Shown here piece by piece: positions 1-64,000 of a stretch of DNA of 64,000 bases (within the stretch, counting starts at the first letter, position 1; the number at the start of each line of letters is the position of its first letter). Made by a program: the position numbers and the translations under genes. Source of the DNA: an uncultured Clostridia bacterium (GTDB taxonomy: Bacteria; Bacillota; Clostridia; TANB77; CAG-508); the NCBI GenBank assembly GCA_947594935.1, contig CANQEM010000002.1, forward strand, positions 3,100-67,099, in the 5' to 3' direction. The notes below the pieces were generated by a model. It made no database searches, was not told the DNA's origin, and saw nothing but the letters and a program-made list of their open reading frames with translations.

Positions 1-760
1 CCATGTGCTTTTCATCTTCACATACAAATATTAGTTGTGGAAGTGATTTAAACCCTGAGTCACCTGCTACAAAGTTTGTATAGAAGTCTTGATATAAGTG
101 AAGTTTTTCAACTAGTTTTTTCTCCCATTCAGGTTCTCTCCTGATTACTTCAAACAAAAGTTGAATTGATTTATTGTTCTTAGTTAATTTTACGCATCCA
201 CCTGTTGCTTTAAATACTTTTCCAGCCACTTTTGCATTTATTGCTGGTTTTACTATGAATTCATCAAATGCTTTTACTTTTCTTAAATATGCAATAAGGG
301 TTTGATTTCCGGCTAATCTCTTTTTAATCATTGGAACTGGCTTTGTGTTGTCAGAAGGTTGCCATTTGCATTCAATTTCCTTTGATGTTAATAGATATTT
401 GCCCATTTTTTCTAGGCAGTAAATTCTATAAATTCCTTTACCTTCATCAGATGTAAAGAAATATCTTGTTAATATTTTTGATTTTACTAGTGCTTCTAAC
501 TTGTTGTTTAATTTGTCTTGTGATTTAGGGTCAAAACCTTTTATTTCTAGCATTTGATAAATTTGCCTAGATGTAATAAATTCAAATTGATTTACTAACT
601 CTAAGATTGCAAAATGAATGTCTGTAATATGCCCTATGTTTATTTTGTGTACAATTTGATTCATAGAAACATATCCGTCTTTTCCATCAAAAGTTTTGAT
701 TTCACCTTCTCTAACTGCAAAAGGTGATACTTGTGCTTTAATTTGGTTATCTTCAACCAT
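1..760 (-). CDS. Partial CDS (C-terminus lies beyond the window edge): winged-helix / replication-relaxation-like protein
   Basis: Not in the ORF track because it runs off the window. Minus-strand ATG at 758-760 preceded by GGGGGAA (766-772), open to position 1. Translation MVEDNQIKAQ..FAILELVNQFEFITSRQIYQML..KSKILTRYFF..GIYRIYCLEKMGKYLL..LLFEVIRRE..LIFVCEDEKH resembles the wHTH plus nuclease-like core of Replic_Relax family proteins. Family call is from memory only. Confidence 0.4.
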   Translation of the reverse strand, partial: MVEDNQIKAQVSPFAVREGEIKTFDGKDGYVSMNQIVHKINIGHITDIHFAILELVNQFEFITSRQIYQMLEIKGFDPKSQDKLNNKLEALVKSKILTRYFFTSDEGKGIYRIYCLEKMGKYLLTSKEIECKWQPSDNTKPVPMIKKRLAGNQTLIAYLRKVKAFDEFIVKPAINAKVAGKVFKATGGCVKLTKNNKSIQLLFEVIRREPEWEKKLVEKLHLYQDFYTNFVAGDSGFKSLPQLIFVCEDEKHM

Positions 761-772
761 CTTAATTCCCCC

Positions 773-1570
773 TTAAATAATAAATAATTTTATTTTTCTT
801 TTATTATAATCTATTCTTTTGATATATACATTGACTTCTTGCCCATATTCTAGGTTTGGTTTGAACTCTGACATACCAACTAAATTTGGAGATAATTCTA
901 TAAATATTCCATTTTTATTTTTTTCTGTTTCTCTTACAATACCTTTTACTACTTGACCTTGCTGGAACTTGTCAGCATTTTCTTCCCATGTTCCATATTG
1001 TTCTTTATATGATAAAGATATTCTACCTGTTTCTCTATCTATGTATTTTATCATAATGTTGACTTTTTGTCCAATTTTTAGCCTTTCAAAAGGTGTTTTT
1101 ATTCTTGCAACTGATAAATCTTCTATATGTGCTAAGCCTACAACTCCCCCGCCTATTTCAATAAAAGCTCCATAAGGTGCTATATTTTTAACTATGCCAC
1201 TTACATTATCTCCAACATTTAAATTATTTTTAACGGCTTCTATTACTTCTTCTTGCACACTTTTTCTTGATAGAATTGGAACGTTGTTTTCATCTACTCC
1301 TTTGACCTTAAATTGCACATATTTGTGAACTTTTCCTGTACATAAGTTTTCTTTTGGTAAGCCATTTTCTTGTAAATGTATCCCTTCTACTTCTTTTCTT
1401 GGTATTATGCCGATTACATGGTTTCCCATTTGTACATGTAGGTTAAAATCATTGTCACATGTTTCAACTATTCCTTGTAATATATCATTTTTATAATTAT
1501 TTATATCATTTGTTTCTATATTTGATAATTCTTCTTTCCAACCCTCTGGTAAAAATTGAAATGTATTCAT
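773..1570 (-). CDS. S1 RNA-binding domain protein (multiple S1/OB repeats)
   Basis: S1 signature GDNVSGIVKNIAPYGAFIEIGGGVVGLAHIEDLS, with further S1-like repeats before and after. RBS AAGGAGAAAC precedes the ATG at 1570. Confidence 0.8.
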   Translation of the reverse strand: MNTFQFLPEGWKEELSNIETNDINNYKNDILQGIVETCDNDFNLHVQMGNHVIGIIPRKEVEGIHLQENGLPKENLCTGKVHKYVQFKVKGVDENNVPILSRKSVQEEVIEAVKNNLNVGDNVSGIVKNIAPYGAFIEIGGGVVGLAHIEDLSVARIKTPFERLKIGQKVNIMIKYIDRETGRISLSYKEQYGTWEENADKFQQGQVVKGIVRETEKNKNGIFIELSPNLVGMSEFKPNLEYGQEVNVYIKRIDYNKRKIKLFII

Positions 1571-1605
1571 TTGTGTTTCTCCTTTTTCTTCTGTTAATTT
1601 TTTTC

Positions 1606-1634
1606 ATTATACACTTTTGTATAAAAAATTGCAA
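1606..1634 (-). promoter_or_regulatory. Sigma-A type promoter for the S1-domain gene
   Basis: On the minus strand: TTGCAA (1629-1634), 17-nt spacer, TATAAT (1606-1611). Lies 36 nt upstream of the start codon. Confidence 0.6.
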
Positions 1635-1641
1635 GGAACTA

Positions 1642-2346
1642 TTACATCAATTCGCTTTTTTGCAAATATCTCCACTTGCCTATTTCTAAATCTTTTACAC
1701 TGATGTTCCCTATTTTGCTCCTGTGTAGTGCTAATACCTTTCTTTCAATGGCATCACACATTTTCCTTATTTGTCTGTTTTTGCCTTCATGAATTGTTAT
1801 TTCTAATCTTGAAATGTTTTTTTCAGTATCTGTTTTTAGTATTTTAACTTTTGCTGGTCTTGTTGTATATCCACCTATATCTACACCATTTTTCAACTTT
1901 TCTACTTCTTCGTTTGTTACCATTCCTTTTAAAGTAACTGTGTATGTTTTATTTATTTCATGCTTAGGATGTGTATATTTATATACAAAATCTCCATCGT
2001 TTGTTAATATAAGTGCACCAGATGTGTACATATCTAGCCTCCCCACTGGTACAACTCTTTCTTTTACTTTGACTAAGTCTAATACAGTATCTCTTGCAAA
2101 TTGGTCTTTAACTGTTGTTACATATCCGACTGGTTTATTTAGCAAAATGTATACTTTTTTCTCGTTGTTTTCCACAATTTTTCCTTGATATGTGACTAAG
2201 TCTTTGCCTTCTATGATTTTTGTTCCTAATTCTGTTACAACTTTTCCATTTACTGTTACTTTTCCATCTAAAATATATTGTTCACAACTTCTGCGTGAGC
2301 CAACCCCACAATTTGCTAAGTATTTTTGTAATCTCATTTCTTCCAT
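1642..2346 (-). CDS. rluB: 23S rRNA pseudouridine synthase, RsuA/RluB family
   Basis: N-terminal S4 domain (RLQKYLANCGVGSRRSCEQYILDGKVTVNG), catalytic GRLDMYTSGALILTNDG motif, NRQIRKMC motif. Confidence 0.85.
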   Translation of the reverse strand: MEEMRLQKYLANCGVGSRRSCEQYILDGKVTVNGKVVTELGTKIIEGKDLVTYQGKIVENNEKKVYILLNKPVGYVTTVKDQFARDTVLDLVKVKERVVPVGRLDMYTSGALILTNDGDFVYKYTHPKHEINKTYTVTLKGMVTNEEVEKLKNGVDIGGYTTRPAKVKILKTDTEKNISRLEITIHEGKNRQIRKMCDAIERKVLALHRSKIGNISVKDLEIGKWRYLQKSELM

Positions 2347-3254
2347 TTATACCCAAGCTCCTTTGTAATGATTTCTTCTAAATATTCTGGCAAAGGTGCC
2401 TCAATATATATATCTTTTCCTGTTATTGGGTGCTTTAACTCTATCGCTTTTGCATGTAAACATTGCCCTGTGATACCCCATTGGTTTTTTCCATTTGAAT
2501 ATACATCATCTCCTACAATTGGGTAGCCAATATGTGATAAATGTACTCTTATTTGATGTGTTCTTCCTGTTTCAATTTTTATTTCTAATAATGTTACATT
2601 TTCTTTATTAAAGCGTTCTAAAACTTTAAAATGCGTTACTGCATTTTTGCCATCTCGGCTTACTGCCATTTTTTTTCTGTCTGATGTGCTTCGTGCAATT
2701 GGCATGTTGATTGTTGCTTCATTTTCCTTTATAATGCCTCTTACTAATGCAATATATGTTTTCTTTATTTCATGGTTTTTTAACATATTGCTTAAAGCTA
2801 TATGTGTTTTATCATTTTTGGCAATCATGACCACACCAGATGTGTTTTTGTCTAATCTATGCACTATTCCTGGTCTGATTTCTCCACCAATTCCTGATAA
2901 GCTGTCTTTGCAAATTGCCATAACTGCATTTACTAATGTTCCGTCTGGGTTACCATTTGCAGGATGTACAACCATTCCTTTTGGTTTGTTGACTATAAGC
3001 ATGTCCGCATCTTCATAAAGTACTGAAATTGGGATGTTTTGAGCTTTTAGCTCGATTTTCTTTGGTTGTTCTTCCTCTATTTCTATTACATCATTTTCTT
3101 GCACTTTATATGATGGTTTTACTTGCTTTCCATTTACTAATATATTTCCTTTTTCTAGTAAACGTGTAACTGTTACTCTTGAAATTTCTTGCACTTTTGC
3201 TATATAGCTATCTATTCTACTATTTATTTCTTCGTTCACAATTATTTTTTTCAC
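2334..3254 (-). CDS. rluD: RluA/RluD family pseudouridine synthase
   Basis: S4 domain followed by HRLDKNTSGVVMIAKN and GRTHQIRVHL motifs. Overlaps rluB by 13 nt. Confidence 0.85.
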   Translation of the reverse strand: MKKIIVNEEINSRIDSYIAKVQEISRVTVTRLLEKGNILVNGKQVKPSYKVQENDVIEIEEEQPKKIELKAQNIPISVLYEDADMLIVNKPKGMVVHPANGNPDGTLVNAVMAICKDSLSGIGGEIRPGIVHRLDKNTSGVVMIAKNDKTHIALSNMLKNHEIKKTYIALVRGIIKENEATINMPIARSTSDRKKMAVSRDGKNAVTHFKVLERFNKENVTLLEIKIETGRTHQIRVHLSHIGYPIVGDDVYSNGKNQWGITGQCLHAKAIELKHPITGKDIYIEAPLPEYLEEIITKELGYKWKK

Positions 3255-4951
3255 TTTAACAATCCTTCTTCTAATCTTCTATAAATTACAAAATTGTTGT
3301 CTTCATATAGTTTGATAAATCTTTCATCTTTCGTGTCCCTTATAAGCATATTTGTCTTAGAGTCTTTGTAAGTTATAACATGTGTTATATCATATTTTTC
3401 AAAAATTGTTTCATAATATTTTGAAATTGTAGATAAATCTATGAAATCACTGAAAATGTCATCTTCTTTGCCATTAAATTGTGGGTCATATACATCTGCT
3501 CTGGAATCAATGAATACTGGTATGCCTTTAAATAGCATGTAGCTTCCATAATTGTATTCGTTATAAAATCTGGCTTTTCCTAAGTCAATATTTCTTAAAA
3601 TGAATTCAGATGCTTCAACTGGATATGAAGTTGTGCTGATATATTTACCACCCACTCTATATCTGATTGTGTTATAGCCTATGAAAATTACAAGCACACT
3701 AATAAATGCTGCTGGAATTATTTTTGTAAAATATCCTACAAACTTTCCTGCATCCACTTTATACTCTACAAACAGCTGTAATACTAGCCTTGCTAAAACT
3801 AGTGCACCAATTAGGGTAAACATTGTGATTTGTCTTCTTGAGAGTAACATTAAATATCCTAAACCACCTATAAAGAATAAGTCTTTCAAGCATATTTTTG
3901 TTTTTGTAAATGTAACAACTGCTAAGAAAATAACTATCATACATAAAGCTTCTTTGCTTTCTGCTAATGTTAAAGGCAAGTGTTCATTTATGTTGTCCAT
4001 TGTGTTGCCTTTTACACTTTTATATAAGTATGTGTATGGTGTGTCTCCAATTGGTGTTAATAGTCCTGTAAATATACATATTATCATTATTAAGATTAAG
4101 AATTTTACATTTTTATCATTTGCAAGTTTGATTTTATATGGGTTTTTTAAATTTTTTCCTCTCTTAATTTTAATTCTTGATAATAGTTCTGATTTTTTAG
4201 TTTTTAGCTCTTTTAAAGTTTCTAGCTTTTCTTCATTTATTTTAATTCCTTTTTCCTGACGCTTTTCCATGTAGTCTATTCTCTTATTTAGTATAAACAT
4301 GCGGAATTTTTGGTATAAAATGATTTCTGCAATGTTTGCGATAATCCACTCTCCAATGTATGGCAAATATAGTACAAAATACATTGGGAAGACTGCTGCA
4401 TGCACATTTGCAATAATAATTGGTATGATTATTAAGCCCAGGGCGTAATACCATTTCTTTGTTTCTAAGAATTTTTCTATAAAGAAAATGGTCCAAATAA
4501 ACAGAATAAATGTAACAAGCTGAGCCCTTGCTGCAATATATGGTTTTAATACATACATTGCTCCTAATGTAATAAAAAATGCTACAACTTCATTTTTGGT
4601 TAGTTTTGATATTACTAAAAATATTGACATACCTAGCACACATGCTAGTAAACATGTTGCAACATAAATTCCATGCCAGCCGAAGCTGTTATATATAAAA
4701 TACATGCCTAGGTCATATAGCCAATGTGGGTATGTATATGGCAAGCCTTCGTGCCATGCAAAAGGTTCTTTCATGTCTACCCCATTTTGTGCAATATGCT
4801 CCCCTACTTTTACTGTGTAAAATGTATCGTTCTGCATTGTAACTGGGCACATTGTAACTGAGAATATGGTAATTAGTGTTAATGCTAGTATTGTGAATAT
4901 TGTAGCTTTTGATATTTTTAATTTCTTTTTCTCTTCCATAGTTTCCTCCAA
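3251..4951 (-). CDS. Polytopic membrane protein, GT-C-fold (ArnT/PMT-like) glycosyltransferase-like, with internal coiled-coil insert
   Basis: At least 10 hydrophobic helices, a large C-terminal soluble domain, 4-nt overlap with the rluD start. Family assignment rests on general architecture only. Confidence 0.45.
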   Translation of the reverse strand: MEETMEEKKKLKISKATIFTILALTLITIFSVTMCPVTMQNDTFYTVKVGEHIAQNGVDMKEPFAWHEGLPYTYPHWLYDLGMYFIYNSFGWHGIYVATCLLACVLGMSIFLVISKLTKNEVVAFFITLGAMYVLKPYIAARAQLVTFILFIWTIFFIEKFLETKKWYYALGLIIIPIIIANVHAAVFPMYFVLYLPYIGEWIIANIAEIILYQKFRMFILNKRIDYMEKRQEKGIKINEEKLETLKELKTKKSELLSRIKIKRGKNLKNPYKIKLANDKNVKFLILIMIICIFTGLLTPIGDTPYTYLYKSVKGNTMDNINEHLPLTLAESKEALCMIVIFLAVVTFTKTKICLKDLFFIGGLGYLMLLSRRQITMFTLIGALVLARLVLQLFVEYKVDAGKFVGYFTKIIPAAFISVLVIFIGYNTIRYRVGGKYISTTSYPVEASEFILRNIDLGKARFYNEYNYGSYMLFKGIPVFIDSRADVYDPQFNGKEDDIFSDFIDLSTISKYYETIFEKYDITHVITYKDSKTNMLIRDTKDERFIKLYEDNNFVIYRRLEEGLLK

Positions 4952-4960
4952 ATTTTCCCT

Positions 4961-5007
4961 AAAAAAATTATACTTGCTTTTTTATTAAAAAGCAAGTATA
5001 TTTTTTT
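4961..5007 (-). terminator. Rho-independent terminator (bidirectional shape) after the SSB-like gene
   Basis: 12-bp stem TACTTGCTTTTT / AAAAAGCAAGTA (4971-4998) flanked by an A-run and a T-run. Confidence 0.7.
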
Positions 5008-5019
5008 CTTTTTCGTAGT

Positions 5020-5724
5020 TTAAACTGCTTCTTGGTTTTCTTCTACGCTTTCTGTTTGTGTTTCTCTTTCTGTATCATTTTCATCAACAATTTCTAGACT
5101 TCCAATTGAAACTTCGTATGCAATTCTTGTTTCTACTGTTCCGTCTTCAAATTTTTTCTCATATTGTCTTGATTGAACTCTTCCCACAATTCTAACTTTT
5201 GTTCCAACTTCTAAGTTTTGTGAAAATCTTGCATTTCTTCCCCATGCAATACTTGGTATATAGTCTGATTTGTTATATGCTCTGTTTACAGCTAATAATA
5301 AGTCTGCAATTTCTCTTCCAAATGGTGTTTGACGGTAAATTGGTTTTTTGCAGATGAAGCCTACTAAAACAACTTCATTTGTAACACCGTCTTTTTTTGC
5401 AAATTCGTTTTCTTCTTCTTCTTGTAATTCAATAATGTCTTTTGCAAAAACTGTTAAAATCAATTTGTTTCTCTCATTTTCATAGCTATTATATGATCTG
5501 AATTGTCCTTTTACTAATAGCTTTTTGCCTTCTGCTAGCATTTCATCATTTATTAGTCTTTCTGAAACTGTGATTGGTATTAAGTCTGCATTTCCGCTTA
5601 AACGCTCAATGCTTAATTTAAATGTATAAAATCTTTCTCCGTAAATTTCGTGACTAAATTCTTTTTCTCCTGTTACTTTTCCAACTAATGTTAAATAGTT
5701 GCTTTCTAAATAATTTGTATCCAA
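5020..5724 (-). CDS. Tandem OB-fold single-stranded-DNA-binding-like protein
   Basis: Two SSB-type OB repeats (LTLVGKVTGEKEF..KLLVKGQFRSYN and EVVLVGFICKKPIYRQTPFGREIADLLLAV..KVRIVGRVQSRQYE). Probable TTG start at 5722-5724, 7 nt after GGGAGGAA. The track ORF extends to 5802 without an RBS. Confidence 0.6.
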   Translation of the reverse strand: MDTNYLESNYLTLVGKVTGEKEFSHEIYGERFYTFKLSIERLSGNADLIPITVSERLINDEMLAEGKKLLVKGQFRSYNSYENERNKLILTVFAKDIIELQEEEENEFAKKDGVTNEVVLVGFICKKPIYRQTPFGREIADLLLAVNRAYNKSDYIPSIAWGRNARFSQNLEVGTKVRIVGRVQSRQYEKKFEDGTVETRIAYEVSIGSLEIVDENDTERETQTESVEENQEAV

Positions 5725-5838
5725 TTTTGTTTCCTCCCTATTTTTATTTTTCAATTGTATAATTATCTTTCCGTATTGTCTACATCTACTATTATACAAC
5801 ATTTTTTTGGTTTTGTCTACATAAAAAGTTAATTTTTT

Positions 5839-6309
5839 TCAATATTTCATAGATTTTCCATAAATTTTGTTAAGAATAAACCATATTATGTGCCCATATA
5901 CATCTAAATTATCGATTGTTTCAACTCTTTCTTCTTCAATTTCTTCTAGCTTTCCTTGCTTATTTATGAATTCTCTTTGCAAGGCAACCATAATACTGTC
6001 TTCTTTTATACTAGATGCTGTGACTGTGCATTTATGGTTTAAACCGTATGTTATAATCGTTCCTTTTACATTTTCTATGCTTTTGTTTTGGTCTGAATTT
6101 ACTAGTAAATAACGTGCATTTTTACAGATTTTTTCAAACTCTTTTTGATGAGTTTTTATGGGTTTGTTGATAATTAGTGTGTCGAACTTTATGTTTTGCA
6201 AATTTTCAATATGTGTATCATCAATAAAAATCATACTGATTTTATTGCTCATTTGTTCTTTTAAAATTTCATATTCTTTTCTGTTTGCAAGCATTGCAAC
6301 AAATATCAT
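5839..6309 (-). CDS. Hypothetical protein (156 aa)
   Basis: Clean ORF in an operon-like position. No motif recognised. Confidence 0.5.
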   Translation of the reverse strand: MIFVAMLANRKEYEILKEQMSNKISMIFIDDTHIENLQNIKFDTLIINKPIKTHQKEFEKICKNARYLLVNSDQNKSIENVKGTIITYGLNHKCTVTASSIKEDSIMVALQREFINKQGKLEEIEEERVETIDNLDVYGHIIWFILNKIYGKSMKY

Positions 6310-6343
6310 AATATTTCTCCATTTCTACATATATTATTTTCAG

Positions 6344-6514
6344 CTATGGAGAATTTATACATGTATTTTGAACTTCATTTATTTCCTGCGTTGATGCAGT
6401 TACGCTGTCTTTTTGTTCTTCTATCATGATATGTGCCACACAAAAAAGTAAAGCAATAGTTATAATTGATATGCAGTATGTATATATTTTGTCTTTATTG
6501 AAAACAAAAAACAT
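6344..6514 (-). CDS. Small hydrophobic protein (56 aa), below the ORF-track cutoff
   Basis: Hand translation: MFFVFNKDKIYTYCISIITIALLFCVAHIMIEEQKDSVTASTQEINEVQNTCINSP. RBS AGGAGTG overlaps the cwlD stop. One predicted TM helix. Confidence 0.4.
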   Translation of the reverse strand: MFFVFNKDKIYTYCISIITIALLFCVAHIMIEEQKDSVTASTQEINEVQNTCINSP

Positions 6515-6526
6515 TTTAAATCACTC

Positions 6527-7253
6527 CTAGCTTTGAAAGTAGTTGATTATTCCTTTGTATATACCAGTTGCTAGTTTGTTTTGATATTCGTCTTTTAGCA
6601 GTTCTTTTTCTTCTTCTGGGTTTGATAAAAAGCCACATTCTACAATTGATGTTGGAATTTTTATATGTTCCATAATATATATTTTTTCAAGTTTTAGTGC
6701 TACTCTTTTGTTTTCCTTATCCATGCTCTCATTTAAGGCATTTTGTAGGCTATCTGCTAGTCTTTTGCTGTTTTCGTTGTTTTTTTGAAAAAAGCATTGC
6801 CAACCACTATATTGTTCTTGTGGTATTTTGTTTAAATGTATTGATACAAAAATATCTGCTGATGAGTTATTCCCTATTTTTACACGGTTGTGTATGTCTG
6901 ATGTCTTTTTTTCTTTAATACTTTTGGCGTTTTCATCATATATTCCGTTTTCGTCTTTTCGTGTTAATATTACTTTAATTTCGCTTTCTTCTAGCAGTTT
7001 CTGAACTTTCTGAACAATTTTTAAATTGATTTCTGCCTCTGTTGTTCCTTGCTTACTTTCTGCCCCTTCATCTGGTTTGCCGATGCCCTGCATCTAAGAT
7101 AACTACTCTATTTGAAATTGGCTCAGATGAGGTTTGCTGAGTTTTGCTTTCTGCTTTGTAGGCAAATGTGAAAATTCCTGTTAGAATTATAAGTAGCATT
7201 ATACTTATTCTTTTTCTATTCATTACAATCATATTTTGCACCTCTTTATACAA
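6527..7253 (-). pseudogene. cwlD: N-acetylmuramoyl-L-alanine amidase CwlD (Amidase_3), reading frame broken near 7080-7083
   Basis: ORF 7068-7253 encodes a signal/TM peptide plus VVILDAGH, then stops. ORF 6527-7093 continues in another frame with GKPDEGAES..VSIHLN..GFLSNPEEE. The expected HGG motif is read as CAT-C-GGC-AAA. Confidence 0.7.
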
Positions 7254-7294
7254 AATATTATTTTCTTTGTGGTTTTATTCATAAATTTTTGGCA

Positions 7295-7324
7295 AAAAGA
7301 AAAAAGTGCCTTATAAGCACTTTT
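7295..7324 (-). terminator. Rho-independent terminator after the REC-GGDEF gene
   Basis: Stem AAGTGC / GCACTT with a 7-nt loop, followed on the minus strand by a T-run. Confidence 0.6.
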
Positions 7325-7336
7325 GTGACGATTTTT

Positions 7337-8266
7337 TTAATCTATTTTTCTTCTATCAATTGAATAGCTACTGCCATTTACTGATTTTGCTGCATGTTTA
7401 ACTTGCGCTCCTACTTCCCCTATTTCTAGCATATTGAAAAAGCGGTTTACATCTGCTACCACAACTCCTATTGAGACTGATGTTAATGGAAATTGTTCGA
7501 TAATTCCTCGCCTATTTGCTACTTCTATATAACCTTTTTTTGCATCTTCTGGAGTGTAGAAATCTAACACTTTTGCATCAAATTGTGAAATGATGTCTTG
7601 GCATAGTTTGTCACATTGAATTGTTGGTACTATTGCAACAAAGTCATCCCCTCCTATATGCCCTACAAAGCTACCATCAGCTATTTTTGTGTGTACACTT
7701 GATACAATAGTGTCTGCTGTAAATTTTATGATTTCATCGCCTTTTAAGAAGCCGTACACGTCATTATATGCTTTGAAGTTATCTAAGTCAACATATAGAA
7801 CTGAAAAGGCTTCTTTATTAAGCAATCTCTTTTTTAATTCTGCATGTATTTGTACATTTCCTGGCAAACCTGTTAGTGGGCTTATTCTTCTGTTAATAGT
7901 TAGCAATCTGCCCATATTCTTTACTGTGTAATACAAAAATTTCTCATTTACAGGCTTTTTGATGTAATATTCTATTGATTCTTGTAAAATGCGTAAACGA
8001 TGCTCTATATTGTCATTTGAAGATACCACAATAACTGGTGTTATTGTGTTATCCTCGTCGTTTCTTATTCTTTTACATAGGTCGATGACGTCTACTTCAA
8101 TTGCATCTTCATTTATTATTATCATTGCTGGTATGTTTTTTAGTGCTATTTCTATCATGTGTGATTTTACACTTATAAATTTGTAGTCTAAGTCATTTTT
8201 AAATAATTCTTGAAATACCAATATTGAAGAATCATCATCATCAATAATATAAATTTCTTGTACCAT
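7337..8266 (-). CDS. Response-regulator receiver-like domain fused to a GGDEF-family domain (GGDDF variant)
   Basis: IIDDDD..PVIVVSS..YIKKP receiver scaffold. PLTGLPGN..YVDLDNFKAYND..HIGGDDFVAIV GGDEF-type domain. Start taken at the ATG at 8264-8266, 6 nt after AAGGAG. The track ORF starts at 8290 without an RBS. Confidence 0.75.
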   Translation of the reverse strand: MVQEIYIIDDDDSSILVFQELFKNDLDYKFISVKSHMIEIALKNIPAMIIINEDAIEVDVIDLCKRIRNDEDNTITPVIVVSSNDNIEHRLRILQESIEYYIKKPVNEKFLYYTVKNMGRLLTINRRISPLTGLPGNVQIHAELKKRLLNKEAFSVLYVDLDNFKAYNDVYGFLKGDEIIKFTADTIVSSVHTKIADGSFVGHIGGDDFVAIVPTIQCDKLCQDIISQFDAKVLDFYTPEDAKKGYIEVANRRGIIEQFPLTSVSIGVVVADVNRFFNMLEIGEVGAQVKHAAKSVNGSSYSIDRRKID

Positions 8267-8276
8267 TTTCTTCTCC

Positions 8277-9056
8277 TTACTTATCATCAAGTTTTTTTAT
8301 GTTCTTGTTTTTCTTAATGATTTCAATTCGCCTGTTTAAAATTTCTGTAATTTCCTTTGAATCAATAGTTGGGAAAGCTCTTTTTAAACGATATACGTTT
8401 TTATATAGCTTTCGCAAAATTCTTGTTTTCTTGATGTCTAATTTCTGCAATTCGTTCCTTGCTTTGTCTGTACTTACCGTTTTTATTTCTTCTAGTTTTG
8501 CTTTTATTTGTAAATTCAATTTTTCTATCTTTTCTAGTGCTAGTCCTAAGTTCTTCATCTTTGCAATTGTTGTTACACCATCAATTACTACTATTGTGAA
8601 TGCAGTACCAATAATTATGTATAAATATATGGAATTTATTCGGGATAATTCTGATTGTACAAATGGGTGTATGTATTTTATAAAGATAATTCCTAAAATT
8701 CCCCAACATATTGAGTTTGTTAAACAAACTCGTCCTTGTATATTAAATTTGTGGTCTGAATAGTCCCAATATTTTGTGTGTAAAAGTTTTTCTAATAATA
8801 CTCCTACTAGATATTCCCAAATTGTTAATATTATGAAACCCATGATGAATAGGAGAATAATATTATCTTTAAATCCCCTTAAAAACACATAGATAATAAT
8901 TGCTCCTATTCCATATATTGGACAAAATGGTCCCCTTAAAAAACCTGTGTTTATTAACTTTCGTTCACAAAAGCTTCTAAATATAGACTCCATGACCCAT
9001 CCTGCAAAAGAATATATCACAAAATAGGTTAATAGTTCAAATATTTCGTATTTCAC
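8277..9056 (-). CDS. Membrane protein of the 'putative ABC-transporter type IV' (CmpB-like) family with C-terminal coiled coil
   Basis: YSFAGWVMESIFRSF..GPFCPIYGIGA motif typical of that family. 5-6 TM helices. Confidence 0.55.
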   Translation of the reverse strand: MKYEIFELLTYFVIYSFAGWVMESIFRSFCERKLINTGFLRGPFCPIYGIGAIIIYVFLRGFKDNIILLFIMGFIILTIWEYLVGVLLEKLLHTKYWDYSDHKFNIQGRVCLTNSICWGILGIIFIKYIHPFVQSELSRINSIYLYIIIGTAFTIVVIDGVTTIAKMKNLGLALEKIEKLNLQIKAKLEEIKTVSTDKARNELQKLDIKKTRILRKLYKNVYRLKRAFPTIDSKEITEILNRRIEIIKKNKNIKKLDDK

Positions 9057-10003
9057 TTTTTAAACTTAACCATCCTTTCAGCACTTTGATTGTCTGAATT
9101 TGTTACTTCTATTTTCATTTTGTTTTCGCTGTTTTCTTTTAATGGGAATTCAACCTTGAATTCTTTTCCAGATATTTTTTGTCCATATTTCTTTGTTTCA
9201 TCTTCGTCTAGTGTTAGAACTATTTCTTGTAAGTTTGTTGCATCTGTTACTGTTATAACATATTTTGTATTGTCATCGTTTAAATGTACATCTATTACTG
9301 GTACTGGTACTCCTACTATTTCTTTGACTCTTGTTTCTGTATGGTTATCAACATCTACTACTACTATTGTTAATGTGTGGCTTCCACTTAGTACATCTAT
9401 TTCTTCATCAATTTCGTTGCTATCAATGTCAATTTGTTTTTCATCTTCTTCATCCCAACGGTAAGTCATGTATGCGATTTCTGTATCGCCTTTATATGTT
9501 ACTCTTACTTTGTTTTCTACTGCTTCTAGCACAATTTTGCTGTTTAGTTCATATCTCTTTGAATGTGTGCTTTCTTGATTTTGTGTGTCTGTTGCAGTTA
9601 TGTTCAAAATGTTGCTTCCTGTTGGTATTTGAATTTTTTGTTCTATATATGAACTGCCTTTTCCATTTAATGTTGTTTGTTTTCCATCATTCCATCTATA
9701 TACTACTTTATCTATTCCAATATTGCTTGTTACTGTTAATAGAAGTGTTGTATCATCATCTTCTAAATTTTCTACGGTTATTACAGGGTTTACCATTGCT
9801 GTTTCTCCCTTTGTTTCTCCCGCTTCATAAATAGCATACGAACCTGTTGCTACTACACATATTCCAAACACTAATAGAACAATTGCAAAAATTCTAGCTA
9901 TTCTTGCCATGTCTACGGGTGTAGATGTTTTATATGTTGCTTGACTTTTTTGTTTTGGTTGTTTTTCCGGTTTTTGCGAATTTGTTGCTAAAATCTGATT
10001 CAT
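9053..10003 (-). CDS. Membrane-anchored protein with three Ig-like/beta-sandwich repeats
   Basis: N-terminal TM anchor (IFAIVLLVFGICVVATGSYAI), then three repeats of about 85 aa. ATGA overlap with the next gene. Confidence 0.5.
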   Translation of the reverse strand: MNQILATNSQKPEKQPKQKSQATYKTSTPVDMARIARIFAIVLLVFGICVVATGSYAIYEAGETKGETAMVNPVITVENLEDDDTTLLLTVTSNIGIDKVVYRWNDGKQTTLNGKGSSYIEQKIQIPTGSNILNITATDTQNQESTHSKRYELNSKIVLEAVENKVRVTYKGDTEIAYMTYRWDEEDEKQIDIDSNEIDEEIDVLSGSHTLTIVVVDVDNHTETRVKEIVGVPVPVIDVHLNDDNTKYVITVTDATNLQEIVLTLDEDETKKYGQKISGKEFKVEFPLKENSENKMKIEVTNSDNQSAERMVKFKK

Positions 10004-10080
10004 TATTTCTACCTTTCCTTTCCTTTGAAAAAATTATATCACAGCTATTTTTAATTGTAAATAATTTTTTTGCAAAAAAT

Positions 10081-10111
10081 AAAAAGCTCCTATTTAAAAT
10101 AGGAACTTTTT
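10081..10111 (-). terminator. Rho-independent terminator after the 1774-aa surface protein gene
   Basis: Stem TCCTATTT / AAATAGGA flanked by A and T runs. Confidence 0.6.
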
Positions 10112-10116
10112 ACGTT

Positions 10117-13100
10117 TTATATAACAAATTTTCTAATTAGTGCAACTCCGGCAGCTAGTGTAGAAAGTACACTTACACCTAGAACATAATATACTTGTGC
10201 ATGACCTGTTTTTACTGATAACATAACTGGTGCATCGTCAATATCATCTTCTTTTGGTTTTTTGTTGTTTGGTGTAGAGTCTATATCTGGAATTCCTTTG
10301 TCGTTATAATCTTCTGAGATTTCTGCTGTGTTTGTTTTTAATCCCATGTTGTCTTCACGTTTTATCCATGTTAATAGTACTTCTACGTCTGCGCTTTCTC
10401 CTGGTTGTAATAGTCTATCTGCTAATAGATTTGTTGTTATAACATTATCACCTTTTTCTGTCCATCCTGGGTTTTCTGCTGCAATGAATTGTAAACCTTC
10501 TGGTATATAATCTGTGATTTCTTTTGCATATCCAGCTATATGTCCTTGGTTTGTAATTCTAATTGAATATCTGAATTTTACAGTTACGTTTGCTAGATTT
10601 TTTCTATTTAAATCAACTTTTACGATTGGCTCTGGATCCATTTCTGGTGTGTGACCTGTTTGTGTAACTGTTTGTTTTCCGTTTTCAATTACTATTGCTT
10701 GTGTTACCCATTTTCTTAGAGCTAAGTCAAATATTTGTGGTATGTTTTCTACTTGATTTTGAATTGATGAAATTTCTTCTTGATAACTATTTTTATTGAT
10801 TTTTACTTCTATTGGTTCTGTTATTCCGTCATATCCATCTGGTATCTTTGTTTCTACAATCCAATAGCTTGTGCTTACGTTGTCTGCATCATAGTCATAA
10901 GTTCCATCATCTTTTCTGTTTTCTTCACTTGTATAAGCATCTCCACCATATTGTAAACCTTTAATTCTAATGATACCATCTTTATCTGATGTTTCAGTTA
11001 AAATTGCGTTTTCATTTTTCTCTGCGTCTTCTTTGCTTGCATATACTGTGAATTCTGCTCCCTCTAGTCCAACTCGTTTGTTGTCTGAGTTATAGTATTT
11101 GAAAATTGTTACACCACCAGTATGAACTTCTGGTACTTCTGTTCTTTTCTTTCTCTTGTTTGTAGATTTATTTTTGAATTCTAATTCTGCTTGGTTTGGA
11201 ACTTGTTCTCCTAGTTCAGCTAGGATATTTCCATCTGCATCTTTTGCAAAAGTTGTGTTGAATTCTACACGTATTTTCTTACCAGCATTATTTAATATTG
11301 TATCAGATAATGTTGTTTTTTCTCCTTCAACATCTGTAAATGTTAGTTTTAATGTTCCAGATGAAGTTTTTTGACTTACTCCATTTGCATTTTCTTCAAA
11401 AGTTATAATGTAATCTGTTTCTTCTTGTAATTCAGCTACTTCTGTTTTGTTATCTACTATTGATACTTTGACATCTTTAATTCCAGTAAATTCTAATCTG
11501 TAATCAATATCATCAATAATATTGTAGATTTCATAATCTGCGATGTCTTCTGGGATGTCTGATTCTATAACCCATGTATGTGTTTCATCTGCATCATATC
11601 CTGAGTCTTGGTTTTCAACATCTTTTACACCTTTATGAATATCTGGTTCTTTTTTGATTACAACTTTTTCAAAATCGTCATCGTCTTCTTGCCATGTATT
11701 GTAATTTGGTTTGTCTTTTTCTTCTGGTTCTTGTAAATCATCTGGTGTAGAATCTCTATCATCTATTTCTTCTCCATGTTCGTCTTTGTCTTCTGTTATT
11801 TCTGCAATGTTTGTTTGAATTACATCTGGTTCAACTGTGTCATTTAACCTACACATAATTGGCACTTCTGCATAGTCTAATTTTAAACCATTGTTTAATG
11901 TTGGTGCATTTATTAAGTGATTTTTTAAGTAATCTGTGCTTATTTTTCTTGTTACTGGGTCATATTGCCAATTATATTGTCTGTTATATTCACTATCTAC
12001 ATAGTCTAAACCATCTGGTAAGTAATCAGTAATTTCTGACGCATATCCTGCTAAATCGCCTTCATTATATACTCTAAGCATATATACGATATAGTCATTG
12101 CTGTTAACAAGTAGTGGTTCTTTTGTGTGTTCATAAGTTGCTGTTGTAACATATTGACCATCTTGTTCTGTATTTAATTTTGATGTATCTACTTTTGGTT
12201 CTCTTGCATATTTGCTGTTATCTACTGTATCTCTAAGTTCTTCACTTTCTTCTATTTTGTCATCTTCACTTACTGCAATAATGAATTTTCTTAAAGCTAA
12301 GTCAAATTCTTGTACTTTAATTAAGTCATAATCTTCATCGTCTTGATATTTTGATGGGTCTTTTTTACCTTCCCAATTTTCTGGTTGAGAATCTCTATCA
12401 TCAATGTCTTCGTTGTTTTCATCTTTGTCCATTGTGATGGCTGCTTCGTTTCTGATAGTTGTTTTTCTACTATTTTCTGATACAACTCTCATATAGATAT
12501 ATAAATCTCTATAATCTGGGTTTTTCTCAGTTTCTGTATCTAAATAGTCTTTTGTTTTATCAAAAGGTTTTAATAGGTTTGCTGTTGATTGTGGTTGACC
12601 TTTTTCTGCGCCTTCACCTTTTGCTAAATCATCAGTTGTTATTTCTGTAATTTTTTGAGTTGTTTCATCAGTTTTTGATATATCCCAGTGTAATTGGTTC
12701 CATAAAATTGCTTCTTGTTCAACTTCTGACAATGTAGTGTCTTTTTCTATATCGTCATTTGTTACACCATATTTGTAAACAAATTCTAGTCCATCTGGTA
12801 CATCTTCTGTAACTTGTGCTGCATATCCAGCTAAGTCACCTTCATTATATACACGTAAACGATATTTTACAATGTCACCTTTTTTAACTAGTACTGGTAC
12901 TTTGTTCATGTTGAATTTTGCATCTGTTGCACCTGCTTTTAATTCATCTACATTAACTCCTAAAATTCTTTCCGGAACTTCTTCGCCATTTACTGCAAAA
13001 ATTGTTTTCTTTAATCTTAGGTCAAATTGTTTTGGTTGTAATTTTAATTTTTCAAAGTCATCATCATCTTCAAAACCTTTGAAATATGTATCTGGGTTTC

Positions 13101-15423
13101 CTAATTCTGTTGCATTGTTGTTATCTCCTGGGTTGCTTGAATGTCCATTATATGTTTCTTGTGTTCCAATTGTTGGTTCTGTTGATGGTAATGAGTCTGT
13201 ATCTTCACCTGGGTTTAATACTGTAATTCCATCTGCTGTGTTCTTTTCTTGTGAAATCCATGCTACGTTTGTTAATACAAGTTCTCTTTCTTCATCTTCT
13301 TTTTGTGTTACAGTACATGTAAATTCAATTGTTTCTGATGCTGGTACGCCACTGCCTGAATAAGCTGCAAGTGGGTCTGATTCACTGTTTCTTGTAAATT
13401 TAACTTTATTTTCTCCTGATAATGTTGTGCTATCTGCTGTCCATTTTGCTTTTGATGCTGCACTTAATTCTTTAAATTGTAAGCCTGTTGGTAATTTATC
13501 TATAATTTCTTTTGCAACACCTGCTCTGTCGCCTTCATTATATATTGTTATGTTGTATGTAACAACATCATTTTGTTCTACTAATACTGGGTCTTTTCTA
13601 TGTTTGTAATCAGCTGTGCCGTTTGTTGCTATTTTTGTTCCATCAATTGTTGGCTCTCTTTTAGCTGCTGTTCCTGTTAATACTGTTGTTCTTCCTGCTG
13701 ATTCTACTTTTGTAATATATTTTCTTAATGCTAAGTCAAAGTTGTATGGTAATAGTTGTAGTTTTTCAAAGTCATCATCATCTTCTTGTCCTGGGAAGTA
13801 ATGAGTTGAAGTTGATAAATCTGTTGATTTATCTGTTCCTCTATAATTTGGTAAATCGCTTGTATCTGGTACTGTTGATGGTAATGAATCTCTATCATCA
13901 CCTGTTCTTGTTATCTCGTTACCTGTTTCTGTGTTCTTTTCTTTTGATATCCAAGCTACGTTTGTTAATATTGTTGTATCTGTTTTTGATGGAGATTTTG
14001 TTACTTTACATTTGAAAGTAATTGTTTCTGAGCTTATGTTGTTTCCACCTGCATAAGCTGCAAGAGGAGTGCTTTCACTTTGTCTTGTGAATTTGATTTG
14101 TCCACCTTCTGATGATGCAGTATATGTTACTCCACCTGTTGAACATGTTACTCCACCTTCTGCATAATATTCAAGTCCGTCTGGTAATTTATCTATAATT
14201 TCAGTTGCGATACCATTTGCATCACCTTCATTATATATTGTAATTTTATATGTGACGATACTTCCTTTTTTAACTGTTACTGGTTCTTTTCTGTGTTTGT
14301 AATCTGCTGTACCTTTTTGTGCTATTTTACTTCCATCTATTTGTGGAGTTCTTGTGTTTGGAACTCCTTGATTGTCTATATCTGTAATATATTTTCTTAA
14401 TGCTAAGTCAAAAACATGTGATGGTGTTACGATAATAACTGGTTGTGCTGACATATCTCCTGAGCATGTTAATAATGTAATTTGACTTTTTGGTGTTCTT
14501 CTTCCATCTCTATAATCTTGCCATCTTGCTTGTGCTGTTTCTACTAAATAATTGTATAAAGCATTAACTTGTTTTGATCTGATTTCTCCGTCGTCTTGTG
14601 TTCCTTGACTGCCATCATGTTTTTTCAAATAATCTGCAATTGCTGAATAGCTTACACCACTATTATTTGAAAAATCAAACCAACTTCCGTCTACATCTTC
14701 GCTATAGTTATTGTAAACATTTTGATAAGCTGGGCTATCATATTGAGTGAAATACCAGAAAGCTGCTTGTTGAATTGCATCTATCATTGAATCTGATAAA
14801 TAATTTTGGTCACTATCACTTAAACTATATATATTAGCGTCATTTAATAGCTTTTGTTTTTCTGTATCTGTTGAGCCACCTGTTGCTACTGGTTTTCCTT
14901 CTGCTCCCAAACTTCCTTTTACATATATTAAATCACATAATGCCATAATTGAATAATAAACTTGATCATGGCTTTGTGCAACTATGCTTTGTAAGTTAGT
15001 GTCTCCTGACCTTGCTATCATATCCGCTCTTTCTTTTACAAAGTCATATTTAACATCATATTCTTTAATTCTATCTTCAACAGTTGTTGATTGTTCTGTT
15101 CCATTAGAAAAGCCTACATCAGCTTTAACACAATAAAAGTTGGCATTATTGTTTAGTCCATCTTTTGCTATGCTGTTATAACTAACAATTTGCCATATTA
15201 TGCTTCCTTGCTTGTTTGCTAATGAGTCTCCTATTCCTGTTTTTGGATCGTTGATTGCAAATGCCAGATTTGCTTCTGGTTGTGAATTTGATCTTACTTC
15301 TTTTAGTCCTAAATATAGCTTAGGATTAAGTTCTGCTGCCTTAGCCATACTTGGCACTGCAAAAATCGCAATTAAAAATGTGATTACTGCTAAAATAATA
15401 CCTTTCAATTTTTTGTTCTCCAT
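10117..15423 (-). CDS. Giant surface adhesin: signal peptide, thioester-domain-like N-terminus, five DUF11-type repeat modules, Cna-B/SpaA-type domain, C-terminal sorting signal
   Basis: Signal peptide ending AKA-AE. FYCVKAD and AIQQAAFWYFT motifs. Repeated FDLALRK..Y.I.VYNEGD..EI.D.LP.GL modules. GGVTIFKYY..YWIVETKIPDGYD Cna-B-like domain. C-terminus MLSVKTG + TM + RK. Start at the ATG at 15421-15423 after GGAGAGG. Confidence 0.8.
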   Translation of the reverse strand: MENKKLKGIILAVITFLIAIFAVPSMAKAAELNPKLYLGLKEVRSNSQPEANLAFAINDPKTGIGDSLANKQGSIIWQIVSYNSIAKDGLNNNANFYCVKADVGFSNGTEQSTTVEDRIKEYDVKYDFVKERADMIARSGDTNLQSIVAQSHDQVYYSIMALCDLIYVKGSLGAEGKPVATGGSTDTEKQKLLNDANIYSLSDSDQNYLSDSMIDAIQQAAFWYFTQYDSPAYQNVYNNYSEDVDGSWFDFSNNSGVSYSAIADYLKKHDGSQGTQDDGEIRSKQVNALYNYLVETAQARWQDYRDGRRTPKSQITLLTCSGDMSAQPVIIVTPSHVFDLALRKYITDIDNQGVPNTRTPQIDGSKIAQKGTADYKHRKEPVTVKKGSIVTYKITIYNEGDANGIATEIIDKLPDGLEYYAEGGVTCSTGGVTYTASSEGGQIKFTRQSESTPLAAYAGGNNISSETITFKCKVTKSPSKTDTTILTNVAWISKEKNTETGNEITRTGDDRDSLPSTVPDTSDLPNYRGTDKSTDLSTSTHYFPGQEDDDDFEKLQLLPYNFDLALRKYITKVESAGRTTVLTGTAAKREPTIDGTKIATNGTADYKHRKDPVLVEQNDVVTYNITIYNEGDRAGVAKEIIDKLPTGLQFKELSAASKAKWTADSTTLSGENKVKFTRNSESDPLAAYSGSGVPASETIEFTCTVTQKEDEERELVLTNVAWISQEKNTADGITVLNPGEDTDSLPSTEPTIGTQETYNGHSSNPGDNNNATELGNPDTYFKGFEDDDDFEKLKLQPKQFDLRLKKTIFAVNGEEVPERILGVNVDELKAGATDAKFNMNKVPVLVKKGDIVKYRLRVYNEGDLAGYAAQVTEDVPDGLEFVYKYGVTNDDIEKDTTLSEVEQEAILWNQLHWDISKTDETTQKITEITTDDLAKGEGAEKGQPQSTANLLKPFDKTKDYLDTETEKNPDYRDLYIYMRVVSENSRKTTIRNEAAITMDKDENNEDIDDRDSQPENWEGKKDPSKYQDDEDYDLIKVQEFDLALRKFIIAVSEDDKIEESEELRDTVDNSKYAREPKVDTSKLNTEQDGQYVTTATYEHTKEPLLVNSNDYIVYMLRVYNEGDLAGYASEITDYLPDGLDYVDSEYNRQYNWQYDPVTRKISTDYLKNHLINAPTLNNGLKLDYAEVPIMCRLNDTVEPDVIQTNIAEITEDKDEHGEEIDDRDSTPDDLQEPEEKDKPNYNTWQEDDDDFEKVVIKKEPDIHKGVKDVENQDSGYDADETHTWVIESDIPEDIADYEIYNIIDDIDYRLEFTGIKDVKVSIVDNKTEVAELQEETDYIITFEENANGVSQKTSSGTLKLTFTDVEGEKTTLSDTILNNAGKKIRVEFNTTFAKDADGNILAELGEQVPNQAELEFKNKSTNKRKKRTEVPEVHTGGVTIFKYYNSDNKRVGLEGAEFTVYASKEDAEKNENAILTETSDKDGIIRIKGLQYGGDAYTSEENRKDDGTYDYDADNVSTSYWIVETKIPDGYDGITEPIEVKINKNSYQEEISSIQNQVENIPQIFDLALRKWVTQAIVIENGKQTVTQTGHTPEMDPEPIVKVDLNRKNLANVTVKFRYSIRITNQGHIAGYAKEITDYIPEGLQFIAAENPGWTEKGDNVITTNLLADRLLQPGESADVEVLLTWIKREDNMGLKTNTAEISEDYNDKGIPDIDSTPNNKKPKEDDIDDAPVMLSVKTGHAQVYYVLGVSVLSTLAAGVALIRKFVI
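13048..14412 (-). repeat. Intragenic tandem duplication (two most similar adhesin modules, each about 220 aa)
   Basis: Modules aa 344-560 and 568-798 share long identical runs (GTADYKHRK.PV, ITIYNEGD, EIIDKLP.GL, LTNVAWIS.EKNT, DSLPST, EDDDDFEKL). Confidence 0.7.
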
Positions 15424-15455
15424 CTTTAACCTCTCCTTCAAATTACTTTATTTAT

Positions 15456-15483
15456 ATTGTACAACTTTTTTAGCCTAAGTCAA
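15456..15483 (-). promoter_or_regulatory. Candidate promoter of the 1774-aa adhesin gene
   Basis: Minus strand: TTGACT (15478-15483), 16-nt spacer, TACAAT (15456-15461). Confidence 0.5.
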
Positions 15484-15761
15484 TACCTAATTTTCCCAAT
15501 TTTTCTTTGTCTTTTATGTATCCGTTATATGCACTTAGGGAAATAGATTTTTCAAATTTTGCTTAAAATATTAAGCCCTCATTACAATTATATTACATTT
15601 TTGTGACAAAATCAAGACTTTATGTGAATTTTGTTTATCTTTTTCACATTTGCGTAAGCTTTTAGTTGTTTTTTAATGTTAAAAAATGAAGTTTTTATCA
15701 TATTTTTTATTTTGTTTCATAACATCTAGTTAGGTATATATATGAAGGGAATTGTGATGAT

Positions 15762-16967
15762 GTGGTGATGAAACGCTCTATATTTAAGGCTTTTTGCGTA
15801 TTTTTTATCTTATCTTTTTTTCTTAGCTTCTCGGTTTATGCTGATAGTGATAGTCTTTCTGTTAATTCTCGTGCTTATGTAGTGATAGATAGAAATAGTA
15901 ATTCTGTTTTAATTGAAAAGAATTCAAATAAAAAAAGAAAGATGGCTTCAACAACAAAAATAATGACGGGAATTCTTGTTATTGAAAATAGCGATTTGTC
16001 TGAAACTGTTTCTATTTCTAGTAAAGCTGCTCATGTTGGTGGTTCAAATTTGAATTTTAAAGTTGGCGACAAAATTACTGTTAGAGATTTGCTTTTTGCC
16101 ATGTTGTTAAAGTCTGCAAATGGTGCTGCCGTAGCTCTTGCTGAACATGTTTCTGGTAGCATAGAAAATTTTGCAGATTTAATGAATCAAAAAGCAAAAA
16201 ATTTGAATTTATCAAATACTCATTTTGAAAATCCTCATGGTTTGGATAGTGATAATCATTATACAACAGCTTATGAACTTGCTTTGCTTGCAAACTATGC
16301 TATGAAAAATAGCACTTTTGCTGAAATTGTTGGGACAAAAACTTATACTCTCACATTAAATGGCTATCCTTTGACTATTAGCAATACAAATGAGTTGCTT
16401 GGTAATTTTGATGGGGTTTATGGTATAAAAACTGGTTTTACTAATGGTGCAAATCGTTGCTTGGTTTCTTGCTGTAAAAGAGGTAATCTTGATGTTATTT
16501 GTGTTGTGCTTGGTGCTGATACTAAGCAGTTTAGGTCTTCTGATAGCATGAAGTTATTAAATTATTCTTTTAATAATTTTGAGTTGACTGATATTTCTAG
16601 TATAATAAAAAAAGAATTTGAAAGTTGGAAATTAGAAAATGAGAATGATTTTATTGTTGATAAGGGTCTTTCAAAATCTTTTTCGTTTGATGTAAAGCTT
16701 ACGGAAATTTCGGTTTTGCCATTGGATAAGAATAAAAAATCTTTGTTAAATGTAAAAATTGATTGCTGTACACATCTTTTTGCTCCTGTTCAAGCTAATT
16801 CTTGCATTGGTAATGCGGTTTTGATGATTGGAGATGAGACAGTTCTTGCTACATGTCCTATTATTGCTACTGAAACAGTTCCTAAGAAAAATATTTTGCA
16901 GTATTTTTATGAATTTTTGAAAGACTATACATACTGCATAAACACTGCGTTCGCAAATTTTTCATAG
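15762..16967 (+). CDS. Serine-type D-Ala-D-Ala carboxypeptidase (peptidase S11, DacB/DacF-like)
   Basis: Signal peptide, SxxK (ASTTKIMT), SxN (KSANG), KTG (IKTGFT). The ATG at 15768 is an alternative start. Confidence 0.85.
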   Translation: MVMKRSIFKAFCVFFILSFFLSFSVYADSDSLSVNSRAYVVIDRNSNSVLIEKNSNKKRKMASTTKIMTGILVIENSDLSETVSISSKAAHVGGSNLNFKVGDKITVRDLLFAMLLKSANGAAVALAEHVSGSIENFADLMNQKAKNLNLSNTHFENPHGLDSDNHYTTAYELALLANYAMKNSTFAEIVGTKTYTLTLNGYPLTISNTNELLGNFDGVYGIKTGFTNGANRCLVSCCKRGNLDVICVVLGADTKQFRSSDSMKLLNYSFNNFELTDISSIIKKEFESWKLENENDFIVDKGLSKSFSFDVKLTEISVLPLDKNKKSLLNVKIDCCTHLFAPVQANSCIGNAVLMIGDETVLATCPIIATETVPKKNILQYFYEFLKDYTYCINTAFANFS

Positions 16968-16973
16968 GAATAT

Positions 16974-17003
16974 AAAAAAACACCATATTGGTGCTTTTTA
17001 TTT
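16974..17003. terminator. Bidirectional terminator between the convergent dac and acpP genes
   Basis: A7-CACCA-TAT-TGGTG-CTTTTTATTTTT. The stem is short, so this call is weak. Confidence 0.45.
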
Positions 17004-17255
17004 TTATACGTTTTCTTTTATGTAGTCTACTACATCTCCTACTGTTACTACTTTTTCTGCATCGCTGTCTGGAATTTCAATATCAAATTCTTCTTCGATT
17101 GCCATTACTAGTTCTACTATATCAAGAGAATCTGCTCCTAAGTCATCTATGAAAGATGCTTCTGTTGTAACTGCTGATTCTGCAACTCCAAGTTGTTCTA
17201 CAATGATTCCCTTTACTTTTTCTAATACTTCTTCTGAACTCATTTCCGAGTTCAC
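17004..17255 (-). CDS. acpP: Acyl carrier protein
   Basis: [25 protein letters not shown] with the phosphopantetheine Ser. Confidence 0.95.
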
Positions 17256-17343
17256 CTCCTCTCATGTAATATACATTTTCTATAATACCTTTATATTATA
17301 TGTTTTGTTTTTTGTCAAGTATATTTATAAAATATTTTAATTT

Positions 17344-18375
17344 TTATACTACTAAGTCATTTTTTGTGTTGAAAGCTTCAATCATTTTGTCTACTGCACG
17401 GTTTTCTACAAACTTCTCTGCTTGAATAATTGTATATTCAAATAGCAGTTCATCACTACTTCCATGTGCTTTGACAACTGGTTTTTTTACTCCTAAGAAA
17501 AGAGCTCCACCGTAAGATTTATAATCCATTGCTGTTGAAAGTGATTTTATTGGTTTATGTGCAATCAAATATGAAATTTTTGTTAATATATTCGTTGTAA
17601 AACTTTCTACAAGAGTTTTCTTTACAAATTTTCCTAGTCCTTCTGTTGTTTTTAAAAATACATTTCCTGTAAATCCATCTGTAACAATTGCATCAACTTT
17701 TCCTGAGAAAGCATCTCTACCTTCTACATTTCCAATAAAATTGATGTCTAATTCTTCTGATTTTTCTTTTAATAATTGATAACTTTCACGAACTAGTTCA
17801 TTTCCTTTTGTTTCTTCTGTTCCTATATTTAACAAACCTATTGCAGGACGTTCTACTCCAAATGTATTTTTAATATATATAGATGACATTTGTGCAAATT
17901 GCAATAGATTGATTGGCTTGCAATTTGTGTTTGAACCTGCATCAATTAAAACTAGTCTGCTGTGATATGCAGGTAATATTCCTGCTAGTGCTGGTCTATC
18001 AATTCCTTTAATTCTTCCTACTATCAAAGTTGCTCCTGTTAATAGTGCGCCTGAGTTACCAGCTGAGATAAAAACATCTCCTTCATCTTGTTTTAACATG
18101 TTAAAGCCTACAACCATTGATGAGTCTTTTTTATGTTTTATTGCAACTGTTGGTGTATCTTCCATTTCTATTGTTTCTGTTGCATTTTTTATTTTTAATC
18201 TATCAGAAATTTCTTCCATTTCTTTACCAAAAAATTCTTTTATTTTAGTTCTTATTACTTCTTCTTTTCCAACTAAAACAATTTCTGCTTTTACTTTATT
18301 TACTGCATTTACTGCTCCTTTTATATTGGCATCTGGTGCGTTATCTCCGCCCATGGCGTCTAATATAATTTTCAT
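17344..18375 (-). CDS. plsX: Phosphate acyltransferase PlsX
   Basis: MKIILDAMGGDNAP N-terminus and overall PlsX-like sequence. Confidence 0.9.
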   Translation of the reverse strand: MKIILDAMGGDNAPDANIKGAVNAVNKVKAEIVLVGKEEVIRTKIKEFFGKEMEEISDRLKIKNATETIEMEDTPTVAIKHKKDSSMVVGFNMLKQDEGDVFISAGNSGALLTGATLIVGRIKGIDRPALAGILPAYHSRLVLIDAGSNTNCKPINLLQFAQMSSIYIKNTFGVERPAIGLLNIGTEETKGNELVRESYQLLKEKSEELDINFIGNVEGRDAFSGKVDAIVTDGFTGNVFLKTTEGLGKFVKKTLVESFTTNILTKISYLIAHKPIKSLSTAMDYKSYGGALFLGVKKPVVKAHGSSDELLFEYTIIQAEKFVENRAVDKMIEAFNTKNDLVV

Positions 18376-18461
18376 GTAAATTCCTCCGTTTATATATAAT
18401 TATTAGTAGCAAATCTATTTTATTATTCTTTTACGAAAAAAGCAAGTATTTTGCAATAAAA

Positions 18462-18492
18462 AAAGAAAAAACCTATTGCTAGGTTTTTTCTT
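18462..18492 (-). terminator. Rho-independent terminator after tuf
   Basis: AAAAAACCTA-TTGC-TAGGTTTTTT hairpin plus T-run. Confidence 0.7.
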
Positions 18493-18501
18493 TATATATA
18501 A

Positions 18502-19704
18502 TTATGCTAAGATTTCTGATACTACACCAGAACCAACTGTTCTACCACCTTCACGGATAGCGAATCTTAGTCCTTTTTCGATAGCAATTGGTGTGATAAG
18601 TTCAATTGTCATTGAAACATTATCTCCTGGCATAACCATTTCTGTTCCTTGTGCTAATTCAATAACACCTGTAACGTCTGTTGTTCTGAAATAGAATTGT
18701 GGTCTGTATCCATTGAAGAATGGTGTATGACGTCCACCTTCTTCTTTTGTTAATACATATACTTCTGCTGTGAATTTTGTGTGTGGATTGATTGTTCCTG
18801 GTTTGCATAGTACTTGACCTCTTTCGATGTCTTTTCTATCAATACCTCTTAGTAGAACACCGATGTTGTCACCAGCTTCTGCTTGGTCTAATAATTTTCT
18901 GAACATTTCTACACCTGTAACAACTGTTTTATTTCTTTCAGTTGTAAGACCGATGATTTCAACTTCGTCTTGTAATTTAACTTGACCTCTTTCTACTCTA
19001 CCTGTTGCAACTGTACCACGACCTGTGATTGTGAATACGTCTTCAACTGGCATTAAGAATGGTTGATCAATTGGTCTTTCTGGTGTTGGGATGTAGCTAT
19101 CTACTGCATCCATAAGTTCTTTCATAGGTTTGTAAACTTCGTCATCTGGGTTTGTAGATGATGTTTCTAGAACTTGTAAAGAAGATCCTTTTATAATTGG
19201 AATATCATCTCCTGGGAAACCATATTCTGTTAATAAGTCTCTAACTTCCATTTCTACTAATTCTAGTAATTCTGGGTCATCAACCATATCACATTTATTT
19301 AAGTAAACAACGATGTATTTAACACCTACTTGTCTAGCTAATAAGATGTGTTCTCTTGTTTGTGGCATAGGGCCATCTGCTGCTGAAACAACTAAGATTG
19401 CACCATCCATTTGTGCAGCACCTGTAATCATGTTTTTAACATAGTCAGCGTGTCCTGGGCAGTCAACGTGTGCATAGTGTCTTTTTTCTGTTTCATATTC
19501 AACGTGTGCTGTGTTGATTGTGATTCCCCTTGCTTTTTCTTCTGGTGCTCCATCGATTTCATCGTAAGCTTCAAATTTAGCTTTTCCTAATAATGATAAA
19601 TATTTTGTAATAGCTGCTGTTGTTGTTGTTTTACCATGGTCAACGTGGCCGATTGTACCAATGTTAACGTGTGGCTTTGTTCTTTCAAACTTTGCTTTTG
19701 CCAT
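18502..19704 (-). CDS. tuf: Elongation factor Tu
   Basis: [27 protein letters not shown]. Start at the ATG at 19702-19704 after AGGAGGAAT. The 21 N-terminal codons of the track ORF are spurious. Confidence 0.97.
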
Positions 19705-19765
19705 TTTAAAATTCCTCCTTAAAATTTTATAATTTAAAATTAAATAACAATATTTTGTCACTTGC

Positions 19766-19794
19766 ATTTTACACTATTTTTACGAAAATTGCAA
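19766..19794 (-). promoter_or_regulatory. Internal promoter in front of tuf
   Basis: Minus strand: TTGCAA (19789-19794), 17-nt spacer, TAAAAT (19766-19771), in the fusA-tuf spacer. Confidence 0.55.
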
Positions 19795-19809
19795 GTCTTT
19801 TAACAAATT

Positions 19810-21894
19810 TTATGCTTCTTTTTTAGCACGTGAAGCAACAATTTGCTCTAAAACTGATTTTGGAACTTCTTCATAGTGTGATGGTTCCATTGAGTATGTT
19901 CCTCTTCCTTGTGTTCTTGAACGTAAGTCTGTTGCATATCCAAACATCTCAGAAAGTGGTATGAAAGAGTGAATTTCTTGCATTCCGTCTACTCCTTCCA
20001 TTCCTTCCATTCTTCCACGTCTAGCGTTAATGTCTCCTATAACATCACCCATGTATTCTTCTGGAACAGTAATTTCTACTTTCATGATTGGTTCTAGAAT
20101 TACTGATTTTGCTTGTTTACATCCTTCTTTGAATGCCATAGATGCTGCTATTTTGAATGCCATTTCTGATGAGTCAACTTCGTGATATGAACCGTCTACT
20201 AATGATACTTTAAAGTCAATTACTGGGTATCCAGCAAGTACACCGCTTTCAGCAGCTTCCCTCATACCTTGTTCAATTGGCTTAATGTATTCTTTTGGAA
20301 CAGCTCCACCAACAATTTTGCTTTCAAATTCAATACCTTTACCTGGCTCTAATGGTTCCATTTCAAACCAAACATCACCGTATTGTCCTTTACCACCAGA
20401 TTGACGGATAAATTTACCTTGAACTTTTACTTTGTTTCTAATTGTTTCTTTGTATGCAACTTGTGGTTTACCAACATTGCATTCTACTTTGAATTCTCTC
20501 TTTAAACGGTCTACAATAATGTCTAAGTGCAATTCACCCATACCTGCAATAATTGTTTGACCTGTTTCTTGGTTTGTATATGTTTTGAAAGTTGGATCTT
20601 CTTCTGCTAATTTTGCTAATGCTATTGCCATCTTTTCTTGTGCTACTTTATCTTTTGGCTCGATAGCAACATCAATAACTGGTTCAGGGAATTCCATTGA
20701 TTCTAGTATGATTGGGTGGTCTGGGTCGCAAAGTGTGTTACCTGTTGTAACATCTTTTAAACCTACTGCTGCTGCAATATCACCTGCATATACTTTGTCA
20801 ATATCTTCTCTGTGATTTGAGTGCATTTGTAGAATTCTTCCAATTCTCTCTTTTTTGTCTTTACTAGAATTTAATACTGTTGAACCTGATTCTAGTGTTC
20901 CTGAATATACTCTGAAAAAGCATAATTTTCCAACAAATGGGTCTGTTGCAATTTTAAATGCTAATGCTGCAAATGGTTCTGAGTCAGAAGTTTTAGCTTC
21001 TGTTTCTTGACCGTCTAATGTTTCACCTTTGATATGTGGTATATCTAATGGTGATGGCATATAGTCTACAACTGCATTTAATAATTCTTGTACACCTTTG
21101 TTTTTATATGAAGAACCACATGTTACTGGTACTATTTTGTTTGCGATTGTACCTGCTCTTAAACCTTTTTTGATTTCTTCTTCTGTTAGTTCTTCACCTT
21201 CTAAGTATTTCATCATCAATTCTTCATCTTGGTCAGCTGCTGCTTCAACCATTTGATTTCTGAAAGTTTCAGCATCTGCTTTCATGTTTTCTGGTATTTC
21301 TGTTTCTTCAATCTCTTTTCCTAAATCGTCTTTATGAATAAATGCTTTCATTTTGATTAAATCAACTATACCTTGGAATTGATCTTCTGCTCCAATTGGT
21401 AATTGGATAGGAACTGCATTTGCTTTTAATCTGTTTCTTAATTGGTCAACACAAAGCATAAAGTTTGCTCCTGTTATATCCATTTTATTAACATATACCA
21501 TTCTTGGAACTTGGTATTTGTCAGCTTGTCTCCAAACTGTTTCTGTTTGTGGTTGTACACCACCTTTTGCAGCTAAAACGGTAACTGCACCGTCAAGAAC
21601 CCTTAGAGATCTTTGTACTTCTACTGTAAAGTCTACGTGCCCTGGTGTGTCTATTATGTTTATTCTATTGTTGTTCCAGAAACATGTTGTTGCAGCAGAT
21701 GTGATTGTGATACCTCTTTCTTGTTCTTGTTCCATCCAGTCCATTGTTGCAGCACCTTCATGAACTTCTCCTATTTTATGTGTTTTACCGGTATAAAATA
21801 AGATTCTTTCTGTTGTTGTTGTTTTACCTGCATCAATGTGAGCCATTATTCCTATATTTCTTGTTCTCTCTAATGGGTATGCTCTTCCTGCCAT
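19810..21894 (-). CDS. fusA: Elongation factor G
   Basis: [24 protein letters not shown]. Start at the ATG at 21892-21894 after GGGGAGGAAAAAC. Confidence 0.97.
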
Positions 21895-21921
21895 TTCTGT
21901 TTTTCCTCCCCTCAAAATTTT

Positions 21922-22398
<477 letters not shown>

Positions 22399-22535
22399 TC
22401 ACTCCTTTTTTATAGGTATATAAATACCCAAGTTACTCTGGAAAGCTATGCTTCCCCGTATAGTGCTTTATAATCTATTCCAAATTTAAGTACCTTAAAG
22501 TTAGGAAAGTTACAAGCACTAATTGCTAACACAGT

Positions 22536-22949
22536 CTATTTTTTTGGTTTTTTTGCTCCATATTTTGAACGTGCTTGCATTCTGTCTTTTACTCCTGCTG
22601 TATCAAGTGTTCCTCTAATGATGTGGTACCTAACACCTGGAAGGTCTTTAACCCTACCACCCCTAATTAAAACAACACTGTGTTCTTGTAAGTTATGTCC
22701 TATACCTGGGATATAAGATGTAACTTCAAAACCGTTTGAAAGTCTAACTCTGGCTACTTTTCTTAAAGCTGAGTTTGGCTTTTTAGGTGTAACTGTTTTT
22801 ACAACTGTACATACACCTCTTTTTTGTGGTGCTCTGTTGTTTGTTACTCTTTTGTTTTTTGAGTTGTATCCATGTTGTAAAGCTGGTGCAGTTGATTTTG
22901 TTACTCCTGTTTTTCTTCCTTTTCTAACTAATTGGTTAATTGTTGGCAC
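22536..22949 (-). CDS. rpsL: 30S ribosomal protein S12
   Basis: [31 protein letters not shown] start after GGAGGTGAAAT. Confidence 0.97.
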
Positions 22950-23026
22950 TTAAATTTCACCTCCTATTTATTTTTTCTTTTTGCTACGGAACTACACTCT
23001 TCAAGTGTTTTTTCATAACGTTTTAT

Positions 23027-23055
23027 ATTTTATCACTTTTACCCTAGAAAGTCAA
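23027..23055 (-). promoter_or_regulatory. str-operon promoter
   Basis: Minus strand: TTGACT (23050-23055), 17-nt spacer, TAAAAT (23027-23032). Confidence 0.6.
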
Positions 23056-23056
23056 T

Positions 23057-23084
23057 AAAAACTTGGAAATTTTTCCAAGTTTTT
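23057..23084 (-). terminator. Rho-independent terminator after the 889-aa repeat protein gene
   Basis: ACTTGGAAA-tt-TTTCCAAGT flanked by A4 and T4. Confidence 0.7.
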
Positions 23085-23096
23085 ATGTTTACTTTT

Positions 23097-25739
23097 TTAT
23101 TTTGATTTTTCGTCTCCATTTTGTTCACTACTCATGTCAATATCTTCGCCATCTAATTGGTCATGTTCAGCAGCTTCTCTTCCTATTATTTCTGTTTTGT
23201 GTATTTCTTCTCTTGAAGCTCTTACTCTTTTAAAGAATTCTGATGCTTCTCCTGCTTTTTGTTTTCCAATTGTTTTTACACTTTCTAGTTTTGATTTTAG
23301 TCCTTGCAAACGGCTTTCTTCAATGGCGTATTTTTGGCTTCTAAATACTTTTGAGAAGAATTGTTTTATTTTTTCTATTCTTCCAACTGCTCCTAGAACT
23401 TCTATACCTTCAATTTGCCTAGATGCTTTAACTATGCTTCTCATTCTGTTTTTCTGGCTCATATTCAAAGAATCTGCAACTAACTCATCTTTATTTATTG
23501 TTCTAGAAATTATACCACCAATATACTCTGGTTTTGTTTGATTGTCATATACTATTTCTAGGAATCGTGTATCTATTTCTCCTGTTTCCATTTGGTCAAA
23601 ATATTCTCCTAACATTTCTTCTGAGTATCTTACTATGCTTGATATGTCCATATCGCAGTATTCTCCTCTTTTTAAAATTGCTTCTTGCATTGCGTGCATT
23701 AGAGGATAGTCCATTGCTTCTGGCAATTCTTCCATTACATTGTATTTGTTTTTAACAATTTCTTTTAGTTCTTTAATATTTGCTTTACTTAAATTTGATA
23801 ATTCGCTTATTCCAACTGCCGTATTGTCTGAGAATCTAAAATGATATAGTCCTGCATTTGCAAAACAAGTTATTCCTGTTAAAGTAATTTCTTCTGGTGC
23901 TTCTTGATGGTGTGCGGAATAATCTGGTGGTGGAGTGTTTGGTTCTTCATATTCAGGTGCTGTTCTAGTTGGTTTTGGCTCATATTGTACTGGTGCTTGT
24001 TTTGGTTCTGGTGTTATTGTTGGTCTTATTCTTTGTATTGCCGGTTTCTTTTGGATTGGCTGTTGTTCCGGCTCTTGCTTTTGTTCCGGTGTTATTGTTG
24101 TTCTTATTCTTTGTATTGCTGGTTTCTTTTGGATTGGCTGTTGTTCCGGCTCTTGCTTTTGTTCCGGTGTTATTGTTGGTCTTATTCTTTGTATTGCTGG
24201 TTTCTTTTGAATTGGTTGTTGTGCTGACTCTTGCTTTTGTTCCGGTTGTTGTTTTTGTTCTGGTGCTGTTTTGGGGTCTTTAATGATAATTTGTGGCTGA
24301 CGTTTACGTGCGTCTTTTGGTTGTGTTTTAACAGGTTTCTTAGGTTGTTCATCTGGTTGTAATATAGGTTGCTGATATTCTTCTTCTGGTTCATCCATTA
24401 CCATTATTCCTAATTTTTTTACTGTTTCCATTGTTTCGGCATCTCTACCAAATTCTTTCTGTATATGCACAATATCTTTTATAATGTCAATTGCGTCCCA
24501 TTTTTTGTAGTTACCAAATTCTTCTTTTATTGCTAGTTCTTTTTTATCTTTTGGAAGTTTTGGGCTATCTATAATTGATGCTAAAAGGTTGTGCTGATTA
24601 TCTATTCTTTGATAAATCTTGCTTTCTAGTTCAGAACCAACTATTCCTTTTATTGCAAACATTTCTGCGACTTCTTCTTTTAGAGATGTTGTTTGCATTT
24701 CTAGTGCTTCTATCGTAACTAGTTCTGCTGGCTTCTTTGGTTTTAGTGTTTTAGATTTTTCTTTTGGTTTTTCTTCTGGCTTAGGTTCTTCCTTTGGCTC
24801 TTCTGGTTTTTCTTCTGCCTTAGGTTCTTCTTTTGACCCTTCTGGCTTTTCTTCCGCCTTAGGCTCTTCTTTTGGCTCATCTGGTTTTTCTTCTTCCTTA
24901 GGTTCTTCCTTAGGTTCTTCCTTAGGTTCTTCCTTTGGTTCTTCTGGTTCTTTTCTCAAATATATCTCGTTTAATGAATATTTACTAATTAACTTATTTG
25001 CTTCTTTTTTTATTTTGTTTTTATTTTTTGTAGCTTCTTTCAATGCTTCTTGTGCGTCAATTTTTTCTTCCCATATTGCTGCTCTAACTTTTGCAAATTG
25101 TTTTAACTCCTTCATCCTTGAATCTTGTGCTTTCAACATTTGGTCTCTAATTGATAAAAGAAATGGGTCTTCATCTTTGCCCAAAGATTTTAAAGATAGT
25201 TGTAATTTATTTGTACTTTTCTGATATTTGTTTAATGCCCTATTGCATTGGCTGAATTTTTCACGTGCTTCTTTCGCCTTTTGCTTAGCTTCTTCTTCTT
25301 TTTGCTCTGCTTCTGCAATGTTTGCTTGAATTCCTCTTAATAAATCTTTTTTTATTTCTAACTTTTCTTGTTCAAGTTTACCTTTTTTTACTTGGTTTTC
25401 TTTATCTTTTTTTTCAACATCGTCTGGTAATTTTTCTTTTGCCTTTTCATGCCTTGTTTTTGCTGATTTAATTCTTGAATTCAAACTTTTAATTTTTTTA
25501 TCAAGTTCTCTGTTGTTGCCTTCAATTTCCTCTAATTCCTCTGGTGTGCTTTTTTCTGTTGCAATTTCTCTATTGCTTTCATACTTAATTATTTCATCTT
25601 CTATTTTTTTTACTTGTTCTCTATATTTTTGATTTAATTTTGCTAACTTCTCATTATACATTTCTTCTGGTGTTAATATTTTATCAATCTCTTTTTGTTT
25701 TTTGAGTAAATTTTTTTCTATTTTACTTAAATCTACCAT
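23097..25739 (-). CDS. Large coiled-coil / low-complexity tandem-repeat protein with a globular C-terminal domain (unknown function)
   Basis: Lys/Glu-rich coiled coil, then an (EEPK)n tract, then three 26-aa repeats, then an unrecognised domain of about 290 aa. Start at the ATG at 25737-25739 after AAGAGGGG. The track ORF (889 aa) starts at 25766 without an RBS. Confidence 0.6.
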   Translation of the reverse strand: MVDLSKIEKNLLKKQKEIDKILTPEEMYNEKLAKLNQKYREQVKKIEDEIIKYESNREIATEKSTPEELEEIEGNNRELDKKIKSLNSRIKSAKTRHEKAKEKLPDDVEKKDKENQVKKGKLEQEKLEIKKDLLRGIQANIAEAEQKEEEAKQKAKEAREKFSQCNRALNKYQKSTNKLQLSLKSLGKDEDPFLLSIRDQMLKAQDSRMKELKQFAKVRAAIWEEKIDAQEALKEATKNKNKIKKEANKLISKYSLNEIYLRKEPEEPKEEPKEEPKEEPKEEEKPDEPKEEPKAEEKPEGSKEEPKAEEKPEEPKEEPKPEEKPKEKSKTLKPKKPAELVTIEALEMQTTSLKEEVAEMFAIKGIVGSELESKIYQRIDNQHNLLASIIDSPKLPKDKKELAIKEEFGNYKKWDAIDIIKDIVHIQKEFGRDAETMETVKKLGIMVMDEPEEEYQQPILQPDEQPKKPVKTQPKDARKRQPQIIIKDPKTAPEQKQQPEQKQESAQQPIQKKPAIQRIRPTITPEQKQEPEQQPIQKKPAIQRIRTTITPEQKQEPEQQPIQKKPAIQRIRPTITPEPKQAPVQYEPKPTRTAPEYEEPNTPPPDYSAHHQEAPEEITLTGITCFANAGLYHFRFSDNTAVGISELSNLSKANIKELKEIVKNKYNVMEELPEAMDYPLMHAMQEAILKRGEYCDMDISSIVRYSEEMLGEYFDQMETGEIDTRFLEIVYDNQTKPEYIGGIISRTINKDELVADSLNMSQKNRMRSIVKASRQIEGIEVLGAVGRIEKIKQFFSKVFRSQKYAIEESRLQGLKSKLESVKTIGKQKAGEASEFFKRVRASREEIHKTEIIGREAAEHDQLDGEDIDMSSEQNGDEKSK
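24010..24243 (-). repeat. Three tandem 78-bp in-frame repeats
   Basis: Units 24010-24087 and 24088-24165 differ at 2 of 78 nt. The third unit (24166-24243) diverges at its end. They encode QQPIQKKPAIQRIRPTITPEQKQEPE. Confidence 0.9.
24759..24953 (-). repeat. Short-period (12-nt) Pro-Lys-Glu-Glu coding repeat tract
   Basis: EPEEPKEEPKEEPKEEPKEEEKPDEPKEEPKAEEKPE.. with matching ggttcttcct-type DNA periodicity. Confidence 0.8.
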
Positions 25740-25781
25740 GGTTCCGATACCCCTCTTTTTTATCATCTATTTAATATTATA

Positions 25782-27167
25782 TCAAACTTTGACAAATTGC
25801 GCAATATTTTTCAAACTTCTTTTTGAAAATTCAGTGTATCTTAGCTTTTTATCTCTAATTTTATCTCCTTCAAGTTCAGGTAAAATACCAAAATTGGCGT
25901 TCATTGGTTGAAATTTTGCGTTTTCTGATGAAATATATTTTGCAAGTGCACCTATTATCGTGTTTTCAGAAAATCTGATTTTTTCATCTTTATTTTGAAA
26001 TTGATTTACAGCATTTAAAGCCACTACCATTCCAGATGAAATTGATTCTACATATCCTTCAACTCCTGTTATCTGCCCTGCAAAATATATATTATGATTA
26101 GTTTTTAGCTGATAAGTTTCATCTAATAATTCTGGTGAATTTAAGTATGTGTTTCTGTGCATAACTCCATATTTAATAAATTCCGCATTTTCAAGACCTG
26201 GTATCATTGAAAATACTCTTTTTTGCTCTCCAAATTTTAGGTTTGTTTGAAACCCTACTAAGTTGTATAAGCTACCTTGTTTATCATCTTGCCTTAATTG
26301 AACAAGAGCATAAGGTCTTTTAGCTGTTCTAGGGTCATCAAACCCAACTGGTTTTAGTGGTCCAAACCTTAAAGTGTCTATTCCTCTTTTTGCCATTATT
26401 TCAATTGGCATACAGCCCTCAAAAATTTCTCTTTTTTCAAATTCATGTAGTGTTACAACTTCCGCTTCTATTAACTCTTTATAGAATTTCTCATATTCTT
26501 CCTTTGAAAATGGCAAATTTATGTAACTATCTCCAACATCTCTTTTTTTCCATTGTTCAATAGTCTCATCTTTTTTCTTTTCTTGTTCATATCTATTGCC
26601 ATAAAAGGCAATGTCAAAATTTATACTCTCCTTTGTAACGATTGGAGCAGCTGCATCATAGAAATATAGTTTGTTTTGCCCTGTTATTTCTTGTATTTCT
26701 TTTGCAAGTGGTTCTGATGTGAGAGGACCTGTTGCAATGATTGTGATTGCTTCTTTTGTCAGCTCTTTTAATGAAATTTCTTCTCCAACTTCACATGAAA
26801 TTACTTCGATAAAAGGATTTGACTTAATTTCTTGCGTAACTCTTTCTGAAAAAATTTCTCTATCAACTGCTAATGCTTGACCGGCTGGTACTTTCGTTTC
26901 ATCTGCTAAGTTTATGAGCAAAGAGTCTAGTTGGCGTAGTTCTTCTTTTAACAAGCCACAAGCATTTGTTAATAAATTTGATTTAAAAGAATTACTGCAA
27001 ACTATTTCCGCTAAATTTGCATTATTATGTGCAGGTGAAAATTTTTTTGGTTTCATTTCATATAGTTTTACTTTTATATTGTGTTTTGCTATTTGATATG
27101 CTACTTCTGAGCCGGCTAAGCCTGCACCTATTACATTGATATAGTCTTTCATTGTGATTCCTTTCAT
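25782..27167 (-). CDS. trmFO: Methylenetetrahydrofolate--tRNA-(uracil-5-)-methyltransferase TrmFO
   Basis: INVIGAGLAGSEVAYQIAK..AEIVCSNSFKS. ATGA overlap with the upstream SNF2 gene. Alternative ATG at 27152 with an AAAGGAA RBS. Confidence 0.9.
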   Translation of the reverse strand: MKGITMKDYINVIGAGLAGSEVAYQIAKHNIKVKLYEMKPKKFSPAHNNANLAEIVCSNSFKSNLLTNACGLLKEELRQLDSLLINLADETKVPAGQALAVDREIFSERVTQEIKSNPFIEVISCEVGEEISLKELTKEAITIIATGPLTSEPLAKEIQEITGQNKLYFYDAAAPIVTKESINFDIAFYGNRYEQEKKKDETIEQWKKRDVGDSYINLPFSKEEYEKFYKELIEAEVVTLHEFEKREIFEGCMPIEIMAKRGIDTLRFGPLKPVGFDDPRTAKRPYALVQLRQDDKQGSLYNLVGFQTNLKFGEQKRVFSMIPGLENAEFIKYGVMHRNTYLNSPELLDETYQLKTNHNIYFAGQITGVEGYVESISSGMVVALNAVNQFQNKDEKIRFSENTIIGALAKYISSENAKFQPMNANFGILPELEGDKIRDKKLRYTEFSKRSLKNIAQFVKV

Positions 27168-30166
27168 TTAAATAAATTCATGATTTCATCTTTTGTTAAT
27201 TTATTTACAAATGTTGTTTTTGTGCTTAACATATTATCAATTAGTTCTTCTTTTCTCATTTGTAATTCGTAAATTTTTTCTTCAATTGAGTTCTTAGTTA
27301 TTAGTTTATATACTTGCACATTGTTTTTTTGCCCTATCCTATATGCTCTGTCTGTTGCTTGGTTTTCAGCTGATAAGTTCCACCATGGGTCATAATGTAT
27401 AACCATATCTGCACCTGTTAAGTTTAGTCCAGTTCCACCTGCCTTTAAAGATATTAAAAAGATTTTTATTTCTTGGCTCTCATTAAATTGGTCTACCATT
27501 TTTATTCTCTCATCGACTTTTGTAGCACCAGTTAGCTTATAGTATGGAATGTTTTTTTCGTTTAGAGATTTCTCTAATATATCAAACATTGATGTATATG
27601 TAGAGAAAATTAGTATTTTGTGACCTGCTCCGATTGCATCTTCTACTATTTCCATACATTGCTCTAATTTACTACTTGTTCCTGTATAGTTTTCTAAAAA
27701 TAGTCTAGGATGACAGCATATTTGGCGTAGCCTTGTTAGTAATGCTAAAATTTTAATTTGACTATTTTCAAAGCCGTTTAAATTTATTTCATTTGCTACT
27801 TCTTCTTTTGCTTGTGCTAAATATGTTAAATATACATTTTGCTGTTCTTCTTCCATCTCATTGTTCAATATTGTAATTGTTTTTTCTGGTAGTTCTGTTA
27901 GTACCTCTTTTTTGGTTCTTCTCAAAACAAAAGGTTCTATTAGCATTTTTAATTTGTTCATTATAATATCATCATTGTCTCTTACAATTGGTGTTTCATA
28001 CATATTTTTAAATGTTTTATATCCAAACAAATATCCTGGCATGATGAAATCAAATATTGACCATAGCTCTGCTAATGAGTTTTCTATTGGTGTTCCAGTT
28101 AAAGCAAAACGAGTTTCAGCTTTTATTTGTTTGATTGCTTTTGCATTTTGTGTATTACTATTTTTTAAGTATTGTGCTTCATCTGCAATGGCATATCTAA
28201 AATTATAGCTATATTCTTTATACAGTTCTATGTCTCTTTTTAATAAGTCATAAGAGGTTATAACTAAATCATATTTTGAAATTTTTGAAATTTGTTTTTT
28301 TCGCTCAGTTGCTGTTCCTCTAATAACTTGCACATTTAAAGTTGGTGTAAATTTTTTTGCTTCGTTTAACCAGTTTAGTGTTAGAGAGCTTGGAGATATA
28401 ACGATACTTGGTCTATGTTTTTCGTTTTTTTCCTCTATATATCTTAAAATAACTGCTAATACTTGTAAAGTTTTTCCAAGACCCATGTCATCTGCTAAAA
28501 TTCCACCAAATTTGTAATTATCCAATATTTTTAGCCAATTAAAACCTATTTTTTGATAATAACGCAATTGTGCATTAAGGTTTTGTGGTAGTTCAAATTC
28601 TTCAACTAATAAATCTTTGTTAAAATCATTTACTACATTTTTGTATTCTTGATTTTTGATGACTTCTGTGCCTTGTAAACCTTTTAATAGTTGGTTTAAA
28701 TATAGGCTGCGGTTGACTGGAAGATGTGCTTCTCCTTGAATTATGTCTTTATAGCTAATGTTCATTCCTGTTAAAATTTTATCAAAAAATTCAATTTCTT
28801 GGTTGTTCTCTAATTCAATGAAAGTTCCATCTTTTAACCTGTGGTATTTCTTTTTTAATTGATATTTTCCGATGATTTCTTGTAATTCTTCTATATTAAA
28901 TTCTATTTTACTGAAATCAATTGTTAATAAATCATTTTCTACTTTTACACCGATTGTTCCTATTTTAGGCTTTTTTACTTGCTTTGATTTAAAGTTATCT
29001 GTTGCTAAAACTTCAAATTTCTGCATGTAATATGTAATGTCATTTGTTAAAAATTCATATATTTTATCATCATCTGGTAGGATAAATCTTATGTTGTTTA
29101 CATCAAACATAAATCCACTTTGACTAAATACATTTAGAACTTTGGCTTCTTCTACCATGTTCCTTGGTATTTCAATTTTTTGGTGTTCATCTAGTGGGTT
29201 AAATTCAAAATCATCATAGCAAAATTTTATGTCTGCAATTACATAATCGTTTTCATCAAAGTCTAAAAATACTTTTACTCCTAGTTCTTTTGGCTGCAAT
29301 TTTTCAATTTTGCTTGCTTCTATATTTCCTATTTTGATTGCATCTTTTACTTTTGGAATTACAACAGAAAAAAGTTGTATTAAATCTTTTTGTTGTAGAT
29401 ATAGTTCTGATACATAGTTTTCTCTAAAACTTTGCCAAAGTCTGAAATTTGTGTTTATATATTCATCTGTCATACGGTATAAGTTGTCATCTTGCAATAT
29501 ATATTGGTGTTTTTTTCCTCTAAGTAGATTCATCTTAAAAATATCAGTGTTTGGTGTGATGATGTATTCTTCATTTTCTACTTGGTTTAATGTGAATTCT
29601 AGTTTAGGGTTGTCGTCTACAAAAGTTACTTCTGTTTCAATTGAATCTCTTTTCATTTTAACAGTTTTGCCTTTTAGTATATTAAATAAATCATCTAGCC
29701 CTGTATTGCTTAATAATATGCTTGTTTCACTTAGAGTTTGTCCATAATATTTGTATTGACTGTTTGAATTTGAGTTTGCATATTTTATGATTTCAGCATA
29801 TTTTAAGATGAATTCTAATAGTTCTTGACTTTCTTCTGTAAATGCTGTTTTTACATGTATAAATTGAAGTTTATCTCCATAGTGATAAAAGGTTTTGTTT
29901 AACATCCTATCGTAAAATTCTGATAAATCTTTTATTTTATACATCCTTTTATCGCCAATTTTGAATTCTACTTTTACATCATTTGAAAATCTATCATATA
30001 TTAAATAAGGCTCTATTGTTATAGTTCCTTTGCTTTTTATTTCAGTTTCTTCTTGCTGTATTCCTTGAAGTTCTTCGTTATAAAAATTATTTACAATTTG
30101 TCTAAAATTTTTGTACCTTGCTTCTTTTCTGCTTTTTCGGCTTTTTTCTTCGTTTAAATTGCTCAT
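27164..30166 (-). CDS. SNF2-family DEAD/H helicase with N-terminal SNF2-associated domain
   Basis: ILADDMGLGKTLQ (motif I), DEAQYLKN (motif II), LTGTPIEN, GGTGLNLTGADMVIHYDPWWN..QATDRAYRIGQ. Confidence 0.85.
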   Translation of the reverse strand: MSNLNEEKSRKSRKEARYKNFRQIVNNFYNEELQGIQQEETEIKSKGTITIEPYLIYDRFSNDVKVEFKIGDKRMYKIKDLSEFYDRMLNKTFYHYGDKLQFIHVKTAFTEESQELLEFILKYAEIIKYANSNSNSQYKYYGQTLSETSILLSNTGLDDLFNILKGKTVKMKRDSIETEVTFVDDNPKLEFTLNQVENEEYIITPNTDIFKMNLLRGKKHQYILQDDNLYRMTDEYINTNFRLWQSFRENYVSELYLQQKDLIQLFSVVIPKVKDAIKIGNIEASKIEKLQPKELGVKVFLDFDENDYVIADIKFCYDDFEFNPLDEHQKIEIPRNMVEEAKVLNVFSQSGFMFDVNNIRFILPDDDKIYEFLTNDITYYMQKFEVLATDNFKSKQVKKPKIGTIGVKVENDLLTIDFSKIEFNIEELQEIIGKYQLKKKYHRLKDGTFIELENNQEIEFFDKILTGMNISYKDIIQGEAHLPVNRSLYLNQLLKGLQGTEVIKNQEYKNVVNDFNKDLLVEEFELPQNLNAQLRYYQKIGFNWLKILDNYKFGGILADDMGLGKTLQVLAVILRYIEEKNEKHRPSIVISPSSLTLNWLNEAKKFTPTLNVQVIRGTATERKKQISKISKYDLVITSYDLLKRDIELYKEYSYNFRYAIADEAQYLKNSNTQNAKAIKQIKAETRFALTGTPIENSLAELWSIFDFIMPGYLFGYKTFKNMYETPIVRDNDDIIMNKLKMLIEPFVLRRTKKEVLTELPEKTITILNNEMEEEQQNVYLTYLAQAKEEVANEINLNGFENSQIKILALLTRLRQICCHPRLFLENYTGTSSKLEQCMEIVEDAIGAGHKILIFSTYTSMFDILEKSLNEKNIPYYKLTGATKVDERIKMVDQFNESQEIKIFLISLKAGGTGLNLTGADMVIHYDPWWNLSAENQATDRAYRIGQKNNVQVYKLITKNSIEEKIYELQMRKEELIDNMLSTKTTFVNKLTKDEIMNLFK

Positions 30167-30246
30167 AATCTTTTTCCCTTTCGTGTTTTATATTTCTGGC
30201 TAAGTATTATATCACAATTTTTTTCTCTTTACAAGGTCTTGGGTTG

Positions 30247-30278
30247 AAAAAAAATCTTAGCCTTCGCTAAGATTTTTT
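30247..30278 (-). terminator. Terminator overlapping the stop codon of the Spo0E-like gene
   Basis: ATCTTAGC-cttc-GCTAAGAT flanked by A8 and T5. Confidence 0.65.
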
Positions 30279-30412
30279 GGAGTATCTTTATAGTACTTGG
30301 CGATTAGCTCGTCAAGTTCAACGCTTAACTGGTAAATTACAGAATAATCTTCCCCGTTCTCTATACTCTTATTTAATTTGTTCCTTAATTTGCAAATTTC
30401 GTCATTTAGCAA
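30257..30412 (-). CDS. Spo0E-family sporulation regulatory (aspartyl-phosphate phosphatase-like) protein, 51 aa, below the ORF-track cutoff
   Basis: Hand translation: (M)LNDEICKLRNKLNKSIENGEDYSVIYQLSVELDELIAKYYKDTPKNLSEG. SVELDELI matches the Spo0E SQELD-type motif. TTG start 9 nt after AAGGAG. Confidence 0.6.
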   Translation of the reverse strand: MLNDEICKLRNKLNKSIENGEDYSVIYQLSVELDELIAKYYKDTPKNLSEG

Positions 30413-30542
30413 TGCTTTTTTCTCCTTTTTTATTACAATTTAATGTTTATTCAACATTTATTTATAAATTATCATAATTTTTATTCTAAGTCAAGCAAAT
30501 TTTTTATTTTTTTCAACTTTCGTATGACATTTATTGACACTA

Positions 30543-30549
30543 TTCGACA
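30543..30549 (-). promoter_or_regulatory. Consensus Spo0A box upstream of the Spo0E-like gene
   Basis: Minus strand reads TGTCGAA (consensus TGNCGAA), about 50 nt upstream of a TTGACT -35 element (30487-30492). Confidence 0.35.
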
Positions 30550-30561
30550 GTATATTATATT

Positions 30562-30604
30562 AAAAAACAGCATACCTCATAAAACGAGGTTTATGCTGTT
30601 TTTT
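30562..30604 (-). terminator. Rho-independent terminator after the M16 peptidase pair
   Basis: CAGCATACCTC..GAGGTTTATGCTG hairpin (30568-30598) with a T-run on the minus strand. Confidence 0.7.
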
Positions 30605-31891
30605 CTACATGGCAACTATTGATAAAACCATACTATTTTCGTTAAAAACTTCTTTCAAAATTTGCTCTGCATATTCTTTATTAACTAACATTATTTGTTC
30701 AATATATTCAAAACTGTTTATTCCTTTAAAATAATCGGCTAAAAACATTCTTGCTATATCTGTTACATCATTATATTCTTTTACATAGTCGCCATAAAGG
30801 CTTTTTCTTAGTCTATTAAAATCTGCTTCATTTATTCCTTTTTCCTGCATTTCTTTTATTTCATTTTTTAGAGCTTGATACACTTCTTCCGGGTTGTTTG
30901 ATTGCCCTGAGATTAAAATATGTGCATATCCCCTAGAAAATTCGTAGTCCATGCTTGGTGATGCAGATATTATTCCTTTATTGTATAAATCTTTATATAG
31001 TTTTGAACTTTCTCCGAAGATTAAATTCATCAAAATTTCGATTGCTATGTGTTTTTTTACGATTTCATCTTTTGAACCACTGTTACATGTTATTGGCTTA
31101 TCTTTTATTCCGATTGCATATAAAGGTCTGCTAACTTCCATGTTTTGTGTTACCTTTTCTTTTACTATGCTCTCTGGTTCTTCTGGATATATTCTTTTAA
31201 TTTCTCCATTTGCTTTTGTTTCAATTAAACGTTTTTTGACTTCTTCAATAATTTTTTCTGGTTCGAAGTCCCCTGAAATTACCATTGCCATATTTGATGG
31301 GTTATAGAAAGTGTTGTAACATTTATATAATATTTCTTTGTTGATTTTGCTGATTGTTTCTATTGTTCCAACTGTGTCTAACCTTATTGGAAATTTGTGA
31401 TACATTGCTTGCAAAGCGTTTAAATAAACTTTCCAATCTGGGTAGTCGTCATACATCATAATTTCTTGACCAATTATTCCTTTTTCTTTTTCAACATTTT
31501 CATCTGTGAAATATGGATGTTGAACATAATTCATGAATTCATCTAAGGCTTCATAGAAATGGTCTGTACATTCATATAGGTATGCTGTATGGTCATTTGT
31601 TGTGTAGGCATTTGCACTTACTCCGATTTCTGTTAGTACATCTAAGCTATTTCTACCATTTTCTTGTTCAAACATTTTATGCTCTAAGAAATGTGCCACT
31701 CCATCTGGAACTGTTGTAACTTCTGTTTCGCCTGGAACTATAAATGAGCTTTCATTTGAACCATAGTTTGTGCCCCAAATTATATATTTTTTTTGCATAC
31801 CTTTTTTCGGAATTACCATAACAGTTAAGCCATTTTCTAATTTTTCAATATATAGCTTTTCTTTTACTTTCAAATTTTCTATAATTTCCAT
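30605..31891 (-). CDS. M16 family zinc peptidase (catalytic subunit)
   Basis: HxxEH zinc motif in GVAHFLEHKMFEQ. Confidence 0.85.
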   Translation of the reverse strand: MEIIENLKVKEKLYIEKLENGLTVMVIPKKGMQKKYIIWGTNYGSNESSFIVPGETEVTTVPDGVAHFLEHKMFEQENGRNSLDVLTEIGVSANAYTTNDHTAYLYECTDHFYEALDEFMNYVQHPYFTDENVEKEKGIIGQEIMMYDDYPDWKVYLNALQAMYHKFPIRLDTVGTIETISKINKEILYKCYNTFYNPSNMAMVISGDFEPEKIIEEVKKRLIETKANGEIKRIYPEEPESIVKEKVTQNMEVSRPLYAIGIKDKPITCNSGSKDEIVKKHIAIEILMNLIFGESSKLYKDLYNKGIISASPSMDYEFSRGYAHILISGQSNNPEEVYQALKNEIKEMQEKGINEADFNRLRKSLYGDYVKEYNDVTDIARMFLADYFKGINSFEYIEQIMLVNKEYAEQILKEVFNENSMVLSIVAM

Positions 31892-31909
31892 AAGTGTTTC
31901 CTTTCTTTT

Positions 31910-33190
31910 TTAATTTCTTAAAAAATAGATTGTGTCAATTTCTACTTTCTGTGCTATATTTAGCACTGCTTCTTTTGTCACTTTGCTTATTCTTTCAAGA
32001 TATTGTTCAACATCTAATTTAATACTGCAAAATTCTTGTCCGAAAAAATACATGATTTCTGTATCTTGTTCATCATCTATTGTTTTTATTGCGTCTATCA
32101 TACATTTTTTAGCTACTTCAATGTCGTTTTCTGTGAATTTGCCTTGTTTCATTTCTTCTAATTGTTCTTTAACTATTTTTAATGCTTTTTCGTAATTTTC
32201 TATTTCTATTCCACAATTTATAAATATGTTGTTCTTAGTTTTTAGATAACTTGAACTTGCCACATACGCTAAACTAGCTTTTTCTCTTACATTTTGGAAT
32301 AGTTTTGAATTTGCACTACCACCTAGAATGCTGTTATATATTAAAGCATCATACTGCATGTCTTCATTTTCTAATTCAACATTTAGCCCTAATATTAGCT
32401 TCCCTTGTGTTACATCCATTGATTCTTGGACTGTTTGACCTTGATTTTTTGCTGTGACATTTAATGTTATTTGTGAATATTCTGGTTTTCTTTCTTTCAA
32501 TTCTTTTATTTCGTTTGAATTTATAATGGTTTCTTGAATAGTATCGTTTATAATGCCAGATACAAATATGTCTATTTTGCAGGTTTGTAATAAGTTTTGA
32601 TAGTAATTATATAATTCTTTTCTATCAAGTTTTTCTAAGTCCTCTACATATCCACATTTATACAAGGCAAAATTTTGACCTTTATACATTTCTTCTATAC
32701 ATCTATCAAGTGCATATCTTGCTTTGTTGTCAATTTTGCCTTCGATGATTTGCTTCATGTTCTTTTTTTCTTGTTCAAAATATTCTTTTTTAAAGCCTTC
32801 ATCTTCTGTTAATGGTTCAAATATTATTTCTAATAAATTTTCAATTGTTTTAGCTGTTATGTTTTCCCCTTTTGGTAAAAAATTGTCATTTATGCTTTCC
32901 ATATAGAATTTTAAAACTTGGTTGTCCCCTCTTTTATCTATACCACAGTTAAAAGAGGCTCCATACATTTCTTCTAATTCCATGCTGATTGCTTCTTGTG
33001 TTTGCATGTTTTTAGAGCCTCTTCTTAATATTGCTGGTAATATTGCATTTTTAGTAACATTTTCTCTGTTTAGTGGTGTTGTTAAAAATACAGCTATTAG
33101 GTTTGTTTTAAATTTGTCTTTTTGTAGTAAGTGTAAATTGATTCCTTGTTTTATCTCTTTTACTTGATGTTCCATAATTTTTATCTGCAC
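31910..33190 (-). CDS. M16 family peptidase-like protein lacking the HxxEH motif (non-catalytic partner)
   Basis: Length and fold-like similarity to the neighbour. I saw no HxxEH motif. Confidence 0.7.
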   Translation of the reverse strand: MQIKIMEHQVKEIKQGINLHLLQKDKFKTNLIAVFLTTPLNRENVTKNAILPAILRRGSKNMQTQEAISMELEEMYGASFNCGIDKRGDNQVLKFYMESINDNFLPKGENITAKTIENLLEIIFEPLTEDEGFKKEYFEQEKKNMKQIIEGKIDNKARYALDRCIEEMYKGQNFALYKCGYVEDLEKLDRKELYNYYQNLLQTCKIDIFVSGIINDTIQETIINSNEIKELKERKPEYSQITLNVTAKNQGQTVQESMDVTQGKLILGLNVELENEDMQYDALIYNSILGGSANSKLFQNVREKASLAYVASSSYLKTKNNIFINCGIEIENYEKALKIVKEQLEEMKQGKFTENDIEVAKKCMIDAIKTIDDEQDTEIMYFFGQEFCSIKLDVEQYLERISKVTKEAVLNIAQKVEIDTIYFLRN

Positions 33191-33282
33191 CCTTTCTTTT
33201 TTGTTTTTATTTTATCCATGTTTTTTTACTTTATGCAAAACATAAAAGGAGAGTATTCTTTTTATTATACTCCCCCTCCATT

Positions 33283-33453
33283 TTAAAATTTTCTTTTTCT
33301 TGCAGCCTCTGATTTTTTCTTTCTCTTTACGCTTGGCTTTTCATAGTGTTCTCTTTTTCGTACTTCTTGCATAACTCCATTTCTTGCGCATTGTCTTTTA
33401 AACCTTTTTAAGGCTTCTTCTATATTTCCATTATTTACTTTAATCTCTGACAT
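33283..33453 (-). CDS. rpsU: 30S ribosomal protein S21, 56 aa, below the ORF-track cutoff
   Basis: Hand translation: [66 protein letters not shown]. Confidence 0.9.
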
Positions 33454-33515
33454 TTACAATTCCCCTCCTTCCAGCCATACGGATCTGTATTTGGGATAAC
33501 CCTATAACTTTATTT

Positions 33516-33544
33516 ATTATACATTAAAGATACAGGCTTGTCAA
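33516..33544 (-). promoter_or_regulatory. Perfect-consensus sigma-A promoter for rpsU
   Basis: Minus strand: TTGACA (33539-33544), 17-nt spacer, TATAAT (33516-33521). Confidence 0.7.
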
Positions 33545-33555
33545 TAGAATTTTAG

Positions 33556-34128
33556 TTATTTTCCGAAGAAGTTTCCGAACCATATAAAAATCGGGTTATC
33601 AACTGTTAGTTCTCTTATCCATCCATTTGTAAATGGGATGAACCATAATAGAATTCCTAAACCTACTACTACAATGATTGTTAGAATAATTGCTAGTAAA
33701 TCTTTTTTTGTCATTTCCTTATACTCTTGGCGTTTTGGTCTATCTGCATATAACATTTTTATAAAATCTGTGATTACATTGCTTCCTGTATCTTCTACTT
33801 CTTCTTTTGGCTCATGTTCTACTTTTTCTTGTTTTGGAACATAGAAGTTGTTTTTTTCTGTTCCATAGTCTTTTTCGCCATATTTCTTTTTTAATTGTTC
33901 TTCTTTTTCTTTTTTTAGTTCTACATCATATTGTTCTTTTAAGAACTCATTTGAAAGTACATTATATGCTTCGTTTATCTCTTTAAGCTTTTTTTCTGTT
34001 ACGCCTTTTACTCGCGCATCTTTTTGTAAATCTGGATGATATTTTTTGGCTAATACTTTATATGCTTTTTCTATTATTTCAATTGACGCATTTTCGTTTA
34101 CTTGTAATATTTCATAATAATTTTTCAT
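33556..34128 (-). CDS. J-domain (DnaJ-like) protein with C-terminal TM helix
   Basis: YYEILQVNENASIEIIEKAYKVLAKKYHPDLQ (HPD motif). TM helix LLAIILTIIVVVGLGILLWFI. Confidence 0.8.
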   Translation of the reverse strand: MKNYYEILQVNENASIEIIEKAYKVLAKKYHPDLQKDARVKGVTEKKLKEINEAYNVLSNEFLKEQYDVELKKEKEEQLKKKYGEKDYGTEKNNFYVPKQEKVEHEPKEEVEDTGSNVITDFIKMLYADRPKRQEYKEMTKKDLLAIILTIIVVVGLGILLWFIPFTNGWIRELTVDNPIFIWFGNFFGK

Positions 34129-34137
34129 TGTTCCTTC

Positions 34138-35949
34138 CTATCCATTAGAAAAAATTTCTTCAAATTCATCTGATTCGATTTTCTCTTTTTCTAAAAGAAT
34201 GCCTGCGACTGCATGTAATTTATCAACATGTTCTGTTAGAATTTGTTTTGCACGGTTATATTCTTGGTCTATAATTTTCTTTACTTCTTCATCGATTACT
34301 GCTGCTGTTTCTTCTGAATATTCTTTTGCTTGTGCAAAGTCTCTACCTAAAAATACTTCACTTTGGTCAGAACCTAACATTAAAGCTCCTATTCTTTCGC
34401 TCATACCATATTTTGTAACCATACTTCTTGCAATGCTAGTTGCCCTTTGTATATCATTGCTTGCTCCTGTTGAAATGTCGTTTAAGATTAAACTTTCTGC
34501 AACTCTACCACCTAGAAGTGATACGATATTTTCTTCCATTTCTGTTTTTGACATGAAATTTTTATCTTCTGTTGGGCGGTACATTGTATATCCACCTGCC
34601 ATACCTCTTGGTACAATTGAAATTTGATGAACTGGGTCTTGTGTTTCAAGATAATGACTTACAACAGCGTGACCTGCTTCATGGTAAGCTACTAGTCTAT
34701 TTTCTTTTTCGTTTCTTACTTTTGTTTTCTTTTCTGGACCCATTGTAACTTTTACCATGGCGTCTTCGATTTCCTTCATCCCTATTTCTGGTAAGTTTCT
34801 TCTTGCTGCTAATAATGCTGCTTCATTTAATACATTTTCAAGGTCTGCTCCTGCAAAACCTGATGTATTTTTTGCGATAACTTTTAAGTCTACATCTTCT
34901 GATATTTTCTTTTTACGTGAGTGAACTTCTAGTATTTGTTCTCTTGCTTTAACATCTGGTGCTCCTACTACTATTTGCCTGTCAAACCTTCCTGCTCTTA
35001 GTAAGGCTTTATCTAATACGTCTGGTCTGTTAGTTGCTGCTAGTACGATAACACCTTCGTTCTCTGAGAAACCATCCATTTCTACTAGTAATTGGTTAAG
35101 TGTTTGCTCTCTTTCATCATGACCACCACCAAGACCTGCACCTCTTTGGCGACCAACTGCATCAATTTCATCTATAAATATGATACATGGTGCGTTTCTT
35201 TTGGCTTCTTCAAATAAATCTCTTACACGAGATGCTCCAACACCTACAAACATTTCAACAAAGTCTGAACCACTTATTATGAAAAATGGGACTCCTGCTT
35301 CGCCAGCTACTGCTTTTGCTAGTAATGTTTTACCTGTACCCGGTTGTCCTACTAGAAGTACACCTTTTGGTATTCTGGCTCCCATGTCTGTAAATTTCTT
35401 TGGGCTTTTTAAAAATTCTACAATTTCTTGCAATTCTTCTTTTTCCTCATCAACACCTGCTACATCATCAAAAGTGATTTTGTTGCGGTCTGCTGGGGTC
35501 ATCATTCTGGCTTTGCTCTTTCCAAAAGTTAGTGATTTTCCATTTGGTCCACCACCTGCACTGCTTCCCATCATTAAGAACCAGAAAATGAAAAAGATAA
35601 TTACTAAGCCAAATGGTGTTAACAATTCCAAAACTGTTATAAAGATTGATTCTGATTTTTCCTCTAATTCAAAAGCTCCATTTTTTACAAAATCTGATGT
35701 GTATGTCATGAAAGTTTCCATATCTGGGATATTAACTTCTTTTATGACATCACTATCTGTTAATTGGATGTTTGCTGTTTTTCCATCTGCTTCAATTTGA
35801 ACTGCTTCTACTTTGCCTTCATTGATTTTTGCAATCAATTCAGAGTATTTCATTTTTTTGTTTGAGTTCTCCATTACTGATGATAAAACAACTATAAAAA
35901 TTACTCCTATTATTAGCCAAGTGGCTAATGATTTGATGTTAGTTCTCAC
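34138..35949 (-). CDS. ftsH: ATP-dependent zinc metalloprotease FtsH
   Basis: [18 protein letters not shown] Walker A, AAA+ SRH, HEAGHAV zinc site. Confidence 0.97.
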
Positions 35950-36071
35950 TGTAATTCCTCCTCTTTCTCCCTTTTGAAAAGGTTATACCATATAATTTTA
36001 TCTTTTTCAAGTGTTTTTTATATGTCTTTTTTATGACAAAACGTTGATATATCCGGCGTTTCTACGGATAC

Positions 36072-37055
36072 TTATCTTTGGTCTATAAAATGAATTTGTC
36101 CACTTTTTACAAAAATTTTTATAAATTGATTTGGTGTTAAGTATTTATTTCCAATATTGTTTTGGCAAAGTTTGATAATATCTTCTATATGTATTTTTGA
36201 TATACCTTGACAATTTCCTAAAACCTTCGTTATAGTATATAGCAAAACCCTTGATTTTATGACTGTTTCTTGGCTATTAAATTTTTTTAAGTCTAATATG
36301 ATATGAGGTTTTTCTTGTTGTACAATTTCTGAATATACTTTTTCAACTTGCTTATTTATATATATATCTTCTTCTCTTACTAGTTCTGATAATCTATTTA
36401 ATGTTTCTACGATGTTTGGGTTGAATTCCCTCTCTACATACGGAATCACTATGTTCCTTATTTTATTCCTTGTATATGTATTGTCAAAATTCGTTTTATC
36501 AATTCGTGGTTGTAAATTTTTTTCTTTGCAATAGTTTTCTATTTCTTCTCTTGAACATTCAATTAAAGGTCTTATATATTTTTCATTTTTTATTGGTTCT
36601 ATGCCTTTTAGCCCTGAAATTCCTGTGCCTCTAAGTAAATTCATAATAATAGTTTCTGCTTTGTCTTTGCTGTTATGTGCTATTGCAATTTTGTTCGCAT
36701 TTGTTTTTTTAGCAATTTCATCAAAAAATTCGTATCTGCTTGCTCTTCCAGCTTCTTCCACTCCCATTTTTTTATTATGTGCTATTTGTTTGACATCTAT
36801 ACTTTTTGAGAAAAACTTTATTCCCAAATTTTTACAAGTTTCTTTGACAAATTCTTCATCTTGTTTGGCTTCTTCTCTTATTAAATGGTTGACATGTGCT
36901 ACTGAAAAATCAAAATTTATTTCTTCGTTTTTTAGTTCTGCAAGAACATATAGCATAGCTAAGGAATCTGGTCCCCCTGAAACCCCGAGAACCAGATTAT
37001 CACCGTCTTGTATTAAATTATATTTTTTGATTGTTTCTTTTACTTTTTGTTTCAC
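36072..37055 (-). CDS. tilS: tRNA(Ile)-lysidine synthase
   Basis: LVLGVSGGPDSLAMLYVL PP-loop. Upstream of ftsH, as in Bacillus. Confidence 0.9.
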   Translation of the reverse strand: MKQKVKETIKKYNLIQDGDNLVLGVSGGPDSLAMLYVLAELKNEEINFDFSVAHVNHLIREEAKQDEEFVKETCKNLGIKFFSKSIDVKQIAHNKKMGVEEAGRASRYEFFDEIAKKTNANKIAIAHNSKDKAETIIMNLLRGTGISGLKGIEPIKNEKYIRPLIECSREEIENYCKEKNLQPRIDKTNFDNTYTRNKIRNIVIPYVEREFNPNIVETLNRLSELVREEDIYINKQVEKVYSEIVQQEKPHIILDLKKFNSQETVIKSRVLLYTITKVLGNCQGISKIHIEDIIKLCQNNIGNKYLTPNQFIKIFVKSGQIHFIDQR

Positions 37056-37058
37056 TTT

Positions 37059-38429
37059 TTATTCCTCATATCGTTTTTCTAAATTAACAAATTTTGTATA
37101 TGTTCCGAACCAGCCTAAGTCAATACTGCCAGTTGAACCACCTCTATGTTTTGCTATTATAACTTCTGCTATATTTTTCTTTTTACTATCGTCATTATAA
37201 TAATCATCACGGTATAAAAACATAACTATATCAGCATCTTGCTCGATTGCACCAGATTCACGTAAGTCTGATAACATTGGTTTATGGTCTTGCCTTTGCT
37301 CTACTGCTCTTGATAATTGTGATAAAGCAATTACTGGCACATTTAATTCTTTTGCTAAAATTTTTAGAGAACGGCTAATTTCTGATATTTCTTGTTCACG
37401 GCTACCATTCCTTTTATTTGTTCCTTGTATTAGTTGCAAGTAGTCAATTACAACCATACCAATATTTTTTTCTAGTTTAAGTTTTCTGCATTTTGCTCTG
37501 ATTTCAGTTACTGATATTCCTGGTGTATCATCTATATATATTTCTGCTTCTGATAAAGGTCCAATGGCTTTTGCTAAGGTTTCCCAATCTTCTTCATCTA
37601 GCTTTCCTGTTCTAATTTTGTTACTATCTACCATTGCTTCACTACATAAAATACGGTTTACAAGTTGCTCTTTTGACATTTCTAAACTGAAAATTGCAAC
37701 TGGTACTTTTGCTCTTACTGCTGCATGTGTGGCAATATTTAAAGCAAAAGCTGATTTTCCCATTGCTGGCCTTGCAGCAACTAAAATTAACTCTGAACCA
37801 TGGAAACCTGCTGTTCTATAATCTAAGTCTATGAATCCACTTGGCACACCTGTTATATGTTGCTTCCTGTTATATAACTCTTCAAGTTGTGTAAAGCTAT
37901 CTACTAAAACATCTTTTAGTGCTGAATATCCTTTTTGATTTTTATCCTGCATTAAATTGAATATTCTTTTTTCTGCGCCTTCCATTACGTCATCTACTTC
38001 TTCTGTTGGGTCATAGCCTAGTTCAATAATTTCGTTTGCAGCTTTTATTAAATTCCTTAAATCAGCTTTTTCTTGCACTATTTTTATATATTTATTTGCA
38101 TTTGCAGTTGTTGGCACTTTTTCTGGTAAATTAGCTAAATATTCATATCCTCCAACTTGGTCAAATTTGCCCATTGATTCTAATTCAGCTTTGACAGTAA
38201 TTAAATCAATTGGCTCTGCTTTTGTATATAAATTGACCATAGCAGAAAATATTGTTTTATTATCTTCTCTATAAAAGTCATCAGCTTTTAAAACTTCCAT
38301 GGAGCTAATTACTGCATCATGGTCTGTGAGCATACTTCCAATAACTGCTTGTTCTGCTTCTAAGTCATGTGGTGGTACTTTTCCTACTTCCATAATTAGT
38401 ATCATCCCTTCTGGTATAGGCTTATTCAC
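37059..38429 (-). CDS. dnaB: Replicative DNA helicase (DnaB family)
   Basis: [14 protein letters not shown], Walker [14 protein letters not shown], and the yybT-rplI-dnaB synteny. Confidence 0.95.
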
Positions 38430-38868
38430 CTATTACATTTATTTTTAAATTTGCGATAACTCCTTCATATAGCTTAATTGATACTGTTTTGATACCTAAT
38501 TCTTTTATTGTGTCTTTCATGTCTATTTTTTTCTTATCTACTGTTATTTGATGTGTTTTTTGTAATGCTTCTGCGATTTCTTTTGATGAAACTCCACCAA
38601 AGACTTTTCCATTTTCACCAGCTTTTACTGGGAAAGTTAACATTATTTTTCCTAACTTTTCTGCAATTTTTTTAGCTTCTTCTTTTTCTTGGTCTTTTTT
38701 ATAGGCATTTGCTTGTTGCTTTGCTTTTAGTTTTGCTAAATTATCTGCGTTTGCTTCAATTGCTAAGTTTTTTGGAAATAGAAAGTTACGTGCATATCCG
38801 TCTGATGTGTTTATAATTTGATCTTTTTTTCCGCTTCCTTTTATATCTTGCAATAAGATTACTTTCAT
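38422..38868 (-). CDS. rplI: 50S ribosomal protein L9
   Basis: [36 protein letters not shown]. Confidence 0.95.
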
Positions 38869-38880
38869 TTTTACTCCCCC

Positions 38881-40914
38881 TTATGCTTGTTGTTCTTCAA
38901 AATATTCATGTATCTTTTCAATAAGTAAGGCTTTGACTTCTTCCATTGACATTCCTTCTACTTGTGCTCCTGCAAGTGTGATATGCCCTCCTCCGCCTAG
39001 TTTTTCTAAGATTACTTGAACATTTATATCACCAATAGAGCGCCCACTTATGCAGATTTTTTCATCTAAATATCCTAATACAAAAGATGCTGTAATATTA
39101 CTTATTGTTAGTAATTCATCTGCTGCTTTTGCACAAACTACATTACTGTCTTTGTCTTTATCTTCATTTATTGCAACTGCTATTGTATCTGTTACCATTT
39201 CTGCTGATTTAACAATTCCTGCTATTTTATTAAAGCTTAATAAATCACTTTGGAACCATTTTTTTACACGAATTATATCAACTCCACATTTACGCAAATA
39301 TGCGGCTGCTTCAAATGTTCTTACACCTGTTTTAAATGTGAAGTTCTTTGTATCCATCATAATTCCAGCATATAGGCTTTCTGCTTCTATTGTTTTTAAT
39401 TCAACATCTGTTTCTGCATATTGTAATAGTTCTGTTACTAACTCTGCTGCTGATGACGCATATACTTCTTGGAAAGTTAGTGTTGCATCTTCAATATAGT
39501 CTTCACTTCTTCTGTGGTGGTCAATAACAACTACTTTTTTTATTCTTTCTAATAATTCTGGTGCTTCTACGAAGTTCCTTTTATGTGTGTCAACTACTAC
39601 AAGTAAAGTGTTTTCTTCTATATTTTCAAGTGCTACTTCTTTGCTTATCAATACATCTTCATATTCTGGCTCTTTTGATAATTCTGTTTCAAAGTTTTCT
39701 AATGCTGAGCCACCTACTTCGTGAATAATATAGGCATTTTTGTCTAAGCTTCTAGCTAGTCTATATATTCCCATACTAGAACCCATAACATCAATATCTG
39801 GGTTCACATGACCCATAATCATAACTTTGTCTGCTTCTTTGATTAAATCTTCTAGTGCTTGGGCTACTATTCTTGCTTTTACTTTTGTACGTTTTTCTAC
39901 TTCTTGTGCCCTTCCGCCAAAGAAACGATATGTTTCATTTTCTCTAATAACTGCTTGGTCTCCACCTCTACCAAGAACTAGGTCCATTGCGGTTTGTGCT
40001 GATTTATATTTTTCTCTATCTGTATCGCCTTCATTTGAAATTGCAATACTTAGTGTGAAAGGTATTTTTTCCTTTGTGTTTATTTCTTTTATTTTGTCTA
40101 GAATACTGAATTTGTCTTCTTTTACTGTTTCTAAGTATCTTTGTTCAAATACGCAAATATAACGGTTGTGCTCTGTTTTGATTAGAACTCCGTTTGTTTG
40201 GTTTGTCCATTCTAAAATGGCTTTGTCTATTTCTGCTATGATTTGTGGCTTTTCTTCTGCATCTACAAGCTGCATGTTTTCTTCGTAGTTGTCTATGCTT
40301 ATGATTTCTACACATGAACGAGTGTCAATGTATTTTTGTTGTAATACTGTATTTTCTGTTATGTCTATAAAATATACCATTAACATGTATTCTTTTTTGG
40401 CTTTTTTCTCTTTGTTGCTTGAATGTACGTATTTTCCTATTACACGATAAATTTTGTCTCCAATAGCCATTTCTTGCTCGATGTATTGTGGTATTTTAGC
40501 GTGTTTGTCAATATTTTTACTGTTTTCAATGTCTTTTTTTATTTCTTCCATTATCTCATCAAGATATGGATCCATTTCAATGTTTTCAAATTCTGACACA
40601 AATTTTGAACTTCTCCAAATAATGTTTCCATCTGTTTCTAAGATTATTAGTGGAAATGGAGAGTTGATTAAGGTGCTTTTTGCAGCTGAGTCCACACTGA
40701 TTGTTAAGTCTTGCAATGTTTCTGAGATTTCATTTTTCCTTTTGTTGTTAGCAAAATATGTATATCCCATAACTAGTAGCATTACTGCAATTGATGGCAC
40801 TATCCATTTTGTATTTTGAATGCAAATAACAATTAGCAATACTAAAATAATTACTAAATATATCTTGGTTCTAGATATTAAACTATCGAAAACTTTTCTA
40901 TTATTATTTTTCAA
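38881..40914 (-). CDS. gdpP: GdpP/YybT-type DHH-DHHA1 phosphodiesterase (c-di-AMP phosphodiesterase-like)
   Basis: Two N-terminal TM helices, central PAS and degenerate-GGDEF-length region, GHVNPDIDVMGS, VIDHHRR, GGGGH. Confidence 0.85.
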   Translation of the reverse strand: MKNNNRKVFDSLISRTKIYLVIILVLLIVICIQNTKWIVPSIAVMLLVMGYTYFANNKRKNEISETLQDLTISVDSAAKSTLINSPFPLIILETDGNIIWRSSKFVSEFENIEMDPYLDEIMEEIKKDIENSKNIDKHAKIPQYIEQEMAIGDKIYRVIGKYVHSSNKEKKAKKEYMLMVYFIDITENTVLQQKYIDTRSCVEIISIDNYEENMQLVDAEEKPQIIAEIDKAILEWTNQTNGVLIKTEHNRYICVFEQRYLETVKEDKFSILDKIKEINTKEKIPFTLSIAISNEGDTDREKYKSAQTAMDLVLGRGGDQAVIRENETYRFFGGRAQEVEKRTKVKARIVAQALEDLIKEADKVMIMGHVNPDIDVMGSSMGIYRLARSLDKNAYIIHEVGGSALENFETELSKEPEYEDVLISKEVALENIEENTLLVVVDTHKRNFVEAPELLERIKKVVVIDHHRRSEDYIEDATLTFQEVYASSAAELVTELLQYAETDVELKTIEAESLYAGIMMDTKNFTFKTGVRTFEAAAYLRKCGVDIIRVKKWFQSDLLSFNKIAGIVKSAEMVTDTIAVAINEDKDKDSNVVCAKAADELLTISNITASFVLGYLDEKICISGRSIGDINVQVILEKLGGGGHITLAGAQVEGMSMEEVKALLIEKIHEYFEEQQA

Positions 40915-40949
40915 TCTTTTATTCCTCCTAAGGATATTTGTTCGTATAT

Positions 40950-40978
40950 ATTTTATAGCATTTCATGCGTTTTGTCAA
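40950..40978 (-). promoter_or_regulatory. Promoter of the gdpP-rplI-dnaB unit
   Basis: Minus strand: TTGACA (40973-40978), 17-nt spacer, TAAAAT (40950-40955). Confidence 0.6.
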
Positions 40979-40981
40979 GTT

Positions 40982-41008
40982 TAAAAGCGACCCTTCTATG
41001 GTCGCTTT
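40982..41008 (-). terminator. Rho-independent terminator after rpoC
   Basis: AGCGACC-7 nt-GGTCGCT followed by TTTT on the minus strand. Confidence 0.7.
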
Positions 41009-41011
41009 GGT

Positions 41012-44000
41012 TTATTCTGCAACTTGTGCTGGAACTGATTCTTGTTCCGCTTCTGCTGCTACTTCTTCATGTTCTGTGCTTATGTGAATATCTTGATATT
41101 TCTTCATTCCTGTTCCTGCTGGTATTAGTTTACCTATAATTACGTTTTCTTTTAGTCCTATTAAGTCGTCTGTTTTACCTTTTACAGCTGCTTCTGTTAA
41201 AACTCTTGTTGTTTCTTGGAAAGATGCGGCTGATAAGAAGCTTTCAGTTGCAAGTGATGCTTTTGTAATTCCTAGTAATACTCTCTTACCAGTTGCAGGT
41301 CTCTTGCCTTCTTCAACTGCTTGTTTATTCTTATCTTCGAATTCATACATATCAATTAGTGAGCCAGCAAACATGTCTGTATCTCCGTTATCTTCGATTC
41401 TTACTTTTTTAAGCATTTGTCTACCGATAACTTCAATGTGCTTGTCGTTGATGTCAACACCTTGGTTACGATATACTTTTTGTACTTCTGAGATTAAGTA
41501 TTCATATACTCCTTCTGGTCCTTTTATTGCAAGTAATTCTGCTGGGTTTATAGAACCTTCGATTAGAGGTTGAGCAACTTCAACCATGTCTCCGTCACTA
41601 ACTTTCATTTTTGAACCAAATGGAATTGTATATGTTTTTGAATCTTCTTTTGATGTAACAATTACTTCTTTCTTTTTCTTAGATTCTTTTATTTTTACTT
41701 TTCCAGCAATTTCTGAGATAATTGCTAATCCCTTTGGTTTTCTAGCTTCAAATAATTCTTCAACCCTAGGCAAACCTTGTGTGATGTCTGCTACACCTGC
41801 AACACCACCTGAGTGAATAGTTCTCATTGTTAATTGTGTACCTGGTTCACCAATTGATTGTGCTGCGATAATACCAATTGATTCTCCAATTGATACTAGG
41901 TCTCTTCTTGCTAAGCCCATTCCATAACATTTTTGGCATACACCATGTTTTGAATGGCAACCTAATACAGAACGTACTTCAACTTTTTCAATTCCTGCTT
42001 CTACTATTTTTTCTGCGATTGGTTCTGTAATCATTGTGTTTGTATCAACTATCAATTCTTTTGTTTTTGGATCTACTATATCATGTAAAGTAAATCTTCC
42101 AACTAGTCTTTCTTGTAGTTTTTCAATTACTTGGTTTCCGTCTTTTATGTCGTAAATTGTGATACCTTCTTCTGTTCCACAGTCTGCTTCTCTAACAATA
42201 ATATCTTGTGATACATCTACTAATCTTCTTGTTAAGTAACCTGAGTCTGCTGTTCTTAGAGCTGTATCTGAAAGTCCTTTTCTTGCACCGTGTGCTGATA
42301 TGAAGTATTCTAGTGCGTCTAAGCCGTCTGCAAAAGATGATTTAATTGGAATTTCAACTGCTTTACCTGTTGTACTTGCCATCAAGCCTCTCATACCTGC
42401 TATTTGACGTAATTGGTTCATATTACCACGGGCACCTGACTTAACCATCATGTATATTGGGTTTAAGTTGTCAAAGTTTTCTTCCATTGCTGTACTTACA
42501 TCATTTGTTGCTTGTTCCCAAACTTTGATAACTGCGTTATAACGCTCGTCTTCTGTTATAAGACCTCTTGCATATTGTTTACGAATTGTTTCTACTTGTT
42601 TATCAGCGTCTTCTAATATGTCTTTTTTAGCAGCTGGCACTTGTACGTCACTCATAGAGAATGTAATTCCTGCCAAAGTAGAATATTTGAATCCTAATGA
42701 TTTAATGTAGTCAATTACTTCTGCTGATTCTGTTAAACCATGTAATCTGATTACTCTTTCAATAATTGTACCCATTGTCTTTTTAACAACTGGGAAATTG
42801 ATTTCATATTGGAATGGGTCTTGTGTTCTATCTACAAAGCCTAAGTCTTGTGGAATTCCTTGGTTGAAGATGATTCTTCCTATACTAGTTTCAATTTTTT
42901 TATACTGCATTTGTCCATTGATTTCTTTGCCTATTCTTACAAAGATTTTTGCGTGAATTCCTACATCATGATTTTCAAAAGCCATTATAGCTTCATCTGG
43001 ATCACGATAGTAAGAGCCTTCACCTTGTTCACCGTCAATAATCATTGTTAAATAGTAACTTCCTAAAATCATGTCAAGCCTTGGTACTGCAACTGGTTTA
43101 CCGTCTTGTGGTTTTAATAAGTTGTTTGTAGATAACATTAAATATCTTGCTTCTGCTTGTGCTTCTGGTGATAGTGGTAAATGTATAGCCATTTGGTCAC
43201 CGTCGAAGTCGGCATTAAATGCCTCACAAACTAGTGGGTGAAGTTTAATTGCTCTACCTTCAACTAATACTGGTTCAAATGCTTGAATTCCAAGTCTGTG
43301 TAATGTTGGGGCACGGTTTAACATTACTGGGTGGTCTTTGATTACATCTTCAAGAATTCCCCATACTTCTGGGTTTAGTCTTTCTACCATTCTTTTAGCA
43401 TTTTTGATGTTTTGTGCTAAGCCTCTACCAACTAGTTCTCTCATAACAAATGGTTTAAATAATTCAATTGCCATTTCTTTTGGAAGTCCACATTGATAAA
43501 TTTTTAGTTCTGGTCCTACAACGATAACTGAACGTCCAGAGTAGTCAACACGTTTTCCAAGTAAGTTTTGACGGAAACGTCCTTGCTTTCCTTTTAACAT
43601 GTCTGATAAAGATTTTAATGCTCTGTTACCAGCTCCCGTAACTGGTCTTCCACGTCTACCATTATCTATTAAGGCATCTACTGATTCTTGTAACATACGT
43701 TTTTCGTTACGTACAATAATTTCTGGCGCTCCTAATTCTAGAAGTCTTTTTAATCTGTTGTTTCTGTTTATAACTCTACGGTATAGGTCATTTAAATCTG
43801 ATGTGGCAAAACGTCCACCATCTAATTGTACCATTGGTCTTAGTTCTGGTGGTATAACTGGGATTACTCCCATAACCATCCATTCTGGTCTGTTTCCAGA
43901 AATTCTAAAAGATTCTACTGTGTCTAATCTTTTAATGATTTTTGATTTTTTCTGTTCACTTGCTTTTTCAATTTCTTTTTTGATTGATGCTGATAGTTTA

Positions 44001-44557
44001 TCTAAGTCAATTTCTGCTAATAGGTCTCTGATTGCTTCTGCTCCCATTGATGCTTTGAAGCTATCTTTGCCATATTTTTCTTGTGCTTCATGATATTCTT
44101 TTTCATTTAGCACTTGGCATTTTGTTAGACCTGTTTTGCCTTTATCTGTAACAATATATGATGCAAAGTAGATTACTTTTTCCAAGTTTCTTGGTGAAAC
44201 ATCTAGCATTGTTGCTATTCTACTTGGAATTCCTTTGAAGTACCAGATGTGTGCAACTGGGGCTGCAAGTTCAATGTGCCCCATTCTTTCACGTCTTACT
44301 TTTGATTTTGTTACTTCTACACCACATCTATCACATACAATTCCTTTATATCTTACTCTTTTATATTTTCCACAGTGGCATTCCCAGTCTTTTGTTGGTC
44401 CAAATATTCTTTCACAGAATAGACCATCTTTTTCTGGTTTTAATGTTCTATAATTGATGGTTTCTGGCTTTTTTACTTCGCCTCTTGACCATTCTCTTAT
44501 TTGCTCATCTGATGCAATTCCTATTTTTAATTTGTTAAAAATTTCTAATTCGTCCAC
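41012..44557 (-). CDS. rpoC: DNA-directed RNA polymerase subunit beta'
   Basis: NADFDGDQM catalytic motif, zinc-finger [23 protein letters not shown] start after AAGGGGGAAA. Confidence 0.98.
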
Positions 44558-44569
44558 GCTTTTTCCCCC

Positions 44570-47500
44570 TTATTCAATGACATCATCGTCAGAATCGAAA
44601 ATATCTTCATCATCTTCGTCATCTAAATCACCAAAAAGCTCGTCATCATCTTCTAACATCATGTCTTCATCTTCCAAGTTCTCGTCTATGAAGTTGTCTT
44701 CTAGTTCGCCTTCATTATCTCCTGTGAAGTCTTCTTGTGATAACATTTTCTTTTCTTGCTCTGGGTCATATTCAATTCCGTCTTCAATATTTTCTTTTAA
44801 TTCTAGTTCTTGATTATCTTCTGAATATAGTTTTACATCTAAGCCCAAAGATTGTAATTCTTTTACTAGCACTTTAAAGCTTTCTGGTATACCTGGTTCT
44901 GGTATATTTTCGCCTTTAACAATTGCTTCGTAAGTTTTTACTCTTCCGACTATATCATCAGATTTTACTGTTAACATTTCTTGTAATGTGTATGCTGCTC
45001 CATAGGCCTCTAATGCCCAAACTTCCATTTCTCCGAAACGTTGTCCACCGAATTGTGCTTTACCACCAAGTGGTTGTTGTGTTACTAGTGAGTATGGTCC
45101 TGTTGAACGAGCATGTATTTTATCGTCTACTAAGTGATGTAGTTTTAACATGTACATTACGCCGACTGTAACTGGTTTTGCAAATGGATCTCCGGTACGT
45201 CCATCATATAGGATAGATTTTCCGTCTGCACTCATTCCGGCTTCTTTCAAGATTTCTTCAACATCTTGTTGTGTTGCACCATCAAATACTGGTGTTGAAA
45301 CATGCCATCCAAGTGCTTTTGCTGCTCCACCTAAGTGTACTTCTAAGATTTGACCTAAGTTCATACGAGATGGAACACCTAGTGGGTTTAATAAAATATC
45401 GATTGGTGTACCATCTGGTAAAAATGGCATATCTTCTTCTGGTAATACTCTTGAAATAACACCTTTATTTCCGTGGCGTCCAGCCATTTTATCACCAACT
45501 GAGATTTTTCTCTTTGTTGCAATATAACATCTGATTATTTGATTTACGCCTGGTCCTAGTTCGTCTGAATTTTCTCTTGTAAATATCCTTACATCTACTA
45601 TTGTTCCAGCTTCTCCATGAGGAACACGTAAAGAAGTGTCTCTAACTTCTCTTGCTTTTTCTCCAAAGATTGCTCTTAAAAGTCTTTCTTCTGCTGTTAA
45701 TTCAGTTTCTCCTTTTGGAGTTACTTTACCTACCAAAATGTCTCCTGGTCTAACTTCTGCACCTATTCTGATAATTCCGTTTTCGTCAAGGTCTTTTAAA
45801 ACATCATCACCAACATTTGGTATGTCTCTTGTGATTTCCTCTGGACCTAATTTTGTATCACGGCATTCGCAATCATATTCTTCAATGTGAATTGATGTGA
45901 ATACATCTTCTTTGACTAGTCTTTCATTTAACAAAATAGCATCTTCGTAGTTGTAACCTTCCCATGTAGAGAATGCAACTAATACGTTTTTACCAAGTGA
46001 CATTTCCCCATCTTTTGTTGCTGGACCGTCTGCAATTGCGTCACCTTTCTTAACTATTTCGCCTTTTTTTACTATTGGTTTTTGGTTGATACATGTTCCA
46101 CCATTTGTTCTCTTGAATTTACGCAATTTATGTACAACTGTTTTTCCGTTTTGATATTTAACAGTGATTGCATCACCTGTTACTTTTTCTATAACTCCGT
46201 CATCTTCTGCTAACACTAATATTCCAGAATCTTTTGCTGCTCTGTATTCTATACCTGTTGCAACAATTGGTCTTTCTGTTATCATTAGAGGTACAGCTTG
46301 ACGTTGCATGTTTGCACCCATCAATGATCTTTTTGCATCATCATGCTCTAAGAATGGTATCATGGCTGCTGCAATTGATACTAGTTGTTTTGGTGAAACA
46401 TCAATATATTGTACTTGGTCTTTATCAACTTCGATAATGTCGTTTTTGTAACGTACTCTAATTCTATCATTGATAAATTCGCCTTTTTTGTTCATTGGTT
46501 CTGATGCTTGTGCGATTATGTAGTTATCTTCTACATCTGCACTCATGTATTCTACAATGTCTGTTGCTCTATGTGTTTTTGGGTCAATTTTTCTGTATGG
46601 TGTTTCAATAAAGCCATATTCATTGATATTTGCAAATGAAGAAAGTGCTGAGATTAAGCCTATGTTTGGTCCTTCTGGTGATTCAATTGGGCATAATCTA
46701 CCATAGTGTGTATAGTGAACATCACGTACTTCGAAACCAGCTCTTTCTCTTGTTAAACCACCAGGTCCTAATGCTGAAATTCTTCTTTTATGTGTTAGTT
46801 CTGATAATGGGTTTGTTTGATCCATGAATTGTGATAGTTGTGAACTTCCAAAGAATTCTTTTATTGCTGATGTAATTGGTTTTGTGTTTATTAAAGTTTG
46901 TGGTGTTACAACATCTAGGTCTTGAATTGTCATTCTTTCACGTACAACTCTTTCTAATCTTGCTAAACCAATTCTAAATTGATTTTGTAAAAGTTCTCCT
47001 ACACAACGAATTCTACGGTTTGATAAGTGGTCAATGTCATCTGGTTTTCCAAGACCATGTGATAAGTTTAATAAATAGTTTACTGATGCTATCATGTCAT
47101 CAATTGTGATATGTTTTGGAACTAATTCGTCATATCTTTCTTTCATCATTTTTACTAAGTCTTTTTTGTCTGTATGGTCAATGATGTTTTTCAATATTTC
47201 ATAATTTACATCTTCTTTGAAGTGTAAGCTACTTAAATCAACATTTGGTAGAACTTTGTGTGGGTTTACTGTTCCGTTTCCGATAATTCTGATTGTTTTT
47301 TCGCCTAATAAAATATCAACTATGTTAATACCTGAATTTTGTATGTTGTCTGCTACTTCTTCTGTGATTACTTCACCTGCTTGTGCAAAAACTTCACCTG
47401 TTTCACTGTTTACAACATCTTTTGCTGCTATTTTGCCTTTAATTCTTCCTGCTAGACCTAATTTTTGGTTGAATTTGTATCTTCCTACTTTTGCTAGGTC

Positions 47501-48298
47501 ATATCTTCTGTCATCATAAAATAGACCACTGAATAGGCTTTTTGCAGCTTCAACTGTTGGAAGTTCTCCTGGTCTTAGTTTTTTATAGATTTCTATTAAA
47601 GCGTCTTCTTGATTTTTGATTGGGTCTTTTTCGATTGTTGCTTTAAGCATTTCTTCTTCCCCAAACAATTCACGAATTTGGTCATCACTAATTACACCTA
47701 TTGCGCGTAATAGGGTTGTAACTGGTACTTTTCTGGTACGGTCAACACGAACCCAGAAAATGTCGTTTCCATCTGTTTCATATTCTAGCCATGCTCCTCT
47801 GAGTGGCATAACTGTTGATGTATAAGTCTTTTTTCCTGTTTTTGTGTCAAAGATTTCATCATAGTAGCATCCTGGTGAACGTACTAATTGGCTAACAACA
47901 ACTCTTTCTGCTCCGTTTATAATAAATGTTCCACTGTCAGTCATCAATGGGAAATCTCCAAGATATATTTCTTGTTCTTTGATTTCTCCTGTTTCACGGT
48001 TGATTAACCTAACTTTTACATGTAGTCTGCTTGAATATGTTGCGTCTCTTTCTTTTGCTTCCTCTAATGAATATTTTGTTTTGTCTTCCATGTAATAGTC
48101 AAAAAATTCAAGAACAAGATTTCCAGAATAATCTTCTATTGGTGATATATCTTTTAATACTTCGCCTAGTCCTTCTTCTACAAACCAGTTGTATGAATCT
48201 TTTTGTACTTTGATTAGGTTTGGCATTTCGATAAAATCTCCAACTTTTGCGAAATCTTTTCTTGAAGCTTTTTCGTATTGGATGTCTTTTAGTTTCAA
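44570..48298 (-). CDS. rpoB: DNA-directed RNA polymerase subunit beta (with an acidic C-terminal tail of about 75 aa)
   Basis: Conserved RpoB blocks throughout. Probable TTG start at 48296-48298, 8 nt after AAGGAG. The track GTG at 48307 abuts the RBS. Confidence 0.97.
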
Positions 48299-48501
48299 AA
48301 AAATCACTCCTTATTTATTATTAAAGCAGAATGAATTTATTTGATTTTAGGAAAAGTCCTTCTTAGCTTATAGCTCTTATAAAGTTTCGGAAAATGTCTG
48401 CTTCCCATCTTCTTCTACTTTATGGGGTTCTATACCTAATTCCTCTTCCCCTAAAAAGAAAATCGATTTATATTAAATTTTGAATAAATGTTACAAGGAA
48501 T

Positions 48502-48531
48502 ATTATATCAAATTTTGCTTACGGAAGTCAA
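48502..48531 (-). promoter_or_regulatory. rpoB promoter (leader of about 190 nt)
   Basis: Minus strand: TTGACT (48526-48531), 18-nt spacer, TATAAT (48502-48507). Confidence 0.6.
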
Positions 48532-48553
48532 GCTTTTTGAAGAAATTTTTTTA

Positions 48554-48569
48554 TTTTTTTTGATATTGT
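48554..48569. repeat. Left copy of the perfect 16-bp direct repeat TTTTTTTTGATATTGT
   Basis: Exact match to 49550-49565. Flanking bases differ on both sides (a/t versus c/g). Confidence 0.9.
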
Positions 48570-48583
48570 TTCAATCTCCAAAA

Positions 48584-48613
48584 TTGGACATTTTACATAA
48601 AATATGGTATAAT
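48584..48613 (+). promoter_or_regulatory. Extended -10 promoter of the cassette gene
   Basis: TTGGAC (48584-48589), 18-nt spacer, TGgTATAAT (48605-48613). Confidence 0.6.
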
Positions 48614-48689
48614 ATATGTAGTGTAACCCTTATATTCTTGCCTTTTTTGGCAGGTTGACATAGAAAACATTATAAAAGGAGGAAAGAAT

Positions 48690-49490
48690 ATGAAAATCAA
48701 AGAATTAAGGCGGTGGTTTTCTACTACCATCGCAACAGTTGCGAAAAAGAGGAAGGATTCCACATTTCTGGCTGTCAGCCTTTTAGTGCTATATTTGTTA
48801 GCGCTTATATTCCTGGTTGGTGTATACAAGAATAGCTTCGGCTGGGGCGTAATTCTAGGCGTTTGCATTTGTCTAATAATCTACGCCGTCCAGAAGAGGG
48901 ACACTCTATTCAAGAAAAAGCCAAAATTCACATTTCCGACCAACGTAAGGATGAAGTACGTTGGTATTTACGAGCAAGTTGGGGTGGAAGCTGTGAAGGT
49001 CCTTAATGAGATGCCAAAAGAGGACCGACAAGCACTGCAACTAGTCGACAACAAGTCTTATTCATATCTGTTGATTTTTGACAAATACTTGAATGAGGTT
49101 TGGCAGACTTGGTTCGAAGATGTAGCACGAGCTGCTTGTCTTGTAGTTAGCCTGATGGAGAGACCGGTCATAGATACGAAATTATCATATGACTTTAACA
49201 CTCCAACGGCATCTGAGTACGAGCAGTATCGAGAGATTATCTTCGACTTTGCGTTAAGATGTGGATGCCTCAACTTGGGGATAGACTTCGAGTCTGTCAA
49301 GAGTGAGGAGCGTCTGTACAACATGCTTTTCCACTCTGTTTCAACACTCGCTCGTCAGAAGCCAAACGAGCAGAGTCTATCGGTTCTCATTGATATGTTC
49401 CACTATGTAAAAGAGGAAACTCTTTACTGGGATACGGATGATGAGGACTATGACTATGACGAAGACGCTGTTGAGGGTAGCAACGAATAA
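48690..49490 (+). CDS. Unknown 266-aa membrane-tethered protein: two N-terminal TM helices, helical cytoplasmic domain of about 185 aa, Asp/Glu/Tyr-rich tail
   Basis: AAAGGAGG RBS 7 nt before the ATG. TM helices at aa 26-46 and 52-67, flanked by Lys/Arg clusters. C-terminus YWDTDDEDYDYDEDAVEGSNE. No family recognised. About 43-47% GC versus about 30% in neighbours (hand counts). Confidence 0.85.
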   Translation: MKIKELRRWFSTTIATVAKKRKDSTFLAVSLLVLYLLALIFLVGVYKNSFGWGVILGVCICLIIYAVQKRDTLFKKKPKFTFPTNVRMKYVGIYEQVGVEAVKVLNEMPKEDRQALQLVDNKSYSYLLIFDKYLNEVWQTWFEDVARAACLVVSLMERPVIDTKLSYDFNTPTASEYEQYREIIFDFALRCGCLNLGIDFESVKSEERLYNMLFHSVSTLARQKPNEQSLSVLIDMFHYVKEETLYWDTDDEDYDYDEDAVEGSNE

Positions 49491-49500
49491 AATTCTTTAC

Positions 49501-49541
49501 CCCCACGTGCATTGCACGTGGGGTGTTTCTCTTTTTCTTTT
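49501..49541 (+). terminator. Strong GC-rich rho-independent terminator of the cassette gene
   Basis: CCCCACGTGC-att-GCACGTGGGG perfect 10-bp stem followed by TGTTTCTCTTTTTCTTTT. Confidence 0.85.
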
Positions 49542-49544
49542 CCA

Positions 49545-49573
49545 TTGACTTTTTTTTGATATTGTGATATATA
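49545..49573 (+). promoter_or_regulatory. Promoter of the MNT gene; its -35 box straddles the cassette/repeat junction
   Basis: TTGACT (49545-49550), 17-nt spacer, TGaTATATA extended -10 (49565-49573). Confidence 0.55.
49550..49565. repeat. Right copy of the perfect 16-bp direct repeat TTTTTTTTGATATTGT
   Basis: Exact match to 48554-48569, 996 bp away. Confidence 0.9.
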
Positions 49574-49606
49574 CTTATAAGAGTTTTAGAAAGGAGATGT
49601 TTTTAT

Positions 49607-49954
49607 ATGCAGGTATTACCAGATAATATTGAGATGATTGTAAATGAATTTGTAAATAATGCGGTTGAATTACTTGGAAATCATTTAAAGCAAATAATTT
49701 TATATGGTTCTTATGCAAGAGGCGATTTTAATTCTAATTCTGACATTGATATTATGATATTAGTTGATCTGGAAGATAAAGAACTTGAAAAAAAGTCTGA
49801 TGAGATTGTTGAGATGGCTTATGATATAGAGGCAAATAATGATTTTTTAATACATTTATCCCCTTTAGTAAAAAATATCGATTCATTTAATTATTGGTTG
49901 GATACAATACCTTTTTATATGAACGTTAAGAGGGAAGGAGTGCCTCTACATTGA
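49607..49954 (+). CDS. Minimal nucleotidyltransferase (MNT/pol-beta superfamily), no adjacent HEPN gene
   Basis: LYGSYARGDFNSNSDIDIMILVD matches the GS-x10-DxD motif. 115 aa. RBS AAAGGAG. Confidence 0.8.
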   Translation: MQVLPDNIEMIVNEFVNNAVELLGNHLKQIILYGSYARGDFNSNSDIDIMILVDLEDKELEKKSDEIVEMAYDIEANNDFLIHLSPLVKNIDSFNYWLDTIPFYMNVKREGVPLH

Positions 49955-50004
49955 GGTATATCTGCATATAAAAAATTATAAAGACTAAAAAATGAAAGGG
50001 TGCT

Positions 50005-50511
50005 TTGGGTATGTCAGCTTTACCGCTTTTTGTTAAGTATTTATTAACTGGGTTTATTGGAATGATTCCTATTATTGAGCTTAGGGGGGCAATTCCTGTG
50101 GGAGTATTTACTTTCCACTTAAATTATTTAGAGTCGTTTCTTTGTAGTTTTATTGGAAATATCATTCCTGTTTATTTTATAGTTAAATTCATACGTCCAT
50201 TATTTGATTTTTTTGGAAGATGGAAACCTTTTAAAGTTATTATTGACTGGGCTTCAAACAAGGCTACAAAAAATATTGAAAATAACCCTAGATTGCAAAA
50301 TTTTGCAGCTCTTGGACTATTTCTTTTTGTTGCAATCCCTTTACCTGGAACAGGTGCTTGGGTGGGTTCTTTAATTGCAAATTTCTTAGACTTGCCACCT
50401 AAAAAAGCAATCCCACCTATTATCATAGGTGTTCTAACTGCTGGAATTATAATTCTTATATTAACTGCAATTGCAAATGGTGGAATACAGTATTTGTTGC
50501 AAAGAGGATAA
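50005..50511 (+). CDS. Small membrane protein of the 'small multidrug export' (COG2426) family
   Basis: IPIIELRGAIPVG motif, 4-5 TM helices. The ATG at 50011 is an alternative start. Confidence 0.6.
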   Translation: MGMSALPLFVKYLLTGFIGMIPIIELRGAIPVGVFTFHLNYLESFLCSFIGNIIPVYFIVKFIRPLFDFFGRWKPFKVIIDWASNKATKNIENNPRLQNFAALGLFLFVAIPLPGTGAWVGSLIANFLDLPPKKAIPPIIIGVLTAGIIILILTAIANGGIQYLLQRG

Positions 50512-50515
50512 TTTT

Positions 50516-50546
50516 AAAAGGAAGCCAGTGAAACTTCCTTTTTTTA
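50516..50546. terminator. Bidirectional terminator between convergent genes
   Basis: AAAAGGAAG-9 nt-CTTCCTTTT with a T-run. Confidence 0.6.
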
Positions 50547-51662
50547 TGCTTTTGGAGTAACAAAATCCTCCATTATTAACTTAATTACTGCTGCTACTGG
50601 CACCGCTAAAAACATTCCGATTATTCCAAAGTATGCTCCACCTACTGTTACTGCAAAGATTACTAGTAGTGGACTTATTTTTAGTGAATTTCCTATTATT
50701 TTTGGATTGATTATATTTGCATCTATTTGTTGTAAAACAATAACTGAAATTGCCATTACAACTGTTTGACCTACACCGCCAGTTATAAATGTGATGATTA
50801 TTGCAATTATTACAGCAATAATTGCACCAATATATGGAATAATATTAAATAGTCCTATCATAAAGCCTAGTAACGGTGCATATTTTACACCAATAATGCT
50901 CATTGCTATTGTTGCTAAAATTCCAATTATGATTGCATCGATTACTTGGCTACCTACAAATTTAAAAAATAGTTCATTTGCTTGACCAAAGTATTTATCT
51001 AGATGTTTGTATGTTTTTTCTCTTAATAGTCTTTTTGCTAATTTCTTTAAGAAATTTTTGATTGATTCTCTCTGCAATAAAATGTATATTGATACTATTA
51101 TTGCTACAAACACATCAAATACTGCTAAAAATACATTAAATAAGTTTTGCACATATTCTAAAATTCGTTCATTGTTTAAACTTAATAATTCTGATATGTT
51201 GATTTCTTGTATATTCTGAACAATGCTCATTACAAGATCACTTTTGAAAAATGAATCTTCTGATATTTCACTTATTTTATGTATTGCTGTTTCATAATAG
51301 TTTTGTGCATTTGAAAATAGTTCAATTATGCTATCACGCAAGACTGGGAAAATTACATTTATTGCAATTGATAAAACCAAAATTGCAATGACATAGGTTG
51401 TTAGAACTGCTAAACCTCTTGCCTTTTTTTGAATGAATTTGATTTTACTTGTTTTATATGCTTTTTCAATTGCTCGTTCTGGTAGCATTAGAATATATGC
51501 AATAAAAATTCCAACTATGAATGGTCGTAGAACTCTAAAAAATGTGGCAAACCACTCTTGAACATTTCCAAAGTTGTCTAAGATTTTATAGGTAAGTATT
51601 CCCAGCACTATTAGTGATAGATTTGAAAACCACCTTTTCCAGTTAATTTTTCCTTTTTCCAT
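50544..51662 (-). CDS. AI-2E family transporter (PerM-like permease)
   Basis: About 8 TM helices. C-terminal IIPYIGAIIAVI..LQQIDANIINPKIIGNSLKISPLLVIFAV block typical of the family. Confidence 0.8.
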   Translation of the reverse strand: MEKGKINWKRWFSNLSLIVLGILTYKILDNFGNVQEWFATFFRVLRPFIVGIFIAYILMLPERAIEKAYKTSKIKFIQKKARGLAVLTTYVIAILVLSIAINVIFPVLRDSIIELFSNAQNYYETAIHKISEISEDSFFKSDLVMSIVQNIQEINISELLSLNNERILEYVQNLFNVFLAVFDVFVAIIVSIYILLQRESIKNFLKKLAKRLLREKTYKHLDKYFGQANELFFKFVGSQVIDAIIIGILATIAMSIIGVKYAPLLGFMIGLFNIIPYIGAIIAVIIAIIITFITGGVGQTVVMAISVIVLQQIDANIINPKIIGNSLKISPLLVIFAVTVGGAYFGIIGMFLAVPVAAVIKLIMEDFVTPKA

Positions 51663-51677
51663 TTTTTACCTTCCTAT

Positions 51678-52436
51678 CTACAAAATTTCTATATCTAGCC
51701 CTACTGGGCAATGGTCACTACCCATAATTTCTGGGTAAATGCTTGCTTCCGTAATGTTTTCTTTTATTCTGTCTGATACAATAAAATAGTCAATACGCCA
51801 ACCTATATTTTTTTCTCTTGCTCTGCCCATATATGACCACCATGAATATGCTTCTTCCTTTTCTGGATATAAATATCTATATGTATCAACAAAACCTGCA
51901 TTTAGCAGTTCTGTCATTTTTCCTCTTTCTTCATCTGTAAATCCTGCATTTCCTCGATTTGATTTTGGGTTTTTTAAGTCAATTTCTTGATGTGCTACAT
52001 TTAAGTCTCCACACATTATTACTGGCTTTTTTGCGTTTAGTTTCAAAAGATATTTTCTCATTTCGTCTTCCCATACTTGCCTATATTCTAGCCTTTCTAA
52101 TTCGCGTTTTGCATTTGGCGTGTACACTGTAACCATATAGAATTTTTCAAATTCTAATGTGATAACTCTGCCTTCTTTATCATGCTCTGGCTTTCCTATT
52201 CCATAGATTACTGTTTGTGGCTTTATTTTTGTATATATTGCTGTTCCAGAATAGCCTTTTCTTTCTGCACTATTATAATATTCATAATATCCTTCAAATT
52301 TTAAGTCGATTTGATCTGGTTGGCACTTTGTTTCTTGTATGCAGAATATGTCTGCATCTATTTGCTTAAAGAATTCGCTAAATCCTTTGTTTACACATGC
52401 TCGTATGCCGTTTACATTCCATGATATAAGTTTCAT
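51678..52436 (-). CDS. xth: Exodeoxyribonuclease III
   Basis: MKLISWNVNGIRA..CIQETK..GDLNVAH..SDHCPV. Confidence 0.92.
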   Translation of the reverse strand: MKLISWNVNGIRACVNKGFSEFFKQIDADIFCIQETKCQPDQIDLKFEGYYEYYNSAERKGYSGTAIYTKIKPQTVIYGIGKPEHDKEGRVITLEFEKFYMVTVYTPNAKRELERLEYRQVWEDEMRKYLLKLNAKKPVIMCGDLNVAHQEIDLKNPKSNRGNAGFTDEERGKMTELLNAGFVDTYRYLYPEKEEAYSWWSYMGRAREKNIGWRIDYFIVSDRIKENITEASIYPEIMGSDHCPVGLDIEIL

Positions 52437-52510
52437 GATATTCTCCTTTAAAAAAGTCTCTATGCTTTTATTTTACTATATTTTGCCAAAAAAATCAACT
52501 AGCCACATAT

Positions 52511-52546
52511 AAAAAAGAATTCTTAGCTTTATAAGAATTCTTTTTT
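52511..52546 (-). terminator. Rho-independent terminator after the G5-domain gene
   Basis: AAAAAAGAATTCTTA-6 nt-TAAGAATTCTTTTTT. Confidence 0.75.
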
Positions 52547-52551
52547 AGTTT

Positions 52552-53562
52552 TTAAAAATATACATTTCCACCTATATATGTTCCTGAGTGAGTTCCAGCT
52601 GCTCTAAATGATAAGTAATTATGGTTTCTTTTTCCGTTTAAAGCATCTGTTACAGCTTGTTTTACAAATGAAGCATAGTTACCATTTAAACGTTTCCTCC
52701 AATTGTTGTCAATTGAATAACAGAATTGACCTCTTGCTTTGTATTGGCTAAGTGGATCTGTTCCGCCAACTCTCCTCCATTTTGCACTTTCTGCTCTATT
52801 ACATGCACATGTGATTACTGCTAATGCACCTGCATAACTTGAGCTACTTTCTTGGGCTGTTATTGCACATAATAAATCGAAATCACTTGCTGAATATGAC
52901 CATTTTCCACCACCATAAGAAACTACTGATGTTCTTGATGATGTCATTCCTCTTGTTGTTACTTTTTTATTTACTTGTACTATTTTGTTTACTGGTTCTT
53001 TGATTACTACTTCTGAAAGTACTGTTTTTTCAATTTCGGCGTCATTTTGATATTTTACTTTGTAAGTTACTTCTTTTAAACCTTCTACGCCTTGTTGAAT
53101 TACCTTATTTTCAACATCTTGATCTGTTCCTGCGGTATTTTTTGTTATTGTTTCATAAGGAATTGCAACTTGCTCAATCACAATCTTTTCTGTGATTGGT
53201 GCATAATTCTGCATCAATTCATCTAATGATGTTTGAACTCCTTGTTCTGAAACTTCTGCTATTTTTATTTCATTATAAGTTTTATCTGTAATTTTTATCA
53301 CTGTTCCAGCTGAAATTTTCTCATCTAACGCTGGGGTTGTCTTTTGTGTGTCATCTAACATTATATGGTTTTCTTCTAAAACTTCTGCTACTGTTTGCTT
53401 GTTTGTTAATGCTGTTAGTTCATATCCATTTTGTAATGTTATTCTGACGTCTGTTAAATTTGTATTTACCGCTAAAACACTGATTCCTGATATTAAGATT
53501 AAGATAATGCTTACACAGATAATCTTGATGATTGAAAGCGAAGCGTTCTCTTGATTTTTCAT
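52552..53562 (-). CDS. YabE-like cell-wall protein: TM anchor, DUF348, G5 domain, C-terminal SleB-like hydrolase domain
   Basis: G5-like YETITKN..VIQQGVEGLKEVTYKVKY. C-terminus AQESSSSYAGALAVITCACNR resembles the Hydrolase_2 family. Follows tatD, as in the Bacillus yabD-yabE arrangement. Confidence 0.65.
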   Translation of the reverse strand: MKNQENASLSIIKIICVSIILILISGISVLAVNTNLTDVRITLQNGYELTALTNKQTVAEVLEENHIMLDDTQKTTPALDEKISAGTVIKITDKTYNEIKIAEVSEQGVQTSLDELMQNYAPITEKIVIEQVAIPYETITKNTAGTDQDVENKVIQQGVEGLKEVTYKVKYQNDAEIEKTVLSEVVIKEPVNKIVQVNKKVTTRGMTSSRTSVVSYGGGKWSYSASDFDLLCAITAQESSSSYAGALAVITCACNRAESAKWRRVGGTDPLSQYKARGQFCYSIDNNWRKRLNGNYASFVKQAVTDALNGKRNHNYLSFRAAGTHSGTYIGGNVYF

Positions 53563-53598
53563 ATCTTTTTTCTTACCTCCTTTGGCAATACATTTATC

Positions 53599-53627
53599 AT
53601 TATACTATATCTTGGACAATTTGTCAA
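53599..53627 (-). promoter_or_regulatory. Perfect-consensus promoter of the YabE-like gene
   Basis: Minus strand: TTGACA (53622-53627), 17-nt spacer, TATAAT (53599-53604). Confidence 0.65.
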
Positions 53628-53688
53628 ATTTTGTTAATTCTTGTCCCATTTGTGTTTGAAGCTATCTAATATACTATATGTTTTGATA

Positions 53689-54483
53689 TTAGCGGATATG
53701 AGTAATTTTAAATATTTTACATGTATTTTCAAAGGTCATTTTTTCAACTTCTTCTACATCTAGTTTTTTAGCTTGTGCAATTTTTTTTGCCACTAATTTT
53801 ACATTTCTTGGGTCATTTCTTGTTCCGCGCACCGGCTCTGGCGCTAAATACGGGCTGTCTGTTTCAATTAGTAGTTTATCATTTGGCACTAAGTTTATCA
53901 TTTCATCAGCATTTTTTGAATTTTTAAATGTTATTGGACCTGCAAAAGAGATATAAAAGCCAAGTTCTAGTGCTTGTTTAATTAGTTCACGGTTTTGTGG
54001 GCAACAGTGGAATACTCCTTTTTGATGAACTTCGTTTTCACGCAATATTCTTAAAGTATCATCTACTGCATCTCTTGTGTGTATTACAATTGGCAATTCT
54101 AATTTATTTGCAAGTTTGATTTGTTCTATAAAGGCTTTTTGTTGCAAGTTTCTTTGAACTTCATCTTTTTCCCAGTAATAATCTAAACCTATTTCCCCTA
54201 TTGCTACAATTTTTTCCGAATTTTGCTGTACAATTTTTTCGATTTCAGCAATGTTTTTCCACAGTTCTTCTTCATTTTGTGGAATATCATTTGGAGAAAT
54301 TCCGCAAACTGCATATATCCAATCATATTTTCTTGCTAGTTCCACAGCTTTTTTTGAGGCTTCTAAACTGTAACCAGCAGATATTACATTTGTAATACCT
54401 GCTTTTCTTATTTCCTCTATTAAGTTCAATCTGTCTTGGTCAAATTTTTCATCATCCAAGTGGCAATGACTATCAAAAATCAT
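53689..54483 (-). CDS. tatD: TatD family metal-dependent hydrolase/DNase
   Basis: MIFDSHCHLDD..EIGLDYYW..VIHTRDA..ETDSPYL. Confidence 0.9.
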   Translation of the reverse strand: MIFDSHCHLDDEKFDQDRLNLIEEIRKAGITNVISAGYSLEASKKAVELARKYDWIYAVCGISPNDIPQNEEELWKNIAEIEKIVQQNSEKIVAIGEIGLDYYWEKDEVQRNLQQKAFIEQIKLANKLELPIVIHTRDAVDDTLRILRENEVHQKGVFHCCPQNRELIKQALELGFYISFAGPITFKNSKNADEMINLVPNDKLLIETDSPYLAPEPVRGTRNDPRNVKLVAKKIAQAKKLDVEEVEKMTFENTCKIFKITHIR

Positions 54484-54498
54484 TTTTGGTTTCCTTTC

Positions 54499-54852
54499 TT
54501 ACAATATTGCAACTGCATAAGCTACTGCAAATTCCTTACAATGTGATATGCTAATTTCTATGCTTTCAAATTCTTTGTTATGCAGTATGATATGTGGTTT
54601 TCCTGTTTTGTCATTTTCTACTTCAATGCTTTTCCAATCTATTGTTGGAGTTTTTTCTGATATTGCTTTGAATACCGCTTCTTTTGCCGCAAAACGTGCT
54701 GCATAGTGCTGATACTTTTGATTTTTCTTTGATTCACAATATTGAATTTCTTTTTCTGTATATATTTTTTTCAAAAATCTGTCGCCAAGTTCTTCAATTG
54801 ATTTTTTTATGCGTGCAATTTCTATTATGTCAGTCCCGCAATATATTTTCAT
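54499..54852 (-). CDS. acpS: Holo-[acyl-carrier-protein] synthase
   Basis: IYCGTDIIEIARI..FAAKEAVFKA..SISHCKEFAVA. Confidence 0.9.
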   Translation of the reverse strand: MKIYCGTDIIEIARIKKSIEELGDRFLKKIYTEKEIQYCESKKNQKYQHYAARFAAKEAVFKAISEKTPTIDWKSIEVENDKTGKPHIILHNKEFESIEISISHCKEFAVAYAVAIL

Positions 54853-54871
54853 GTATAATACTCGTCCTTTC

Positions 54872-56395
54872 CTATTCTTTGTTGTAATAATTCATATATA
54901 AATCTTCGCCCAAGTGCCATCTTCCAATGAATTCTACTAAAAGATTGTCTTCTAAGTCATATATTGGCTCTTGCACAACTTTTCCATCTTTGTCAATCGA
55001 ACCCCAAGAACCATCTTTTTTGATACCTGCAAAGCCATATTCATTTTGAGGTGTTGCATCATCATATTGGTAATCTACAACAACTTTACCTTCTTTATCA
55101 ACAAAGCCATATTTGCCATTTTGTTTTTTGATAAATAAAGTTCTGTTTGGAAAAATTTGATTTTCTTCTTTTTCTTCAAATTTAAAAGTATAGTATTTAT
55201 TTTCACCATTTTGTAATAATTGTAAATATCCTTCTTCTGTGTTGCATTCTATTAGCATCCCAGTTAATTTTACTTGGAAATTATTATCTAAAATATCTGC
55301 TTCATAATTTTCTTTTTCTGCAATATATATGTCTGCTGTTTCTTGATAGATTATATTTGTGTATTGCTCTGCAATTTTTTGCTCACCTTTTGAAGTTATA
55401 ATTCCATATTTTCCATTTTGCTTATATATTAAGAAACCTGTTTTTGCCTCAGATAAATCTTCATATTTAGCTTCTTGTGTTACTTCCCCATTTAGGTTCA
55501 TAATTCCGAACTTTCCGCCTTTTTCAAAGATAACACCTTCGCCTTCTGTTTTTAATATTTGCTTGATTTTGTCAAAGCCCTCTGTTAAAATTTCGTTTCC
55601 GTCTTTATCAATTAGTACTTGCTTTCCGCCTTTTGTTATAACATACATATTATTTCCATAGATGTTTGTAATTTCTTCATATTCAAATGGTAAAACTGTG
55701 GTTTCTGAATAACCGATTATTCCATATTTTCCACTTTCGTCTTTTACGATATAGTTTGTACTGTGCTTTTCTCCTAATGGTTGTATGTCTGCATAATTTG
55801 TTTGTATTAAGATTTTGCCTTCTATACTTGCAATTCCATATTTGCCATTTTTCTTGATACGTAAAGTTCCTTCTACACCTTCTAGTGATGAAATTTCTTC
55901 ATATTCTATTGGCAAAATTTCCTTGCCGTCATAATTTATTGCTCCATATTTGCCATCTTTTTCAACTTTTAATATGTCTTGCTCATACCACAAATGGTTG
56001 TTGTCCTTGTTTGGCAATGCTTCTATACCTTCATATTGAGTAAGAATTTCTTCATTTTTTGCATTAAGTGCTTTTGTTTTATACTCTCCGGTTTGGTAGT
56101 CTACATCATAAGTGCATAAAAATATGTCTATTTTTGAATCTGGAATAACTATCATTTCCTCATAAGAAGGGTTTATTACTGATTCTCCGTTGTTATCTAT
56201 TACTCCCCATTTGCCATCTTCGTAACTTGTGAAGTAGCTACTACTTTTAATTATTTCATTTGGTTTATTTTCAGAAAATAAATTTTTCAAAAAGTAAATA
56301 AACATGATGATAATTGCAATTGCAACGATTACTGCTATTACTTTTTTCATATTTAATTTTGGTTCATTGTCAAATCTTCTTCCTTTACTACCCAT
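54872..56395 (-). CDS. Membrane-anchored WG-repeat (KWG-type beta-propeller-like) protein
   Basis: N-terminal TM helix, then at least 9 repeats of the G(K)(Y/W)G(V/I)I(D/N)..G type. Confidence 0.7.
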   Translation of the reverse strand: MGSKGRRFDNEPKLNMKKVIAVIVAIAIIIMFIYFLKNLFSENKPNEIIKSSSYFTSYEDGKWGVIDNNGESVINPSYEEMIVIPDSKIDIFLCTYDVDYQTGEYKTKALNAKNEEILTQYEGIEALPNKDNNHLWYEQDILKVEKDGKYGAINYDGKEILPIEYEEISSLEGVEGTLRIKKNGKYGIASIEGKILIQTNYADIQPLGEKHSTNYIVKDESGKYGIIGYSETTVLPFEYEEITNIYGNNMYVITKGGKQVLIDKDGNEILTEGFDKIKQILKTEGEGVIFEKGGKFGIMNLNGEVTQEAKYEDLSEAKTGFLIYKQNGKYGIITSKGEQKIAEQYTNIIYQETADIYIAEKENYEADILDNNFQVKLTGMLIECNTEEGYLQLLQNGENKYYTFKFEEKEENQIFPNRTLFIKKQNGKYGFVDKEGKVVVDYQYDDATPQNEYGFAGIKKDGSWGSIDKDGKVVQEPIYDLEDNLLVEFIGRWHLGEDLYMNYYNKE

Positions 56396-56408
56396 TTGCG
56401 CCTCCTAA

Positions 56409-58778
56409 TTATTTTTCCAAAAATTTACATACTAGCACACTCATATCATCTTTTGCAACTCCATATTGATTATCAATTGATTCATTTAAAATTATATCTG
56501 CAATCTTCTTTGTATTACTTGTTTCTATATCTTCTAATAAATACCTTACCCATAATTCTTTATTTTTGTATTCAACATTTGAATCCAAAATTCCGTCTGA
56601 ACACATCAAAATAATATCTCCACTTGATATGTCTTTATCATAAATTTGTAAATCGCTGTTTGGTACAATTCCTGCTGGAAGTGAATTTGCTTTAATTATT
56701 TGCACCTTTGAGCCGTTCTTTATATATGTTGGGCATGCACCACTTTTAATAAATTCAATGTTTCCTTTGTATAAGTCGATTATAGCAATGTCTAGTGTGG
56801 CAAAGATTTCTTTGTTTTGGTCTATAAGGCTGCTATTTATTAGCTCTAATGATGTTTCTTTTTGGAAGCCTGCTGATAAAAGATTTTCTAACATTTTTAA
56901 CGCCTTTTCACTGCTTTCTCTTGCAGATTTTCCAGAGCCCATGCCGTCACTTATTGCTATCAAATATTTGCCGTCCTTTAACCTAACATTTAAAACACTA
57001 TCGCCTGACATCTCACTTTTGCTTTTGATAGAATCTGCTGAGCCTATTGCCATAACAAATTTATCATCTGATATGAAGTTTAGCCTATTCCCTAAGCTTT
57101 GTTCTTCATTTAATATTATTTTTTCTTTTAAAACTTCACTTAAAATCTTTTCGATTACATCAATTTTATTTTTATGAATTTGATCAATATATAGTTCTAC
57201 AAAAAATCTTTCTTTCTGCTTTATTGAAAGATCTTGAAGTGTGATTTCTTTTTGGTTTAATTTTTCAATTATTTCTTTTTGTTGTTCTTCAAATTGACCT
57301 TGTTTTGCAATTTCTTTTTCCATATCTTCTGCTAAGTTTGAAATTGCTTTTGACATGCCTTTTAATTGATTCTGCATGTTCTTTTTATTTTCTTCTATTT
57401 TTTTCTGCCAGATAAAACTTGATTTACTAATTTTATATGACATGTTTATTACTCGAACCATTTGATTGGTGCTGTCATCTAAGCCTACAATATAGCTATT
57501 GCAATCTGCAAATATTTCGATTAAGTCGTCACTGTTTATTTCTTGCTTATCTATTAACCTATTAAAGATTTTTTCTACTATTGGGCTATTTTCTTTGCTT
57601 ATATCTTCATATAGCATGTTTTGCTCATAGCCTCGCAAATTATCTAGTAATTCTCTTGTAAAAATTTGCAAGTTGCTTTCAACCTTTTTCTCTGGTTCTG
57701 GTTGATATGCTTTTGCCATCTGTTCCAAAGTTTCTGATACATTGTTCAACTTTTCAGCAGTTTGCTTTGTTTGAGTTAAAGTTCCACTTAGAGATGTTGG
57801 CAAATATTTGTCACCACCTAAAAAGTCTGATATATTTATTTGAATTGACTTTGGTACTGCTAATAGTCCAATTGATGCAATCAGAATTTCTTTAAAGTAA
57901 ATTAGTTGTGCTGTATATCCATTTGAGATATATGCTAATATTACATTTCCTAGGCAGAAACCTATTATGACTCCTATTTTTCCAAATCTATTCAAAATTC
58001 CAGCTAACATACCAGAAATTGCATAAGCTGCAACTAATACTGGTTCTGCTGATGTGATAACACCTAATGTTACGCCTATTGTAACACCTGCTGTTGTACC
58101 TACTAGTATTCCATTTTTCCAGCCTAGTACTAATACAATTAAAATACTTAAAATGTTGCGGATTGAAAAACCGGCTATATTGAAATCGCCAAAGCATGTA
58201 AAGCTGATTGCAAGTAATAAACTGGCTCCTAGAACTTCCTCTATTGAAAAGGCTTTGTGTTCGCCTATGCTCTGTAAAACGTCTATACTGTTTACAAATA
58301 TTTTGTAAAATACTGATGAAATTATTGCAATTGATATGATTGATAAAATATCATACATTGTAAAGCCTGCAAACATTATTTTAGTTATTCCAATTATTAC
58401 TGTCGCAATAAAAATATGTTTTGCTAAACGCATCTTTTCATTTTTTTCGGCTTCTTGATACATTGGCTTGATTATAAATGTAGATACGATTAACACTAGT
58501 GATATTAGTAAATAATTAAATGCGCCTTCTAGTCCAAATGAAATTGCATTTCCGATTAAGCCTGTTATTGCTATTCCTAGTAATGGAACTGAATTTGACA
58601 TACATGCTGCTAGCATACTGATACTAAAAGGAGATACCCCTCCCCCTAGTCCTACAAGTGATATCATAAATGAAACTATATATATTGGTATATAACTTAA
58701 AGAAAACACATTTGAAAAAATGCTTTCTTTTTTTGGCTTTGCATATTCTTCTTTTATGTTTTGGAACATCCTTACCAC
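56409..58778 (-). CDS. spoIIE: Stage II sporulation protein E (PP2C phosphatase)
   Basis: About 10 N-terminal TM helices, central domain, C-terminal PP2C (AISDGMGSG..MCSDGILD). Confidence 0.9.
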   Translation of the reverse strand: MVRMFQNIKEEYAKPKKESIFSNVFSLSYIPIYIVSFMISLVGLGGGVSPFSISMLAACMSNSVPLLGIAITGLIGNAISFGLEGAFNYLLISLVLIVSTFIIKPMYQEAEKNEKMRLAKHIFIATVIIGITKIMFAGFTMYDILSIISIAIISSVFYKIFVNSIDVLQSIGEHKAFSIEEVLGASLLLAISFTCFGDFNIAGFSIRNILSILIVLVLGWKNGILVGTTAGVTIGVTLGVITSAEPVLVAAYAISGMLAGILNRFGKIGVIIGFCLGNVILAYISNGYTAQLIYFKEILIASIGLLAVPKSIQINISDFLGGDKYLPTSLSGTLTQTKQTAEKLNNVSETLEQMAKAYQPEPEKKVESNLQIFTRELLDNLRGYEQNMLYEDISKENSPIVEKIFNRLIDKQEINSDDLIEIFADCNSYIVGLDDSTNQMVRVINMSYKISKSSFIWQKKIEENKKNMQNQLKGMSKAISNLAEDMEKEIAKQGQFEEQQKEIIEKLNQKEITLQDLSIKQKERFFVELYIDQIHKNKIDVIEKILSEVLKEKIILNEEQSLGNRLNFISDDKFVMAIGSADSIKSKSEMSGDSVLNVRLKDGKYLIAISDGMGSGKSARESSEKALKMLENLLSAGFQKETSLELINSSLIDQNKEIFATLDIAIIDLYKGNIEFIKSGACPTYIKNGSKVQIIKANSLPAGIVPNSDLQIYDKDISSGDIILMCSDGILDSNVEYKNKELWVRYLLEDIETSNTKKIADIILNESIDNQYGVAKDDMSVLVCKFLEK

Positions 58779-58835
58779 CTCGAAACTTTTTTATAAGCAT
58801 ATTTTACTACTTGTCCTTTGTATTTTTTGTCTTTT

Positions 58836-58842
58836 TTCGTCA
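58836..58842 (-). promoter_or_regulatory. Candidate Spo0A box upstream of spoIIE
   Basis: Minus strand reads TGACGAA (TGNCGAA), about 60 nt upstream of the start codon. Confidence 0.3.
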
Positions 58843-58941
58843 CTTCATTTAAAAAAGTTTTCTACAAAAAGTGATTGTTTTTTTGTGTTTGTATAATTTT
58901 TCAACTTTATTGTATTATATTTTCCATAAAAATGCAATAGT

Positions 58942-58976
58942 AAAAAGAGAGAATTCTTTTTCAGAATTCTCCCTTT
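58942..58976 (-). terminator. Rho-independent terminator after the 1591-aa surface protein gene
   Basis: GAGAATTCT-5 nt-AGAATTCTC followed by a T-run on the minus strand. Confidence 0.75.
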
Positions 58977-58990
58977 TTATCTATCTGCCT

Positions 58991-61900
58991 TTATTTTTTA
59001 TGTTTTTTTGTGATGAAGTAAATTCCACCTGCTAGTCCGACTAATGCTGTTATTGCTATTACGATGTATGGTGTGTAATTTCTGTCAGTTCCATAGCTTG
59101 GTACTACTATCAATCTTTCTGCCATTGCATCATCTAGTTCTGTGCTTGGTAATGTGATTACCTCTTTTGGTGTGAATGTTGCTGGTATATAGTTACCTGG
59201 TGTGATATATGTTTCAATGTCACCTGTAATGTATCTTTCTTCTTCAACTTCATCAAGTCTTTCATTTACTACTGAGCTACCAAATGGTTTGTTGATGTTT
59301 ACGATTTCAACTTGGTTTGATAATAGGATGTCTTCGCCGTTTGTGAAACGTTTTTCAATTACCATTTGTAAATTGTCATATACTTCACCTGGTACTAATT
59401 GTTTGTCTACTGTTGTTTGATAGATTTGGTTTTCGCCTACTCCTTCTAGCACGGCGCCATCGACTACTGTGTTATTGCTTAATGTAGTGGCATCTGTTAT
59501 TTTCCATACATAATCATCGCCGACTTTGTTTCTTAAATCATCTACTTTGAAGCTACTTGCATTTCCTAAGTAATCTAAGATTACTGATGGTGTTAGTTTA
59601 GCTATCTTATCTTCCATTGCGTTAGTGTATACTGCTTTTCCGAATTTTTGGAATGACTCGTCTTTGTAGTCTCTTTCACTTTCGTTGATGATTACATATT
59701 TATAGCCTACTTCGATTCCTGCATTTCCTTGAATTTCGTTGTCTAGTGTGATTTCAATTTGTGCTTTTCTGCGGTCTGTTGAACTTCCTTCATATTTGAT
59801 ATGATCTGGTTTAACTCCGCCGATTTCTCCATTTTGATTTAATTCAGCATCTACGATTGGTTCTTGGCTTTCATAAGATAGTTTTACATCACTTACATAT
59901 TTGTCTATGTCAATTTGTTGTATTGGTCTTCTGATGATACCTAGGTTCATACCATTTACTATGAATTTGACTTTGTTTTCTTCTCTAACATATTCAATTG
60001 CTTCTAGAATATTTTTGTTATATTCTACGTCGAATTTCATTACTGCTGTTGATGATACCATTGTGTTTATTTCTTTGGCAATGTTTCCTGTTGTATGATT
60101 AAAGCCATCATCTTTCTTATTTGCACCCTGCATGTATCTGTTAGCTTCATCATCAATTGTTGTTCTTAATTCATAATTGTCAGTTGCTCTTGATTCACCG
60201 TCATTTTCTAGATTTATGTTTGTATCTCCTAGTTCGTTAGCATTTAGATACCAATGGTCATTTCCTTGTGCTTCATCATATCTTGCTTTGTCAACAATTG
60301 TTGCTTTGTAGTCTGTGATTGTGTATTTTGGAGTTGTATGTTCCTCATCTAATTTACCCCATTCAAATTCCACTTTGTATTCACCTGGTGTAAATCCGTC
60401 GAAACTATAACTTCCATCAGCCTCTGTTATTGTAATGTATGGTTCTTCTTCTTGGGTTTCTTCATTGATTCTACTTGCTTGTACCCATTCTCCGTCAATT
60501 TTTTCCATTAGTTTTACTCTAACACCTGCAATTGTTGGTTCTTTGCCTGTATCTAATGTACCATTACCTTGTCTAATATTTTCATCTAGTAGAGCTTTTT
60601 CTGTATCATCTTCGAATACAGTTCCTTTGATACTTCTTACGTCACTTATTACTAGTTCTAATGTTGAAGCATCATTTGTATCGTCTTCATATCTATCCTT
60701 AGCTTCATCAAATAGGTTTACGTTATCTGCTACCGCATCTTTATCAACTGCTGCATAATTTTTTCCACTTGTATCAACAGTTTTGTATGCTATGATTTCT
60801 GCGATACTTCTTAAAGAGTTCTGTTCTGGATCACCGTTTAAGATTGCTAATACATTTTCTCTTGATAATGCAAATTTGATGTATAAGAATTGATTTTGAT
60901 CTCCTAATGATATTCCATTGCCGTCTAGTTTGATGTCAACTTTCTTGTATGCTGAACCTTCTAGTGCACTTTCTGTGTAATTGCTTATTGGGTCTGTGAT
61001 ATTGCCTTGATTGTCTACTGTACGTCCAATTGCTTTTATTGTGTATCTTGCATCAAAGTAATCTACTAATTCTAGAACTGATGCTGCTATGTCTGAACGT
61101 TTATTTTCATTTTTTAGTCCTATTTTGTAAATTAAATCTACATTTAAGTTTTGATCTGGGTGTTCATCATTTTGATATACTGCGTCAGCTCTGTATATTG
61201 GTTGTTTTGCTGTTGTAGTCCATTTTACACCTATGTTCCAGCCCTCGTCTGAGAAGTCACTAGCATCTGGTGTTAGTTTGCCACCATGTCTATATAGATG
61301 ACTTGTTCCTTTAATTGATACTATTGCATCTTGTAAGTCTTGTGCTGTACGTAAGTCTATTTGAGCTCTCTTGTATAGTCCTAAGTCAAATCCTGTTAGT
61401 TCAGTTAATAGGCTCTTTCTATCATAGCTAATTCCATATCCAGCTCTATCTGTATCTGATGTGATATTTAGATTTTCTGTTGAAACAACTTTTGCTGTTT
61501 GAGGTTCTGATATGTCATAATTTACTTTTCCTACATGCTCTAAATTATTTTCTGCATTTGTTTGTAGAATTTCAACTGAATCTTCTTTAAGTCCTTGAAC
61601 ACGTTCAAACTTATTGTTAAATGTTTCACGTTCTGAACCTTCACATGCTTTTGAGCTACCTTCTAATGAGAAGTAGTCTGGTGCTGTGATTGGATGGTCT
61701 TCGCCATTTTCATCTAATTCATGTTTTACTAAGTCTACTGATTGATAAATTAGTCCGTCATATTCAAATTCTATCATGCAGTGCCATCCTGTGTAGTCTG
61801 TTCCGCTTAATAAGCTTCCGTCGATGTTAAATACTCTGCCATCTTCACCATTTATTAAAGCTATTTCGATTTTTCCGAAGCTGTATGTTCCAACAGCTGA

Positions 61901-63766
61901 ACCGTCTGAGCCGTCGCTTGTAACTGTGTCGTTGTAAATATTATAAACTTTTTCGCCAGTTGGTTTTACTCCTACTACTCTTACTATTACTCCTGGAAGT
62001 CCTTTATCTTCTCCGTCTAATATGTTATTTCTTAGTGTTGGCTTGTCTTCTCCGCTATCGTCCCAAACCATTCCTGATAATTTTACATATTTACGTTTAT
62101 TTTGTATTTTTGTATATGTTGTACGGTTGATGTCTTCATCACTTGCTCCAACTTCCATTGGTATAGCTTTGTATGGTTCTGCTTCATAACCGTCATTTGG
62201 GTTTACTACTTCATAGAAATAGTATGTGCTGTTTTTATCTACTTCATATACATAAGCTATTCCATTTCCGTCTGTTTTAAATGTACAGTTTTGTGTTGCT
62301 TCTTCTCTTGTTCCACCATATACTGGTTTATCATCTATTGAGTGTCCACCAGATTTGATGAAGCCAGAGCCTACCTTTTCTACTATGAATTCTACATTAG
62401 GTAGTTTGAATTCTGGAACGTCCATATCTTCTTTTTCTATTTGAATTATTACTCTTTTTGGATCGTTCTTGATTTTCTTGTAAATTGTTTTTTGGTCACG
62501 GTTTATTTTATTTATGTTGCATGAAATTGCTTTGTCTGGTTCTGGGTCATAACCTGGGTTTCTATTTTCTACTTCGTAGAAATAATATCTTCCTAGTTTT
62601 AAGTTTTCAATTCTTAATTTACCACCATCTTTTGTCCAGAATACTTCTGCGTTTTCTTTGTTTGCTTCCCAAACTACTTTACCTTCGCTGTTGTGGTTAA
62701 CATATTTGTTTTTCTCTCTGTTTAATACAATGAAGCCTACATTGTCAAGTGGTACTTGTTCGAATTTTTTGTTTACTTTCTCAATTTCTATGCTTCCTTT
62801 TAGAGGAATTGTGTATGGGAATGAGAAGTCAATTGGAGGTGGTGTTGTTGTTCCATGTGATGTTACTAATAAGTTTTGTAAGCCACCTGCTGTTATAAAC
62901 CACATTTCTGCTGTTAATATTGGTTCTTGTTTAATTTTTCCTTTTATTTTTGTTATAATTTCTACATCATTTTGAGCTTTTGTTGCTACATAGAAGTCTT
63001 CGCCACTACCAATTGATGTTGGGCTAACATAGTTTCTGTGAGATCCGTCTTTTTTGATGAATAATAAGTCTGTTATTTTATTTCCATCTTGGTCTTCTGC
63101 TTCCATGCTTTCAATTGAGCCTGGGAATGTGAAGTTAAATGGTCCTGCTTCTACATAACGAACTCCGTCTTTGTTAAATAGTTGTTTTGCTATGTCTGTT
63201 TTGTTTCTTGTTGCATCTTCTACTGTTGAGCTTGTTCCTGATGTTCCTATTTTGCTTGCATATTCACGTCCGCTATTTATTAGGTTTTGTCCTCCATTAC
63301 TATCCCTAGTCCAGAAGGCACTAAAATCTGCTAAGTAATGACCTGGTGTAGAGTTGTAACTGCACCAATCTGCTTTGTAGTTGTAAATTGCTAATTGTGA
63401 TTCTGTATAAGCATTTACTGCTCCATAACCAGTTCCGTGTGCAATTATGTATGCCATTGTTCCGTTTACTTCTGATACTGTTGTGTTGCCTCCGCAAGTA
63501 GCTTTGTTACCTGCAATGCTGATATATCTTGATACGGTAAATTGATATGGACCTGTGTGTAAGCTTCCTCCATGTTGAACGCAGTACATATCATTTCTGC
63601 TTGCTAAGATGTTATATCCAGCCCATACTGTTGTTCCAACTGCATTTCCATGTAAGCTTTTCATTCCGTCTATTGAGTTAACTGCTGCTGCTTTTGTTGG
63701 AAATATCATACATATTGATATGAAAAATGCTATTGTTAATAATAAATATTTTTTCATTTTACTCAT
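58991..63766 (-). CDS. Giant surface protein: signal peptide, Cys/Gln-motif N-terminal domain, multiple Cna-B/SdrD-B-type domains, C-terminal TM anchor
   Basis: Signal peptide ending TKAAA. DMYCVQHGG and TESQLAIYNY motifs. Cna-B-like GSIEIEKVN..YYFYEVENRNPGYDPE. SdrD-B-like IKGTVFEDD..GVRVKL..TEADGSYSFDGFTPGEYKVEF. C-terminal TM helix plus KKHKK. RBS AAGGAGG. Confidence 0.8.
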   Translation of the reverse strand: MSKMKKYLLLTIAFFISICMIFPTKAAAVNSIDGMKSLHGNAVGTTVWAGYNILASRNDMYCVQHGGSLHTGPYQFTVSRYISIAGNKATCGGNTTVSEVNGTMAYIIAHGTGYGAVNAYTESQLAIYNYKADWCSYNSTPGHYLADFSAFWTRDSNGGQNLINSGREYASKIGTSGTSSTVEDATRNKTDIAKQLFNKDGVRYVEAGPFNFTFPGSIESMEAEDQDGNKITDLLFIKKDGSHRNYVSPTSIGSGEDFYVATKAQNDVEIITKIKGKIKQEPILTAEMWFITAGGLQNLLVTSHGTTTPPPIDFSFPYTIPLKGSIEIEKVNKKFEQVPLDNVGFIVLNREKNKYVNHNSEGKVVWEANKENAEVFWTKDGGKLRIENLKLGRYYFYEVENRNPGYDPEPDKAISCNINKINRDQKTIYKKIKNDPKRVIIQIEKEDMDVPEFKLPNVEFIVEKVGSGFIKSGGHSIDDKPVYGGTREEATQNCTFKTDGNGIAYVYEVDKNSTYYFYEVVNPNDGYEAEPYKAIPMEVGASDEDINRTTYTKIQNKRKYVKLSGMVWDDSGEDKPTLRNNILDGEDKGLPGVIVRVVGVKPTGEKVYNIYNDTVTSDGSDGSAVGTYSFGKIEIALINGEDGRVFNIDGSLLSGTDYTGWHCMIEFEYDGLIYQSVDLVKHELDENGEDHPITAPDYFSLEGSSKACEGSERETFNNKFERVQGLKEDSVEILQTNAENNLEHVGKVNYDISEPQTAKVVSTENLNITSDTDRAGYGISYDRKSLLTELTGFDLGLYKRAQIDLRTAQDLQDAIVSIKGTSHLYRHGGKLTPDASDFSDEGWNIGVKWTTTAKQPIYRADAVYQNDEHPDQNLNVDLIYKIGLKNENKRSDIAASVLELVDYFDARYTIKAIGRTVDNQGNITDPISNYTESALEGSAYKKVDIKLDGNGISLGDQNQFLYIKFALSRENVLAILNGDPEQNSLRSIAEIIAYKTVDTSGKNYAAVDKDAVADNVNLFDEAKDRYEDDTNDASTLELVISDVRSIKGTVFEDDTEKALLDENIRQGNGTLDTGKEPTIAGVRVKLMEKIDGEWVQASRINEETQEEEPYITITEADGSYSFDGFTPGEYKVEFEWGKLDEEHTTPKYTITDYKATIVDKARYDEAQGNDHWYLNANELGDTNINLENDGESRATDNYELRTTIDDEANRYMQGANKKDDGFNHTTGNIAKEINTMVSSTAVMKFDVEYNKNILEAIEYVREENKVKFIVNGMNLGIIRRPIQQIDIDKYVSDVKLSYESQEPIVDAELNQNGEIGGVKPDHIKYEGSSTDRRKAQIEITLDNEIQGNAGIEVGYKYVIINESERDYKDESFQKFGKAVYTNAMEDKIAKLTPSVILDYLGNASSFKVDDLRNKVGDDYVWKITDATTLSNNTVVDGAVLEGVGENQIYQTTVDKQLVPGEVYDNLQMVIEKRFTNGEDILLSNQVEIVNINKPFGSSVVNERLDEVEEERYITGDIETYITPGNYIPATFTPKEVITLPSTELDDAMAERLIVVPSYGTDRNYTPYIVIAITALVGLAGGIYFITKKHKK

Positions 63767-63784
63767 TTTAGCTACCTCCTTTCC

Positions 63785-64000
63785 CTATATTCTCTTAAAG
63801 CCTATTTTTACTGCTACAATTGAACCTGTTGCAAGGATAGCAATTATTGCTATGATTACTGTTGCTGTCATAATAATTTCACCAGTTTTTACACTTATCA
63901 TTAAATCTGCTTGTGCCATGTCGTCTTCGCCTTTTGCTCTGTTACCTTCTGTTGAATCTGCATCTTTTAGTCCTTGTTCATTATAGCTTTCTGCTATTTC
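63785..64000 (-). CDS. Partial CDS (N-terminus beyond the window): C-terminus of a third surface protein with an ISVKTG sorting signal
   Basis: Hand translation: ..EIAESYNEQGLKDADSTEGNRAKGEDDMAQADLMISVKTGEIIMTATVIIAIIAILATGSIVAVKIGFKRI*. Stop lies 18 nt before the next gene's ATG. Confidence 0.65.
   Translation of the reverse strand, partial: EIAESYNEQGLKDADSTEGNRAKGEDDMAQADLMISVKTGEIIMTATVIIAIIAILATGSIVAVKIGFKRI

Follow-up and report, generated by a model that had tools for sequence, protein, structure and literature searches.

In situ xenologous gene displacement is reportedly the replacement of a gene within a conserved neighbourhood by a distant foreign homologue while its neighbours remain native. 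Phage 'morons' are units of a promoter, an ORF and a terminator with a deviant GC content, and hypervariable orphan loci are a typical signature of conflict genes (phage, toxin, immunity) and of allele exchange across species. For Neisseria, the summary given in a later report describes minimal mobile elements (MMEs), in which conserved flanking genes enclose whole-gene contents that differ by lineage (PMC3082526, citing Saunders & Snyder 2002; Snyder et al., 2007). In the 64-kb stretch of DNA analysed here (the window), a single gene, termed X, lies between the divergent promoter of rpoB and the gene of an Sm_multidrug_ex membrane protein (Table 1). The initial annotation interpreted it as a 996-bp foreign cassette, bounded by a 16-bp direct repeat (DR1 and DR2) and inserted upstream of rpoB. 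The alien ORF, the lack of a recombinase and the geometry relative to rpoB stood up to analysis, whereas the insertion of a repeat-bounded cassette did not. Instead, we favour, at roughly even odds (probability about 0.5), a hypervariable locus that is resident at this site; in this genome its coding segment would be a xenologous allele of recent import under the control of the native promoter.

Table 1. Features of the rpoB–X–Sm_multidrug_ex locus in window coordinates
Feature	Position	Strand	Description
rpoB CDS	44570-48307	-	
rpoB promoter	48531..48502	-	TTGACT-18-TATAAT, TG-extended, 11/12; kept in L095, L096 and 80 relatives
DR1, copy 1 of the 16-mer	48554..48569	+	-59 to -74 of the rpoB promoter; 15 nt upstream of the P_X -35 box
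P_X, promoter of gene X	48585..48613	+	TGGACA-17-TATAAT with TG, 11/12 matches (consensus scan)
5' UTR of X	48620..48689	+	Small hairpin CTTGCC 48637-48642 / GGCAGG 48649-48654, plus RBS
RBS AAAGGAGG	48675-48682	+	7 nt before the ATG at 48690
Gene X ORF	48690..49490	+	801 nt, 266 aa; compositionally foreign segment
Intrinsic terminator of X	49501..49541	+	10-bp GC-rich stem 49501-49523 (8 GC pairs), then T-rich tail
Ancestral Sm_multidrug_ex promoter	49545..49573	+	TTGACT-17-TGaTATATA; now upstream of MNT, with DR2 as spacer
DR2, copy 2 of the 16-mer	49550..49565	+	Spacer of the ancestral Sm_multidrug_ex promoter
MNT-type nucleotidyltransferase	49607..49954	+	Solo antitoxin without HEPN; inserted downstream of the Sm promoter, ahead of the Sm RBS
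Sm_multidrug_ex membrane protein	50011..50511	+	Conserved right-hand anchor of the locus

The deviant composition of the X ORF noticed at first was borne out by both GC3 and CAI, which placed X far outside the 40 other genes of the window. At an overall GC of 0.431, its GC3 was 0.502 compared with 0.201 +/- 0.028 (maximum 0.259) in the other genes (z = 10.8), and each 30-codon block of X had a GC3 of 0.40-0.63. The CAI was 0.319 versus 0.711 +/- 0.060 (z -6.5). Codon usage was almost unbiased (Nc 58.4 versus a mean of 35.7), with three to six uses of each of the six Leu codons and near-uniform third positions (A.23, C.24, G.27, T.27). This single X allele with essentially unbiased codon usage is found inside a genome of 32% GC. 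Relative to the other alleles, GARP and R/(K+R) were raised in the amino-acid usage of X, whereas the GC3 of those alleles was only mildly above that of their hosts (0.22-0.28 versus 0.12-0.22). Along the unit, GC was 0.22 in 48570-48619, 0.33 in the UTR, 0.43 in the ORF, 0.70 in the terminator stem and 0.31 after the stem, so that the foreign composition was limited to the ORF and the terminator and did not reach the repeats.

The + strand transcription unit was found to be complete from promoter to GC-rich terminator, as initially described, with the promoter read as in Table 1. It is one of four plausible + strand genes in the 64 kb (37 of 41 genes lie on the other strand), in agreement with the earlier count. 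A domain search of both strands detected no recombinase in the unit, no integrase or transposase remnant and no antisense ORF with a domain inside X; neither a tRNA nor a repeat of the X ORF was present in the window, and 47800-50600 had no Rfam match. The position of the UTR hairpin is common to L095 and L096, but with 5 pairs, 1 of them compensatory, it was rejected as an RNA element for being too small and weak. The X protein is predicted to be N-in, with TM helices at residues ~26-46 and 50-68, a cytoplasmic all-helical domain (~84-249) and an acidic tail. Family profiles (Pfam, NCBIfam, PADLOC, PHROGs) returned TM-helix noise only, and Foldseek no significant fold match (best E 0.59 in PDB, 0.21 in BFVD) for an alignment-based model with a pLDDT of 70; a single-sequence AF2 model (pLDDT 44) was useless. 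Our guess at its role, prompted by the hypervariability of X described below and by remnants of toxin-antitoxin genes in the adjacent DNA, is a conflict-type function, for instance in phage exclusion or immunity.

X was compared over five family members and three complete loci. In two sister genomes, L095 and L096, a homologue of X (P0123 and P0124, 28-33% identical) is located between the rpoB promoter (- strand) and the Sm_multidrug_ex gene (+ strand). The five known members (X of the window, P0001, P0123, P0124 and P0125) are pairwise 26-43% identical, and the family is a clade-restricted orphan at one fixed locus divergent from the rpoB promoter. Proteins flanking X were 83-96% identical across loci; in the pairs formed by the window, L095 and L096, identity was 95.6-95.7% for RpoB, 90-95% for Sm, 83-89% for AI-2E and 86-87% for Exo, whereas X remained at 26-43% in every pair. 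X is 3-4 times more diverged than any neighbour, and its ORF DNA was unalignable with L095 or L096, at noise level. In relatives lacking X, Sm is directly divergent from rpoB across a variable spacer of 300-800 nt, which marks the rpoB-Sm site as a variable hot spot. In other species, rpoB and Sm_multidrug_ex flank no X, palindromes or other inserts. Because both sister genomes have a homologue at this very locus, and because the ends of the unit are orthologous to L096, the insertion of the proposed cassette into an empty site is not supported.

The stretches just inside the repeats, 48570-48689 and 49544-49549, are orthologous to native L096 sequence (z 16.4 and 10.1), and so is DR2. On the left, local alignment of P_X and the 5' UTR gave z 16.4 against L096 and z 6.8 against L095; the P_X core (48582-48625) was 34/39 identical to L096 by eye, and its spacer TTTACATAAA is also kept in L095. 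On the right, the downstream promoter ATTGAC-N15-TGATATATA, which the consensus scan did not flag, is orthologous to L096 (z 10.1), with 33/40 positions identical by eye to ATTGAC...TGATATATAA, and the N15 distance from the -35 box ATTGAC, directly left of DR2, to TGATATA is preserved in L096, L095 and the X-less L010. As the ends are native, the foreign composition extends from ~120-140 nt inside DR1 to ~27 nt before DR2. DNA identity with the sisters decayed gradually across the UTR, where no sharp recombination breakpoint was demonstrable, and the N-terminus of X (MK..WF) still looks homologous to P0124. The terminators of L095 and L096 have other stems at the same position. We also considered whether P_X had been copied from the Sm promoter found in X-less relatives; this idea was dropped because local alignments were not significant (z <= 2.5) and the orthology that counts is that with L095 and L096. 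The location next to the rpoB promoter was as described initially, with DR1 starting 22 nt upstream of the -35 box. However, the UP-element region (-40 to -60, 48535-48555), said to have been replaced by the insertion, is retained and conserved.

The 16-mer TTTTTTTTGATATTGT occurs exactly twice in the window with a period of 996, precisely where it had been placed. Across ~1.4 Mb of related loci it was present in same-species contigs only. It is the longest exact match between the two intergenic flanks of X (P(>=16) = 0.0003 in 3000 dinucleotide shuffles), and the best such match around the other 40 genes was 11; nevertheless, ~12 chance pairs of 16-mers are expected in a 64-kb window of such composition, and 0.7 within 2 kb. 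Counted by eye, the counterpart of DR1 in L096 is a T-rich stretch roughly 12/16 identical, and that of DR2 is TTTTTTATTATATTAT, 13/16 identical. No flanking repeat was found at the X loci of L095 and L096, where the longest flank matches of 10-11 nt are at chance level. The 5-bp inverted termini TCAAT (48571-48575) and ATTGA (49544-49548) are indeed present, offset by 1 nt from the repeats, but the right arm is the -35 box (ATTGAC) of the conserved downstream promoter. An empty site would be expected to carry a single 16-mer, ...ATTTTTTTATTTTTTTTGATATTGTGATATATAC, with 48570-49565 absent. Among 80 relatives no such site was detected, and L010, L025, L041 and other X-less loci have no 16-mer. 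DR2 was rejected as part of a toxin-antitoxin module because the MNT upstream regions of MNT-HEPN relatives are unrelated to it; MNT itself is bracketed by a 17-nt inverted repeat (49600-49616 / 49958-49974). We read the two 16-mers, situated in native T-rich promoter DNA, as a side product (a short templated patch or gene conversion) or a coincidence, and as neither a target-site duplication nor an att core.

Between the window and strain L006, 14 differences were counted in 48572-49472 and 1 in ~650 flanking nt (Fisher p 0.007), and the X segment has a history of its own, separate from its flanks. The 7 synonymous and 4 nonsynonymous differences within X correspond to a dN/dS of ~0.2; gene X is functional and under purifying selection. 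The first difference between the two strains lies 3 nt after DR1, a position that would also fit an exchange unit bounded by the repeats.

Other copies and a source of X were searched for widely. A survey that took in 5.8 billion proteins and 1.8 billion representatives as well as phages, plasmids, IMG/VR and JGI metagenomes turned up neither a donor nor a homologue of higher GC. Searches of phages, plasmids, IMG/VR and JGI metagenomes by DNA, protein, profile, P_X, terminator and empty-site patterns retrieved neither X nor its DNA, and a lone 40-nt phage match to X DNA (E 7e-3) is noise. Other copies were likewise absent from the window, 98 loci and these collections. Exact-protein look-up gave no record for X and RpoB, and for Sm same-strain contigs only.

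Taken together, X might be the resident transcription unit (native promoter, 5' UTR, ORF and terminator) of a small clade of uncultured gut Clostridia, kept in the interval from the divergent promoter of rpoB to that of Sm_multidrug_ex, so that the 996-bp stretch would not be an inserted element. The coding segment and the terminator stem (~48690-49523) would represent a xenologous allele that was acquired fairly recently from a source richer in G+C. Recombination is its probable way of entry, with the native promoter and RBS retained on one side and the native downstream promoter on the other, an in situ displacement that may behave like an MME; both the import and its route are inferred. The strong native P_X would drive transcription of the allele up to its own hairpin terminator, and translation would start from the consensus RBS; the Sm promoter would then restart transcription for MNT and Sm_multidrug_ex. 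Several points speak against this reading. The searches yielded no donor, no sharp breakpoint was demonstrable, and the first strain difference would also fit an exchange unit bounded by the repeats; the 16-bp repeat (P ~3e-4) is not needed by it, and the comparison comprises only five family members and three complete loci.

An assembly artefact, in which a foreign read cluster was mis-joined upstream of rpoB, has a negligible probability. Contigs of this low-coverage organism do often break inside X (L001, L003, L004), but a single contig of L006, which comes from another run (Logan) and has another variant of the allele, reaches from rpoB through DR1, X and DR2 to MNT. The left junction is also found in L098, which runs from rpoB into X, and the right junction in L001, L003 and L004, which run from X into MNT and Sm. 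Recovery of the junctions in these independent assemblies, besides the homologues that two NCBI MAGs (L095 and L096) have at this locus, excludes the chimera for practical purposes. It is improbable as well that a recombinase-less cassette was integrated by a transposase or integrase acting in trans, with the 16-mer as target-site duplication or att core, or, in an updated form, that homologous cassettes with conserved promoter ends are repeatedly swapped at this core. The perfect repeat, unique to these two sites, brackets the sole compositional outlier at a match length that none of the 40 other genes reaches, strain divergence begins 3 nt inside DR1, and relatives have an insertion hot spot in the rpoB-Sm spacer. 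Against this stand the native inner ends and native DR2, the promoter spacing kept across DR2 even without X, the repeat-free loci of L095 and L096 and a foreign composition that stops short of the repeats. Furthermore, the inverted termini are only 5 bp long, the 16-mer has no dyad symmetry, and neither a second copy, a tRNA, an integrase or transposase remnant nor an empty site with the 16-mer in 80 relatives accompanies it.

Somewhat more credit, though still as an unlikely explanation, is due to hyper-divergence in situ without horizontal transfer, in which a vertically inherited X would evolve tens of times faster than its neighbours through a locus-specific, nearly unbiased mutation process, maybe coupled to strong head-on transcription. 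All alleles are equally distant under a conserved promoter, third positions are near 25% each at an Nc of 58, synonymous divergence of X between two near-identical strains is far above that of the flanks, and the rise in GC follows the transcribed unit from UTR to ORF. X also lies on the lagging-strand side behind an 11/12 consensus promoter, and a donor was found nowhere in the collections searched. However, the co-oriented MNT and Sm genes have a normal GC3 of 0.20-0.21, Sm is well conserved, the GC3 of the sister alleles is barely raised, and the dN/dS indicates ordinary constraint. The vicinity of the locus showed neither a reverse transcriptase nor DGR repeats, and we know of no bacterial mechanism for a gene-wide, unbiased hypermutation of more than 20-fold. 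We consider it a long shot that the 16-mer is a genuine recombination core, at which the clade swaps promoter-capped single-gene cassettes at a fixed site via a trans-acting enzyme encoded elsewhere than near the locus, or, as a variant, that unbiased hypermutation is targeted to the X unit; if the former were true, a recombinase-less 'one-slot' cassette exchange system would operate next to the rpoB promoter. With the import of a xenologous allele into a resident locus as the preferred reading, the case illustrates that what looks strikingly like a cassette between perfect direct repeats may prove deceptive; the sister comparison sets the foreign boundary at the ORF and not at the repeats.

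Among described systems, a moron resembles X as an autonomous promoter-ORF-terminator module of deviant G+C between two other transcription units. X, in contrast, lies outside a prophage without phage genes or matches and has a native instead of an imported promoter, and on these grounds a moron was rejected. Elements of the att-flanked CIME/IME type and MITE-like elements share with X a short direct repeat around a recombinase-less unit, but the repeats and ends of X are in orthologous native DNA without real terminal inverted repeats, the unit is single-copy in the collections searched, none of the 80 relatives has an empty site with the 16-mer, and a tRNA or gene-end target is lacking. A transposon or MITE with target-site duplication (5-bp termini, native DNA inside the repeats, single copy) and a site-specific integrative element (CIME; no tRNA or gene-end target, no integrase or recombinase in the unit) were both rejected. 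The same applies to an integron gene cassette, as X has its own strong promoter and a 10-bp terminator hairpin without attC architecture, with no intI nearby, and to a DGR target, as the window holds no repeat of the ORF and divergence is gene-wide and not confined to a short VR. Xenologous displacement shows the same pattern as X, although its classic cases are well-known enzymes with identifiable donor clades and X belongs to a five-member orphan family. According to the summary cited above, MMEs have in common with the X locus the lack of mobility genes, an exchange presumed to proceed via homologous flanks and an atypical composition of the insert; rpoB and Sm_multidrug_ex likewise flank alleles of 26-43% identity. 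As far as that summary describes MMEs, X differs in that its alternatives, instead of being unrelated cassettes, all belong to one family of highly divergent homologues, and in that the conserved arms include the promoter of the gene itself and the next promoter. Exchange through such arms at the X locus is suggested indirectly, by the native ends and by the surplus of differences that the segment shows when two strains are compared.

The initial annotation had described an expression unit for X, the gene under study, between two identical 16-mers, DR1 and DR2, and each of its elements (16-mer pair, promoter, RBS, ORF and terminator) was located at its coordinates, with DR1 starting 22 nt upstream of the rpoB -35 box. 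The ORF had also been described as foreign-looking, which its composition confirmed: its GC is 0.431 and its GC3 0.502, against a GC3 of 0.201 +/- 0.028 (maximum 0.259) in the 40 other genes of the window (z = 10.8), while its CAI is 0.319 versus 0.711 +/- 0.060 and its Nc 58.4 versus a mean of 35.7. GC3 was raised in all 30-codon blocks (0.40-0.63), with near-uniform third positions (A.23, C.24, G.27, T.27). Along the unit, GC changes from 0.22 in the promoter segment to 0.33 in the 5'UTR, 0.43 in the ORF, 0.70 in the terminator stem and 0.31 after the stem. Therefore, the compositionally foreign part spans approximately 48690-49523, starting 120-140 nt inside DR1 and stopping 27 nt before DR2.

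Features at the rpoB/X locus (window positions)
Feature	Position	Strand	Details
rpoB	44570-48307	-	rpoC also on the minus strand
rpoB 5' leader	48308-48455	-	
rpoB promoter	48531..48502	-	TTGACT-18-TATAAT
DR1	48554-48569		16-mer TTTTTTTTGATATTGT, first copy; exactly two copies in the window
P_X (promoter of X)	48585-48613		TGGACA-17-TATAAT, TG upstream, 11/12 matches
RBS of X			AAAGGAGG, ATG 7 nt downstream
X ORF	48690-49490	+	801 nt
X terminator stem	49501-49523		10 bp, 8 GC pairs
DR2	49550-49565		16-mer TTTTTTTTGATATTGT, second copy
MNT (nucleotidyltransferase gene)	49607-49954		solo antitoxin gene
Inverted repeat around MNT	49600-49616 / 49958-49974		17 nt, 94% complementary

A scan with the RpoB N-terminus, using one genome per GTDB species, yielded 80 loci from uncultured Clostridia, and neither tblastn nor the family HMM found a relative of X in any of them. 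In 12 of the 80, rpoB and Sm_multidrug_ex are direct divergent neighbours, with a spacer of 302-813 nt. Their DNA homology to the window covers rpoB, its leader and its promoter, fades at approximately 48550-48565 and resumes from 50010 in Sm_multidrug_ex. The spacer is highly variable between species: L010 (1523-1997) carries a perfect palindrome of ~80 nt (GAACAAATAGGAACAAATAGGGACGGTTCTTTTTTGTCC...), different inserts of 200-500 nt are found in other species (L034, L039 and L051), and none of the X-less spacers contains the 16-mer. In related species, this divergent spacer is a hot spot at which small insertions occur. In the window genome, MNT, whose HEPN partner is absent, was also acquired here, and the genes closest to it (73-75% identity) belong to MNT-HEPN pairs at unrelated loci. 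MNT was inserted between the ancestral Sm_multidrug_ex promoter and the RBS of that gene, which suggests an older, independent insertion event after which the toxin was lost.

When 1.8 billion representatives were scanned in full with phmmer, three distant homologues of X emerged beyond the 98% strain variant P0001: P0123 (300 aa), P0124 (253 aa) and P0125 (185 aa), with 26-32% identity and E-values of 2e-14 to 2e-9. With X itself, the family has only five known members, and it had zero matches in Pfam, NCBIfam, PADLOC, PHROG and PDB. P0123 and P0124 are encoded at the exact position of X in two sister genomes (L095, GCA_947627605.1, and L096, GCA_947628925.1, respectively), which are more closely related to the window than all 80 GTDB loci and share the order rpoC-rpoB(-), homologue(+), Sm_multidrug_ex(+), AI-2E(-), Exo(-). 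Among the three genomes, identity is 95.6-95.7% for RpoB, 90-95% for Sm_multidrug_ex, 83-89% for AI-2E and 86-87% for Exo, and 26-43% for each pair of X proteins.

The promoter and 5'UTR (48570-48689) align with the DNA upstream of the homologue in L096 at z 16.4 and in L095 at z 6.8. Within this segment, the core TGGACATTTTACATAA..TGGTATAATATAT.TAGT is by eye 34/39 identical to L096, including the promoter spacer, whose conservation would not follow from promoter function alone. On the other side, 49524-49606 aligns with the DNA downstream of the L096 homologue (z 10.1), where ATTGACTTTTTTTTGATATTGTGATATATACTTATAA corresponds by eye to ATTGACTTTTTTATTATATTATGATATATAATTATAA, whereas the X ORF aligns with both sister genes at noise level. 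The promoter downstream of the homologue drives Sm_multidrug_ex in L096 and L095; X-less L010 has TTGAC-N15-TGATATA at the equivalent place. The supposed right inverted terminus, ATTGA, is thus not an element end; it is the -35 box of this ancestral promoter. Likewise, the proposed repeat-delimited insertion did not hold, as both ends are orthologous to L096 and the foreign part lies inside the repeats. A sharp recombination breakpoint was not visible.

At this AT- and T-rich composition, ~12 exact 16-mer pairs are expected by chance in the window and 0.7 within 2 kb; therefore, a 16-mer repeat is unremarkable per se. Its specific configuration around X is remarkable: when the longest exact match between the upstream (48308-48689) and downstream (49491-49606) intergenic regions, 16 nt, was compared with 3000 dinucleotide shuffles, this length was reached in only 0.03%, and the flanks of the other 40 genes never share more than 11 nt. 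Among related loci, the 16-mer was found solely in same-species contigs. The homologues in L095 and L096 lack a flanking repeat, their longest flank matches being 11 and 10 nt. The L096 counterparts of DR1 and DR2 are, by eye, ~12/16 and 13/16 identical to them and only ~10/16 identical to each other. DR1 lies in native, T-rich DNA that separates the rpoB UP region from P_X, and DR2 is the spacer of the ancestral Sm_multidrug_ex promoter. As a guess, the repeat may have arisen when templated repair or conversion copied a short patch between the two T-rich promoter stretches.

An assembly chimera is refuted, since independent assemblies cross both junctions: L006 (Logan, SRR29273031) covers rpoB, DR1, X, DR2 and MNT, L098 runs from rpoB into X, and L001, L003 and L004 from X into MNT and further. 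X differs from L006 by 7 synonymous and 4 nonsynonymous changes and is under purifying selection. The two strains differ at 14 sites in 48572-49472 versus 1 in ~650 nt of flanks (Fisher p 0.007), and therefore this segment has its own history. L098 (ENA ERZ27060145, same species) carries the same allele minus 74 nt, equivalent to 48851-48924, between two AATTC pentamers, with a frameshift after residue 55 and loss of TM2; either the knock-out is natural or, at the low coverage of 2.5, the assembly is in error. A fourth allele class, P0125 in L097 (ENA ERZ27249451), is 43% identical to the L095 allele. L097 and L003, which has the window allele, stem from one metagenome sample, so differing X alleles co-exist in one community.

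The X protein has a basic N-terminus (MKIKELRRW...KKRKDS) and hydrophobic helices at ~26-46 and 50-68, with basic residues QKRDTLFKKKPKF after the second helix. Given basic residues on either side, the positive-inside rule implies an N-in/C-in hairpin whose C-terminal domain is cytoplasmic. AF2 with the five-sequence alignment gave a pLDDT of 70 overall and 76-92 for most of residues 90-240, a domain (~90-240) modeled as all-helical; Foldseek on the model gave nothing significant (best E 0.59 in PDB, 0.21 in BFVD). Motifs L..SLME.P and T(A/S)SE(F/Y)E(Q/E) are conserved; alleles differ in how many N-terminal TM helices they have and in their acidic tail. Because X is hypervariable and has toxin-antitoxin neighbours, a conflict-type role might be guessed.

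At 48296-48307, the mechanical call places the rpoB start at GTG 48307, inside the conserved RBS AAGGAGTG; because tblastn matches start at residue 4, the true start is probably a TTG ~10 nt downstream (MKLKDIQ...). Across 19 related species, the rpoB leader contains invariant boxes (AAGAGGAATT, AGCAG, AAGAAGGACTT, TCTGCTT, AAGGAGTG), and the spacers between them are variable and hairpin-prone. A long-range helix could form between AGCAG and CTGCT, but its invariant pairing offers no covariation evidence. The leader had no Rfam match and may regulate rpoBC of this clade in cis as an element not described before.

X thus appears to be a resident hypervariable gene at a fixed position with a conserved native promoter. 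The simplest account of the window allele, to which we give a probability of about 0.5, is xenologous import from a higher-GC gene pool: a foreign coding segment would have replaced the resident allele, the native promoter staying in place during displacement. Purifying selection and the segment's own history support this account; its weak points are that a donor or higher-GC homologue was not found in any collection searched, that the breakpoint is not sharp and that the 16-bp repeat is not accounted for. Hyper-divergence in situ, through a locus-specific, nearly unbiased mutation process, would explain together why third positions are uniform, why intraspecies divergence is in excess and why a donor is absent. 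We consider it unlikely, as the co-oriented MNT and Sm_multidrug_ex have normal composition and the GC3 of the other X alleles is only mildly raised (0.22-0.28 versus 0.12-0.22 in their neighbours), 0.50 occurring only in the window allele and its 98% variant; moreover, we know of no mechanism that fits. The amino-acid usage of the window allele has also moved toward GC-rich codons, with R/(K+R) at 0.38 versus 0.17-0.24 and GARP at 0.154 versus 0.086-0.138 in other alleles.

More doubtful still is a cassette bounded by DR1 and DR2, or repeated cassette swaps at the 16-bp core, for which the improbability of the repeat and a first strain difference 3 nt inside DR1 would speak; the unit's ends are, however, orthologous to sister DNA. 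Taken together, the foreign look of the ORF stands and its delimitation by the repeat does not, and X, which encodes an orphan protein family, reads best as a variable gene that was displaced in situ at a hot spot of replacement. Such displacement would be similar to that of minimal mobile elements (as defined in PMC3082526).

Follow-up and report, generated by a model that had tools for sequence, protein, structure and literature searches.

Variable and defence hotspots between core genes are known from bacterial chromosomes, such as the core defence hotspots of Pseudomonas and the P2/P4 hotspots of E. coli. Hypervariable allelic loci between conserved flanks are known as well, from the agr specificity groups of staphylococci and the comCD pherotypes of streptococci. 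Among the Firmicutes, single-gene, membrane-anchored proteins act in phage exclusion or abortive infection, among them the lactococcal Sie-type proteins and some Abi proteins. The locus described here, an open reading frame (ORF) between rpoB and Sm_multidrug_ex (Sm) in a 64,000-nt stretch of DNA from an uncultured Clostridia bacterium (the window), was compared with each of these.

Like the core-flanked defence hotspots, the rpoB-Sm slot had conserved flanks, cargo that differed between close relatives, defence or toxin-antitoxin (TA) genes nearby and imported composition. On the other hand, it always held one gene of one family behind a conserved resident promoter, so that it resembled allelic replacement, and it had no integrase or mobile-element backbone. 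With the agr and comCD loci it shared an identity drop confined to one gene, and discrete, very divergent alleles in close relatives. However, the slot gene had no peptide-signal, kinase or other recognisable signalling part, and its variable part was a (predicted) cytoplasmic helical domain.

The Sie and Abi proteins resembled the slot protein in being small, constitutively expressed, dispensable, strain-variable products of a single gene with an N-terminal membrane anchor. The slot family differed from them in its lack of PADLOC or PHROG similarity and in being chromosomal, not carried by a prophage, and it is known here from sequence alone.

Variable cargo between core genes and replacement by foreign alleles are known phenomena. 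The protein family and its fold were undescribed, but uncultured Firmicutes commonly carry membrane proteins that are orphans. What was unusual was the combination: one family, a resident promoter, alleles of about 30% identity amid flanks of about 90%, a third-position GC content (GC3) of 0.50 against 0.20, and a place beside rpoB. The features of the locus are collected in Table 1.

Table 1. Features of the rpoB-Sm slot, in window coordinates
Feature	Position	Strand	Remarks
Left copy of the perfect 16-nt direct repeat, TTTTTTTTGATATTGT	48554..48569
Sigma-70-type promoter of the ORF, TGGACA, 17-nt spacer, TGn-TATAAT	48585..48613	+	11/12 consensus matches, TG present
5'UTR with Shine-Dalgarno sequence AAAGGAGG	48614..48689	+	may form a hairpin
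ORF, 266 aa, stop codon included in the coordinates	48690..49490	+	GC 0.431, GC3 0.502
Two-TM hairpin, aa 26-68, with a basic cluster on each side	48765..48893	+	from translation and hydrophobicity
Conserved, predicted all-alpha cytoplasmic domain, aa 84-247, the family-defining core	48939..49430	+	from alignment A2 and AlphaFold
Acidic Tyr-rich tail, aa 248-266, allele-specific, predicted disordered	49431..49487	+	no counterpart in P0003, P0004 or P0005; pLDDT < 50
Intrinsic terminator of the ORF	49501..49523	+	10-bp stem with 8 GC pairs, T-rich tail
Native Sm promoter, TTGACT and TATATA	49545-49550 and 49568-49573		homologous to that of L002
Right copy of the 16-nt direct repeat	49550..49565		in the spacer of the native Sm promoter
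407-bp insertion relative to L002, carrying an MNT nucleotidyltransferase gene	49580..49986	+	MNT ORF 49607-49954

The slot protein and its family

The ORF started with ATG, and its product carried a basic N-terminus (KKRKD, aa 19-23), two hydrophobic stretches spanning roughly aa 26-46 and 50-68, with Kyte-Doolittle peaks of 3.05 and 2.45, a KKKPK cluster (aa 75-79), a single R-x6-H string (R208 and H215 in ERLYNMLFH, aa 207-215) and the acidic tail DTDDEDYDYDEDAVEGSNE. The basic N-terminus, two TM segments, KKKPK, R-x6-H string and acidic tail had all been pointed out in an earlier reading made from the sequence alone (the sequence-only reading), and all were present in the translation. The basic residues flanking the hairpin and its short YKNSFGW loop suggested, by the positive-inside rule, an N-in/C-in topology for the two TM segments, as that reading had proposed.

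Diverged homologues of the product existed, and two strains differed in the ORF by seven synonymous and four non-synonymous changes. As judged from these comparisons, the ORF is a real gene and not a chance ORF, and the seven versus four changes indicated that the window allele encodes a constrained, functional protein.

When 5.8 billion protein clusters were searched with a word index, the sole match was P0001, 98% identical, on a 1.66-kb contig (L001) that represented the same locus in a second strain. A full HMMER search of 1.84 billion representatives added P0003 (300 aa, 31% identity to the window protein), P0004 (253 aa, 32%), P0005 (185 aa, 26%) and P0002, in which the window allele is truncated. 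With a single-sequence query, the E-values were from 2e-14 to 2e-9, those of diverged homologues. Contigs L007-L012 ended in a further, partial allele, situated immediately 5' of Sm, and the window protein itself was present in NCBI, on a contig of 79.8 kb. The family thus comprised five allele classes (the window and four diverged relatives) among about 15 billion proteins, and the conservation and selection inferences drawn here for the family are those from five allele classes only.

The family was marked by the motifs RMKY, YLxxFDKYLN, CLxVSLMExP and T-x-SE-[FY]-E (alignment A2). The window protein had both defining properties, the motifs of the all-alpha C-terminal domain and the position between rpoB and Sm. 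The numbers of TM segments across the family were 2, 4, 2 and 0. They were always even, which suggested that the C-terminal domain is cytoplasmic, and the TM count of P0005 suggested that the membrane tether is optional.

The sequence-only reading had called the protein unassignable. Searches of Pfam, NCBIfam, PADLOC and PHROG bore this out, giving no family match to the window protein, just sub-threshold hits to its TM segments. When all five members were searched against Pfam and NCBIfam at E-values up to 5, only sub-threshold TM-segment families were again obtained. Neither the window protein nor the other members matched the defence models of PADLOC-DB v2, and the family had no significant match among the PHROGs. 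A sequence-profile search of the PDB returned nothing at E-values up to 10.

The phage and plasmid collections, INPHARED among them, gave no match by blastn or tblastn, and no relative was found among the viral contigs of IMG/VR. Scans of IMG/VR and of the JGI metagenomes with the family patterns and a conserved 27-mer of the rpoB leader also returned nothing. The protein is a membrane-anchored member of a very rare, unnamed family, which in the present sampling does not extend beyond one narrow clade of uncultured Clostridia of the gut.

The structure of the cytoplasmic domain was predicted with AlphaFold. The single-sequence model was unusable (pLDDT 44). Modelling on a family alignment of just five sequences gave a mean pLDDT of 70 overall, with block means of about 76-92 over most of aa 84-247 and of about 59-64 at aa 161-180. 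The predicted domain, of roughly 165 aa, was all-alpha and consisted of about seven helices plus a very small sheet of two strands. Foldseek found no match to it among 350,542 PDB chains (best E 0.59, TM below 0.3) or in BFVD (best E 0.21). These results agreed with the proposal of a membrane-tethered protein whose helical domain belongs to no known family, and the structure prediction and fold search suggested with it gave a confident all-alpha domain with no known fold matched.

The invariant columns of alignment A2 were K89, V97, E111, L116, L118, Y126, L127, L151, L155, P159, T173, S175, E176 and E178. In the model, T173, S175 and E176 lay at the N-terminus of a predicted helix (174-196), and P159 lay just past helix 143-157. 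The invariant positions thus look structural, being largely predicted helix caps or hydrophobic core. No conserved catalytic constellation of R, H or D was present in the family alignment. A binding or sensor module without enzymatic activity, held on the inner side of the membrane, is therefore the most likely interpretation of the domain.

A fixed slot and a foreign allele

The gene order in the window was rpoC-rpoB (minus strand), the ORF (plus), Sm (plus), an AI-2E transporter gene (minus) and the exonuclease III (ExoIII) gene (minus). The same order was found at the loci of P0003 and P0004, which came from the uncultured Clostridia MAGs Lapin-010__bin20 and Lapin-028__bin77. Besides the window, the family loci on long contigs were L002 and L004. 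In pairwise comparisons of the three genomes, identity was 95-96% for RpoB/RpoC, 90-95% for Sm, 83-89% for the AI-2E transporter and 86-87% for ExoIII. On the other hand, the slot proteins were 30-33% identical in all three comparisons.

More distant relatives (Sm 82-86% identical; L020 and L029) had rpoB, a spacer of 570-660 nt and then Sm, and neither a family gene nor a remnant of one was found in that spacer. Most of the Sm relatives sampled for slot alleles had another synteny or an empty slot, and only the lineage of L007-L012 yielded another (partial) allele. All homologues with visible context were in this one chromosomal slot. The gene resides in a slot of fixed position, with the divergent rpoB promoter on one side and Sm on the other.

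In the L007-L012 lineage, the closest by Sm, the next gene downstream of Sm belonged to the OLD family. It encodes an ATPase-TOPRIM nuclease (L007:1202-2611, also in L008-L012; PADLOC Old/AriA/GajA, E down to 2e-27) and takes the place that the AI-2E and ExoIII genes have in the gene order elsewhere. Its presence in that place suggested that the neighbourhood acts as a variable, defence-type hotspot.

The ORF promoter (GGACATTTTACATAA...TGGTATAAT) and part of the 5'UTR were homologous in the window, L002 and L004 (DNA alignment A3), and the CAGGTTGA..ATAG block of the 5'UTR was kept in both relatives. Downstream of the ORF, L002 had a different hairpin where the window has the ORF terminator. 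The next segment (49544-49579, TTGACT...TATATA) was the homologue of the L002 Sm promoter, identical at 32 of 36 positions. As judged from these alignments, the ORF promoter, the 5'UTR and the Sm promoter are the resident framework of the slot, in which only the coding sequence and the terminator hairpin differ. The conservation of promoter and 5'UTR argued against a free cassette that brings a foreign promoter along.

Within the 5'UTR (48630-48693), CCUUUUUU can pair with the Shine-Dalgarno sequence and the start codon (MFE -17.1 kcal/mol, z -2.2). An analogous CCUGUU/AACAGG pairing was present in L002 and L004, with one compensatory change. When folded singly, the 5'UTRs of L002 and L004 did no better than shuffles, and a consensus fold of the three species showed no significant covariation. 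A hairpin that sequesters the Shine-Dalgarno sequence and the start codon may be formed, according to these folding models. An Rfam scan of 48200-50100 gave just one chance terminator-like match.

Some other features of the window were recorded. The rpoB leader (48308-48553, minus strand; roughly 240 nt) was conserved in the window, L002 and L004, with long identical stretches. Its promoter was TTGACT-18-TGn-TATAAT (48531..48502, minus strand). It had no Rfam family match, and it may be an uncharacterised regulatory leader. The C-terminus of RpoB (44570-44700, minus strand) had a long, strongly acidic extension, which seems unusual for bacterial beta subunits. Large minus-strand ORFs of 1774 aa (10117-15441) and 889 aa contained extensive internal DNA repeats, with a tandem array of a period of about 78 nt at 24010-24233, and probably encode repeat-domain surface proteins.

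The base composition set the window allele apart. The ORF region had the highest GC content in the window (0.43-0.46; mean 0.32, sd 0.037), and its GC3 compared with 0.201 +/- 0.028 in 40 other ORFs (maximum 0.259), a z of about 10.8. The homologous alleles had GC3 values of 0.22-0.28. Each was the highest in its neighbourhood (0.12-0.22) and near the host values. An allele with a GC3 of 0.50 cannot be native, and its alien GC3 suggested a recent replacement by a foreign allele. We infer that a homologue from an unsampled, GC-richer donor would have replaced the resident allele recently, by recombination inside the conserved framework of the slot. For the other alleles, extreme divergence in place may apply instead of replacement. 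The earlier description of a small foreign unit therefore held for the coding sequence, which was compositionally foreign. It was not supported in the sense of a mobile cassette, as the promoter, 5'UTR and Sm promoter were homologous in the relatives and the gene was found in one slot only.

The window and L001 differed by 15 SNPs, 8 of which lay in or beside the TM hairpin (48775-48928), as did a 74-nt deletion variant. This deletion was found in a low-coverage ENA contig (L040:478-720; equivalent to window 48855-48928), between AATTC repeats. It removed TM2 and shifted the frame of the ORF, leaving an 80-aa product (P0002). The variant may be a natural null allele or else an assembly artefact, and, if real, it indicated that the gene is dispensable. 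ENA contigs broke inside the ORF; strain heterogeneity was rejected as the cause, as the low-coverage fragments matched the window with 0-2 mismatches.

Cassette, toxin or accessory protein

The two 16-nt copies bracketed a unit of 996 bp that comprised promoter, ORF, terminator and also the -35 element of the Sm promoter. If they were att-like, the gene could be a self-contained mini-cassette that is mobilised in trans, either through microhomology-mediated recombination or by the action of a site-specific recombinase. In keeping with this, TTTTTTTTGATATTGT had no other exact occurrence in the window, a pair of this kind was expected at about 0.03 per given 2-kb stretch in Markov simulations, and 14 of the 15 inter-strain SNPs fell between the copies (Fisher p = 0.006). 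However, the same simulations produced about one T-rich 16-mer pair per 64 kb, and both ends of the unit were framework that was homologous in L002 and L004. These two had no such repeat, and L002 was identical to each copy at 12 of 16 positions in the same place. The alien composition began at the coding sequence and not at the repeats, no recombinase gene was present within several kb, and the unit was found at this locus and nowhere else searched. The repeat could be a scar left by recombination, it could be att-like and mark the junction of a module that is exchanged, or it could be chance in T-rich promoter DNA together with lower constraint on the gene. A mini-cassette is, in our estimate, quite unlikely. 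The SNP clustering and the repeat nevertheless hint at a different exchange mechanism, one that lies outside the allele-replacement account.

The proximity of the MNT gene suggested another explanation, that of a type VII toxin-antitoxin pair in which the protein would be a HEPN-like RNase toxin, tethered to the membrane, and the adjacent MNT its antitoxin. The slot gene shared with the HepT/HEPN toxins an adjoining MNT gene (117 nt downstream of the ORF, with a weak MntA similarity of 34 bits against a cutoff of 60) and an R-x6-H string near the end of a helical domain, the cue offered by the sequence-only reading. On the other hand, R208 aligned with Q, A or E and H215 with R, K or H in the homologues, and no R or H was invariant anywhere in alignment A2. 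HEPN-type profiles of Pfam and NCBIfam matched none of the five members even at E-values up to 5, and no HEPN entry appeared among the 50 PDB matches listed by Foldseek. The predicted domain, of about seven helices with a small two-stranded sheet, was not the four-helix HEPN core, and the window protein differed from HepT/HEPN toxins also in its membrane anchor. The proposed partnership failed in the relatives too, since L002 and L004 carried the family gene without MNT. In the window, MNT was in a separate insertion past the ORF terminator. By comparison with L002, this insertion parts the Sm promoter from the ribosome-binding site of Sm, and MNT is driven by the Sm promoter. By this arrangement, MNT is an independent acquisition that would be transcribed with Sm and not with the ORF. 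A HEPN toxin with an MNT partner was rejected on these sequence and model grounds, and we regard it as highly improbable.

The full length of the MNT product was covered by a match to PDC-S09, a candidate of PADLOC (E 1.9e-23), and nothing on the function of PDC-S09 was found in the literature. TTATAA occurred on both sides of the insertion region (49575-49580 and 49975-49980), the MNT ORF lay between the arms of a 17-nt inverted repeat (49600-49616 and 49958-49974), and the MNT gene had no HEPN partner gene.

The evolutionary description can be given with high confidence: the gene is a resident of a syntenic slot, its allele in the window is foreign, and its product is neither a HEPN protein nor the partner of MNT. 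What the protein does is a separate matter. A dispensable gene, very different alleles, a strong constitutive promoter and a neighbourhood of TA or defence type fitted best with a part in genetic conflict, be it immunity to a delivered toxin or the exclusion of phages or abortive infection. The neighbourhood comprised the PDC-S09-type MNT in the window, the OLD/GajA/AriA-like gene of L007 and a PemK toxin gene in L004, and its association with the family is one across three loci. PemK and OLD genes were thus found at the relatives' loci, and the family itself occurred only in the chromosomal slot, with no phage, plasmid or viral occurrence. We put forward the conflict role tentatively, on grounds of gene association and evolutionary pattern, as a possibility that falls short of an even chance. 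In such a role, the cytoplasmic domain would bind or sense at the inner face of the membrane, and the TM hairpin would act as an anchor or a membrane effector.

The protein could instead be a lineage-specific, fast-evolving accessory membrane protein in a non-conflict role, such as a scaffold, a regulator or a partner in envelope or transport functions. The diversity of its alleles would then reflect relaxed constraint and occasional horizontal replacement, and not an arms race. Consistent with this were the fixed chromosomal site beside housekeeping genes, never on mobile elements, the conserved promoter and leader, which suggest host-integrated regulation, the lack of a match to defence models, and the structural look of the conserved residues. 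However, 30% identity amid flanks of 83-96% is extreme, and a compositionally alien allele implies repeated exchange. The gene was missing in near relatives and truncated in a population variant. It was always beside Sm, yet Sm was 90-95% conserved, which makes a co-evolving partnership unlikely. A non-conflict accessory role is doubtful on this balance, though it keeps an appreciable share of the probability. Taken as a whole, our best explanation is that of a slot-resident, recently imported allele of a cytoplasmic binding or sensor protein with a role in conflict, and we judge its chances of being right and wrong to be about equal.

A more specific proposal is that the gene encodes a new single-gene, membrane-anchored anti-phage or immunity protein with a novel all-alpha sensor fold, whose specificity alleles would be swapped horizontally into the promoter-equipped slot, with the repeats as possible module junctions. 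This we consider unlikely, though less so than the mini-cassette.

Meaning of the slot gene

As it stands, the slot protein is one of many orphan membrane proteins, somewhat unusual in its composition and pattern of divergence. If the conflict reading is wrong, the analysis still corrects an attractive HEPN/MNT annotation and shows that the supposed cassette is a syntenic locus. If it is true, the family would be a compact one of defence or immunity, so far overlooked and with a new fold, and the slot would be a clean natural case in which alleles are swapped behind a resident promoter at a site in the core genome. It would then be useful for understanding how Clostridia of the gut vary their specificity for phages or toxins in the absence of mobile-element machinery.
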